Positions 1 through 64,000 of a DNA stretch of 64,000 bases are shown here, piece by piece. The position numbers were made by a program, and so were the translations under genes. Within the stretch, counting starts at the first letter, position 1; each line of letters opens with the position of its first letter. Below the pieces are notes generated by a model that was given only the letters and a program-made list of their open reading frames with translations, made no database searches and had not been told where the DNA came from. The stretch comes from Podospora anserina (lineage: Eukaryota), in assembly GCA_017654855.1 (NCBI GenBank), contig CM030332.1, forward strand, positions 6,758,001-6,822,000, given 5' to 3'.

Positions 1-1427
1 TCCCAAGGCGTCCAGAACGAAATCACCGGCATCAAGATTGCCATCTGCCAAATATGTCAGTCGATGTTACTGCCTGGATGAAGGGTTGCTTTACGTGTGG
101 CGTGTCCGGTCATCTTTCCTCCTTTCATGGCGACAAAGACACCATTAGAATCCGTCCAGGAAGATCTCAGTGATACCCAAGCGCCACTGGGGTCAGAGAA
201 AGCCTTGTCCAGAGGCAGATGATCGTGCCATTCCCCCTTGAGAGAAGATTCATACCAGAGCATTGACAACGGATCAGCCGCATCAGGCCTGTCCCTCTGA
301 AACAAACCATACTCAGGAATGCCGTACTCCCTCCCATAAAAGAATAGCGAATTCGCCGTAGCAGTAATCTTGGACGGACCGCAATCCCTATAATTGAACT
401 TTTCCGTCATCCCGATATTATGAATATGAAACATGCCCGTCTCCCGAAACTTGGGATGGCTGTCCAACATCCCAAAGGTACTCCCCAACGATGTTAACAA
501 CGCCGACGAAAGCTGTGCATGCGCCTGCGTCCCAAAATGCCAATAATCCGGCGTCTCAGCCCACGTCCCGCTCTCGTCAACACTCTTGCCACAGTGCTGC
601 TCTGCGTTTTCCACCGCCCTCCCCAACAAGCTTCTCGCCACACCACTGGTGTCATCCCCCAACACCGCCAACGCCCCCACAATCATCCCACCCGCAGTAA
701 CACAGTTCCAGTTCCCCGTCACCCCCAGAAACCACTCCTTCCTCTCAAAGCTCTCCAACCCCTTTCTCAGGCCTAAATCAACAACACTCCATCTTATCCC
801 CTCTCTCTCCTCAGCTGTCCATGCGTCATAAAGCCAGTCATACGCAATCCCAAACGCGACCAGAAACTCGCCTACATCCAGCCAATGATCCGTGTTCCAG
901 CTGTCGCCTGGCGTCCCAAACGAAGCACCGGTAGAGTTCCCGGCTGTGTGGACGATTTCTTTCCAAATGCGATCTTTCCACTTGGGGTCGTTGGTCAACC
1001 GGTAGGCGTAAGCCCAGTGCTTGATCCTGAGCTGGACAGTCCTCGCGATGTCGAGGATCCCACTCGTTCCGTCTTTTTTGTAGTCTGGAGGAGGTAAAGA
1101 GAGCATCTCGTCGGCTTGGCGGAAGATGGTTCTGTTCCACTTTGAAAGGTATTCATCACCTGGTATTTGGTCCGGAAGGGAGGCCCATTTTGACGTGTTG
1201 GCGAAGAGGCGGGGATGGGTGGGTTCAAGATGGTGGCCAAGAATCTGGATGGTGGCCTCTTCGTTGTCTGTACTGGCGGCGGTGGGCAGTGGCAATGGTG
1301 TCTGCAAGGTTGCAGTCACCAGCGACGACCGTAAATAAAACGTCAGGGTGATGGTCGACATCGCCAGTGCTGCTGCCACAACGACTGCCCCCGGTACTCG
1401 TGCGCGCGGAGAGGATTGCCAAGACAT
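1..1427 (-). CDS. Heparinase II/III-like polysaccharide lyase family protein with N-terminal membrane anchor (3' end runs off window)
   Basis: ATG at 1427 (MSWQSS), hydrophobic N-terminal segment, motifs NWNCV..GG and WAETPDYWHFG. Intron 45-94 (GTAAAG..CTGAC..CAG) joins to HGNLDAGDFVLDALG, typical of heparinase II/III-like proteins. Confidence 0.75.
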
Positions 1428-2102
1428 GGTGATAGCTTCAGATGGGTGGGCCCTCAAAAAGCAACCCTCTCAACCTTCAGCACCAGCTGGGAGATGACCG
1501 AAAGAATGATGCAAAACTCGGCAGGGAAAAGAGAGAAAACAGGCTTTTGCTCACGATCCGGCCATCCTTTCATCACGCGGTTCGTCCATTTACGACCCTC
1601 TTGCCATGTCGCTTCTCAGCTCTGCACGAATAGCCCCGTCTGTACTGCAGCAACACGCCACCCCCGGAGCCGCTCCCCGGACTGGTGTAACCGAACTTTG
1701 ATTCCTCCCATCCCCACTCGCCTTAACACCACGGGAAGTGGCGGTCACGATCCCGCGCGAACAAACATTTTGCTGATTCCGAGTTCCGGGAACAACGGTC
1801 TCGAGGTGCATCGGAGGATCGCATCAATGGCTGGCTTGCTGCGCCGGACGCTCCCTAGCACCTATGACGTGGCCGAGTGAGTACAAGTCGCGGGGGGTTC
1901 GTTTGCATTGTTCTACCATCGCGCCACAAGAAAAATGGGTTGGTGCTGGGAGGAATAACGCCGAGCTCGGCTTCAGCGGCCAACGTGGGAACGACATGGA
2001 GAGATCTTCGCGACGGCAGCAAAATGTCCCGAGAGGATGGTGCAGAGGTCAAATATCATCAAGATTGATACAAAAAATCAATTGACAAAAATAATCACAA
2101 AT

Positions 2103-2176
2103 CTCCTCCGGGAAGGCTCGAACTTCCAACCTCCTGATTAACAGTCAGACGCGCTAGCCAATTGCGCCACAGAGGA
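2103..2176 (-). tRNA. tRNA-Asn (GTT)
   Basis: Reverse complement TCCTCTGTGGCGCAATTGGCTAGCGCGTCTGACT-GTT-AATCAGGAGGTTGGAAGTTCGAGCCTTCCCGGAGGAG folds into a cloverleaf with a paired acceptor stem and a TTCGA T-loop. T-runs follow downstream. Confidence 0.95.
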
Positions 2177-2917
2177 TTATTGCTTTGCTTTGGCGACGAG
2201 GAAAACAGCCTCAGGTGTGGAGCACGAAGCAGCTACTGCCAGCTCAAAACCTTCAAACATCAACCATGATCAAAGAGCGAAACAATAACCCGAATACATC
2301 TGCAAATTTAGAGTCGTTTTTGCTTTGTTCTTTGTTACGGCTATATATCTGTGATACTCGTTGTCCGGTCAACAGTGGAGTCGTTGATTACCCCTGAACA
2401 AGCCACCGAGTCCCTGAATCCACCTTGCCTCGGGTTGATATTGAGGATGCAGAACAGCAAAAAACAGCTCGAAGAGCATGTCGGATGCCGAAGGCTGTGA
2501 ACACTTTGGGCATCAACGGCAGTGCCAACCCGTAGCTGCAATTGCACAAACACCACAGCTCTCGTGCTAGTATTCTCAACAAACAAAACCGTGGTCACCC
2601 GATACTATGGTTCCCAGTCTTGCGGTCAGACAAGAGACAAGTAGATAGAAACGCACCACGCTTCCATGCACGTGTCGTGAAACCAATGCCCGGCATAAAT
2701 AGCTTCTCTACATCGTTGATTCGCTTCTGTGCTTCGTCAATGACGTACAAGTATGCGGGGAAGAGCAGTGGAAGTAATAGTACCTTCCTCATCAAGCTCA
2801 CAACCACATGGCTGGTGTCACAGACGTGAGACCTGTAGAGCTAGTTATCTCATAACTCACTGAACATTACTTTATGCTGCGTAATAATGCCATTATCAAT
2901 ATGAATCTCTGCCCCCC

Positions 2918-5127
2918 TCAAGCCCGAGCTGCCGCAGCGTCGTACAGCGCCTGTATGTCGGCTTTCCATTGCGTTACATCCACACGCACCACGCGACGGT
3001 CGTAGGTCACAAGCCCATTGACCTCCCCTTCCACGTCCGACGTTTGAGTGTACACAGCACCACTGCATGCAAAGTGCTCAACCTGCTGTCGTAGCAAGTC
3101 GAACAACACATGTGCACGGTAGTTGTAAGATGCCTCATCGGCATGCATCTCATACGTTTCATTGATCGTCCTAACGGCCGCTTGCACCGGCCAGAGACTG
3201 CGTGCATGTCAGATGGGAAGTCATTGCAGCGATGGTGCCACTCACTGTTCATCCAACGGTCGGTGGCCGAGTCCTCCATACTCTCCTTGGAATCCAATCC
3301 GGCTGGAGTCATATGGTGTGTTTGGCAGCGAGTAGAATGGTGTACCGCACTGGGGATCGGCATAATGGTGATTATCCTGGCTCGGAATTAGAAACGGATG
3401 CAAAGTTACTCGGGATTTCGCTCACATGATAATCCCCAGCTCCGTGATCATGCCACCCTGTTACGGAATTAATCAGCCGTGTTGGATCAAGCTGTCGAAT
3501 GCGGTCCGTGATATGAAACTCTGGATAGCGATCCGTAATTTGGCCCCAGCCTTCGTTGTAGATGACCCAGGTGACAATGCTTGGGTAATTTCTGTGTTCC
3601 TTGATCATGATTTCGAGCTGACGTTCAAACTCGGCTTGTTCGGCATCAGTTGGTCGAGCATTGGTGTGGACCCTCATGGAAGGCATGTCTTGCATGACCA
3701 GCAGACCGAGCCGATCACATGCCTCGTAAAAGAGGTCCGGCTCAATTTTGATCTGGCAATGTCAGTCATGCCCGAAAAGTTGCCCCCGTACAGGCTCATC
3801 TCACTCATGCTTACATGTTTGCGAACCAAGTTCATGCCAAGACTTTTGACAAGCTCCAGATCGTACACCATTGCTTCGAGAGTCGGTGGCAGATGAAGGC
3901 CATCTGGCCAATATCCCTGATCAAGAGGCCCGAAAAGGTAAACGAATTTCCCATTCAGAAGAGGCCTTTTGATTCCATTGACGACTCCTGTGGAGATGGT
4001 CCGGAATCCCGTGTAACTCTCAATCAAGTCATCACCCATTTTGACCGTGACATTGTAGAGAGTAGGTGTTTCAGGGAACCAGAGTTGTGGGCCAGGGACA
4101 TTGAACACAAACTGCCGGTCTGACTCTGCATCGAATCGCCCTACCACTTCCCCTGATTTCGTGGATACCTCAATGCTAATCGGGGTGGATTGGTTCTGGG
4201 AACTATGTACGGTGAAAGTTACTGTTGAATTTCATCAGCCGCTGTCAATTTTCAAGGTGTCATCAAGCGTCGGACTTGCCGTCGCCGTTCATGTTGGCCG
4301 TCAGATCCAATGACTTGATATGATTGTTGGAAGCGCTCTCAAGCCATACTGTCTGCCAAATACCGCTGCAGGGCGTGTAGAAAATGTGCGAGAGACGTTT
4401 GGTCTGCTTCCCTTGTGGGATGCTTTGATCGTCTGTTGGATCGAAGACAAACACCTTGCTATACCACAGATCAGCATCAGAAATTTCTCAAACACCGTGA
4501 TTGTCCGACTTGCAGCTCGTTTGGTCCGTCAAAGTTGATCTTCTCAGTGACATCCAAGCTGAACCGAAAATATCCACCACGATGAAACGCGAGCTGGACG
4601 CCATTGATAAACACCGTTGCTTCGTAGTCCACTGCTTCGAAATTCAACAAAACACGTTTCCCACCTCTCCACTCGAGAGGGATCGTAAAGGTCGTGCCAA
4701 ACCACATGTGCGTCATGCCCTCGGTCATGATCCCGGAGATGCCACTTTCGATGCAAGAGGGGATCAAAACCTCTTGGCGAAGGGGCAATCGAGGCGGACT
4801 CTTGACATCCCCAGCTCCTTGAGCTGACTGGTAGGTCCATATTCCGTTCAGCGACCGCCATGGCTCGCGACGGAGTTGAGGACGTGGATACTGCGGCCAG
4901 GGGCTTGTGCCAACCTTGTCAGTCCATGGTGTGTCAAGGTGAGGGCGTAGGAGCTGGTACGGAGCAGCTGCATGGGCTGAAGGGGCAGCCGTCGCGTCAG
5001 AGTCTCCAATCGTTTTTGTCGCTGTCACCAAAACTGTCGTAAAGATGGTGTAGGCATCCTGAGGCCCGGCGGTGACAGCGAGTGCCAAGAAGACCAAACA
5101 GAGGTGGGCGTAAAGTAAGATAGGCAT
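2918..5127 (-). CDS. Secreted glycoside hydrolase family 2 (beta-galactosidase/glucuronidase-like), 6 exons
   Basis: Signal peptide MPILLYAHLCLVFLALAVTA. Motifs YPRPQLRR, LNFEAVDYEA, GPLDQGYWPDG, VRKHIKIEP, WVIYNEGWGQ (acid/base), GEYGG and YTQTSDVEGEVNGL. Five introns reconstructed in frame, two with GC donors (4459-4513, 4222-4279). Confidence 0.9.
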
Positions 5128-6216
5128 GTTCCTACAGCAATGATGAAGTAGTGCGGCTGGCAGCAAGCGTCTCTCGCCGGAGAAGAAAAGTCAAGAGGAC
5201 CTTTATAGTGCTCGAGTCAAACCCACAAGCGGGCCGTTGAAAAGCGAGTCGTGTCATCTCAACGTGGTTCGGTCCGTCGTCGGGAGCTTAATCTAACAAT
5301 TGGGCCGACAACGTCCCCCAAGTCAACTCCAAGAAGGTGTAAACCCGTCACAAGACCACCTCACTCATGGATGAGGACTGTACTCTCCCAGATGATCGGC
5401 CAGTCATGCGGCAACATGCCGTGTTCTAAGCGGCAGGGACGGCATGTGTATCTTACCCATCTCAAATACATGGCATGGCCGGCCGCGTGCTCGATGTTTG
5501 CTTCTGTGGGTGGCGTACCGGATTCACAACCTCCACTCAGACTGTTCAGTTAGCCCAATTACGAGTCTTGTGTTGGGGTCAGCCTGGTATAGCCCGCCAA
5601 CAGCGGGTTAGGTCGTATCAGTCCCACCACATTTCTGGTGTACCCTGAGGGGTTGCATTGCCATGAGGTGAGACAGCACGTATGACAAGTCGGCCGCGGT
5701 GAGAATGGGGGTCGGCACCCCCAACCACGACCGCGCGCGCGATATGCAGGCCCAGGCATTACCGTGTCGGAAACAGTAAGCAGCTTGGATTCTGAGACAG
5801 CGCCAAGATTTGATTGTATTTCGGTCAACAGGTCAAGAACGACGCTGTAAGGGCGGAGCACCTTGGAGGCTGCGCCAGCAATCGACAGCAGGCACGCATG
5901 GCACGTCTGATGCTGGGGCCCAAGGGCCTGCCAGCAGCTGCATCTCGCCAACTGAGGCAGATCCACCGACCGCTGCATGTTGGTCACTGGTGGAGAGCAG
6001 TGTTGAAATATCAGACATATAGGTAACCGGTAATAAGTTTACAAGACGATTCCCAAGGTATATCACCCTCGCCTCATCCCCTGTCGGTCGTGTCTGGTGG
6101 CCTGCACACTGCTTGGAAAACTTCATCTGATATTTCAAGCGACATGGACCTGACCAAGCTCCTGGTGGTTGCTATGCTTTCACGCCATGTTTAGACAGAT
6201 AGCCCAGTTCCCTTGC

Positions 6217-9200
6217 TCATCTCAGAACCACCATTTCTGGCGGATATTCCGTGGGCCGCAGCTCACCCAGCATCACTCCATGCACGTAGCAGCCCCCCAT
6301 CAACACATGCTCATCTCCTTCCAAAGGCCCAACTATCGGTGCTTGTTTCCCAGGCTCTCTCAACAGCAGCTCTTGATGTCGCAACGCCGATCGCATAACC
6401 AGCGGCAAAGGGGTGCCCCATGCCATCACAATGCTATCGCCAACCCGACTCCTTGGAGGAACGATCCCGAATCTCCCGCCCTTCGTGACGCAGAAGCTCT
6501 TACCCCCAATCGACCGACCGAGCTCGAAACCGAGCTTCTCATGAGCCTTGCCGTCCGCCTGTCTTTGGTATCCCTTCGCCGTGAGGAGACCCTCACAAGT
6601 AGCCACGTGTTGGAAAAGAACGGACGTGTCCATCGGGGGCAAGGACCCCGTGGCATAATCGCAGAATATCGTCCGGTACAGCGCCTCTACCAATCCATCC
6701 TCAGAGATCGGTTCTTCGCGCGCGAGCGCATCCCTGTGGAGCTGAGCTGCGAAGCTCTTTGCCTCTAGAACGAAGGCACGTATGTTGTTGAAAATGGTTG
6801 TTGGGCGTTGCATCAACTCTACTGCCGTCAAAAAGGGCTTTCCCAGCAATTCGATTTCGTCCACGATAGATAATGAGGCTCGTATGCAATTGGGTCGACC
6901 CGGGATCTCCTCAAAGAGTTTTGTGCCATGCGCACCAGCACTGTATCCAACAGGTTCCATAGCAGGCAGTTGAAACCTGCTCAGTGTCCAGTGAGGCACC
7001 CACGATGGGAGACTCGGCAGTGATGCAGGCGCTTTCCACCACGGCACCCGCCTCATCCATAGCACAATGCACGACCAGGGCGAAGCCGCCCAGATATGGT
7101 CATCAACAACGTCAAGCCCAGATGGCTCGAAGCCCCAGCCGGCGAGACCCAATCGTTCGGCAGGCTCATGGCGACCAATCAAGATGTGCTTGGCACTGTC
7201 GCGCAATAAATCTCCAGCAGGCAGAATCGTGTCGTCGTACTCGATATTGATATGCTGGCGGGTTTCTTGCTGCGTCAGGCCAAGGACGGCATAGATCTTG
7301 TCCTTGATATTCGAAGCCGAGAGGTCCGTTGTCAGGCCAAGCAAAGTATCCAGTGGGAGACGACGGACACGGTCTTGATCCCACTCCTGGCTGACGGGCT
7401 CGGACCGGGGATTTCCTTCGGCGTTCCACCCGGCGACTTGGTTTCGGACCAAGCTCATTACATGGGCTCCTTTGACGCCAAGGATGGTGGTCGGAAAATT
7501 GTACCAAACGGTCCAGAACCCAGGTTCGTGAAGGAATGGCTCACCATCGCTCCCCATCATGAAGTTCACGAGGGGACAGATATCATCCCAGTCGGCTTCC
7601 TCAGCTCCATGCTTTACCACGACCTTTCTCCCCAGGGCTACTTCCTGCAACATCCACATGCGGCGAAAGTATGGCTGCTTAAACAGCTCAATAACTCTCA
7701 GCCAAGTGGTAAGGATCGTCCACGGCCATAGTTCTACCGTGATTCTCTCATATTCGAAGTTGTCCATGGTTTCTGGGTCTCGACAGGCGGTCTTGTTGAT
7801 GAAAGAGAGGGCACCTCGTCCATTGGCCGTACCCCCAACCCAGGCGATGACTTGGCTCGCATTACGGTAGATGGTCCCCATCAACGCAACTTGGTTGGAC
7901 TTTTCATCCAGGTCTTCAACGGAGGCAGGCTTGTCGGCTGACGCGTGTTCATGACCCTGGTTAATGCAGATGGCATCGATCCAGACATACCTACCCCTGT
8001 CCTTGGTCTGCAGGGCGTGAAGAAGCTCAAAGACGGTTCTCGTGACCAAGAAACGCTTGCCGTCAATGACAATGGGAAAGTTTCGTCCTTCATTTCCCCA
8101 CCGGTATGAGATTGCCTCGTATGCTTCCTTGCTGCGGTGCTCTCCTAGCGGTACGCTCACCAGCCAACAGCGAACGAGGTTGTCGCCAGAGATCGGTTCC
8201 AGCCGCAACAGCCTAAACTCGGCGTTGTTGGCGTCAAGAGGCGTGTAAGTGTATTGTTCGAGGCCCCGAGTCTTGAATTTACAAACCAGGCGGACAGCAC
8301 GCGTTCTGACTGAGGCTTCTAGATCAAGAATGAAAACCATAAACCGTCGTACCTCTCGAATAACGGGTCTAGGCCAGTGCGTAACACTCTGGACTATAGT
8401 AGACTGGCAGTTGTACATTTGATGGTAACAAAATCCAGCAGTCAATGCGGAAACCGCGGGCAGTCTGAGCCAAATGCTGGGGAAGATCCAGCGAATGGTT
8501 TCGTAAGTAGCTCGAAGGAACAACGTCACCAGGATGAACGGGGAGGCGGTCAGATACTTCAGCCAGTGTTCCAACTCGAGGTCAAGCGTATACTCCTCGA
8601 CAAGCTTTGCCAGCGGGATCTCTGTGGAAGAGGCATCAGGCCATGTGATAGACGTTGCTTGACGCAAGCCAAGGAGGAAGTGGATGGTGTTCAATCCTCC
8701 TAGCGTGGTCACCAGTGGGAAGATGAGCATGCCCCCAATGGCGCGGTAAAGATCATCTCCAGCGTAGGATATGATTGCATGAACATAGAAATCCAAGGCA
8801 TAGCGTGTCTGCCACTTCGGGCCGAGAAGTTCCCACAACAACAAGTCCCCCGGGAAGGTAATAAGAGCTCTGTAAACATTTTCTCCGATAGTGACCAGGA
8901 CTCTGATGTCACGGACTTTCTTCGGCTCAAGCGGAAGCTGTCTTGGTTGCTCGGGGGCAGGATTGAAGGAGGCCAGGATATTTTGGAGGAACTGCGAGCT
9001 AATCCTGTCGAAGATTGCAGCGTCGATGTAAGGAGGCAGGTCTTCGTGGGACTGGTTTGCCGAGTGCAGTGATTGGAGGAGGAGTTGATACGCAAGAGAC
9101 TGCGTATTCCTCCAGCTCTCTATTTGTCCACTAGATAAGATGTTAGCCAACTGCTCTCGCGGCGCAGCAATCTCGTTGTCGTCGTCGAGGGGGTTGTCAT

Positions 9201-9303
9201 CGTGCTGATCCCCCGGCTGGTCGGATATTTCCGTTGGAGGATGCGATGGGTCATGCGCTTCCTCCTCCTCACTTCCGTTTTTGCTGAGGTGTTCTTCCTG
9301 CAT
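6217..9303 (-). CDS. HET-domain (heterokaryon incompatibility, HET-6-like) protein with N-terminal hydrophobic extension
   Basis: Intronless 1028 aa ORF. HET blocks YEAISYRWG, WIDAICINQ, EKSNQVALMGTIYRNA, YFRRMWMLQEV and DKIYAVLGL. It also has LPSWVP and a C-terminal FCVTKGGRFGIVP..GGCYVHGVM. Confidence 0.9.
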   Translation of the reverse strand: MQEEHLSKNGSEEEEAHDPSHPPTEISDQPGDQHDDNPLDDDNEIAAPREQLANILSSGQIESWRNTQSLAYQLLLQSLHSANQSHEDLPPYIDAAIFDRISSQFLQNILASFNPAPEQPRQLPLEPKKVRDIRVLVTIGENVYRALITFPGDLLLWELLGPKWQTRYALDFYVHAIISYAGDDLYRAIGGMLIFPLVTTLGGLNTIHFLLGLRQATSITWPDASSTEIPLAKLVEEYTLDLELEHWLKYLTASPFILVTLFLRATYETIRWIFPSIWLRLPAVSALTAGFCYHQMYNCQSTIVQSVTHWPRPVIREVRRFMVFILDLEASVRTRAVRLVCKFKTRGLEQYTYTPLDANNAEFRLLRLEPISGDNLVRCWLVSVPLGEHRSKEAYEAISYRWGNEGRNFPIVIDGKRFLVTRTVFELLHALQTKDRGRYVWIDAICINQGHEHASADKPASVEDLDEKSNQVALMGTIYRNASQVIAWVGGTANGRGALSFINKTACRDPETMDNFEYERITVELWPWTILTTWLRVIELFKQPYFRRMWMLQEVALGRKVVVKHGAEEADWDDICPLVNFMMGSDGEPFLHEPGFWTVWYNFPTTILGVKGAHVMSLVRNQVAGWNAEGNPRSEPVSQEWDQDRVRRLPLDTLLGLTTDLSASNIKDKIYAVLGLTQQETRQHINIEYDDTILPAGDLLRDSAKHILIGRHEPAERLGLAGWGFEPSGLDVVDDHIWAASPWSCIVLWMRRVPWWKAPASLPSLPSWVPHWTLSRFQLPAMEPVGYSAGAHGTKLFEEIPGRPNCIRASLSIVDEIELLGKPFLTAVELMQRPTTIFNNIRAFVLEAKSFAAQLHRDALAREEPISEDGLVEALYRTIFCDYATGSLPPMDTSVLFQHVATCEGLLTAKGYQRQADGKAHEKLGFELGRSIGGKSFCVTKGGRFGIVPPRSRVGDSIVMAWGTPLPLVMRSALRHQELLLREPGKQAPIVGPLEGDEHVLMGGCYVHGVMLGELRPTEYPPEMVVLR

Positions 9304-9591
9304 TCTGGTCCGAGTCTGAGTTCACACCGTCAGCGAGCGGGGGGATGGATGCGGAGTCTTGGGGAGGAAAGAATGCGACGCAACGGCGGAGATCACATAT
9401 ACATAAACCTGGAAGCCATGCCTCAGGATGTCGGCTGATTGGAACATGCAGGAAAGCCCAACATTACTTTCTACAGTGCGGCTGGACTTGAACGCAGCGC
9501 TAAACGGATGGGCAGTGCAGGATGCCCTTGGCAGCCCTAGACAGGGGACAATCCGGAGAATCTGTTCCCATTGCCAATAGAAAAAGAACCC

Positions 9592-10566
9592 TCACATGTA
9601 ATCTCTCGTCCTCTCCTCACACCAGTCCCAGAACTCTCCTGCAAGGCCCAGTCCGCCTTCCTCTTTTCTCTTTGCTCCTTCAACAATGTCTTGTCTCAAG
9701 TTCGCCAGCCTCCCAAAAGGAACGACATAACACCCACTATTGTTGACCGTTATATCCGGGGAGATGCCGGCAAATAGTTGCGTATGTGCTGCCAATTTTG
9801 CAGTGTACATGAGTGGCCATGCCAGGTACGGAAGCAAAGGTGTGTGGCGAAATAGGTTCGTGGCAGCGGCTCCTGGGTTGAGCGACACGCTCACGATCCC
9901 CGACGTGCTGGCTGGATGACGATGCGCAAGCTCGGCAGACAAGAAGATATTTCCTGTTTTGGAGTTGGTGTAATTCCTGCCCTTGTCATTCGGTGGTGGT
10001 GAACGTATTTCGTCCATTATGAGACCCCCCTTGGGGGCGCTCAACTCGGCCATTTGGCTGCTGGTCCATATGACGCGGACGCTTCCTGGTGCTGCCGAGG
10101 ATGCGGTCTGCTGAAGAAGGGGGAGTAGAAACTGAGTGAGTAGGAATGGTCCAAGACAGTTGGTTGCAAGTTGCAATTCAACGCCCTGCTTTGAGACGCT
10201 CCCTAGCGGAGGCTGCGAAACACCTGCATTGTGAAATAGGAGGTCGAGGCGCGATTCCTTCGCCTTGAATGCGTCGGCGCATGACTTGATCGTCCTCAGG
10301 TCATCCAGTTCAACGTGAAGAAAGTCGAGGGTGCCGGTGGACGAAGGGTTCGCTGCTTGGATTGCTTGAATAGCATCGCGTGCGTTCTTTTCTGACCTGC
10401 CTGCGATATACACGCGTGCATTCTTGCGGTAAAGCATGGTAGAAATCTCCAAACCAATTCCTGAGGCGCCTCCCGTGATCAAGATAACCTTGCCATCTTG
10501 TGTCACAAGGTCCGCCTCGGTGTATGTGGGCTTTGGCGGGAAGAACTGTGACCATTGACCACCCAT
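9592..10566 (-). CDS. Short-chain dehydrogenase/reductase (retinol dehydrogenase-like subtype)
   Basis: ATG at 10566 (MGGQWSQFFPPKP). TGGASGIG Rossmann motif, HNAGV, NCLGPFLLT and catalytic YTNSK. Confidence 0.92.
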   Translation of the reverse strand: MGGQWSQFFPPKPTYTEADLVTQDGKVILITGGASGIGLEISTMLYRKNARVYIAGRSEKNARDAIQAIQAANPSSTGTLDFLHVELDDLRTIKSCADAFKAKESRLDLLFHNAGVSQPPLGSVSKQGVELQLATNCLGPFLLTQFLLPLLQQTASSAAPGSVRVIWTSSQMAELSAPKGGLIMDEIRSPPPNDKGRNYTNSKTGNIFLSAELAHRHPASTSGIVSVSLNPGAAATNLFRHTPLLPYLAWPLMYTAKLAAHTQLFAGISPDITVNNSGCYVVPFGRLANLRQDIVEGAKRKEEGGLGLAGEFWDWCEERTRDYM

Positions 10567-10732
10567 GGTGGGTCGATGATGCTTTGAAGTTTGTTGCGAG
10601 TTGTGGGGAAAATAAATTACGAGCAAGCTCCTCAAAAATAAGCCCGTTGGTAGTGGTTGATTTTGTCAGACCCATGCTCCTGGAGTCCTGGGCCTGTTGG
10701 TTGTCCCCATTGCGACGCTGCGAACTTGTGTA

Positions 10733-12439
10733 CTAGGACGAGGCCGAGGATTTCATCTCCGCCGTCCACAAGCCTTCCTTCAACTTGAAGTTCACAAATA
10801 TCTCGTTCTTCTCAACCAATATAAAAGTTCTCAGCTTTTCCCATTGGGTTTTCCTGTGTTCTGTTGGCGGCTTCAAATCAAACTCCCATACCAATCTGGC
10901 CAAAATCAAACGCATCTGGGCCATGCCGAGATGGAGACCAATGCAGATCCTGGGCCCGAAAGAGAAAGGATGATAAGATTGGCGCCGGTCATTGAAGAAA
11001 GGCGATTGCGGATCAGTTTTAGCTTCAGGAAGGTACCGCTCGGGGAGAAATGACAAATGATCGTGGAAATTGTTTGGGTCACGGCCCATGGCGTAGGTGA
11101 GAATGGAAACCGCGGTCTGAAAATTGTTAGCAACGAAAGGGCTTACACACTCTCGGCAGTTTACTTACACGCCCAGGTAGTGGTATCCCACAAACAACTG
11201 AGCCCCCATTAGCCGCCACTCTGGGTGGAAGCCAAGGAACTGGCGGACACAGGCGCAACCCCTCGTCGATCACGGCATTAAGATAGAGCATGCCTTTCAA
11301 CCTCTCCAAAGTCATCTCGTGTGGGTTTGAGAAATGGCTGCGAATCTCGTGTGTGAGGATAGAAAGCTTGCTAGGATTCTGAGCAAGATAATTCACAATC
11401 CCGCACAAGGTGGTTGCGACGGTCTCACTACCAGCAATCGTGAGCACCATAAACGTTGCGTTGACGTGATCCATGGTAAGTCCCTCCAGGCCATCACTTT
11501 CTATCTGGTTGATCGCGTGGGACATGATGTCAGATCGTGTGGACTCCAGGTTCAGTCGACGCTCAACTTTCTCTGAAACGACTCGGACGTGATCAAGAAC
11601 CTTGTTCTTCAGCGATGCCGGAATGAGATACTTGAGTGCCGATGCGAAAAGAGGATAAAACAGGGCAGCAGCAGCAAATGCTCCTGCTTTTGGTGTGTTT
11701 GTTAGGAGCTCAATCCAGGAATGATACCGCGATGTGTGCAGACAATCGAATGATTCTCCAAATGCCAGATCACCCAGCATATCAAAGGTGACGAAGTTGA
11801 ACCACGGAACGACATCAATCTCAACGCCCTTTGCGCCGTTTTTTTCGGTTGTGACAAGGTCTCGAAGCCGATCCATCAACAATGTGATGTATTGTTGTAG
11901 GATGGGCTCTTGACCTCGTAGCGCCGACGTGGTAAATGCTGGTGCAATCAACCTTCGAACTCGGCCATGGAGATCAAGGTCAACAATGTTGACGATCCCT
12001 TGGGCTTTTAAGCCAGGAATAGACCACCGACCATCTTTGGGTAATGGCGGTGTGCGACCTGGCTGAAGAATGTCGGTCCAAGCATCGGGTGTTGTGAAAG
12101 ATAACTCGCTTGGGGCAACGCGAACAACCGGCCCATATCTATGATGAAGTTTTTCAAAATCGTGAACGATGGTCCCGCTCACAAGTGCCCAGACGTATCG
12201 GAGTCGAAGTGCTCCCCAGCTTCTGGGACCGGGCACTCCGGCAAGTGGATGAAAATACAAGTTGTAGATGATATTAAGCGCCAGCCAGATCTGCTCGATG
12301 GGTCAACACAGCATTTTGGCAGTGCCAGTACCAGCAAACATGTACGTACCATGAGAAAGGAGAATGTCCACATTATAAACCAAGAACTTTCTACTCCTGC
12401 CATCGGCGCTAGAGTCGTTGACGGTGTTTGAGATGACAT
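10733..12439 (-). CDS. Cytochrome P450 monooxygenase (secondary-metabolism type, TRI11-like style), 3 exons
   Basis: Introns 12291-12349 and 11117-11168 give a continuous frame. HPLAGVPGP, AGSETVAT (I-helix), EGLR, PERY and heme motif FSFGPRICIG are present. Confidence 0.93.
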
Positions 12440-12694
12440 GTCACGCTCAGTGTAGGGTCGGAAGGAAACTGAAACTGACCAGGCTCTCGTTTAGTTTGAT
12501 GTTGCAACTGCCTTTTATGCCACAGATGAAGCATTTCAGATGAGAGAACATTGATGCGAGAAATGATTACTAGTATTGGGTGACAGGACCAAGCCTGTCC
12601 TGGGCCGCCAACGTAATCCATGCGAAGCGCACATTGTGATACTAGTATTCCAGTGGGCTGCAAGGAAGGGACTTCCGAAAATGGCATCACCTCC

Positions 12695-13853
12695 TCAGCC
12701 CCTCCTCAGCAACCCCTCCACCGCATTCGTGATGTCGGGAAAAGGGAACAGGGTCCGATTACCTGCAACCATGCCCGGAATGAAAGGATCAATGTTCCCA
12801 ATGACCATGTACAGAGAATTGCTGCCCATCTGCACCGGAGCCACAACCGCCCCATCAATCACCAGGCCATTCAACGTCGGAGGCTTCGAAATCGTCCCCA
12901 AGTTCTCCGCCTTCCTCCACGTCCTATCTTTACTTCTTAGCACCTGAATCCCCTCAAACAAATCCGCCACCAACAGCACACTCCCCCCATACTTTGGCGG
13001 CAGGTAAATCGCATCCAAGTTCAGGTGCAGGCCCTCCCCCAACAGCGGCACATTCACCGGCCTCCCCCTCTCCTCCCTCAAATCAAACCGGTACAACTTT
13101 CCATCACCATCGCTCGCCAGCATAATATCAGTCCCCTTCACCACAGCCAATCCGCTATACCCCTTCCTCGTCGTCGGCGACAAAGGCCGATGCAAATACC
13201 ACTCTGTAAGCTTTCTTCCATTCTTGTCCACGCGAATAATAACCCCAGGGTGAGTCCCGACAATGTAGGTATTCCCCCGTTTATCATGTTCCACATCCTG
13301 AAACCCGCCGTATCGATCGCGGGAAATGTCCGTCATGTTCCTCGCCCAGAGAACCTTTTTCTTCTTGGGGTCATATTTCATGAGTTGGCGTTCGCCGGTT
13401 ACATCGGCTCCACCGGTTGCCCAGGGGTTGCCAGAGTTGGAGAGGATGGAGATCAGCCCCGAGTAAGGATCGCGAGCGACGCCGCCGATGTGGGCCAGGG
13501 TGAGGGAGATGCCGGGAAAGAAGAGGACATCGAGCATTCTGTCACGGTAGGGGTCGTAGATGCCTACCGTTGCGTTCCAGAGGCAGCTACATACACGTCA
13601 GCGATTGGTGTGGGAAAGCCTTGTCTGTGTGCAAGTGTTACCCAATCCAGAGGAGACAATTTTCCTCGTCCCAGTCGGCGTTTTCGGGGTAGAGTTGGAA
13701 GTAGTTGACGATGAAGCCGCCCCTGTTCAAGGGCGGGCAAACCTTCTTGCCACCGCCGCGAGGTGTCAGGTCGAATGCTTCGGTGTCACGATGGCCTTGG
13801 ACCGCACTGCTGAGAGCAGCCAGGAGGCCACAGACAAAACCAAGCCGAACCAT
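12695..13853 (-). CDS. TRI14-like secreted/luminal beta-propeller-type protein, 2 exons
   Basis: Signal peptide, then CPPL..QLYPENADWD, intron 13587-13641, CLWNATVGIYDPY, GNTYIVGT, LYRFDLREERGRPV, YLPPKYGGSVLLVA and FPFPDIT. These recall the motif order of Fusarium TRI14 (recognised from memory). Confidence 0.75.
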
Positions 13854-14448
13854 CCTGATTCTTAGTTGCTATTATTTCATTTCAAAATGACACAAGACCT
13901 AGGCCCTGAAAGGCTTCCAGTGAGCCTTATACCTCTCTGGCTTTGCTGTACCCGAACAAGAATGGCAACTCGTGTGGGCTTCTTCTCGACACCTATCTTG
14001 ATGAGCTTTTTCATGGCACCAATATCAGAACCCCGAGCCAACAAAACAGAGGTTCGAGGTGCGGTAGCGATCATGCAGGCACATGCGTCTCAGCTCCTCG
14101 TTGGATCTCACTTGCATGGTGGCCTAATGCTTACCCACATTTATTGGTTTTTCTCCTGATAAAGCACATCGGAGAGATCAGTCATGGTGAGTGAGAGACG
14201 GTCGGTTGGGACTGAATAGCTGCAGTGCAACGGTGGAGACAATACGGACGCCGCGGCTGGGCTGTCAGAGCAAAGTTCCCAGCAGGCAGTGTGGTCCTGG
14301 ACCAGGCGTGCATGATCTCGGCATGTAGATTGAAAAGCCGAGCCAGACACGGAGACGCTGACTGAGCATGATACATTTGGATTTGATTGTCAGCACGGCA
14401 GGGGGAAAGAGTATTGAACAACCATGGTCGTCATTGAAGCTATCTAAC

Positions 14449-14484
14449 CTTTTTATCTTTTTTTTATCTTTTTTTTTTTTTTTT
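14449..14484. repeat. Poly-T / T-rich tract
   Basis: ttttatctttttttatctttttttttttttttt between the VIT-vWA and TRI14-like genes. Confidence 0.8.
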
Positions 14485-14654
14485 GATGGTTGAAACTATC
14501 TCTTCTTTTCATTCGGAAGCACATCGCCCATTATTCCACTCAACAAAGTGTCTTTGAATGAAAACGACGAAACGAGGCCGGATCCATTTTCATCCATTTC
14601 CCAACACAGGACTCCCAGTAGTTGAAATCCACCCAGCCCATCTCACACACCACT

Positions 14655-17600
14655 TCACAGCAGCGCATCAAAATCCACTCCCTGGTCCTTCAGCCAAAGC
14701 TTAGCCTTCTCTGCCATCATCTCCCACTCATCCTTCCTCTCACCCAACTGAGTCTGCAAATAGGCCAATACCAACGCCGTAGCAATCACGTCATCCCCTT
14801 TGTCCATCAACCCCAAATCCTTAATTTTTGCTGCCACCGCCTGTTTGTCCAGCCCAAGAAGCGTCAACAACTCCTCTGTCCCTTCCCACTGTCCTGAAAA
14901 CTGCTGCAGCGCCACGATGGCTTCCAATCTGTCCGAGCTTGATTTTTTCCCCTGGGCCGACGCTTGTGCCATCGGGGCCCCCTCGTCGCCGCTGTCGTCC
15001 TCGTCGGGAAGAGGCATCGTAGCTGCCTGGTTCATCTCCTGCTCATATTGCGCTAGCTGCTCCGGCGTGACGTAAACCGTTGGCCCTTTGTCGGCACTGG
15101 AGGCGGGGGTCCATCGGTAGGGTGCCACAGACGGCTTCGCAGGGCTGGCCTGGGGCGCAGGTGATCCGAAAGGTGAGGGTTTGCTTCCGGTGGATCCAAA
15201 GAGATACGATGCTGGTCGGGCAGACGAGGCGCTGCCGAAACGTCCGCCTGCTGAGGTTGGTGACGGGGAGCCGAAAGCTGTTGTGCCAAAGAGCCCTCCT
15301 GGAGCCGGGGGAGGTGGTGCTGCACATCCGAACAGGGGAGCGGGAGCAGACGGAGCAGGAGCGCACGCTCCGAAGAGCGCACCTCCAGAGGGCGGAGGTG
15401 GGGGAGGGGCCGAGGCGTTGCCGAATAGTCCTCCTCCGGATGGTGATGAGCTTCCGAACAATCCACCCGCTGGATGCATGGCGGCTCCGAAGAGGCCACC
15501 CGACATAGCCTTGGCTTGGGCACCAAAGCCGCCTCCTCCCGAGCCGCTGTACTGAGCGCTTGCAAAACCTTGGGCTCGTTGGGCTTGTTGGAATTGCTGA
15601 GTGCTTGCGGTAGCTTGGAATTGCTGACCAAAAGGAGATGCTGTCTTCATCATCGCCCGTCGAAGATGTCGTTGTTGATAAAGCGCTTGATGGAATTCGC
15701 TATCCTGCCGCACATTGTGTTCTGCTTGCGCGGTCAAGTCTCGAGACATGTTTACATCCTGGTCCTTCTCTACCGCTACAAAACTGCACCACTTGCCTCC
15801 AACCTGATACTCGACCCCTAGCCGGACAGCCTCACGTTCCACCATGTCAGAGAAGCGACCAAAGTGCTTGGTACGAAGAAGGGCAGCATCCTTCTCCTTG
15901 GAATCCTTGGCGTGGTAGATCCAACCGCGACCTTCTTCAAGTTCTCTGACTGCCTTGCGAGCAGCGAGCTGATGGATTGTCTCTCCGGGCTCAGCAAGAA
16001 CAGTCACAGGAATCTCAAGCTCGAGTGGGCCACTGGGACAGGTGCCGCGAAGGACCACTGATTTGGGAGTCCTGCGGCTAGCCTCCGGGGACAAAAGCAA
16101 GTAGACTGAGGTTCTCGAGAACGGAAACAGGGGAGGGATGACGAAGGGAGCCTGGAGAATCTTGGGCTCTGCGACCTTGGGCACGTGAGAATACTTCCCA
16201 CCAGCAGAGGTGTCGAGTCCCGGTTCCGTCGTCTCAGTGTCAAAATCAGCCGCCTCATCAAATAGGGAAATCGGTTGCTTTGGCGCTTGCTCTGGTTGTG
16301 TCTTCTCCGAGTCAACTTCACCCACATCAATGACAAGGGCATCTTGAACCCTCTCAACAAGCTCAAAATCGTCGTCAACCTCGGTCGTAGAGCCTGACTC
16401 ATCCTCTTTACCATACTTGATCTCCAGGGTGTAGTCCTTCACATGAGGCGTCAACGAAGCTTTGAGCATCCTGATAACTTTGCTGTTCATGCTTTCGTCA
16501 TCGGCCACCGACTGTGAGAACCCGTTGCCCGCCTGCGCGATCCCTTCAATAAGAGCATGGCTCACATCATTGCCGATACCCAGAGAAAAGACACGGATTG
16601 CACCTTCGCTCTCCGCCACATGCGTGTTGATCATCCCGAAGACTTGCTGTTGGTCCCAGATCTCACCATCAGTCAGCATGAACACTTCAAGATCCATATC
16701 TTTGTACCGCCTCTTGAAGGTGTCCTGCAGGGGCATGCGCATCTCGGTACCACCATAGTTGGCCGAGATGCTGTTGACATACTGGGTGGCATGGGCCAAG
16801 CTACTGGCATCGTAAGTACGGGAGCCCTCCGGAAACATGAAGTCCCAGTGGGAGCCGAAAGAGCAAATATTGAACTTGACACCAAGCGGCAAAGACTTCA
16901 GAAACAGATGTAAAGCGGTCTGGAGGTTCGGAATTCTCTTGCCGTCACCCATGGATCCGGAACGATCACAGACAAACACAATCTCAGGCTTCGAAGAAGG
17001 AAGGTTGAACTTGGGCACAAGCGTCGCCATCAGGGCTCGGTGGTTGGGAATGGTGGGGTGGGTCTCAAGCACAGCGACAGGGTTGGCGGTGTTGGTGGCC
17101 ACCACATGGAGAATGAAGTCTTTGTCCAGCTCGGAAGTGCCCAGGGAGAGAGTTGCTGAAGCTTTTTGGAGAGACATCTCGGCACCCTTTGCGGCGCCAA
17201 CCGAAGTGCTGCCAACGGTAACGGCAATGGGGTGGGACGGGGACTGGACACTTTTGATTTGGGAACCACTGGGCATCTCAGCATCAACTGTGATGCTGAT
17301 CCCTTTTGTTGCACCAAACTGGGTGCTTTGGAGCAGATCACCAGGGTAGCTGCCATAGCGGGGTGCTATGCTGGTTGGGATTGTGAAGCGGATTCCGTCA
17401 ACTTGAGCGTCGTGCTTCAGTTCACCCAGGTATGTGATCTCGACCTTGAGGCTTGCATCGGCTGGTATGTTGCCAATAGTTGTGGTGAAGACGTCACTGG
17501 CCTCGAAAGACTGCTCTAGCAGACCGGCAACCTGGCCTTGAGCTACGGCGTCGACGTAAGTCTGGCGTGCCTCAGAGCGTTCTTTGACGACTCCGTGGAT

Positions 17601-17882
17601 GACGCGGTCGTTGTTGACGGCGCAGACAAAACCCACAACTGAAACGCCTTCATAGAGAGGAAACGCATATTTCAGTTCCTTGACCGGGGACGAGGGCGAT
17701 CGAAAAGTTTGGGTAAGAGTTGTCCGACTGGTGGAGGCGATAATGGTGGCATGGGCGTTGATCGAAAGGGGTGCCAGAAACTGTCGGCCAGGTCTGTCAT
17801 GAAAGGTATGATAGAATCCACACACGTGAGTAATGGGACTCTGCTGCTTCATCCGCCATTGCTGGCTTCCAAACAGAGACAT
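14655..17882 (-). CDS. VIT + von Willebrand factor A domain protein (VWA5A-like) with FG-rich low-complexity C-terminal region
   Basis: 1075 aa ORF. VIT-like N-terminus (TLTQTF..YAFPLYEG..AGLLEQ..FTTTIGNIP) and vWA MIDAS DRSGSM, GGTEM, MLTDGE, FSLGIG. Confidence 0.92.
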   Translation of the reverse strand: MSLFGSQQWRMKQQSPITHVCGFYHTFHDRPGRQFLAPLSINAHATIIASTSRTTLTQTFRSPSSPVKELKYAFPLYEGVSVVGFVCAVNNDRVIHGVVKERSEARQTYVDAVAQGQVAGLLEQSFEASDVFTTTIGNIPADASLKVEITYLGELKHDAQVDGIRFTIPTSIAPRYGSYPGDLLQSTQFGATKGISITVDAEMPSGSQIKSVQSPSHPIAVTVGSTSVGAAKGAEMSLQKASATLSLGTSELDKDFILHVVATNTANPVAVLETHPTIPNHRALMATLVPKFNLPSSKPEIVFVCDRSGSMGDGKRIPNLQTALHLFLKSLPLGVKFNICSFGSHWDFMFPEGSRTYDASSLAHATQYVNSISANYGGTEMRMPLQDTFKRRYKDMDLEVFMLTDGEIWDQQQVFGMINTHVAESEGAIRVFSLGIGNDVSHALIEGIAQAGNGFSQSVADDESMNSKVIRMLKASLTPHVKDYTLEIKYGKEDESGSTTEVDDDFELVERVQDALVIDVGEVDSEKTQPEQAPKQPISLFDEAADFDTETTEPGLDTSAGGKYSHVPKVAEPKILQAPFVIPPLFPFSRTSVYLLLSPEASRRTPKSVVLRGTCPSGPLELEIPVTVLAEPGETIHQLAARKAVRELEEGRGWIYHAKDSKEKDAALLRTKHFGRFSDMVEREAVRLGVEYQVGGKWCSFVAVEKDQDVNMSRDLTAQAEHNVRQDSEFHQALYQQRHLRRAMMKTASPFGQQFQATASTQQFQQAQRAQGFASAQYSGSGGGGFGAQAKAMSGGLFGAAMHPAGGLFGSSSPSGGGLFGNASAPPPPPPSGGALFGACAPAPSAPAPLFGCAAPPPPAPGGLFGTTAFGSPSPTSAGGRFGSASSARPASYLFGSTGSKPSPFGSPAPQASPAKPSVAPYRWTPASSADKGPTVYVTPEQLAQYEQEMNQAATMPLPDEDDSGDEGAPMAQASAQGKKSSSDRLEAIVALQQFSGQWEGTEELLTLLGLDKQAVAAKIKDLGLMDKGDDVIATALVLAYLQTQLGERKDEWEMMAEKAKLWLKDQGVDFDALL

Positions 17883-19771
17883 GGCGAAAATCCTGTGAAG
17901 CCTGGCAAGGTAACCTGTGAATGGGTAAAAAGCAAGGGCTCAGGTGTTGATGGGGTTGGACTTGTGATGAATGAGAGAAAGTGTCAGAGAACAAGTGGGA
18001 AGAAGGAGCCGGCTTTATAGAAAAATGGCTTCCTCTCTAAGTCTCCATGTTGTTGCCTATCTAAATTGCAGGCAATCTGTGTGGAATACGAAAGGAGTGG
18101 TGGTAGTGTTGGAGGTCGTCACTGGTGTCACCAGCTGCGGCTGCCTCTTACAGGCTGACCAATCAGGTATTGTGCGGTAGTTGCGACCCACATCATCAAC
18201 TTCCCCGCCCAACTGTGCAATCGTCCCCGCAATTAATGGCAGCGCCTTCAACCTCTATCAGACTCGGTTGACACAGCCGCAACGCCTATCACCTCTCTAT
18301 TGAGGTATCGTCACACATAGCTACCTCTGTCCTCAATTTCGTCCTTCTCAAGATGCAAGACCAAAGGCAAGCAGTCCGAACGAACCGCCACAGAGTTGAC
18401 GTCTTTCACAAAGCTTGCGCGTCTCTGCTCTGTTTGCAAATTTGGTTCAGTGGATTGTCACTGATCGATTATCCACCCCCTGCAAATTCAACATGCTTGG
18501 CGTTCGGTCTCGAGAGCTGAGTGCAATACGGCATTCGCGGTATGGTTTCATCTCTTGGTTGTCTTTTCCGTGCAAGGTTTTTACAGAGCCGTTGTGGTGT
18601 TTTGGTATGGGCTGGAAAACCAACAGATACAATGTCAGATACGGTACTGTCCACAACGAAAGCCAGCTGCAGGATTATTCAGCATCCGATGACTCATCTC
18701 CTTGAAACCAATAGTCCAGCAGAGCTTTTGCTGCCTAACCCCTGAGGTTGTGAATCTATCTGTGATTACCAATTCAGCACTGAAAAAAGGACGAACCTTG
18801 TTAAGATGATCAGGTGATGCTTCTTAATCTGCGCTTTTTTGTGCGCAAGCGCAAAACGACCTCACCTGTTGGGGCTCCGGGTGAGATCCGTACCAAGCCC
18901 CCGGAGAGGGACACCAGCCGAAAGTTTACCGGCGCCGGACCGGGCCGGATGCAACGCACGATCTAACTACATAAATGGGTGGTTTCATCCGTGCGAGTAG
19001 TTTGTGGTTTCATTTATCAAGGGCATGGGCACAGGTCGCAAGCCTGTTCCTATTTTTGGGACAGCTACCATGCCTGACATCATATCAACAAGTTTTGTCC
19101 CGCTTGCATGTCCACCACTGGACAAACAAAATATCCCTTGGCCAAACGCTCAAGACGACTTAACATCTTCGTGTTCTTCAACATTTCCTATTCAAACCCT
19201 TCTCATGTACAAATTCCGCTTCCCACGAGCCTCTATCTAGCCCGAACTTGAGTGACCAACCTGGAATATGGACCCAGAAGATGAATCTCATCCTTGGTCA
19301 GCAGACAGCTCGCCATCGAGCAAGGGTTGAATCTCCGGCAAAGAACAAGTTTACATTGACTAGAAACTGCAATTGGTATTCCGCTGGCACCCAGTGTAAC
19401 TCCCCAAGAAGTAACAAGAAGCAGGATCATGAGGAGAGTCATCAAAGCATTGCGGAGGCCGATGAAGACATCAATCAGAATGATGATGAAAACAGCTGCT
19501 CGGGGGCTGAACAAGAAACAGAGATGAAAGAGTCTTTGAAGGACCCGGGGGGGCAGAGGGGATTTGGTAGGGGGGAGGGGGGGTATCAAGTGTATATGTA
19601 TTAATAATACTATGGTTGTCTTTGACCACCAAGTCATCCAATATGCTGGTACTTGGTATTCGGGGTGATTAGTTCGGTGTACTGTATAGATGGAATCCAA
19701 CTGCTGATCGGTCGGAAGGTATCCCAAGCCCATTGTGCCAACGCTGAAACTCCAAGTTCTTCAATCCATGC

Positions 19772-21100
19772 TCAAGGCTTGGCTATCCTGACAGCCCTCA
19801 AAAAGTAGTCCTCGACTGGCAGGAGGTTGAGGAGCAGGCCGTTGAACTTCCAGGCAAGAAGGCAGGCAATAGCACCGGCAACGGCGTCCAGGATGAAATG
19901 GTTGGCGGTAGCAACAATGGCAGTCAGGATAATGCCAGGATAGATCATGCCGATGGCAACAATGGCCAGTCTCTTCCACCCAAGCTTTCCAGAGCGTCTG
20001 AGGGGAACGGTGGCGATGGTGAGTCCAACAAGGAAGGAGTAGCCGAAGTGAAGAGAAGGCATGGCGGCTAGTCAAGTCAGTGGATTGTCTCACAGACGAG
20101 AGGAATAACACGTTGGGAACTCACCATATTGATTGCAGAAGCGGTTGGTGGTCCACACACTGCTGTCACCATCGGCGCCGTGGACAGTGTCAATAAAGCC
20201 ATAGCTTTTCGCCTCCTTGGCAAACTCGCCAGTGTAGTTTGGGTCGCTGAGCAGTCTCGGTGGCATGCAAGGCCAGAAAGTAAATACGATGAAGGCCAAC
20301 AGGTTGCAGAAGGCCATGGTCCTCCTCCTCTTCTCATAGGTATCAGGTCCGAATCGGGGGGCCAACTTTCTCCAGTTTCCACTAATCGGGCGACCTCCGT
20401 TCTCCTCCTGAATCTTCTGTCTGGGACGGGCTGTCGTGACATAGTAGAGGACGATCAGGTAAAGGATCGTGCCCGGAATGTGGATGAAAGAGTATGTCTT
20501 GTTCGTCCATCGCATAAGCTCGGGTCGCTGAAGAAACCAACCTTGCACGGCAGGCTCAATGAAAATGCCCAGTCGCTGTTCCATGTGAATAACCTGGAGG
20601 GCATGCTCGCGAGCGGTGTCGACTGTTGACTCTTGCAGAGTGACGGCTGTGAAAGCTCTTCCAAGCTGGTAGACCCAGTAGATAAGAGCCCAGTACCAGA
20701 CCTCGGCCAAAAAGGGAAGACGCTGAAGCACGCGACTGAGGAAACGGTCCTTGAAGATGGCGGTATTCGGCGTTGTGACCTCACGCTCCCACTTGAAGAC
20801 CTTCAGCTGGCGCTTCCGCCATGGTGAGTTCGATTCGTCGGTCAAGGTGCCGTCGGAGCCGATGCTGGATTCGCTGACTGGTGACCGCAAAAGGGCATTT
20901 TCGTCGTCTGTGCTGGGCCGTCCCGATTCCAGCTCATCGTAGTCGGGGTCCTTGTCGTACTTGAGATGTTGCCAAGGCACGGGCCTGGATGATCTGTATG
21001 GTGATGGAGAGAAAGTGGCCGACTTGTTGCGGTTGACAATGGTACCAAATGTCAACAGACTGACCACAATGAGTGGTTCCAAAATGGCCCCGATCGCCAT
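19772..21100 (-). CDS. PAP2-superfamily (Aur1/Ipt1-like domain) integral membrane protein, 2 exons
   Basis: WPCMPPRL, NQY|AAMPSLHFGY across a GT-AG intron (~20069-20123), ATANHFILDAVAG and several transmembrane stretches. Confidence 0.88.
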
Positions 21101-22701
21101 CTTGGTGAAGGAGCGAAGTGGTCAGAGGCCGGGTGTTTCTCAAAAGGAAAAGTGCCAGACAGACGAGCCCAGAAGTGGCTTCGTCACAGGCAGAGGGAGG
21201 GGCTTCAGACCGATTTGCAGAGTGCAGACCGAGAACTTGACAAGCTTTCCGCTGAGGTCCCAGGGGCTCGGTTTTAACAGACGACCACCCCCTGACACCA
21301 AGAAAAAATACCCCTTCAGTTTGTGACTTTTCCCTGGGTCTCTGGAGATCTCCACGTCCGACATGCCGCGGTAGGGTGGCTTCCCGTATGGCTAGCCCCT
21401 GATAGAGTTCGACACCAAGGCGGGATTCAGCTTGGATACCACTGACCTCCAAGCACAGCCCTTGCTATCTCGCAGGAAGAATCCACCTGTTTTCATCCAG
21501 AAGCGTAATAAAACCCCACATCCTGACTCTTCAGTCTCCAGTGTCGCGTGAGGATTTGCTGAAGGCAGACACCGGCTGGGCAGTTGCTCCGGCCGCATGT
21601 CTAGTCAATACCAAGGGGGGTTTCCATGGCATGAGGAGAGATGCTGCTCTTGTTGGAGGGGCTACCACATCGCCTAGAAATCCCAAGACCACCGGCACCA
21701 TCACACGTCCCTTGACCCCCTCCAGCAGCAACCCGAGCCCGAAAACTTCTCCAGGCCGGCGACCGTCGTTGGTCATGGCGGATATGTCGGAAACAATTCG
21801 GCACAAGGGTGGCATCTCGATGTTACAGCACGGGGGCTAAAGAGGCACTAAACGAGAAAATGCCTTGGAATTCCACACCCATATCGGGCACTATCCCGCT
21901 CGATAAACATCTCGGCGGCAGAACCCAGTCGGGGTATGTCAATGACGACACATTGACAAAGCAGGCGGGTTTCCGCGTATTGGTAGTTATGTTTACACGT
22001 ACAGGTTAGAGACGGAAGTTCACACAAACAAACCATGACATTCTCTAGATAATGCTTCCATCCATCGGCCCTCGGATGGTGATTGACTGGTGGAGAGAAT
22101 CAATTAAGGTGTATATCGGCTGTTTCCGTTTCATGATCAGTACTTTTGCTTCGGGATCTAAAGTGGAGTACCTTTGCAACGGGCGGACGGGGATTCGATT
22201 GCACGATGGATCTACCCAGTCGGGCTTTCGGGACCCGACTTTGCACTAACTCCTGGGCATCGGTGATCGAAAGTTGCAGCGGTTCTTCCATCTGTCCTTG
22301 ATCTCTGGTACAAGTGAGAACTTTATTTGCACCCGAACACTATTGGTGTTCCAACTACTACATAAGCTGACTACAACTACAACTATGAGCGCCACTCCTG
22401 GCCGTCGGCATGTTCTCGGATCTATAAGTATAAAACGTTCCATCTTCGAGGCGTTTGGTGCCTGGTTTTTGTGAACGATCACTGGCGGCAGGATATCCGG
22501 ACACAATCCATGCCCCGATCTCCGCCCCTAAAAGTGCGGCGCTAGAGAGAGGCTTGGCCGAGAATGGCCTTGCACCCAGACGACACATCCTTCCTCTTAT
22601 CTTTTTTAACCCATCACTGCCCGCCGAACCGTTTTGCTAGACGTTCGAGATGGTGGTGTCAGCGATTCTGAAACAGCGCGCATTCAAATATCATGCAAAT
22701 G

Positions 22702-23514
22702 TCATCGAGCTGCCGACTGGGATTCAGAACCAGACCCATGCCTCCGGCTGCGCTTTGCATACAGCAGCCCGCACACATTGCAAAGCGTTGCTGGCCCAGC
22801 AGGCCCTACTCGCCATCGAGGGCTATCCATCACACCACACTTTTTGCAAGCTGCCGTGCTGCTGATGTCGCTCTGTCGGTTTCCTCGAGTCAGCACTTCA
22901 TCCTGAATCCACAAGGTAGAGGGACTGGCGACACTTACATCTTGCCTCCTTGACCGCTTCCGCCTCTTCGCATTTGACGGCTTGTCGTCTTCGTGCATCC
23001 ATTCAAGGGTTTCGGTTGCCTTGCGGCTGTGGACGTTGATGTCGCTAACAGCATGGAGCAAACCCCATGATAATTGGGTCATCGACACGAGGTCAATCTG
23101 TTTCGGCAGCGCATGGAGGACGAACGAATCGTCGGCTGGTGTCATCTGGGAAGCTCGGTGTTGGCTGTATAATTCAGCGAAGCGAAGCAGTTCTTGTGCT
23201 CCTTGACGAACCTATGCTACATATCAATAAGAAGACCTGGAAACAGCTGCTCAGGATGGACTTACCCTCCAGAACCCCTTTTCCATACCATATGAAAAGG
23301 ATTGATCATGGGACATTTCCGTGGCGATGGATAGCGCTGAGGAGTCGTCAGACAGTCTGCTTGTGCTCATAGGGCTATGAGTATGGAGATTATGGCCATG
23401 GGCTCGTCGGTCCGCCCCAGTTTCTTCTTCTAGAAGACTTGATGCACGAATTGGAAGCTCGTGGGTGGGTGCTGTATGGAATACTGGCCCGTCGAGTTCA
23501 AATGCCGACGCCAT
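22702..23514 (-). CDS. GATA-type zinc finger transcription factor, 2 exons
   Basis: ATG at 23514 and in-frame intron 23212-23265 (GTAAGT..TAG). C-terminal CKKCGVMDSPRWRVGPAGPATLCNVCGLLY is a C-x2-C-x18-C-x2-C finger. Confidence 0.88.
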
Positions 23515-24209
23515 TGGAATGTTGAGGGCGGTTTCCACGACCTGGTGGCAGAATGTTTTGGAGCGTATGTGCGATGTGCTCGATAAGTTATGTATCCCCA
23601 AACGGCCCCCGTAAATCGTACTTTTTGGCTGGATATCGTGACAGCTCTTTTGTGTAGACCACGGTGGCAAAGAAGGCGTTGCAAAATTCACGGGTATAAG
23701 GTCACAAAGCCGGGAGATCAACCCTGCCAGTGTAACAAGCACTACCGGCATCTTCCCGGAGGCGACTGTCCGGAACCTGGCCAGGCCATTGGCGCGTGGC
23801 GACGGACAGAGTGATGGGCTGAACCACTAGCATCAAGGTTCCAAACTTTCTCCAGAACGTGCCCAGCAGCCATCGCCATCACATTAGGCTCACTTCCAAT
23901 TCCGCTGTGGTCATTATTCTATTTTTCCTCGGACAGAATTGCTGCTTTTTTGTTGGGTCAAATAGGGGCCTCGCATTGGAGTAGAGTCGACTTTGATTGG
24001 ATGAACGCACCCCGTGTTCAGACAATGTCAACATATGTCAGCCCCCTCCAGTTCATTCCCTACTCGCTATGTTAGCACGACTCAGCAAAGAATTATAACT
24101 GCGTCAACATCACGTTCAAGATCAGCCTGATCGGTCTGGTGCCATGGAAAAAGAGGAGCCATCTGGCAATAGGCGAGAGGCTTCATTCAGAAAAGACATC
24201 GACACTCAC

Positions 24210-25350
24210 CTTCCAACTCCCGATTTGCCTTTGCAACGAAGATATTTGACCATCTTCCTCACCATCATTTGGCGAGCCAAGCTAGCGGGAGTTTCGGGGT
24301 AAAGTATTCCGCTGCTGACCAGGTTGAGAGTCTGCTGAAATCTAGCTCGAATAGTCCTCAGGGGAAGTGCCCCTGTTGGGTGATTCCACGCCTCCCTCTT
24401 CCATCATTGTCAAGAAGAGGTCCCATTGATTTTCGAGAAATTCATCGTCCTTGGGGTGTGATAAAACGATTTCAAGGGGAGACAACTTGAGAGAGGTTGA
24501 TGGGTCTACTTCAACCGCAGTCTGACAGGGCGACAGTGAAAGTTGCTCCTTGGAGTTCTGGTGAAAGGGCACAGAGGGATCGTCTGTCCAAGGAGCCCAG
24601 GGTGCACCCGCGCGGATGAGAACCTTGGCGAGATCGGTATGTGTGATGTCGAGGGCAGCCTGCTGGAGGGGCGTAACCTTCGAGGCTTAGGTGTGAGTCC
24701 ACCTTCTGCTGAGTAAAATACTGGGTCGGGGGTTCTAATGATGCGGCGATCGAAAGGCTGCTGAAGAACTTTGGCTCATTGCTTCATAAGATCTTGCGCG
24801 CGAATAAATGAGAAAGATTTGAGTGCTGATAGGTCCTCTATGCCTCGTTGTCGTACACCCCTTTGTCCAGCAAAACCTGGAGATTTCGTCATAGATAGCC
24901 TAGATGAGCGGCAATTCCTAGCGGGTCTATCTGGACGGTTGCCAATGAGTTGTACCTCACTTCGGATCCTAAAGATGGGAGCTCGATGTTCGTTGAGGCA
25001 GCCTCAAGGTAGAGTTCCGTGATATCTTTGACCATCTCAAGATTCCCAGCTGCAACCGCGAGCTGCAGTGGGGAAGGAGAGCTCACCATGCCGTGCAGCC
25101 TGTCGTAAACTTCGCATACAGACGTCGATGGCAAATTTTCCTTCCAGTTTTTGATTTCCTAAAGCAGCTTGATGAGTCCGAACTTTCTGTTGGGCGTCAT
25201 GATGGTCATCATTTTCCTCCTTAGAGATGAAAGTCGCAAGAGGAAGTCGGAGATACTGGATAAATGTGCTAGTCCCAGCCGACCAGTGTGGTGAGTACCT
25301 AAGACTGTTCCTTGAATTTGAAATGGATGTTGAGCGCCAGAACTGAGGGA
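24210..25350 (-). pseudogene. Degenerate ankyrin-repeat gene
   Basis: Ankyrin-like pieces in shifting frames: PLQLAVAAGNLEMVKDI, PLGIAAHLGYL*RNLQVLLDKG (stop inside a repeat at 24889), TPLQQAALDITHTDLAKVLIRAGA (~24600-24680) and TPASLARQMMVRKMVKYL (~24240-24295). Boundaries are approximate. Confidence 0.7.
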
Positions 25351-25522
25351 GAGCTTGTGGAACGAAAAAAAATAAAAATGAATGAAACTCATGGAAAAGA
25401 AGAAGTAAATGGGTGTCGAGCGGAAGATCAGTGCCACATTAAGATCTCAGTCGTCTGGTGGCCATTGCGATGAAAATGAAGGAAGAGCCGTCATTGCTAC
25501 AGGAGCGTCGCCTCGAGAGCAA

Positions 25523-25553
25523 GCTCAGGCTGTGGCTCAGGCTGTGGCTCAGG
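25523..25553. repeat. 12-bp tandem repeat (GCTCAGGCTGTG) x ~2.6
   Basis: gctcaggctgtg gctcaggctgtg gctcagg. Confidence 0.75.
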
Positions 25554-25992
25554 ATACACAGACCACTGCTATTATTGACAGGATGTGAAAAGGATGGGGC
25601 CTATAAACCAACTGGAGTAGGCCCTATTCACTTGCTGTAATTTGATTTATTTATAAATGATAGCGTTGGCAGCAGGTCAAGTTTGCTGTCGGACCCTTCA
25701 CCCACCTTTTCACCTTTTCTTTTCTTTTCATCGCCCTCTCGCAACCTTTTCTGCAACCCTTTCCTCAAGCTTTTACGTCCTTTTCTTCGATCTAGGTTTT
25801 CCTGACCTTTTTTTCGTCCTTCTCCTCCACCTTCAAGTTTTCCTCGACGTTTTTCTCAACGTTTCTACCGACTTTTCATCTCGTTACCGGCCAACCATTC
25901 CATGCAGAGCTCATAAGTTTCACATCTGGGACTTCTTCAAGTCTTGCCTATTTTCCTCATCATATATATCCTACACCATCCAAATAAAAACT

Positions 25993-27210
25993 ATGGGTGG
26001 ACCGCCCACCAAGAGGCGTAAGGTCTAAAACCCTTCCAGCCGCAATGATCACAAGTCACCGTGTCAGGGAGAGCATCTCGCCAGAGCCGACGACTACGCA
26101 CACCCTCAATCGCATCGAGAAGCTACCCCCAGAACTCCTGCTCCAGATCAACAAGTCGCTTGAGTCGTACGCAAGGGCCGCGCTTGCCTTAACCAGCCGC
26201 ACGATGCTGGCCGAAATCAGCCCCCACTGCCTCCGCCTCTCAGGAAAGGACCTCTACAACCTGTTAGCCCTTGTTGAGAAACAGGGCATCTACCCAGACG
26301 ACATTCTATGGCCCACATGCGTCAAATTCCATTCGTCAATCTCACCCACGGCCCATGCATTGCGAGCCTGCGGAAAAGACATTTTCAAGCCAGGGTGGAC
26401 AAGAGGAAGCGCAGAGCTCCCAAATCAGCCTCGGTTAGCTCCCAGCATCATCAAGCTCCGATGTGTCGTCACTATCCCCTTCAACTTGGCGAGCGCAGTG
26501 ATGCGCTCCCACAATCTCGCCATTAGACCTCCTGTGGTCGCAGCCAACGACCTTGATTGCCAGTTCAACCGAATATCATCGTGCCCCAATAGATCTTTCG
26601 AGTGGAAGTTCGACACCAAATGCGCCTTTCGCGTCGGGAGAGTCACTGACCCAGAAACCGGGTCAGAAGAATCACGCCTCTTAACGAAGCAAAGCACATA
26701 CGTCTCCCCGGTCGTTGTGACAGCGGCTCACGGCTTGAAACGCGCTAGCATCGACCTCTTGCGACAACTTGAGGGCGAATTTAACGGCGACACAGGAAGG
26801 TGCTCTTGCTGTTCTGCAGTGCACCTCCAAAGCGACCATCTGGAATGTTTTTGAAATCGAAAGTCCCGCTGAAATGAGCTGCCCGTGTTTCTGGGATGAA
26901 GAGAAAGATTGCAACCCTTTTCATCAGCCCACCGGATGGAAAGAAGCCGTTTCCGCACACCATCGACACATGTGCTTCTTGTGGCTCTAACTGCTGGTTC
27001 AATGCCGAGGTGCCTCCCGACGGGCACAAGATGGTCTGCGAACTGGTTATATGGAAGGATCTCAGAGATTGCAGAACGTGGCTGAGAGGGAGGAAGTGCA
27101 GGAGGAGACAGAGCAGTGATCAACAGGTTCAGGGAGAGGAGTATCTGGAGAGCTATTCTGGGTATCCGATTCAGCCATTCAAATACTTATTTTTCAACAA
27201 GGCATCTTGA
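25993..27210 (+). pseudogene. F-box-like protein gene broken by frameshifts
   Basis: F-box-like IEKLPPELLLQINKSL..AALALTSRTM in ORF 25997-26854. A C-terminal C-x2-C..LVIWKDL block typical of fungal F-box orphans lies in a different frame (26896-27210). No credible introns link them. Confidence 0.6.
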
Positions 27211-29193
27211 TACACAGTATTCCGGACATGGGTCTCGATGGACACACCGGACAAACTGCCCAGGGAGGAATCAAGGTCGCGTATCGACGTCACGAACTAC
27301 GGCATCTCATAAAGATTGTCATGGGAAGATCAAGGGGAACAACGACCCAGTGTTGTAGTCAAAACACGGAGCTTTTTTGCGGCTAGACAACATTGCAATC
27401 CGTTGATAGCCTGCAATATCTTTATTCGCCAACCCGTCAAAAAATACCCAGGTGCCTAGGAATCATCCTTCAGGACTTTCGGTGTGCAATGCCGATTATG
27501 TTTGCCCTTGATGTGATAAGATCAGCCTTGTAATATCCACAACCGGGCATTCAAGCGGTCCAAATGCTATTGTCTTGTTGGACCGAATCGGTCAAGTCTT
27601 CGAGGTATACGTAAAAAATGGAAAGATGAAACTCAGCGCCGGACTTTGACTCCATGGCGGTATACGTTCACACCAAGTCCTCAATCTAGTCATGCCCTCC
27701 GCTGCTAACCTTGTTATGGTGTTTCTCCCGGCGTACCTCGCATTTGCCTCTGACTAGGTAGAGGATCCTTTTCCATGTTCCGTCCCACGGCACGCCCTGG
27801 ACAAAATAACTGCTATTGCCAGCTAGTAAAACATGTGGTGACTGTCAACTCACACCTTTTGAAATAGAAACCAGGCCTCTTGGCTATCCATTCAAGGCCT
27901 ACTGACCATCCTTTTGGGCTTGTTGGCTCAGTATCTTTGAAAGAGTTCCGGTTGTTTTCCGAAGCGTGGTTCGGCATGTCAGCTTGTGCTGACTTACTTA
28001 CCAGTCTCAGTTTGTTTATCCACAGCGTGCATGGTTACGTACAAGCAACAGATATCACTGCAATAGTCGAACTAATTCTGCCGTGGGAGGCACTCATGCT
28101 TTCCGCTAGCCGTTGCTAGCTCTATTTTGAGGGGTGAAACTCCGACCCCAGCATCATTCAGTCCACTGCTTTTTGCGTACCTTGAACCACATGACCCACG
28201 AAAGCATGAGGTTGTGCTTTGCTTGGGCCGAAAAGCAGAATGACTGGTTCGAGGATGTGAGGTGATACGGAACAAATGCCGTCTAGCCGTCTAACATGAA
28301 GCATTTTGTCAAGGTTGACTGAACCCTTCCGGGAACGGTGATTTCAAAACTCCCAGAAACCGGGTAGAGTCCAGGGGTCAAAGTTCCCGGTTGGGGCCAA
28401 AGCGCCAGCACCTGTCAGCACCATTGCCTCTTGGCATCCTTCTGACGCCCCGGGAAGCACTCCGGTGTGCACCAAGCTTTCTAATTACGACGGTATGGGC
28501 TTAATGCGCTGTATGTAAGGCTGACTTCCTGGCAGCCAATTGTCATAGCCGCTACCAAACTTCAGTACATACCTAGGTAGATACCTAGATAGGTAGGTGT
28601 ATTGGATGTCGCTGAGGAACATTGGAGTGGGGGCCCTTAGCAATCAAGATCTTTCACCTCTGCTATCAACTGTTCTTGCTGCCATCCATGTGTTCAAGAA
28701 CCTGTCAAAGTATACTCCACGACGTGGAGGCATACGTACATGAATGGCGAACTAAATCTCCGACCCCCTGGTGATATAGTAAGAACACGAAGCATGTAGC
28801 GCGTCTGCGTACACTTATACAGAGCCCTGTAAGGTATAGTTGGGTAACATCAAAGGATCCGACTTGTCATCTTCAATCTGTGTGTTCAAGTCAATTTTTG
28901 TTGCCGAACCTTACAAGTGCTGATCACCGGGGTAGGAAGCCATCGTGAGTGGTTAGCTACATGTCACTAGGGTTCTCCGTATTCGTGATGCCTTGGTGAA
29001 AATCCAATCAAGCACACACATAACCACTTAGACAGGAATGGCATACAGCACACCTCAACCATGATCGATCGGAAGATAAATAGGAGCGCCATCCCGCCAT
29101 ACCCATCGTCTCAGTCGCTCACCATCCAGCCTTCACTCAGCCCTTCTCGTCATATCTTAAACTCTTCGCCTCCAGAAACAAGTCTCCATCACG

Positions 29194-30347
29194 ATGACCC
29201 CATCCAAGTCTCAGTTGCTGACTTCAGCTACCGTCGCGCTCCTGGCCAGCCAGGGTGCTTTGGGCCAGCAGCTCACCAAGCCAATCCTCAACCCTGAGTA
29301 CGACCTCGGTGCCATGTCCCAGGCATTCTTGCCCCATCTCATTGCACCGGCCGCGACAAGCATCAACAAATGGCCCTGGGGGAAGCTTCCTGCATTCTGC
29401 AAATCCGAATCCATCCACGAGGGCTTTTCCGCCTACGACATGGAGGTCTATGAGGTTACCTTTGCGGACTGTAGCCAGCCTTGGTACATGTGCCGCCACA
29501 ACGGGTCGACAATGTCGGTGGGCGGTATGATCAACGCGTTTGGGTCCCTTCCTGTGGGAACCAGAGACTTCATCCGTCATATTGTTGGTGAGTTTTTGGT
29601 GGTTTTGGCAGCCGAATAGGAATAACTCTGACATCTGAATAGTCTTCCCCGGTTTCATGACACCCGGTGTTGCTGCTCACGCCAAGTAAGCTGCTCTCTG
29701 TCTCTTCAACGTACAGGACTGACAAAGTCAAAGATCTGGATCGGGTGATCTCATGTTTGGTCAAAATTACCTCGACACCAGTCTCTGGATCCACGAATCA
29801 GGCCACATCTTCGACCGCCAGCATGGTGGAAACGGCGACTATTCCGCCACCTCTGCCTGGCTCAACGCCTACAACTCCGACTCGCATCTTCCCACCGGTT
29901 ATGCCAACACCAGTAAGCCATGCCCGTTATTGTCTTTGGAAAGTTTTGAGAACGAGTGTACTGATTGAAACCACAGACCAAGCCGAGAACTTTGCCGAAC
30001 ATGTTATTCTGGCCACATACGACAACGTCGTGCCCGGTGGTCTGGCCGGCATTCCCGCGCCCACCCCCAACCACCTGGCTGTCCAAAACCAGTACACCAA
30101 TGTCAAGAATCTCCTGGGCAACAAGATCCGCAAGGTCACTGGCGCGACTTGCAATCGCCAGCCCACCCCCTTGATCGGCATTACCAGCCCTGTTGTCTGC
30201 ATGGGACCTGATGCTTTGGCTCAGGGTGCTTGTGTCGGTACACCCAACATGAAGAGGGATGAGAACGGCCATGACGCTCTCATTGCCGCTGCCGAGAAGG
30301 AGCCTGGTATTTATGAGCCCGCGAGCCGCTGGACCGAGTCGGCTTAA
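29194..30347 (+). CDS. Secreted conidiation-specific protein 13 (con-13)-like protein with HExxH motif, 4 exons
   Basis: Signal peptide. Introns 29588-29642, 29686-29733 and 29913-29976 give a continuous frame: EVTFADCSQPWYMCRH, FGSLPVGTRDFIRH, WIHESGHIFD, YANTNQAENFAE. Confidence 0.75.
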
Positions 30348-31213
30348 TTGTTGTTGTTAGTGGCTGGGATGGAATGGGAGGGGTTTGAAGGGTGTGAACA
30401 GACTGCATTGATAGCTTAACCACCGGGTGAGTGACATGGTGGGATGGTGTTTGTCAATTGAATCAATCAAATCTGTTGGATGACTGTTATGTTTGCTTTT
30501 ATTGGCGGTGAGCCATGTTGCGGCCCAGGTGCGATAAGTTTGAACCTTGCGGTGTGCTGGCTGAGCTTGTGAAAAATGAAGGCTTTGGAGCACCGAGGCA
30601 GTCACAGATACTGGCTTTGGAAAAAGCAGAAGCAGCTCTGGATGGAAGTAGCGATATGAGATTCATCAACGGGCAATGCTGCTTGTTCTTCTTGCATAAT
30701 GACCGCATACCTTGCTCTCTGCAAATACCTCAACGAGAATTAAAATATTCACATGTGAGCTGCGTTCCAAAGTCCCAACAAACCCAATTCCGCCCACCTC
30801 GGTAATCTATCTCCTGGGAAATCACTGCGATATTGGTGGTGGCCAAGTCGACCCAGCCCTATGGGCGGAATGGGCTATGCCTTATCACGGCCCTTGGATG
30901 CATGGGATGAATATGTTGTCCGGTTATCCTGTTCTCATCTTTGTCCTCTTGTTTGCTCATGTGCTAACTGGATGTAGTTAGGCACTCATCAGCCCTGTGC
31001 ACGGGGATAGCCGACGCCATCATGAGGGTGTCACAGCCAAGACTGCTGCGGCCTCCAAACACCTTTGTCCGATTGGGCAAGGCGTCCTGTGATACAAGTA
31101 TGGCGCGTGTCATAAGAACCATGGGTTGCGGCTGGGATTTCAAGTCGACGACATTGCAGACCTGATCGTCGGGTTTCGTCAGTTGCGTTTCTAAGAGGCA
31201 TTGCAGCTGTTCA

Positions 31214-33055
31214 ATGTCCATGATGAGCGACAAACCCAAGCCAGCCGAGCTGCTGAGTGCGGCAGCAGTTGAATCCCAGTCAACAACTCAGCCAGCAACT
31301 GATTTGCCACATGAATCGCAAACAATCAAACCAACAGAAGCAGGAAAAGCACCACCAACCGAGCCATCAGCAGCGCCATCAACCGAACCACCAGCCTACA
31401 CTGACAATCCCTACATCACCAATGGAAATACTAACACTCAAGCTCCCACAGGGGAGATCGACTTCCCCATTCTAGATCCCGGGACTGCCCGTCTCAGAAT
31501 CGAAAACCAGAACCTCTACGCCATGGATCTTGAGCACCAAAACCTCCACGCCCTTCTCGACCGCTTCGTCGTAGACCCAGGCTTCTCCCCCGACGCCCCC
31601 CTCCCAACTTACACCCCACTCGACTCTGCCTTCATCCCCTCCTTTCTTACCCACCTCCCCTCCCTCTCCACCCTCCTCTCCCTCCCCCTGACAACCTACC
31701 CCTCCCCCCCCTACCCCTACTATTCCTCCCGCGACCGGCGCACCATCCACCCCTCCCGCACCAGCTCCCCCTTGGCCGCCTTGGAAGACGAGGACCTCAG
31801 ACGCCGATACCACACCCTCCAACAGCAAATCATCTCCACCTTCTTCCACGCCATCGCCCACGGCAAAAACACCGAGCTCGTCACCCAGTTTGTCAAGTCT
31901 GGTTTCATCTCCCCCGACTGTCCCAACGCACTGGGCGCAACCCCCCTCACGGCCGCCATCGAGGCCGGAAACGGGCAGATGGTCTGTCACTTGATCTCCC
32001 TCGGTGCGCAGGTCAACGGGTACGGGAAACTACCCTCCGGCAGCCTCCGCTACAAGGGAAAGCATGGGGACTTGATGCTCGAGCGGACACCGCTCATGGT
32101 TGCCGCCAAGAATGGGAACCTGGCCTTGGTGAAGCTGTTGGTGGAGGATTTTGGGGCGGACGACGGGATAATTGCTCCGGACGGGCAGCTAGCCCTGCGG
32201 CTGGCGGCGGAGGGGGGGCATAGGGAGGTGGTCGAGTACCTGCCGACGAGAAGGGGGGGCGCGTGGAGGAGGTGGAAGACGCATCACAGTGTTGCTGTGG
32301 AGAGAGTCAGAAAAGCAGGGAGGAAGATTGTGAGGTTTGTGTGGTTTTTTGTGTGGGATCTGCCGAGGTTTCTGGCTTGGAGTGTGCCGAAGCATACGAT
32401 CATCAGACCGGCGGTGAAGACGGTGAAGTATTGCTGGGAGAATAAGGGGCGGTTCGGGGGGTGGGCGAAGAGGCAGGTGAAGGAGTTTCCCGGGAGAGTG
32501 AAGAGGGCGGGCAAGGGGGTTTGGGAGGGGGTGAAGAAGTTGCCGAGGGGGGTTTGGGAGGTGATGAAGGAAATTCCGGGAGTGATGAAGAGTTTGGGGA
32601 AGTTTATCTGGAAGATTGTCAAGAAGATTCCGGAGGTGATGAAGAATCTGCGTATCTGGATATGGACGACGATGAAGAGGATGGGGGTGGCAGTGGGGAA
32701 CGTGTTTTTGAGGGTGGTGTCGGTTCTTCATACGGCTGTGGCAGCTGTGCTGGGTTATTTTAGGAGTATTTCTTTGAAGGATGTATGGAATGGGATCAAG
32801 GCTGTCTTTCGGGCTGTTTTTGTCGGATTGCCAGAGGCAATTTGTAAGGCAGTTGTTGGCTTGGGCAAGTGTGTGGGTATAAGTATTGTCGCCTTGTTTG
32901 GGCTCACAGGGCAGGTGCTGGTTTTCCTGTTTGAAGCCCTCTGCTGGGTGGCCGCATACATCCCGAATCAGCTTGGAAAGATCGTCAGCGCGATATGGGC
33001 GTCGATCTCTAAGGGATATTATGAGATCATGGTGTGGATCAACCCGAAGCATTGA
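31214..33055 (+). CDS. Ankyrin-repeat protein with C-terminal amphipathic helical repeats
   Basis: 613 aa ORF with ankyrin repeats TPLTAAIEAGNGQMVCHLISLGA, TPLMVAAKNGNLALVKLLVE and LALRLAAEGGHREVVEYL. The C-terminal half is K/W/hydrophobic and periodic. Confidence 0.88.
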   Translation: MSMMSDKPKPAELLSAAAVESQSTTQPATDLPHESQTIKPTEAGKAPPTEPSAAPSTEPPAYTDNPYITNGNTNTQAPTGEIDFPILDPGTARLRIENQNLYAMDLEHQNLHALLDRFVVDPGFSPDAPLPTYTPLDSAFIPSFLTHLPSLSTLLSLPLTTYPSPPYPYYSSRDRRTIHPSRTSSPLAALEDEDLRRRYHTLQQQIISTFFHAIAHGKNTELVTQFVKSGFISPDCPNALGATPLTAAIEAGNGQMVCHLISLGAQVNGYGKLPSGSLRYKGKHGDLMLERTPLMVAAKNGNLALVKLLVEDFGADDGIIAPDGQLALRLAAEGGHREVVEYLPTRRGGAWRRWKTHHSVAVERVRKAGRKIVRFVWFFVWDLPRFLAWSVPKHTIIRPAVKTVKYCWENKGRFGGWAKRQVKEFPGRVKRAGKGVWEGVKKLPRGVWEVMKEIPGVMKSLGKFIWKIVKKIPEVMKNLRIWIWTTMKRMGVAVGNVFLRVVSVLHTAVAAVLGYFRSISLKDVWNGIKAVFRAVFVGLPEAICKAVVGLGKCVGISIVALFGLTGQVLVFLFEALCWVAAYIPNQLGKIVSAIWASISKGYYEIMVWINPKH

Positions 33056-33348
33056 GTTTGGTATCATGAATCTCGGGAGTGGGAGGACGGTGGTTATGGA
33101 CCATAGATACCCTTTTTACTTTGCAAAGATTTTTTTGAGCCTCATGTATCATAGCAAGCCTCTCATTGTGTTAATCAGCCCCTATCTCGTTCGCGTCACC
33201 TCCAAATCAACAGTATCAACCCTCCTGTAAACAAAAGCCAACCAACGCCATGGGTATCTGCATGTGGGTATCATTTAATGCAACCGAAACCAATGCAAAC
33301 CACAAATCCCCTGTGTTATTCCTATATCCCCCCAAATCCAAACGCAGT

Positions 33349-34432
33349 CTAGGAACCCTCCTCATCATTCAAATCAGCCCAGTCCAGCCCTGGATAGTAT
33401 GCCAAATCCACCAGCTCGTGCTCACTTCCCTCCGGTGTCGTCAACCTGATCACTGGCGCTCCACCACTAGTGGCCGGGTCGGCCCGAGTGGGGGGCGCGG
33501 AAAGCTTGTGCCAAATGCACTTTGACAGTGTTTCAGCTATCCCATTATTGATCTCGTCCTGCCGCTCCTCGTTATCGAAATCCCGGACAACGCCAAGTTT
33601 TCCATCACAGACGGCTGTCTGGTCGTTTGGGCGGAAAGCAAAGGAGAGGGTGATTCCCGTGCCAGTGGCAATGCCGGTGACGGTTATTGGGTTGGAAGAG
33701 TTGATTGTGTCAGCGGAGGGGGGTTGAATCGTCAACGATCTCGGGTTCAGAGTCTTGTATCTGAAGCTGTTGAAGGTCGGCTTGAAGAAGGGACTCTGAC
33801 TCGGGCTGGCGGTGTTTGTTTGGAGCAAGGGATTGCGGAGTCTGCCCCTGCTGATGGCTGACGACTTGATGGTCCGGTGGAAGATGGCGTGATGGTTGAT
33901 TTGTGAAAGTGTAGTTGTTCTCAAAAGATACCTGAGAAGATCTGTCCTCTTCTGTGGGCTTGTTCTCTGTTGCCAGGGTCTCAGGCTCTTCTCTCTTCTC
34001 AGTCCCGAGAGAATCTTGTGAGAAAGCCTCGGCAGGGCAGAGATGATGCTCGATCCCACACTGACGAGCAACCCTGGGAGCAGTTTCATTGTGGAGGTTG
34101 TCCGGAGGGAGAATCGTCTGTTCCTCATCCGCAGATCCCTGGCTGGTTTCCTCTGTTGTAGGGGGTCGAACATGTCGCTTTTGGACGGTTCCAAAGGGGC
34201 TCTAAGTGCGACCGCATTCTGATGAGCTCCAGGAGTCTTCGTCGCCATACGGAGCTGACTTGGCTACAATCTCGTGAAGCTTGGCCATGTGCGGCGCGCT
34301 TGCAGCCGCCTTCATGTACGCCTCCTTTAGTCGCAAGCAGGCGTCCAGGGCTTCAACGTTGGCAGTTGAGGCATCTGGGGGCGTGGTGGTCGCACGGGGC
34401 TCTGTCGCGGGTGATGAATTGCTGGAGTCCAT
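33349..34432 (-). CDS. Hypothetical gene interrupted by an in-frame TAG (34202-34204) and a probable +1 shift at a C6 run (33718-33723); editing-dependent gene or pseudogene
   Basis: ATG at 34432 opens 76 codons to a TAG. The same frame then stays open for 163 more codons to TGA at 33710. A C-terminal APVIRLTTPEG..LVDLAYY segment lies in the +1 frame ending at 33349. Confidence 0.55.
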
Positions 34433-36008
34433 TTGAGGGTTTCTGTGTGTAGGTAAGCTTGTCGAGATTCGATATGAGAACTTTGTTATGAATTCTCAAG
34501 GTGGATCGAACAAGGCAGAGAACGTTCCTTGTGGAAAGTCAGGTAAGCGGGGAGGAAAGATGGATGAGTTTGAGTGAATAGAAGTGGTTTGATTTGTTAA
34601 AAAAGGTAAAGAGTAAAGTGAGCTGAGTTAAGTAGTCGAGAAAATCTATTTTTTGTCGTGGGTGAATTATAAACCCCGCTCGGCGTAGTTTGGCTCTTGT
34701 TCGCTTTTGTGATCAAAAGTCAATTGTTGCTCCGAACAACCTTCCAGTAACAGTGAAGAGAGATTTCTGAATGAACTATTCATGTGCTAGACCACAACGC
34801 TGGGAGCAGTGGGCATCTCTATCGCTATTTGTGGATCTCTGGTTTGAATTCAAAACCAAAATCACCAAGAGAGAGCAACAACATTGCCTACCCTGACGCT
34901 CCCACCGCCCTAATTGATTTTGTAAAGGTCTCTACAAATATGCGGCACAATAAAGCATCATCTCAGGACACATGATTCCCCCTGCTGTGGCTCAATAACT
35001 CGGATCTAAGGTACGTGACTAAAATTGGGGAAGTGAAAATACCCTGTGGTATTTGGTTTCTATCATGGAGTTATTATCAACACCCCAAAGGCCAGCACCA
35101 AGGTCATGATATCAAAGTCAAAAGGTTTACGCCTTTTTTGTTATAGTACAGATGTGCCTGTTATACCGCCACACCATTGGCACCGTAGACACCAAACAAG
35201 CCGTCCTCCTTAAAGGGCCCCGACCTCTCCAAATATTCACCACGTTACATAACGCCATCACCAAGCCCGCCGTCCAAAGAATGCAAGTAGGAAAACCATC
35301 GGTGGGGTAAATATATAGCCAGGCACCATCAGCAGCAAAATCAAGTTAAGTTGTTATGCGCACGACTGCATATGGGACATAAAAAGCCCAACATCTTCCG
35401 CCCTTCCACGTCCCTGATCATCCCATCATACCTCCTGGCAATATTCCAGACCTTGTACACAACCAAGCTGGCTCATGCGCCTCAAAGCGAACCGTCCATT
35501 GGCTGGGCCTCGAAATATTCCGGCACCATCATCCCATCCATCCCTCCGCTTTTTCTGCAAACACCGAGAAAAAAACGAGTATCTTGCTGCCAGCAGGGTA
35601 TCCCATCCACTGACTTAAACCCGGAAAAAAAATGACACCAAACCCCTTCTCCCGCCTGAGGCGGTGATGATGAAGAACAAAAAAAAAGGATCGCTCTAGA
35701 TAGAGCTGAAGAAAGGTAGAAAGAACAAACTGACCAACTGAATGATTTCCTTTTTTTGAACCCCCTTTCCTTCGCCATCCTCCCATTCCCAGGGGTATTT
35801 GTCACCGGATTGACCCAAAAAAAAAAAAAAAAAGCTACAGGTATAAGGGGGAAAAAAAGGCCACCTTCCATCCCAGACGCACCTCAACTTGAGAAAAGCA
35901 CCCCTGAATCTTCTGTCGACTCGTATACACATACATACATGAATAGAAAGAAACCGCGTCGAAGAGGATACTATGAAACACCGACCCCAAATGTAACCCG
36001 GTCGACTT

Positions 36009-37637
36009 TTATCTGGGGAAAGGCGCCCCTGGTGCGCGTGTGTAAACGGTAGTGCCATTTGGTCGTGGACCTTCGTACTGCACGCCCGTCATAGCCTCAG
36101 GGCCTGCGCCATTGGTTGGCCCATCGAAAGACCGAAGTGGCGGCAGCTCGGCTTGTTGCCGGGCTCTGGCATATTGGTCATTCGCGTAGTGCTCCGACCC
36201 AGGCGGAGGAGGGCCTTGCATTGAGTGACTCTGGCGGTACTGAAGCTCCTGAATCTGACGTCTCATATCCTCCATCTGCGCATCGCGCTTGGTTACCTCC
36301 TCGGCAAGCTGCTGAACATGTGACTGAAGATCTCTAATCGTGTTGGTCTGACGTGTGTGTTCTTGAATGGCTTTGCAGACATTAGCTCTCTATTACAAAA
36401 AGACACATGGTTCCGAAAACAAACCAACCTTTGGTGAGAATCTCCCACTTGGAAGCCTTGGTGCCCCGCTCTTGAGGCATAAGATCCCTAAGCTGCTCAA
36501 AAAGCTCCTTCATCTCCGTACGACGTTTCCGCTCAGCCAGCTTATGGGTGATACGAAGCTCGGGGGTCCTGCTATACGGCTGGCTGCCCGCATGAAGACC
36601 GCCTTCTTCATTCTGCAAATCAGACAACTGCTTGTGCTGCAGAGAGTGATGGTGGGTTGTCGAGTACTCCGAGGTGACCGAAAGCCTCTGGTATTCCGTC
36701 ATGCTGTGGTGGTCTTCGAGTCGACGTTGTCCAGGAGGCAGCCTTGAATCAACTGTGTATTGGCTGCTGGCCAACGATTCGGCAACGCTGCTTCTCCTCG
36801 AGTTTGCCAGGGACTGAGGTGGTCCCGACATGCGTTGAATAGCATTGTCATCTTCGGGAAAAGCCCAGGCCTGACCCTTAGTAGGCTCTGCTGCTCGAGC
36901 AATGAGACTGGTGGTTGGCCCTGTGATGGTTGGCGCAACTCTTCCTCCTCGGGGATGAACTTCGGGTTTGCGTTCTGCGTTTGGTTGATACCCATTGGAG
37001 ATGCGGTTTGTAGCAAGAGAATCGAGGTTGGCACGAGGATGTCTCTGTTGCTGTAGTGTATTCTGGATTGACGACGTCGACTGGTTGTGGCTTGCATAGG
37101 GGGACCCGCTCAATCCCAATTGCCCGAATCCCTGGTTGAACCTGCTATCCACGCTCTCCCTCCGTGACATACTAGGCTCCGGCAGCTCGCCATGGCCAAA
37201 TGTGGCGCTGTTGGGGGCCGACTCCAGCGATTGCGGACGGTCAAAGCGGCGAGGGTCGGCGCTGAGAGGGGTTGTCGGCGACACGATCGAGGCAACGCTC
37301 ATATTACTGTTCGTCGGAGACACGAGTGGCAGCGGGAGGAGGTGGGTCGCTGTTGTGGGCGATGGTGTTTTATCAACGGGCGAGGTTTGGAAACCGGAGT
37401 TTGGTGGGCTAAGGACGCCCAGGCCTGAGCCTGTGGAGTTGTCTGCCAGAGCTATTAGTCCTCTTCTTCTCTCCCCCTCCGTGACCGAGTAGTTCGTTTC
37501 AGCTGGAGCAACATACGCTTGCTAGACACATCTCCGCTTGAGTAGTAGGCAGAGTCTCTGTGGTCTTCAGGTGAGTTCAGCACATTTGTCAGGGCGGCGG
37601 GCCCGAACTTTTGCGAAGGTGGCCGTTGTTGCTCCAT
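36009..37637 (-). CDS. bHLH transcription factor (DevR/Esc1-like), 3 exons
   Basis: LRITHKLAERKRRTEMKELFEQLRDLMP..SKWEILTK|AI across intron 36371-36428. First intron donor GTATGT at 37516. ATG at 37637. Confidence 0.88.
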
Positions 37638-40600
37638 GACGTTGGTTGGGCCGTTGCTAGTTTGCCAGTAGCTGCAGTGTGGAAATCCCAGTCCGCACGT
37701 GGCTCAACCCACGGCGGCGTCGAGTGACGATTCTCAACAGCTTTCAACGTCTCAAGGCACTGAAAAGGGAGCAGCCACGGTCGGCGACGGCAGTGGTGCT
37801 TGGCTCAGGTCGGGAGGCAGGTCAATGGGCCACTGGAGGCAGGGCGGGGATAAAGACGAGGAACAGGATGAGATATGTCGCGAATTAAACAGAAGCGATT
37901 GACGCTGAGCCGACGTCTCCGGCGTTTGGTCTTGTTGTCTGGTGTTGGGCGGCTGTGAAGACGGACAGAAGGTCAAGATTGACGGCAGGCAGTGTTCGCA
38001 GGTGGTGGTAATATCGACGACAGGTTGCTGGAACGGAAAGCCGAAGGAGAAGCGGCAGGATTGTCGAGTGTCAAGGACGGGACAAGCACGTTTTTCAAAG
38101 AAGCCTGCCAGCATTGGGCTGGGGAACAAGCTGCCGGAGAAGGGGGGGCGTGGAGGGGGGAACCAAGCGCACCAGCCAGCAGCCAGCAACAAAGGGGCCG
38201 CTAGCCGGGGGTGACAACGGGCAGCTGGGATTGGGCGGATGGAATTGATGGGCGGCGATGGGTACCGGAGTGGAGGGCGTGGATGGTAGGGGAATCCCTC
38301 CCAGCGTAAGAAAAGGGCCCGTTCCTCTGTGGGCAGCCACATGTATCCCGCATGCTCAGGTTCCGGGTACGCAGTTACAATGGGAAATGGGAGCGACATG
38401 GCACAAGCGCGGTCGATGCATGCATGCCGGGGTACAAGTTCGAGGGTTGTGGGTTTGTGTGCGTGCGCTCTCTCGGCACAGCCAAGGTGACACAGAACGG
38501 ATCAGAGGCAGATGCCAGGAAAGTACCGCACTGGCAATCTCTTAACAGGGCTGCCGAAAGTGGCAGGAGCCAAAGCGGTCGCGAGGATGCTGAGCTGGGG
38601 CTGCGCTTTCAATTTTACAATTGAAATTTCACATTTCAGGCCACCTGCCACGAGGGACAGCTGTTAGTAGGGCAGGCCCGTGGTACCAGATCCCGATCGT
38701 CGCCGCCCGGAGGATCGCTTGGGGGGCTTGGGGGCCACTAACACGGCGTGGCGTGCCATAGTCGGGACGGTTTTGGAAAGTACCTGGCTGGAGCACCTTG
38801 GACAGCAGCAGTGGGATGACTGAGAGGGCGGGGTGGTGGTGGGTTAGTGGGTGCCTTGCGCACACTCTGAGCTTGCAAGCACATGGCGAATCAAAGAGAA
38901 AGCATGGGATGTGGCCTCATGTGCCCGCGAGGTGAGCGAGACCTTTACGTGCATTGTTGTGGTCTCTCTGGTGGAGCGTGCATGTCGCAATTTGACTGCG
39001 TCAGTTTTCTTCAAACTGCACAAGTACCTTCGTGCTCAGATTGGCCTGTGATAGAGGGTATGTCGATATGGGAGCATACCACCGAGTAACGGGGCACCGG
39101 CCGAGTCCTTCTCCGAGCACACAAGAGCGGCATTGCGGATGACCATCACAAGAGTTTGCCCATATCTTGTCCAGGTGTGGAACAGTCTGTCCTCTCTCAC
39201 CTAGAGATATCACCGTGTCCTGGGGCCACACCGTGTTGGGGTGACAGCAGAGACTGCATACTGTAGAGCACATTTGTCCCATCTTGAGTATCAGGTATAT
39301 TTGACTAGTCACTTAATCCCAGGTGGACATACTTCTATTTTGCTCTCTCTGTCAGTGGATGGACTGGGCCACCTGCAGAAGCCAAACGATGGTTGCAAAG
39401 CGGCGTCTGCCTCTCGATGCAAGGGAAGATAAGAGACCCAATCCCAAACCGTAACATGGGAGCTGACAGAGAACGTGCGTTTGGTCCAGTTCTTCCACCA
39501 TTGGCGTGTATGAATTGTGTGAGCAAGATTCGGCAGACTTCCGGCTGAACACTATATGCCACTCGAACCACACTTCTAGCAAGGCCGAATGAAACACAAC
39601 AACGGGAGGGCTTTGGTAGTCATGTCAGCATTCTCTGGGTGTCTCTTCGGTGACAAGACCCAGTGGTTGGTGCCGTAGATAATCTCCGTGGCGCGCCAGA
39701 CACAGGCCCGGCTCCTACACTACGACAGTTCACGGGCAAGGAAGTTCAGCCAAGAACCAAAAGCTGTCACTTCACCCTAGCGTAGATACCTGAGTGAGGG
39801 GCGGGCTGCGGGAGGTACTTGATGCTGAGAGGAATGAAGTCCTTCCTCCATACGGAATCATCCCGCAACCTGCTGGAGATCCAGCCAGATGCATTGCAAC
39901 GTCACAAACCCCTGTCCGCGCACAATTGCTTGCGCGCTCGGCACGTGTCGTTTAGGGTTTCCCGCCCAGTGGCTCGTTCGGCGGGAATATTTAGACCCTT
40001 GGTAGCCCTGAATGGCTCCAGCCTGTTCGGGGAAGTCGGTACGGTAGCAATGTCGCCGTGGCGGATCGACATCTTGTTTGTGGATGTGGACCGTGCTTTG
40101 TTTCCCATCTGGCGGATCGAAACGCTGATGCTTTCGGACAAGACGTTGCGCTGAAGGTTGAAAGAGGAACCGAGAGATACCCAGCCGGGCCAGGGTCGCT
40201 GCTGCTGAACTGCTGCTCGGTCGGTGACGAAGGAGAGGGAGAGCTTCAGTGGCCTCCAGAGTGACACTGTTTCGGGCCTGCTTCTGGGCCCGCCGTCTGG
40301 TTGCCGCCAGGTGTCGAAACCAACGACGCCAGCTGGTGTCCAAAGGTCTGTACAACCACATAGCGGGAGCACTAGTGTAAGGGCAAGTCACATTCCAAAT
40401 TCCGAGCTGGCTCAAAGTTTTTGGTTCGTTCCATGTGCTTTTGATTGCGGCCCTCGTGGCCTTTGTTGGCACGTTTATTATTTACCGAGTCTTGTACCTT
40501 GGTACCGTCCACTTTGTCTCGTCAACTCGGGCGAATATCCGTCCTGACTACAACACACCAGGGAATGGTTCTTGGCAACGCGCATAGCCTCTCCAATCTC

Positions 40601-43600
40601 CATCACCCAGTTTATTACTGCGTTATGTACTGTCAAGCCTCGGTCTTGAGACGCCTTAGCCGCCGTCCAGTGGACCAACAGGCTCTCGGGGAGTTCCAGG
40701 TTGGATCCTCAACGGCCCGAGAGCAGAAGGGAACGGGGTAGCCAGCCCAGTAAGCTTTATGGCGTTGAAACCACTCGCAAAACACCGTTATTTCCCCCTG
40801 CTCATGTTTGTGAAGACGGCACTGGCAGACAGATCTCTGTTTCGAATGGTCCCGACAAACACAGCTGTGTTGGATCTCCCTTGCCCCACATCTCCTGGTT
40901 CATATCGGCGCCAGGATCCGAAAGCAGCTCAGGACCTGGACGATCACGCCCCCAAAATGTTTGTTTCTCAATCACAATTACCGCTCGGCTCGTCTGGCAT
41001 CGGACATCTGGCATCTGGCATGCGATCTTGCGCGAACAGGTGTCGTGTCAGGTGCGGGGTTGCCTTGTTGAGTACCTTGCAGCTTCATTCTCTGGACAAG
41101 TGCTTCCAAGCTGGGAGATGGCACAGGCAAGACATCCTAAAAGGCGCACAAAGTGTGACCAAAGTTGCAGATTCTACACCGTCAGGACATCCGGTACGAA
41201 ACCCAACTACTTACGTACAGCAAAGCCCAGTCTTGTGCGGCCCCAAGCGCCTTGACTATCGATATGCGAGGCAAACCAGTTCGCGGATTAGTTCCAATCT
41301 TGATGTGGATTGGGCCAGATCCTTCCGCTTTCTTCTTGTTGTACACTGCCCTCAAAGTTCCTCACAACAACCCAAGCTGACCTCAGTACAGTTGTCTCAA
41401 GCAAGCGGTTTGCGAATGCCTTGACGGCTGCGCTTACGACGTCTCTTCGACAGAGAGGCCTACTCAGCCAGACAGTGTTAGAGAATATCCCGACTGTAGA
41501 CAGCCACAAAAGCCTTGTACCTCACAGGTCCCCGAGGAGTCGGCGACGTTGGCTGCAGCCCCTCACTCTCCACCCCACGGCTATTCAGTACCCGCAACCC
41601 ACTAATCAGACTAGAGAAACGGTATCTTGCATGGTTGATCTGTCCGGGGTGAACCACGGCCGGGGTTGTGGGCCTCCTACCGTGGCTCTCTGGGCCTTCT
41701 CAGGGCCAACAATACAGGAGTCCTAGTCGACACCTGTCGACATCCGGGCGGTCTGGTCAGCGATCTCATCTCACAAATCCCAAGCCTGCACAACAATGGC
41801 GCGGAGTGTCTCCGTAGTCCAGTCCAGCCAGGTCAGGTCTTGCGGTTTCGCTCGGCCGGGAGATCCTCCCGCATGGGGATGTCGCCATAGTTTTCCGGGG
41901 ATGTATTACTCGTCGATCACTGGACGCCTCCAACTGACCGTGCAGCAACCTCTTTCCGTAAGCCAGATTGCCTAGGCTCGACTCTCGATGGCCTCCCCTT
42001 GATGCGGCTGAGGCCTCGAACTTCACCAAGCATATGTGCTCTCCTGCATAGCCGAGCAGAATCCTCACTATCACAACACGGATACACGCACTGTGTTGAA
42101 CATTGTCAACTTCTCAATAGCCTGCCTGTACCTGCATTTCCATCCGGAACCGGCGTGAGACCCTGCTCATCTGATGGGTTGTGGCCGTGACACTGTGATT
42201 TCTGCTGCTGCGGTGACAAAACCGGGAGCCAAATGATAGAAAAGTGGTTCCGGCCGACAGAAAACCCTCATGTTGGAGCCGCTGGGCCACAGTCGCTGGC
42301 CGCCAGGGTTTGTGAAGCCAACATCCGTCGCTCGCGGATGAGGGTTAAAGGGCAACCCCTCTTTTTCTTTGCTTCTTTTTCTTGGTTTCTTTTTCCGTGA
42401 CAGAACGAACATTTGCTTGCAACCTTGCTGATCGTTCTCAGTATCTCATGCTCACCAGATGGCGTCGTACTGCTGGGGCTGCAGGGCACAAGAAAAAAAC
42501 TGGCAGCTGAGGGACCCAATGAAGGCAATTACCACAAGTACGACCGCAGCTGCTGTATCACCCTGCACAAGAACACTGATCCGGAGACAGCCATGCTGTA
42601 AAGCTGATTTGTACTCTTGTGGCTCTCTCCACCGAATATTGTCGGACTGGAACATGGACAGTTCATCCCAGTCCTGACTGTGTTCTCTGGCTCGTATTGG
42701 CGAGGGGGTGCGTCACCATCCCATGTTCACGCAGCCAAGGCCGAAAGGTCTTCCTGTCCGGCGTCCCTGATTTGTTCCGTCCTGAGACGCAGAGGTTGCC
42801 CCTTTTTCATGGTTTCTCCTATGCCCCTTTATTGGGCAGGAGGAGGAATCGGTTCAGGGACAGAAGAAAAGTGCTCGAATAGAAACAAAAGAAACCAAAG
42901 CACTCGCTCCTGGCGAGAGGCTACGCAAGCTTCTCTGGAAATAGTTTGAGTCTCACGGTATTCTACGAAAGGCTGATCTTTTGTGTCGGGTGCCTCGAGC
43001 CCACGTGTTTCTCTGTTCCTGAAAACCCCCTCTCTCGGTTCCGTCAGGTTCGGATATCATGGCAGAGGGTCAGGTTTATCATCATCCGGTGCTCTGCTAT
43101 GTGCTGTTAGGTACCACATTCATCACAGTTTATAGCTGAACTGATATGCCACAGGACAGTTGCATCCGCCATTTGTGGCTAGCTTCGCCAATCACAAACT
43201 CACATTGCTCACACAAACATCTACTGTCATGAGGGGAAACCTGCACGTATCTGGCGAATCAACAGCAAGGGGGGAAAGGGGGGATCAGTATGGGATTGGG
43301 GACGCGGGCGCGAGGATGTGCCCCAGAGCACAACGGATGTCCTCGAGGGATGGCGTTTTCACTCCGCAAGAAGGACGAGGAGCAGGCTATCAGGGGCACA
43401 AGACTGGGTGTCACATGGCACACATAGGTTACCAGTGCCGGATTCACCCAATACTGGTTGAAAACTCTCGACTATACAGAACAAGGCCATGACTGAACCA
43501 ACGGAGGTGGGCGAGCGAGAAACGTCGTATGTCATTATACACAGGTAGCAAGACCATTATCTTCCAGAGGGGTTGCTACAGGTCCCTCGACTATTTACTC

Positions 43601-44773
43601 GAGATGATGGAACCATCGCAAAGCACCCACTCACGGAAGTTTACCTTTGCCCTGAACCCATCCCACTCATATCTGTCATACTGACCATAACACTCCTCCT
43701 CAGTACCACAATCATTCACACCAACCACAAGAAGGCCGATTGTTCGCATGTCATTTCCCCCCTTCCCCTGAACTAGCGGAAAAAGCCTGCACACATGGCT
43801 CTCGTAGCTCCTTTGATTGTGACAGGAGGTGAGGTAACATGAGCAAACGACAGCCGTCCATCCATCCGATGTGGGATAGCTTTCAGAAGAGCACACGGCA
43901 GGTTACTTGTACCTTGGGAGAGTGTTGAGAAATAAGGTACAAGGGTGGTTGCCACTGTCGTGGGAGACTTTTGCGTGGTACGTAGTGATACGGTGAGGAG
44001 CTTCTCTTATAGAGGAGGAAGTGGTCTGATTTTTTTTGGACGGGCAGGCTGTCTGTTTGGGGGGGTGATATCTGAAATCTTGAAATAGGTTAACGTTATC
44101 AAAAGAGGGAGAGGTTGAGCCATCCTATGAATTTCTAAAAGGAAGCGAGAAATAAAGGGGGGTAATCGTCTATATTCAGGAGCGGCTGGCAAACAGTTAG
44201 ACTTGCATGAAGAGGTATTCAATGGCTACCACCGCACTTTCCAGGCGTCATGGTGCCAGGAAAGATGATCTTTCAAGTGGTGACTAGAATTCTCTTTGAT
44301 CGAAGTACATTGATTTTGAAAACTCTTCAAGGTACAGGTGTCTAATACATCCATATTTCAGGTGTCCCTTGCTAAGCCTCTACACACCTTAGGTGTCATA
44401 TCTTTTGATTGCCACTCTCGACTCGGGAGGTTTCAAAAAGGCGGTTAAGCAGGTGAAAAGCCATAACCTATACATTTCAACATCTACTCAACAGTCATCG
44501 CAGATTTCTTTCAAGTCCTATCTTTTGCTTTCAGCTAGCATTTTCAATTTTTAGCACACCGCATCAACATACACGTCCCTGTCAAGTGTATGTATACCAC
44601 CTATGGTGATGGTGCCACTAGAATAGCATACTGAAACACCGCAATGGTAGGCCAAACATCAGCTCTCGTGATTCTTCGTACAGCACAGAGACCCATCTCA
44701 AGCCATGGCCAAAAAGAAAATGAGGAGGAGGACCGCACAAAGATGTCAGAACTGAAATGAGGCAAAAGATATG

Positions 44774-44879
44774 TGGACGGGCTGGGAATCGAACCCAGGA
44801 CCTTTCGCATACAAGATGACTGATACTAAGATCAAGTCCCGATGCTAAGCGAACGCTCTACCAACTGAGCCACACGCCC
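44774..44879 (-). tRNA. tRNA-Ala (AGC) with ~33-nt intron
   Basis: GGGCGTGTGGCTCAGTTGGTAGAGCGTTCGCTT-AGC-A[intron]TGCGAAAGGTCCTGGGTTCGATTCCCAGCCCGTCCA, followed by a TTTT terminator. Confidence 0.93.
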
Positions 44880-45482
44880 TGTTGTTGTATGTTAATGTTA
44901 TGGTGGGTGGAGAAGGAGTTAGGGTTTGAGTATGGAGTGGGATGATGCCTCTTGGAAGCTATGCATTCTTTTGGTGTGCTTGGACCGACCCTGTCTTTTG
45001 AATGGTGGGGGTTGGGAGCAGCAAGAATTGCCACGGGTGAGCGGAAGGACCGTAAGCGCACGTTTGGAAAATTCTTCAAATGGAGGCTTCGACTGCTGGG
45101 ATTTTTGCTTGGGAGAATTGTCCGTGGTTTGTGGCGAGTTTATTGAACTGTCGTTCGTCTTGAACCTGTCAACAACTGTGGTGGGGATCATGACGATTAT
45201 CCACGATAAGTTATCGGATAAGCTTATCTTGGCTTGGCAGGACAGTCGGGGTTAGGGTTGAAGCAGAATGTCGGCTCTCAATGTCCCACTCAGCCTAACC
45301 GTATAGAGCTGGCTGGTAAACTTGTGGGGACACAAACATCCGCATCCTTGCAAAGCTTGCTGGTGGGAAAGAAATTTTGGCGCAGTTCGTTCAAAAACTT
45401 CATCATCCGCCCATCACACATTCGGCTTACCTCTACCCTTCACACAAGACCAATCCTCTAAGCCACCCTCCCCATTCTCATA

Positions 45483-46540
45483 ATGTAAGTAAACCCAACG
45501 AATGAGCTCACCATCTCTGTCCTCCATATATTAACCTGCTGTCTTGCACTAGGCAATCCCTTCGCCGCGCCGCTGTGCGATCTGCCCTCTCGGCCTCCAG
45601 AGCCGTTTCGGTCAAAACCACCTCTGCTCCCTTCCCTTTCTCCATCGTCAGAGCCGCCGCGGTTTCCAGAGCTGTCCCTGTGCAAGCTGTGCGGTGGTAT
45701 TCCCAGGAGCCCACTTCGCAAGACCCATTGTCGCAGGACGTCACCGAGGAGGCACATGAGGCCGAGGAGAACATCACAGAGCAAACCCAAGAAGAACGCC
45801 AGCCCAGGAGGCAGCTCGACAGTAAGTCTGCACCCTGCACACGCGATATCATATGAACACCATGCTGATAGTGTGTAACAGAGTCGAGAGCCATCTTTGT
45901 GCGCAACATTGTGTTTGAGGTCAACGAGCAGCATCTGAAGGAGGCCTTCGAGACATATGGCGAGATTGAGGACACCTACGTTGCCCGCGACCCCCGGGGT
46001 ATGAGCAGAGGATATGGCTTTGTCACCTTCAAGGACGCCTCCGCCGTCAGCGCTGCGTGCGCCGCTGTCAACGGCTCTTTCTGGCATGGACGCCGGGTAA
46101 CCTGCATTCCCCGCAGAGACGAGGAGCAGACTCCCCGTGCCCGCGAACAGAACAGGACGCCTAATGCCCCCACCAATCAACTTTTCGTCGGTAACATCCC
46201 CTACGAGACCACCGACGCCGAGCTCAACAACCTCTTCGCTGGCCTCTCGAACGTCACCGACATCCGTATCGCTGTCGACCGCACCACCGGCTGGCCCCGT
46301 GGCTTTGCCCATGTCGATTTCACCGACGTTGCTTCCGCTGACGCTGCCAAGGAGAAGCTGGCCGCCACCAACCTTGGTGGCAGACAACTGAAAATCGACT
46401 TCGCTACCGGTTACGGAAAGGGTGAGCGCACCAACAACAAAAGCTTTGGTGGCCGTGGTGACCGTGGTGACCGTGGTGACCGCGGAGACCGTAGAGACCG
46501 TGGCGACCGCAACGACCGTCCCAGCAACGACGGCTTTTAA
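45483..46540 (+). CDS. Two-RRM RNA-binding protein with predicted mitochondrial presequence, 3 exons
   Basis: The AT|G start is split by intron 45485-45552; second intron 45822-45881. Arg/Ser/Ala-rich presequence MQSLRRAAVRSALSASR..RWYS. RNP motifs IFVRNI/RGYGFVTF and LFVGNI/RGFAHVDF. Confidence 0.9.
46451..46519 (+). repeat. 9-bp coding tandem repeat encoding (GDR)n
   Basis: ccgtggtga repeated with degeneration; translation GRGDRGDRGDRGDRRDRGDRNDR. Confidence 0.85.
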
Positions 46541-47257
46541 GATGGACCGACCAACCCTCGTTGATAATGATGCAAATACCCCTTTTTTCATGTCGGCCCC
46601 GGATGGTGGGCGGAGGTTTCATTCTTGTCGTGAACGATGGGAGGTAGCCAGAACTGTGTAAAATACCATGATTTGTGTTTATACCGAGATGCTTTCTGTT
46701 ACAAATTGGCGAAAGATAGACTGTAAGATTATGTTATGTAGCAATAATATGCTCTCTCCAAGACTCCCACCTCCCTTTTTCCTCTTTGTCGTCTTCTTCA
46801 ATGTGCAGCAGCCCCAATGCACAAGACCAGCTGAAAAACGAATCTGAACAAAGTGGGGGCCCGGTCCCGGGGCAACCAGCAGCTTAGCAATCCCCAGGGG
46901 GGCCGGACCCTCCAGCAGCTGCCTCGGCACATGGCTCTTATTTGTTGCCAGTGGCGGGACATCAACTCGGTCCGGACAACAAACAACGTACAACTCAGCA
47001 CAGCATCTGTATCGAATATTAATTCGCCAGGCGCGAGGCCATTTCAGCTCGACAAGAGAGGCCAAAAGAAAACCAGCAACTTGCTCACCGTCTCGCTCTG
47101 CATTTTAGGTCGAGTTGGGCCCGATTCTTGCTTACATACCTCCCGTCACCCCGCCACACGCTTCGGCTCTCCTTTTCCTCCCACCTGATTGAACCCCTTA
47201 TTGCCCTCGCCAAACTCGACCGCCTTTGCGATTTCCTCACACTTCACAATCACAGCC

Positions 47258-49264
47258 ATGTCATTTCTTGGAGGCGCCGAATGTTCAACGGCGGGCAATC
47301 CGCTCAGCCAGTTCACCAAACATGTCGGAGACGACAAGAGCCTGCAGCATGACAGGCTTGTGGGAAGAGGCCCAAATAGTGCTATGGGTGGCTTCCGAAA
47401 TGTTGGCCGCAATACTCCCCAAGACGAGGTAGGAAGGATGTGAGGACCAAGAGGGCACAGGAACGATACTGACTGACTGGCCGAATAGATGATGAATGGC
47501 TTCCTCCACCAGAATGCCACCCTTCCCGACATGCCCCTCGAGCAGCAGCAGGGTCCTTTGGCCCACGCCCATCTCGATCACCTTCGCGCTCAGTCCGGCT
47601 CTCCGCTCTCGCCAACATGGGCCCCTGATACCCAGGCCGCGATGGAGGCCGCGTTCAACGCACCTCCCGGCACCCACTTCAGCGCCGACGAATTCGCCAA
47701 GTTTCAGCACATGAACCCTGCGGCTGCCGTATCTCATGCCCCGGCGATGCCCGGCGCCAGCGCGAGCATGCAGCGGCCCATGATGATGGGCGGTGGTATG
47801 AGCTACAATATGATGCAACGCCCCATGTACCAGCCCATGTTTGGTGGTCAGATGCACATGGCACACCAGCCTCTCCAGCAACACCAACAGCCGGCAGTCG
47901 AGGGTAAGGGGAAGGGCAAGGTTGTGGAGCTGGACGAGAGCAAATGGGAAGAGCAGTTCCAGCAGATGGAGCTCCACGATCGCCAACTGCGGGAGACAGA
48001 AAAGGACGAGGCTTTGGCCATGGAGCCCGAGTTGAACAAAATGGACGAGAAGCTCCTGCACTCCGAAACCGGCTACGGTGACCTGGAGTCGATATGGCGC
48101 GGCATCCAAGCAGAGCAGGCGCAGCTCAAGGAACTGGACGATATCGAGGACGACTTTGCCAAGTTCGACAGCGCCAACTTTGGCGGAGATAATCTCCACG
48201 ACTGGGGACTGAACAACAGGCTCGGAGCCGATCCCATCGTTCAGGATTATCTCTTCGAGGATGAGAACATCTTCGAGAACACGACAAACCCATTTGAAGA
48301 GGGCATTCGGATCATGAACGAAGGCGGAAACCTTTCCCTGGCCGCTCTTGCTTTTGAGGCTGCCGTCCAAAAGGACCCCGAACACGTTGAGGCCTGGGTC
48401 TATCTTGGCCATGTGCAAGCCCAAAACGAAAAGGAGGAGGCTGCTATCCGCGCTCTTGAACAAGCCATGAAGCTCGACCCCAACAACCTCGCCGCTTTGA
48501 TGGGTCTGGCCGTCTCTTACACAAACGAAGGCTACGACAGCACTGCCTACCGCACCCTCGAAAGGTGGCTCAGCGTCAAGTACCCCCAGGTCATTGCCCC
48601 GCAAGATCTGTCGTCCGCTGCCGAGCTCGGCTTTACCGACCGCGCCCAGCTCCACGACCGCGTCACCAGCCTGTTCCTCGAAGCTGCCCGCTTGGCCCCC
48701 GACGGAGACCACATGGACCCCGACGTCCAGGTCGGCCTCGGAGTGCTCTTCTACGGCGCCGAGGAGTACGACAAGGCGGTCGACTGCTTCCAAGCCGCGC
48801 TCCACTCCTCGGAAATGGGCACCTCCAACCAGCGCGAGCAGATCCACCTCCTCTGGAACCGCCTCGGTGCCACGCTCGCCAACTCGGGCCGCTCAGAGGA
48901 GGCGATTGCCGCGTACGAAAAGGCGCTGTCGATCAACCCCAACTTTGTCAGGGCGAGATATAACCTGGGTGTTTCTTGCATCAACATCGGGTGCCATGCC
49001 GAGGCGGCGGGGCATTTGCTCGCTTCATTGGATATGCACAAGTCTGTCGAGAAGAGCGGGAGGGAAAAGGCTAGGGAGCTGCTCGGTGGCGGAGGTGGTC
49101 CGGACACGGACGCGAGGATTGACGCCATGACCACTCAGAATAGGAGCACGACGCTGTATGATACGCTGAGGAGGGTTTTCACCCAGATGGGGAGGAGGGA
49201 TCTGGCCGAGAAGGTTGTTGTTGGAGTTGACCCTGATATTTTCAGAGGAGAGTTTGATTTTTGA
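47258..49264 (+). CDS. PEX5: Peroxisomal targeting signal 1 receptor, 2 exons
   Basis: N-terminal MSFLGGAECSTAGNPL with conserved Cys, WEEQF (WxxxF), TPR region (AALAFEAAVQKDP, LWNRLGATLANSGRSEEAI, VRARYNLG) and C-terminal FRGEFDF. Intron 47429-47488. Confidence 0.96.
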
Positions 49265-49792
49265 CGGGGACGGTGACCGTAACAAAGGTGCGTGTGAGAA
49301 AGGGGGGCTGTGGCACTTGACTGGTAGGAAGGGGGTGGTTTGGGAGAGGTTGTTGGTTGTGTGAGAGTAGGGGTTGTTGATATTTCCTTTGTTTGGCTGA
49401 AAAGGGGCGGTAACAGGTTTTGGGTAAGTGTTGGGAAGGAGGCGAAAGGAGAGGCATTGCAATCAGCATTTTCGTGGCGATTATTCTGTGGCATACAATA
49501 GCTGGTGGGGAGGGGGGCTGGTAGCGTTGCTGGGTAGTGCATAGAGACAAATAGCCATATACACAAAGCGAGTCACAATTGTCATTGTTATCACTGCATA
49601 CACGAGGTCCACCATGTTTTGAAAGTTTTTGGTATTGTGCCTGGTCTTGTTTCTTCAAGGACCAGGTTGTCTGGTTGCTGCTGCTGCTGTACAATCGCTG
49701 TTACAAGAAAATATTCCCACCCAATTAACCGGAACGCTGCTTGGGTATCTCGGTTCAACTCCCCCCAGCACCATATGCCAATCAGCTGTCCA

Positions 49793-51949
49793 TCATTTGA
49801 CGCTTAGGAATCCAACACCGGCCCTCGCCACCTTGACTGCCTTCCTCAACGCGTCCTCCTCGTCCGTCGTCCACTTCACACTGAGCTGATCCCACTTCGT
49901 CCCAGGAGTGTTATACTCCTTCTTGAACTGGGAATGCATAGCCTGCAGTCTGCTCATCTCCCTCGGGTCGCCCGTCCCGCTCAACACCATCAACAGTGTG
50001 CAAGGGGGCAACGCAGCGTGGATCCTCTGGAGTCGCTGCGCAAGCGTAGATAGGCACTCCTCCAGAGGAGAAACTGCCTCTTTCTCAGCATCGCCATTCA
50101 CGTCTTGAACCTCGGGCGTCTCCTCTGCAACCGTAGCAACAGGAGGAGTGTTCGGCTTGTGTCTGTTGGCCCACCCCTGAACAAACTCCAACTCTCTCAA
50201 CCTCGCCCAGACAAAGTCAACACCGCCTCCTGGAACCTCCAATCCATCCGGGTCGCCCTTGACTGCGCGAATCACGCCCGCTTCAACCTCGGCGTCCGTC
50301 TTGCAGGATATGGCAACCGTCGCAGCGTTGCAAGCACTTCTGGACACATCGCCCCATTCAACAGCTGCACTCGTTTTCCCCACAGGGAGACCGCCAGTTG
50401 CCACGGGCCCGGCTGTGGCGCGGTAGGCTGTTCCGGAGCGGGCGAGGCGTCTGAACAAATTCTCACCTTGCGAGTCACCGGTAGCCCAGGCCTTTCCTTT
50501 CTCACACTTCTTCTTGACGAGGTCTAAACAGGTTTTGGCGTCTTCCACACTGTCATGCCCGTTGATGGTGCCACCGCCTTTCTGGACTTCACGGCTCAGG
50601 TGGCGTTGGGCAAGGTACTTGAGTGAGTTTTTGAGCGGTGGGCCGCGAGCGTGGGGGAAGAGCATCGACGTGTCCACGATGAAGGGATGGGCGAGTTGGA
50701 GAGCTTTGAGATCCGAGTCAAGTGAGTGACCCAAGAGGATTGTGCGGGGATGTAAAAGATCAAGCAGTTTAGCCTGGATATCGCTCAGGGTTGTTGTGAC
50801 AGGATCGAGCATCTCCTTGGTGATTCCTGAGTATTGGGTGACATAATCGGTGATGGGCTTCTCAGGCTTGACCAGCTCGTCAAGAACTGTTTCGCCATCC
50901 CAAGAAACCAAGCTCACTCTCGTGAGAGCAAGCTCGCCAGGCCCGGTCAAACACATCTCGCAGTCGATGGCAAGGACCTCTCGCCCAGCTGTGATGCTCC
51001 CTTGCTGGATTTCGCTCTCGGGAACATCTCCATCTTCAAGCTTGCTGACCCTGGTGTGTGCCCACCCTTCTGGATTCTTAAAAGAGTCCCTGCGCTCACC
51101 TTCTGGCAGCAAGGCCGGATGCACTGGAAATCCGTTGTCCATCAGTTCTTCTGGAGTGGCGAGGAACTCGGTGATTCTAGTTCTGATATCTCTGTGAGAG
51201 TCTGGCCCGGCCTTGTCTTTGCTCTTGTCTTTGTTCTTATTCAGAGGAGCAGTGAGCATCGTGGTCAAAGGCGAGTGTAATCTGCCATACTTGTCGTCCC
51301 CGGGTGCCTTGACAGGCCAGAGGTGCGGGAACATGTCTGCAAACGGTTGCAACGAGGTTGGCAAGGCCTCTTTGCTGAGAGGCCGAGGGTAGTAGTGATC
51401 TGGAGAAGAACCATCGCCAATCTGCTTGATCGCTTGATCCAGCGTGGGCGTCTCATACTTGGAATAGTCGAAACCGGGCTCGAACATGGCCTCCTCCAGA
51501 CCAGGCACCATGATGGCAACAACCTTTCTGAACTCTGGGCGCTGTGAGACGGAGATCCATTGTGGCGCGGGACCATCGGCGAAAAGATACAGGATTAGAT
51601 CGCGGAAAGCTGAAAGGTTGACCTTGGACTGCAGTCTTGACTTCTCTGAGAAATGCAGGGCAGGATATCGAGCTGAGTTGGGAGTGGGAATCTTCTTGTG
51701 TTTTTTAACTGGCCGGCCGCGCTCAATGGTCTGCCAACCGTCATCGTCGTCAGCATCATGAGGACCGGGCCGCTTAAGACTGCCCGAGGAGGATTTTCCT
51801 TCAGAGTCACTCCGAGCCACTGGTGTTGCGGCAGGTTCCGTGTCCTTGGTGAGATTGGTGAGATTGGTGAGATTGATGAGTGGTAGGTTGGCGGTGGCCA
51901 AGGCACTGGCAACTCCGCGGTTCGCCATGTTGTTTTTCTTTTTACCCAT
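49793..51949 (-). CDS. DEDDh RNA exonuclease (Rex1/RNH70-like)
   Basis: AIDCEMC, LVKPEKPITDYVTQYSGIT, LLGHSLDSDLKAL, IVDTS and GHDSVEDA. The likely ATG is at 51949. Confidence 0.9.
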   Translation of the reverse strand: MGKKKNNMANRGVASALATANLPLINLTNLTNLTKDTEPAATPVARSDSEGKSSSGSLKRPGPHDADDDDGWQTIERGRPVKKHKKIPTPNSARYPALHFSEKSRLQSKVNLSAFRDLILYLFADGPAPQWISVSQRPEFRKVVAIMVPGLEEAMFEPGFDYSKYETPTLDQAIKQIGDGSSPDHYYPRPLSKEALPTSLQPFADMFPHLWPVKAPGDDKYGRLHSPLTTMLTAPLNKNKDKSKDKAGPDSHRDIRTRITEFLATPEELMDNGFPVHPALLPEGERRDSFKNPEGWAHTRVSKLEDGDVPESEIQQGSITAGREVLAIDCEMCLTGPGELALTRVSLVSWDGETVLDELVKPEKPITDYVTQYSGITKEMLDPVTTTLSDIQAKLLDLLHPRTILLGHSLDSDLKALQLAHPFIVDTSMLFPHARGPPLKNSLKYLAQRHLSREVQKGGGTINGHDSVEDAKTCLDLVKKKCEKGKAWATGDSQGENLFRRLARSGTAYRATAGPVATGGLPVGKTSAAVEWGDVSRSACNAATVAISCKTDAEVEAGVIRAVKGDPDGLEVPGGGVDFVWARLRELEFVQGWANRHKPNTPPVATVAEETPEVQDVNGDAEKEAVSPLEECLSTLAQRLQRIHAALPPCTLLMVLSGTGDPREMSRLQAMHSQFKKEYNTPGTKWDQLSVKWTTDEEDALRKAVKVARAGVGFLSVK
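51846..51875 (-). repeat. 9-bp coding tandem repeat (NLT)x3
   Basis: ttggtgaga repeated three times in the exonuclease N-terminus. Confidence 0.8.
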
Positions 51950-52587
51950 GCTGTACAATGAGTTTCCAATGGTTCAAGATACTCGGCGATGCCGACGAGC
52001 AAACAACAAGAAGCAGGCGACGTGTGAAAAAAAAAAAAAAAACCGCTGTTGATCCAAGTCGCAAGAAATCAGGCCTGCCAAGACTGATGGGAGTGAGGAC
52101 AGGGCGGTTGGCCACAATCCGATAAACGAAAAACCTCGATAAGTGAACAGTGGCTGGTGGAGCTAGGTCACTTTGGGCGAGAACCTTGCTGGCCAGGCCA
52201 AGTTGTGAACAAAATAACTGAACCAGGCCTCGAAACATATTTAATAGGCCTTAAAAGATAGCTGCTAGGTCCATTATATATCTTTTGAGGCGTAGGAATT
52301 ATCCTTTTAAGTATTGTTCCTTTTCTATAATAAAAAAAAGCGTAGGTTAATTTTTTGCCCACAACGTGCTGGCTCACTGTCTGCTGTACCCCTTGCACCT
52401 GCCTTTTGGGCGAACAAGTATAATCACAGACTTCATTTTAAAAAACTCTATTTTTTTTAAATAAACCCACTACAAAATTCCTTTGTTCCACATACCGATC
52501 CTCGAGGCCTGCAATGGGCACCAAAGGCTCAATCAAACAGCATCACAACTCTGCAGGCCTGCGTTGAAACACACATACATCATCAAA

Positions 52588-54062
52588 ATGAAGACGGCCT
52601 CCTGCGAATGCAAAAAATGCCAGGCATCAGTTGGGAGTTTTTCCAATCTTTGGATCCAGATTGGCAATAGCTATCTCGGCCCTGTGATTGAATCAGACGA
52701 GGATTTGGCCATTCGATGCGAAGGAAAGACAAGAATCGGGGGAAATGGGACTCTGGTGGAAGGATGGTAAACATTCCCTTGCTTGTGTTCAAGATATTTC
52801 TAATCTGTTCTGACAACCATCGCAGCCATTTACAAAACCTTTTCTGTGACGGTTGTGCAGCCATACTCGGCTTTCGATGCATTGAGACCCCAGTCAACCA
52901 TGTCCTCGACGAGTACGTGCCATGGCTCCTATGTCGTCAGTTTGAAATCTGACAATATTCCCACAGCAACCAAGTTCTGTTGAGAATCGCGTCTGTCAAT
53001 CTGCTCGGTGAGGAAAGAGAGGAGCTTGAACCCGAGGTCAAAAGAGTCCTCAGCATCAACAAACCGTCAAGAACGAGCAATGGTGGGCCGCCCAACCTGT
53101 CCTCAAATCCCCCCAGTACCATCGAGTTTCAGCAGCTCAAGTTCGAACTCGAAGGCCAAAAAGACTACCTCAGACGTATTGACAGCAATGGCTTCAGAAT
53201 TGTGGCAGGCTTGGACAAACGTGTGGCTCGTGTGGAGAGTGATTCAAAGACACTACATGAAACAGTGAGTGGGCTCAAGGGAAGCATACTCGGAGTACAG
53301 GATAGCCTCAAGTCACTACTCGGATCAGAGCTGAACGGGATTGATAAATTCGGAACCGAGCAAAAGGCGACACTGGAAGGCCTTCGGAGCCGGGTGTCCC
53401 TGGTCAGTGATGGCCTCGACATAATCCAACAGCAGGCAACAGATCTCGCCGAAGAGCTGCGAAAGGAAGTCTCAGATCTCAAGAACCAACTTGAGCAGAC
53501 GACAGGAGAGCTTGATATGCTGAGGGCCGAGATCAAAGTGAGCGTCAGCGCAGACAACTATGCCCGCGATATGGCTGCTATGCGCACCGAGATCGCGCAG
53601 CTCAGAAGAGATCTTCACACTGTGCGCAGCAACGAACACGAACGTGTTGCCCCTTCTTTTTCCTCAAGGGAGCTCGAGATTCTCACCAGCAACATCGCGA
53701 AGATTGGTAATCGAGCCAGCCAGGTCGAGACTTTACAAATGGAGTTTGAGATCTTGAAAGGGAGGGTCGACAGAGCAGAGGCAAATTACGGGGCATCCAA
53801 TAATCGACGTGTGGCATCTCCCTTGGATCCAGAGACATTTCTTCCCCACCCAGGAGCGAGGAAGCGGGCTTCTTCGCCCAAGCCGGAGCCTGTATCTAAA
53901 CGAAGAGTGCCCTCGGACCAATTCTCGGATTACACGGTCTCTGGACACAGTGCTGCGCCGCTCACCCCGTTGAGGCAGAGTAGCACGACAAACTTGCAAG
54001 ATCCCAAGAAACGGGGTCGTCCCAAGACAGCTGCTGCATTATCCAACTCGGGAGGCAGGTGA
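52588..54062 (+). CDS. Hypothetical protein: Yippee/Mis18-like zinc-binding N-terminus plus long coiled coil, 3 exons
   Basis: Introns 52767-52825 and 52913-52966 are in frame. CKKC...LFCDGCAAILG forms a CxxC pair, followed by heptad-rich helices and a C-terminal KKRGRP. Confidence 0.75.
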
Positions 54063-54077
54063 TGATCCGTTATCCCG

Positions 54078-55829
54078 CTAACGTCGAACTACTGATCCTT
54101 GCCCTTGGACAAGCACATCCTCCAAAATCTCCGGCGCGAAGGAAGCCAACGTGTTGACGGGCTTGAGCACCTCGCTCTCAAAAAATGCTTTTGCTTGCGG
54201 ATCTTCAGGGTCTCTAGCCCACGCCTGTACCATCTTCGACTCGTCTACCCGTCCGGGCAAACTCTCAAGATCCTTCAGCATCGTTTTGGCCTCCTTCAAT
54301 ACGTCCCAATCCTCAGCAGAGCCGATAGAGCCCTGATGGACGACGATGTGGAGGAGAGCTTGGCACATGGTGACTTGATCCGCCATCGCCAAAGCACCAA
54401 CAATGCCCTCGTGAGTACACCTTTTTGCCAGTTCCCCGCTTGACGTCAGTTCTCCCGTGAAAGCCAGCAGTTTCGTAATAATCATGACGCCCTTGATGCG
54501 CCACGGCATGAATGGGGCAACAAGCTTGATGGGATCGCATTGGGTTGCCAAGAAACAAGCCAGTGGTAGGGCGTAAACGGCCCATTTGTAGTTGGTCTGC
54601 CAGTTGGTTGCGAGGAGGAGGATTGTGGTTGGTAATGGTTCGACTGCCCACATCTTTGCTTCAACCAAGGGCTTGCACAATTTCCAGCGAGTCCGTGCCG
54701 CTTCAATCGAGGTGTCCTGCTCTGATTTTGTCTGGTCATAGACCACTTTGTAAATAATCTCGATTTGGTTCATCGAGATACTTGATTTGTCGATAGCCGG
54801 TTCTCGGAACTTTGTAAGATCCGGCTGCAAGCTGAACGAGTTAAGTGAAATGACCGGCGATGTCTGAGCAACCTGGTATACATCAAGATCATCCACACAC
54901 CGTGGGCAGTCGCACTCAAAGTAGTAGAGTCTAAGTCCTTCACGGCGTATCGACCTAGGCTTGTCGTTTGCTGCAATCACTCCGTCAGTACTTAAATCCT
55001 ACTACCAATAACTGTCCACATACCAATGTAAGAAATCGTAATCTCCTCCCCCTCCTTAATCGGTCTCTCCGCCCTCAGCGTCGCCGTCCTCTTATCAAAC
55101 CCGATAAACGCATTCGGCACACAAGAGTGATTCACCCTCGCCAGCGCAGGATCGAGAAAAATCCCCGACATGCCCGTGTCCGCATCGAGCCGATTGAACG
55201 CATTGGTTTGGATCTGACACAGAAACCTCATCGCAACTCTCAGCCCGTCCTCGTTCATGAAAACACCCGAGTACGTCATCGCCGCCATGGCTTGGAGTTC
55301 AAAGTCACCCCAGACTTGCTCGTCTGCTTTGAAGCCTTCGAGGTTGCTCTCGAGGGGGTCGGACCCGTCAAAGGGGTCGCGGATGCCCTTGTCGTTTGTT
55401 AGGAGGACTTGGGCCAGTGCTCTTGCGGGGGTAGGTAGCCTATTCCAGCGTCAACATGTCTGCTCTCGTTTTTGACAGGAAAGGGGCTACATGCCACTCT
55501 TTGCCCGTAGTCTCCCTTACCCTCGCAAACATCTTACACTCGGCCTTGTGGATCGACTTCCAGTGGGCACGCTGGCACGTGGGGCCGCAGTACACAGCTG
55601 CCTTGCAGCCGGTACAGGCTTTGAGTGAGACGGGGGAGAAGCCCTCATTGGAACCAACACGGAGACAGTAGTTGCATGTTGTTCTCATGCTGGGGCCATC
55701 GGGGAGGGCGAGGGTCGGGGAGGAAAAGGTGGCGATGAGGGAGCCAGGGGTGAAGTCCTGGGTTGCGACGAGGGAGCGGCCATGAGGGCCGGAGGAGAAG
55801 GCTGTTCCTGGGGGCGGTGTTGGTGGCAT
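54078..55829 (-). CDS. SET and MYND domain lysine methyltransferase (SMYD-like), 3 exons
   Basis: GRSLVAT, MYND finger (CNYC..CTGC..YCGPTCQRAHWKSIHKAEC), NHSCVPNA, GEEITISY and post-SET YYFECDCPRC. The first intron, 55440-55494, is GC-AG. Confidence 0.92.
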
Positions 55830-56238
55830 TGCAGGAGGAGGGGTGATTTGAATCTGAACTGAGATGGTGATGGTGAGATGGGGAGTTGGGCGGCTGGGTA
55901 GAGAGTTTTTATGTCACGGAATAATCTAGGGCTTTCCCTAGGACTTTACCAAGGACAGTTTTGGTAAACTTTGAGTGAAAGCTGCCTGAACACTCCTTCC
56001 TTCGCACTTGACACGTAAAAATATCCGATGATATTATCTTTCGTCGTCTCGGTGAAGCCCCCCACCCCACTATTTCCGTGATGCAGTTAACCAGCCTTGA
56101 AATGCCCCGCAGCGCAAACAGTCGCAGGAATAGTGGGGCATCAACGGCGCCTCATCCACCGCCAGGCGCACACACCGTCCCGGGACTCATCACAGCTCCT
56201 TCAAGTCCCAGGATCACCACCGATCCCCAACTCTCACA

Positions 56239-57038
56239 ATGGCCAGCCAAGGAAGACAGCAAGGAGGAGAGCAAAGTATGTCTCATTCCGCCCCCATTCC
56301 TCTACCCCGCACCTCTTTCATGCTCACCTCTCACCTCTCACCATCTCATCTCATCTCATCTCATCTCACCCTCACCCTTCCTGGCCCCCTTTAGCAAGCC
56401 CATAACCTATGCCCGTATCCTACCCCCAACTAACACATCCTATAGTCTCCCTCGATACCCTCACAGCCCCCCAACTCTCGGCCGTGAAAAAGCAACTCGA
56501 TGAAGAAGTCGAGCACCTCTCCCAATCTTACGCCCAGCTCGCCGCCGCCCAGTCCAAGTTCAAGGAGTGCCTCCGGGTCGTCAAGTCCGGCTCCGAGACC
56601 TTTGACGAGAAAAAGCCCATCCTCGTCCCCTTGACCAACTCCCTCTACGTCAAGGGCCGGATGGCTGACCCGGACAAGGTCATTGTTGATGTCGGGACTG
56701 GGTTTTACGTCGAAAAGGTTTGTTTGCTGTGACACTTTCGGAACTGAGTGGCATGGGTTACTAACGGGATCTGGTGATCAAAACAGGACACCAAGAGCGC
56801 GGCAGAGTTTTATGAGGCCAAGGTCAAGGAGTTGGCTGCGAATATTCAAGGACTGGAGGGCATCGTGCAGGCCAAGACTCAGAATTTGAGGCTGGTGGAG
56901 GAAGGTAGGTCCATGTCGAGATTTCACCATGCAAATGAGAGGATTGAGTATGCACTAACTTACTTCATCACCACAGTTCTCAGACAAAAGGTCTTGGCTG
57001 CTGGACCAGCTGCTGGCCAGGCTGCTCAGGCGTCATGA
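56239..57038 (+). CDS. GIM5: Prefoldin subunit 5 (alpha type), 4 exons
   Basis: ISLDTL..QLSAVKKQLDEEVEHL, ILVPLTNSLYVKG and VIVDVGTGFYVEK, with three GT-AG introns (first 56276-56445). Confidence 0.9.
56342..56368. repeat. (CATCT)5 microsatellite in prefoldin intron 1
   Basis: catctcatctcatctcatctcatctca. Confidence 0.85.
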
Positions 57039-57563
57039 CGGGCCAATAATTGAGAATAGCAATGAACCAGCTTCATGTCCAAGTCATCTATCATTCCTAC
57101 GTATGCGAGTGCCCTTGACTGCATGTAACAGTTGATTTGAGAAGTCACAGACGATACCAGTCGGTGCCATGCTACAAATATGGTGGCCCCTTACGCACCT
57201 CTCCTTCGCCACACCACAATAGTCTAGGGTTATAACTGACCTTTGCGTCTCGATATTTTACATTGCAATGCTACAGTATCACAGCCACCCCTTCAAAGCT
57301 CGTTTTTCGGAATACAATGACCCATTTACACACCTCTCGCCCCTTACACGATAACACAATACAGTAAAAAATAAAAAATAAACTTCCTCCTGGACTTCCC
57401 CTATGATATAAAACAACAAAAAGAGATATAATACATAGCCCACGAAGGCTCCATGCTTCTCTCCCCAGTGCCATCATCCTACAACCCACCATAAACTAGA
57501 CGGTCACCTCCCTGATCCCAATAGCCCAAGTGGCATTTGCCATCCAATTCTTCGAATGTTCCA

Positions 57564-59192
57564 TCAGGACACGACTCGGTTCGAGCCCTTTGCCCCTACA
57601 CTCAACAGGTTATCAAGCATCTCCTGCACCCACGATACCCACGACAAAAACTCATCCAATGGATGCTCATCGCCACCATCCTGCGTCAAGGGGTATGGGA
57701 CCTGGGTCTTGTCTCTCGAGGTCAGGAGTTGAGTGGCAAAACTCTTGTCCCATTCCCGCGGAATCGTAACGGGGAGCCCGAGGTGATCGTCCCAGTCAGG
57801 ACTGAATACGGAGAGCAGAGTTGTCGTAATCGGAGGCTTCGTTGTGTTCGTTCCGAACGAATGGTACACCGTAATCTCAAGGCTATACTTGAAGCTCAGC
57901 TCCAGGGTCCAGATGACCTTGCCCACAATGTTCGACACCTTGTTCTTCTTGATGAACTCTTGGGACACCGAAATCTTGGGGAAGCCACCTGCATATGTAC
58001 CTTGGCTGATCTTGGTGAGCCTAGCCATGTCATCTTCGGTCAAAGGTAGACGGGGCCTGCCTTCCCTGCGGCTGACCTCCTGGAAAATCTTCAACTCCCA
58101 ATCAGTACCTCTGCGGTGCAGAATGTCAGTATACTGAAGCAGCTTGGAAATAAGCGTGTTGTCTTGTCTCACCTGTCGGGGCAAGCATTGAGGACTGAGA
58201 ATTTGTTGTAGAATTTGGCTCGTTGATAGGCGCACACGGGCATGATTCTAGGCTTTCGGCCTCTGCCCGCCTCAACGCCTTCTACCATACACTCGATCTC
58301 CAAATTTGGCGTGACTATGTATAGGGAGAACTCAGGTTCGGAATCGGGGTCAACGCTCTCTCGGACCACTGCTGGCAAACTTTCATCCCCGTTGATCAGG
58401 GCGACTCTGAGGGCTTCAACCACATCGACAGGAACACTGTAAGACTTTTTAGCACGACTCTGATGAGGGACGAGTCCAATCATACTTACTATGGTGAAAG
58501 ATTGATTACGTCGCGGAAGGCGGCATACTCTAGCTCACGCTCCATTTCGGCCGAGCTGTACCTCCTCTTCTCTGGGTTCCAAATTTCACGTCGCTGTAGG
58601 TAGCCAATCTTGACACGCATCTGCATCTTGTTTGGGTCTCGGACAAGTGATCCGACGGCCCGGTCAAGAATATCAGACAGCTGGGCCTTATACTTGGCTT
58701 GATGAGTCCCAGAGGTGGTTTCCGAGACGGTTGGGGCCGATGCTGAGGGGACGACAGCGCATCTATCACGACCAAACACGATGGCCGAGTAATCTGCACC
58801 TGACTTGGATGGGCACAGCAGGCCATTGGTTCTCCACATGTCTTTGATGTCGGCTTCCTCGATGAGTAGTTTCCTCACTCGCTGGGCAGCGTCCTGCGCA
58901 GCCTTGGTGCCAGGTGAATGTATGGAAATTTGGGTGGTCGTGTCGTCGACATTGATGGCCTTGATGTCACACAAGGTATCCTTGCCGATCAGTTCCAACT
59001 TTGTGCGTAGAGCAAAGTCGGCCGGGTCGACATCGATGGTGGAGGGTGGGGCGAGAAAGGTCTGGTGCGGTTAGTCGACTGCGATGCTGTACTCTGTAAG
59101 TAACGACTTGCCTGCTTGGTCAGCGGCGGACGATATATTTCCGCCAGCTCATCAACCCCCAGTCGAAAATGCTTCCGTTCCATGGTGTCCAT
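57564..59192 (-). CDS. Hypothetical protein, 4 exons
   Basis: Four ORF-track fragments join in frame via a GC-AG intron (59062-59111) and two GT-AG introns (GTAAGT near 58489, GTGAGA near 58172), each with branch-like CTRAC/CTAA sequences. No domain recognised. Confidence 0.75.
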
Positions 59193-61044
59193 TCTGGCGG
59201 TGTTCTCTGTGAATTTTGTGAGTTTCTCTATTCTGAAACAGAAGGTAGTGTGTGGAAGGTGTGATCGAAACGAGATGTAAGAAGATGTGCGAGAGAGATG
59301 TTGGGAGAAGATCAGAGTCAGAACCTGAATGCGAACACAGAATCGAGAAAAGACAGGCAGACGAGCTGGAGGGGCAATGTGGGGAAAGCGTGAGCTGGTG
59401 GCAGCAACAGGAGGCAGGGGCGAGCTTCCGTTGCCAGTGCTGCAAGTGGCCGGCAATCATAGGTCTCGGGAAGGACCGACTGCTCCGGTCGATGCGGGAT
59501 CCCGCCGAGACAGCCTAGAGGGAAAGCACAGTATGCTGATCCTTGGAGAGATCCGGATTGCTCAAGAAGCAACCAGTCGCAAAACCAGCTTCAAGCTGTG
59601 CCATTCGTAAAGACCTCGATCAACGTACCTAATGTAGGCTAATGTTAGCAAGAGCTCTGGCAATGGAAACGTAAAGTTCTGTTCGGGATGGTTGGCCAAG
59701 CTCCGTCAAGAGGATTGCATCTCAGCTGGTACCCTCGGCTGGACACTTGTTACCAAAGCCTTTAGGTGGAGTTCAGCCCTGAGCAGGTCCCAAAGATGAT
59801 GGATCTTGTCAGGTATCTGTGTGGATGGCATGTGGTTCCCTGAGGCTCGATGGCTTGGCCAGCTCCTATCAGCATGTGAAATGTTGTGAAAAACCCATCA
59901 CATAAAGACGTCTTGTGCTAAAAAGAAAGATCTTTTCCTTTATACACAGCAATAAAGAGGCCGCCACATGGGCAGTCTCAGACCTGCCCGTTGGCGTCGC
60001 ATTAACGGGCAGCAAGCCGGTTCAGCAACATTCTTTCTGAGCGAGACAGTCTCAATCTCATCCCAAATAAACCGAGACGGCCAGACAGCTCCAAGGAAAC
60101 CCACAAAGAGTTTTACCACAAACCTTTCATAAATGAGGGAGGATATAGAGAAAGACTTACCTCGGTGAGGAGAGAGTTCCGACCAGAAGCCGGTGACCAG
60201 ACGGGCCAGCTAACTGGACGACAGCGTGCCAAAGGGCAGTCCGTACGTTGTAGGTGAACTTCCTTGTAGGCGAGGAGCGTCCAGTAGTCGCAAGAATATC
60301 CCACAAGCAGCCATTGAGAGAGGTTAATCTGGCACGGGGCCCTCGGTCGACAGGAAGGAAAACCGATGAGATGAATTGAAACACTGGCCGGGCTGTTTAA
60401 AGGCAAGGAGAGGTGAACATTAGCGGGGGCAGAAGATTTATTATCGGACAATTTCGAAAAAAAGAAGGCCGAACGTCAGAAAGGCTTGGAGGAGACAATC
60501 GGGAGTTTCAAAAAAAATAAAAAATGGAAGGCACGAAAACAGCCACAAGGTAAGGTAGTCACGCTCTAGCCTTCAAAAAGTGCGGCGATCACGTGTATCA
60601 GAGCTTGAGGGCCGATCAAAGAGGTTAACCGTGTGTTAAGTAGTCGAATATCTGACTACTCAAAGACTCAATCAACTCTTGCCCGCAAGAATATCTAGAG
60701 TTACTTATGGTGGACATGGGGTCGGTCATTTATCGGTCTACGATGTGAGACCAGGCAGAATAGGCAAAATAAGCAATTAAAAGACTTTGTTGAAAGCAAT
60801 GAAACGAATACAGAGTCTCATTTCTACTCCTATGTTGATACTGGAAAGCAGATGAGGCCGTATGCGAGTGTTGGTCAGATATCCAGTGAATCGACGTCCC
60901 GTTTGGAGACTGTTTGGCCTACAGGGATATACCGGTTATTTGCATAGCATCTTGGCATTGCCACTGGTCTCGAAACGTCATCATGTGGCTAAGGAAGCAT
61001 TTGGCTGGCAGGGGTCTTAATAGATTTAGGCGCGCCCGCATGGA

Positions 61045-61062
61045 ACGCGTCTATCGACGCGA
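61045..61062. promoter_or_regulatory. MCB-like elements (ACGCGT and ACGCGA) upstream of ORC1
   Basis: ACGCGT at 61045-61050 and ACGCGA at 61057-61062, about 240 bp before the ORC1 ATG. Confidence 0.55.
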
Positions 61063-61291
61063 CGGAGGGACCCCTTTTGAGTTGAGGCAGAAGCACCAAA
61101 AACCACAAGCCAGACCGCCCTCTACTAAAATTGTCAATTGATGACCTATTTCACTCAGCTGTTCGTCATTTTGGACTCGTATAGACCAGTGTATCGGTCA
61201 ACAAAGCCAATTCACAGATAACCGCTGCAGCCTTTCGCATCTGCTCGCATTGTTTACCTTCCCATCAACCGATTCCGAGAAATCTTCAACA

Positions 61292-63635
61292 ATGCCTGGC
61301 GTCGTCGATGGGCGCTCGAGAAAGCGCCATATCCCAGGCGTTCTAAGAGAGGATTCTGACGACGAGCTGGGAACAGAAGACCTTCCGTGGGAATGGATTT
61401 ATGCCAACGAGCCAGACACTGAGGAAAACAATGGGAGGAAACGAAAACGAGCTACGTGGCAAGATGGCCAGATTATTGGCGCTCGTAATGGCAATTTCGA
61501 GTGCTATTTGGGAGACACGACGCTGCTGAAGGCCGATAGCTCCAACGAAGCCTGGGTTGGCATAATATGCGAGTTCCAGGAGGACGAGGAGGGCGAGATG
61601 GCCGCCAACTTCATGTGGTTCTCGTCGCCAAACGAGATTCGCAGCGCAAAGAAGAGGACGGATTATGTGGAGGTGTGTGTGATTGCGCTTTGTCTTTGCC
61701 TTGATCTCGAGTTGCTAACTTTTTCTGCCTCTATAGAACGAGCTCTACATCACCACCTCGTTCGATGTCAACGCCTTGTCGACCATCAATGGCAAGGCCC
61801 ATGTTATGTCGCAGCAAGCCTTCGTGAACAAATTCCCAACAGGCAAAGTGCCACGCAAATCCAAGGAGTATGGAAAAGTATTTGTTTGCCGAAGGGGCTG
61901 CAACACCAGAACATGCACCTACACCGAGGAGTTCATCTGGGAGGATATCTACCACGGCAGGGAAGACCTCGAGGCTCTCCAGGAGCGGCTTCAGAAGGAG
62001 ACCAAGGCAACTCGGAAAAAGAAGCCCGCGAAAGACGAATCCCCCGAGCGAGACTACAAGTTTGAGGCCGACCCAGAAGCAGATGGAGAATATGCCCCTG
62101 GCGTCTACCGCACCCCAAAGAAGGCTCGTACCAGGGACGCCGTCACCCCCAGCAGCCGGCACAAAAAGACAGGCAACAAACCGGCAACCCCCTCCTCCCA
62201 CCGCCGCATCGTCGTCAAAAAGCACCTTGAATTCACACCCCTAGCCACCCGAGTCCTCTCTCCTATGCACGTTCACGCCTCCCCATATCAGGTAGCCCGC
62301 ACCCAGCTCCACGTCGCTTCAGTTCCCACCAGTCTACCATGTCGCGAATCCGAGTTCAGTCTCGTCTATTCGCACCTCGAAGCTGCCATCACCGACGGCT
62401 CTGGAACCTGCATCTACATCTCTGGTACTCCGGGTACAGGCAAAACCGCCACCGTGCGCGAGGTAGTTTCCCACCTCGATGCCGCCGTTCGCGCCGACGA
62501 GCTCGATGACTTTATCTTTGTCGAGATCAACGGCATGAAAATCACCGACCCCCATCAATCTTACGCCTTGCTGTGGGAAGCCCTCAAAGGCCAGCGCGTT
62601 TCCCCGGCCCAAGCCCTCGACCTTCTGGAGCGAGAATTCAGCCACCCCTCCCCCCGTCGTGTGCCCTGCGTGGTGTTGATGGACGAACTCGACCAGCTGG
62701 TGACCAAAAACCAGGGCGTCATGTACAACTTTTTCAACTGGCCCGGCCTCCGCCACTCCAGGCTCATCGTCCTGGCGGTAGCCAACACGATGGACTTGCC
62801 CGAACGAACCCTCTCCAACAAAATCAGCTCCCGTCTTGGTTTGACGCGTATCACGTTCCCGGGGTACAACCACGAACAGCTCATGCGTATCGTCCAGTCT
62901 CGCCTGGAAGGTGTCCCAGGTGACATCGTGGACCCGGATGCAATCCAATTCGCGGCGAGGAAGGTAGCTGCCGTCAGCGGTGACGCCCGCCGGGCTCTGG
63001 ATATCTGTCGACGAGCGGTCGAACTGGCGGAAGCAGACGCGAAAGTTAATGACCTTTCCGACGATGCCACGCCAAATACGCCGACGAAAACCCCCGCGAG
63101 GAAGAAGGACGAATCGCCCCAGAAAAAGAAGAAGAGTTCTGCTGGGAGGGTAACGATCGAGACTGTGCGAAGAGCTATCAACGAGGCCACTTCCAACCCG
63201 CTGCAGCAATACCTCCGCTCTTTGCCCTTTGCCTCGAAACTTTTGTTGACGGCGCTGTGCTTACGGATTCAGAGGACGGGGTTGGCGGAGAGTACGTTTG
63301 GGGATGTGCTCGAGGAGATGCAGCGGATGCTCAAGCTGTCGGTCAATGAGTCTCGGCCGTTGAAGTTATTGGAGAAAAGGGCTACAGGGCAGAAGGGGGA
63401 AGGGGCAGACGATGGAACAGGGTTGATGATTACAAAGGCGAAGCAGACGGGGCAGTTGATCAGACCGGCTGGGTTGGGTTCTGCTGCTGTTGATCTTACC
63501 GGGGCCGGGATTATCAATCTGGAAGGGCAGAGGCCGGAGAGGCCGAGCAAAATGAGGCTGGCGGTGGGGGATGAAGAGGTTAGGTTGGCGTTTAGGGATG
63601 ATCCTGAGATTAAAGGGGTGGGTGTGATGCTTTAA
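61292..63635 (+). CDS. ORC1: Origin recognition complex subunit 1, 2 exons
   Basis: BAH-like N-terminus, SLPCRESEF, Walker A YISGTPGTGKT, VEINGMK, Walker B VLMDELDQL, ANTMDLPER and SGDARRALDICRRA. Intron ~61673-61736. Confidence 0.96.
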
Positions 63636-64000
63636 CGAAGAAAAAGATACCCATTTTGCATATGGACAGAAACTTTATAGACCACAGACGGTGTTTTGAT
63701 ATCTATGTTTCCACCCTTGATACAGTTTTGTCTAGGTACTGTGACATAACCTATGGAAGATCAATCCCCTCCTCCTCCGCCTTTCGTTGAATATACTTCT
63801 TGACCTGTTCCCCCGTCCGTCAGCTACACATACCACATCAACCCCCGCACCACCACAAGACTTACATCAATCCCAGGCGCCACCTCCAAAGGCAGAAGCC
63901 CATCATTATCCTTCCTGTCCATCTCAGCCCCAGCTTTCATCAACACCACAGCCGCGTCACCTATTATCATCATCAGCCTTGAACCGTTCTCGCTGGAGAA

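Follow-up and report, generated by a model that had tools for sequence, protein, structure and literature searches.

A young in-frame TAG and a frameshift in an unannotated Podospora anserina gene: probable early gene loss, with RNA editing of the stop as a less likely alternative

Does an in-frame TAG inside a long open frame of Podospora mark a gene that depends on RNA editing, or a gene on its way to being lost? The question arose in a window of 64,000 nucleotides which, judged by its sequence, belongs to chromosome 1 of a member of the Podospora anserina complex, in the order Sordariales. When seven ORF translations taken from along the window were looked up unaltered, six proved to be in clusters with named Podospora proteins, among them PODANS_1_18320 and PODANS_1_18410 of P. 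anserina S mat+ and proteins of P. comata and P. pseudocomata. A minus-strand ATG at 34432 opens 76 codons (MDSS..ECGRT) that are closed by TAG at 34204-34202. The initial annotation had proposed that the A of this TAG (34203) is edited to inosine, and that an orphan gene is thereby translated in full in fruiting bodies only. Next to it, in convergent orientation at 31214-33055, lies the gene for the ankyrin protein PODANS_1_18410, from which 2 of 613 residues differ.

Behind the TAG, 163 further sense codons (SPFGTVQKRH..DDSTPLR) follow in the same frame, here called frame A, before it is ended by TGA 33712-33710. This confirmed the coordinates in the initial annotation, which had joined an ORF at 34432-34202 (-) to 163 codons reaching TGA 33710. 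It had also noted that the continuation has no start codon of its own, and we found no in-frame ATG either in these 163 codons or in the 122 codons that follow them in the reconstructed gene. Frame A is not open by chance, because the probability of 163 open codons at the local base composition is ~0.0025. A second, overlapping and non-coding frame on the minus strand (33352-34263) is stop-free for 304 codons in the window and has been picked up by gene callers as P0007 (299 aa) and P0008 (187 aa). The T content is low here (18%), so that long spurious frames are likely.

We used the read-through of the frame, with the TAG read as W, as a query and obtained one cluster of ORF calls from public read assemblies. 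The Podospora-type members P0001-P0005 read ..ECGRTWSPFG.. across the stop, run past the window's TGA as ..DDSTPSADT(I/D)..SSNP.. and end in ..DEEGS or ..YPGLD; the codons behind their Trp, and the stop that ends P0003-P0005, were inferred from the protein sequences. We then searched exhaustively with P0001, without a profile, and 16 representatives reached E<=1e-3. Annotated orthologues were found in Cercophora samala (P0009, KAK0671154.1, 415 aa, 6e-89), Apiosordaria backusii (P0010) and Triangularia verruculosa (P0012), and farther proteins from Phialemonium, Thyridium, Rhypophila and Lasiosphaeria had only the C-terminal block in common. The locus is thus no orphan: it has orthologues in three other Podosporaceae-type genera and C-terminal-domain relatives in other Sordariomycetes. 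Among the relatives found, the family appears to be restricted to Sordariomycetes. Word-index searches of NCBI and UniRef over 30-175, 132-420 and 563-2000 aa gave no Podospora protein, and Podospora was represented by Logan ORF calls only. Since the search over 132-420 aa missed the 52%-identical P0009, a word-index search of this kind would find close relatives only.

Three pieces of the window match the single 415-aa P0009 in order. Its residues 1-75 correspond to 34432-34205 (E 7e-30), residues 78-289 to 34201-33713 (E 2e-16 and 4e-09) and residues 290-403 to 33717-33352, read in another frame (65% identity, E 3e-48). The window therefore holds one gene that is broken twice. By these alignments the frame past the TAG is the true coding frame, as had been supposed, and is conserved downstream. 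We read the locus as one unannotated, intronless gene of ~361 codons at 34432..33349 (-) in the P. anserina species complex (Table 1). Its first ATG, at 34432, is also the first ATG of the span covered by RNA-like contigs, and the N-terminal 76 codons are the sole part that can be translated without bypass of the stop. P0002 is identical to the window across the middle region (33724..34201). The C-terminal domain lies out of frame with the rest of the gene in the window.

Table 1. Coordinates of the features of the locus within the window
Feature	Position	Strand	Evidence or remark
Minimal 5' untranslated stretch	34433..34605	-	RNA-like contigs X1 record 4 (34041-34605) and X6 record 16 (34413-34605); without ATG
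N-terminal 76 codons (MDSS..ECGRT)	34205..34432	-	64% identity with the Cercophora samala orthologue (residues 1-75), E 7e-30
In-frame TAG, codon 77 (Trp in relatives, WSP motif)	34202..34204	-	Candidate editing target A = 34203
Frame-A continuation: acidic middle region, predicted disordered, coding	33724..34201	-	E 2e-16 and 4e-09 vs P0009
Run of six C's: +1 frameshift between middle region and C-terminal domain	33718..33723	-	One C more than X10 (55x) and X6
TGA closing frame A in the six-C allele only, through the extra C	33710..33712	-	
Conserved C-terminal domain, 122 codons (..DGKLGVVRD..C.WHK..LTTPEG..YYPG.DWADL.DEE)	33352..33717	-	65% identity, E 3e-48 vs P0009
Natural stop codon TAG of the gene	33349..33351	-	P0001 and P0002 end ..DEEGS there

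The initial annotation had named another sense codon in orthologues as evidence against editing. All eight aligned relatives that cover codon 77 (P0001-P0005, P0009, P0010 and P0012) have Trp there, and none has another sense codon. The ancestral codon was therefore TGG, and the change was G to A. On the + strand this is C-to-T in CpA; as a single change it is not diagnostic of repeat-induced point mutation. Nor is the TAG a read error, since the DNA run X10 (55x) does not differ from the window at 34203 and since AGA, the reading of the TAG allele in the overlapping frame, is found in the ORF call P0008 (..AVALRAPLE.., 12 public contigs) and likewise in P0007 (2 contigs).

Of the 321 residues of P0002, 320 agree with the window's reading, and the remaining one is the Trp at codon 77. 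The longest contig of P0002 is as long (30363) as the longest one listed for neighbour proteins that differ from the window's at 0 of 319 and at 1-2 of 993 residues, which suggests one and the same contig. Strains or closest siblings thus appear to be what separates the TGG and TAG forms. Because P0002, with Trp, differs from the TAG allele at that codon alone, the TAG is very young. It follows that an open frame downstream is the default and gives no evidence of upkeep by editing; the initial annotation had taken this open frame as a sign of editing, an argument that does not hold for an allele one codon away from the Trp form. Retention of the stop over evolutionary time, with constraint downstream, was not seen: P0002 has Trp, and so have P0001 and P0003-P0005.

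The second lesion lies in a run of C's. At 33723-33718 the window has six C's, compared with five in X10 (55/55 depth) and in the RNA-like X6 contig; P0002, which reads ..DDSTPSADTINSS.., corresponds to five C's. With five, frame A gains 122 codons and ends at TAG 33351-33349. The TGA at 33710 that had been given as the end of the frame is thus present in the window, but it owes its place to the extra C and is not the natural end of the gene. P0007 is the window's six-C form with the TAG and is found on 2 public contigs (short-read assemblies, Logan). For this reason the six C's are unlikely to be an assembly error alone, and the six-C form is probably a real allele, more than an assembly slip. 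A TAG in an otherwise intact ORF is seen only in the five-C form (X10, X6) and not in the window allele. Even if edited, six-C mRNA would not give the full protein, since the frameshift detaches the C-terminal domain and leaves 240 residues only; full translation through editing, as first proposed, therefore does not apply to the window allele. Among the 16 P. anserina-type contigs with public ORF calls, 12 carry TAG with five C's, 2 carry TAG with six and 2 carry TGG with five C's and an identical protein, counts that are not strain frequencies because the same run ids may be counted several times.

The C-terminal domain is the sole part of the protein conserved beyond close relatives. Its block (DGxLGVxRD .. 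C.W .. LTTPEG .. DLxYYPG .. WAD.DDE) is present in the window's 33717-33352 reading, and L263, W268, P287, E295, D303 and Y307 are invariant across 19 sequences. At a cut-off of E<=0.01, Pfam had no family for P0002 or for 10 of the 12 relatives; the 2 weak matches fall short of it, as do all matches of the window pieces, and the ESM Atlas gave no usable match. An AlphaFold2 model from 19 sequences had a mean pLDDT of 37.6 and a pTM of 0.20, with values <50 in the middle region (33724..34201) and of only 50-66 in the C-terminal 70 residues. What this low-confidence model suggests is a helix at the N-terminus, a long acidic and disordered middle and, at the C-terminus, a small unit rich in strands. 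The gene product is acidic, mostly disordered and fast-evolving; conserved in it are a short N-terminal helix and a C-terminal domain of ~90-120 residues. Between sibling lineages this protein diverges by 3.4-5.1%, compared with 0.6-2.3% for three of the four neighbour proteins compared.

Two groups of ORF calls deserve separate mention. P0011 (114 aa, 33352-33660 region) was considered as a diverged paralogue and rejected: in 110 of 114 residues it equals the window with every C read as T, and at its other four residues, where conversion makes the codon a stop, it has Q. P0011 is most likely a protein-collection artefact, namely a contig of a C-to-T-converted (bisulfite-type) library called with TAG/TAA=Q. 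P0003-P0005 (311 aa), which have Trp at codon 77, end just before the Trp codon 33381-33379 (..YYPGLD-W-ADLNDEEGS). Possibly another lineage has here acquired an independent stop of its own, again at a Trp codon of the gene.

We compared the contigs of four runs (X1, X4, X6 and X10) with the window over 32500-35500. No listed run is recorded as RNA; nine are guessed to be so, X1, X4 and X6 among them, and X1 and X6 come from the same study. Two RNA-like contigs, one from each of two studies, span the TAG: X1 record 4 (34041-34605, depth 4.25) and X4 record 10 (34193-34453, depth 2.72). Both have the genomic base at 34203 and no joint, and each has one other letter elsewhere; the X6 contigs do not cover 34203. 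An edited base was thus found in neither of the two contigs crossing the site, contigs being apt to drop minor forms. Since the depths are 2.7-4.3 and minor forms are invisible in contigs, these data leave room for editing. Contigs of runs guessed to be RNA show that unedited molecules exist.

No joints are listed anywhere in 32500-35500 for the contigs of the four runs, and no T>C (+ strand) differences are listed in the RNA-like contigs. Single-base differences are listed at three positions: 34364 (A>G, in the X4 contig alone, at depth 2.7), 34540 (C>T, shared by X1 and X6) and 35170 (C>T, shared by X6 and X10). These are not of the A-to-I type for a minus-strand mRNA and are probably strain differences or low-depth errors. 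Because of the substitution at 35170, X10 is not simply the window's DNA. X1, X6 and X4 have no cover in bins 33207-33307 and 34621-34923, and most contigs break within 33565-33787, gaps that prove nothing. The RNA-like contigs of both studies end at 33336-33351 without a loose end where the DNA run continues, a weak hint that the transcript ends shortly after the stop codon. Another nine runs labelled with this species had almost none of the locus words and are silent on expression.

How suitable is the site for editing? The target A lies in the context GCACUU[A]GAGCCC: both -2 and -1 are U, and positions +1 to +4 read G, A, G and C. Excerpts of PMC9600606 give the preferred bases in Fusarium graminearum as C/U at -2, U at -1, A/G at +1, +3 and +4, and G at +2, with -1, +1 and +3 weighing most. 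The U's at -2 and -1 and the G's at +1 and +3, which had been pointed out from the start, match these preferences; on the F. graminearum scale, then, the site has preferred bases at four of six positions (-2, -1, +1, +3) and depleted ones at the other two (A at +2, C at +4). The same excerpts place >62% of F. graminearum editing sites in predicted hairpin loops (PMC9600606). In a +/-30-nt fold of the Podospora site (minimum free energy -13.8 kcal/mol, z -0.26 vs shuffles), the A lies in a 2-nt interior loop and not in a hairpin loop, a location that is helpful, not obligatory.

Sordaria macrospora and Neurospora crassa belong to the Sordariales, like Podospora. Both are among the species with mapped editing sites, as excerpted from PMC7306014, and A-to-I editing is described as a common feature of Sordariomycetes in the parts of PMC11087585 and PMC10776026 at hand. 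Editing in P. anserina is assumed, not mapped, in the available part of 10.1101/2024.12.09.627484, a preprint with an RNA time course of fruiting-body development in the species. Our literature search found no paper mapping editing sites in Podospora or naming the locus, and the locus names Pa_1_18410 to 18430 gave nothing related.

We consider the locus to be probably a case of early gene loss in the window's strain, through a very recent nonsense allele plus a frameshift. A very recent G-to-A change turned Trp codon 77 (TGG) into TAG and, on this TAG background, a further C would have been inserted in the C run, putting the C-terminal domain out of frame. The alleles would then have arisen in the order TGG with five C's (intact), TAG with five C's (commonest among contigs) and TAG with six C's (window). 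If the stop is not bypassed, ribosomes would yield only a 76-residue N-terminal peptide, with no downstream in-frame AUG for restart, and the frame after the TAG would be open through the youth of the mutation, not through editing-based selection. The two lesions, the ancestral codon and the order of the pieces are shown directly, and from them we infer loss of function and the succession of alleles. Early gene loss is favoured because relaxed constraint predicts just such a further disabling change in a TAG allele. Repair of the TAG by editing in strains with TAG and five C's is a reading that we entertain tentatively and regard as rather unlikely. A sexual-stage deaminase of the Tad2-Tad3-Ame1 type would change UAG to UIG, read as UGG (Trp), in fruiting bodies; these alone would make the 361-residue protein, and vegetative cells would be left with a stub of 76 residues. 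The six-C allele of the window would then be a degenerate derivative with a protein of <=240 residues that lacks the conserved domain. Since the form with TAG and five C's is the commonest (12 of 16 contigs) and has no other lesion, it could still function through editing. The ancestral TGG, the conserved downstream frame and the preferred bases at four of six positions, including -1, +1 and +3, agree with editing, as do a disordered, hypothetical, lineage-restricted protein, the type enriched among the 71 repaired pseudogenes of F. graminearum, and the presence of editing in Sordariomycetes generally and in Sordaria macrospora and Neurospora crassa in particular. The interior-loop position in a fold no more stable than shuffles and the depleted bases at +2 and +4 speak against it. 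So do the two unedited RNA-like contigs across the site (weakly, since contigs drop minor forms), a TAG too young for its open frame to signal selection, a frameshift that arose on the TAG background, and a species for which editing has been assumed and not mapped, as far as the available part of 10.1101/2024.12.09.627484 goes.

Should the extra C be an assembly error, the strain would have a plain gene with TAG and five C's; the frameshift argument would then fall, and the question of young pseudogene versus dependence on editing would be reopened. The difference does lie in a homopolymer run, and the near-identical 55x DNA run has five C's, but the exact six-C reading P0007 (299 aa) is on 2 public contigs, one possibly of the window's own sample, and we regard such an error as very unlikely. 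The slightest of chances goes to avoidance of the stop without editing, by a 49-nt intron (GT 34250 .. AG 34202), by a start in the second frame at ATG 34248 or by ribosomal readthrough. The borders GTATGG..TTAG are present, and the second frame, as found in the window's six-C allele, has no stop between 34248 and 33352 and takes in the conserved domain at its end. The intron, however, would lead into a frame without homology, the X1 contig bridges 34041-34605 without a joint, and no joints are listed at all; because contigs bridge 34250-34202 in this way, it is ruled out as an obligatory intron. ATG 34248, for its part, is the fifth AUG of the covered span, and the middle 177 residues of the second frame are not the conserved frame.

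We return to early gene loss, set against known systems. Editing-corrected pseudogenes of F. graminearum reportedly include PUK1 and AMD1. Excerpts of Qi et al. (2024, PMC10776026) count 71 F. graminearum pseudogenes whose stops are corrected by editing, PSC64 and PSC69 among them. Of these, 71% have disordered regions, 43 are hypothetical proteins and most are Pezizomycotina-restricted, and their TAGs derive mostly from TGG (PMC10776026, same excerpts). The Podospora gene resembles them in its single in-frame TAG from TGG, its conserved ORF and the U before the A, and also in encoding a hypothetical, disorder-rich protein restricted to filamentous ascomycetes. In F. graminearum, by contrast, editing has been measured, and the TAGs go back to ancestral nodes and have been retained across species, as stated in the excerpts of PMC10776026, whereas the Podospora TAG is one codon away from a Trp allele and the window allele has a second disabling lesion. 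Two independent disabling changes, and intact and broken forms among near-identical genomes, are as in ordinary young, segregating pseudogenes among fungal genes that evolve fast and are lineage-restricted. Unlike ordinary nonsense alleles, the stop here is a UAG from UGG after U, the one type that the sexual-stage deaminase of Sordariomycetes can revert, and for this reason loss of function may be incomplete. Stop-loss editing in Sordariomycetes is similar in that UAG is read as UGG after deamination; according to excerpts of PMC13123824 and PMC13684035, those sites are normal gene ends where editing extends the protein, whereas the stop here is at codon 77 of ~361.

If the TAG were edited, it would be the first stop-repairing editing candidate found for Podospora. 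In contrast to Fusarium, where the cases are fixed, it would be accompanied by natural alleles both intact and doubly broken, and would bear on the dispute whether such editing is adaptive, as that dispute appears in excerpts of PMC10776026, PMC13431901 and PMC13684035. A further reading, which we hold to be quite improbable, is the birth of an editing-dependent gene, with TGG, fruiting-body-rescued TAG and unrescuable TAG-plus-frameshift alleles coexisting in the P. anserina complex; were it true, there would be a natural three-allele series on whether repair merely permits harmful mutations or is itself adaptive. If the TAG is not edited, an unannotated gene is added to the Podospora gene set, and the case shows that, where a stop is younger than all other substitutions, the open frame behind it does not testify to recoding.

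Two other genes in the window may be mentioned. The upstream neighbour at 36009-37521 (-) has a motif of the basic helix-loop-helix type (..HKLAERKRRTEMKELFEQLRDLMP..), recognised by eye, and its contig depth is far above that of the gene studied here. At 6217-9321 (-) lies a 1028-aa protein that is named 'heterokaryon incompatibility domain-containing' in sibling species. Fast evolution is expected of heterokaryon incompatibility genes, and sibling-type sequences of this protein differ by 3.7-5.3%, several times the value for most neighbours.
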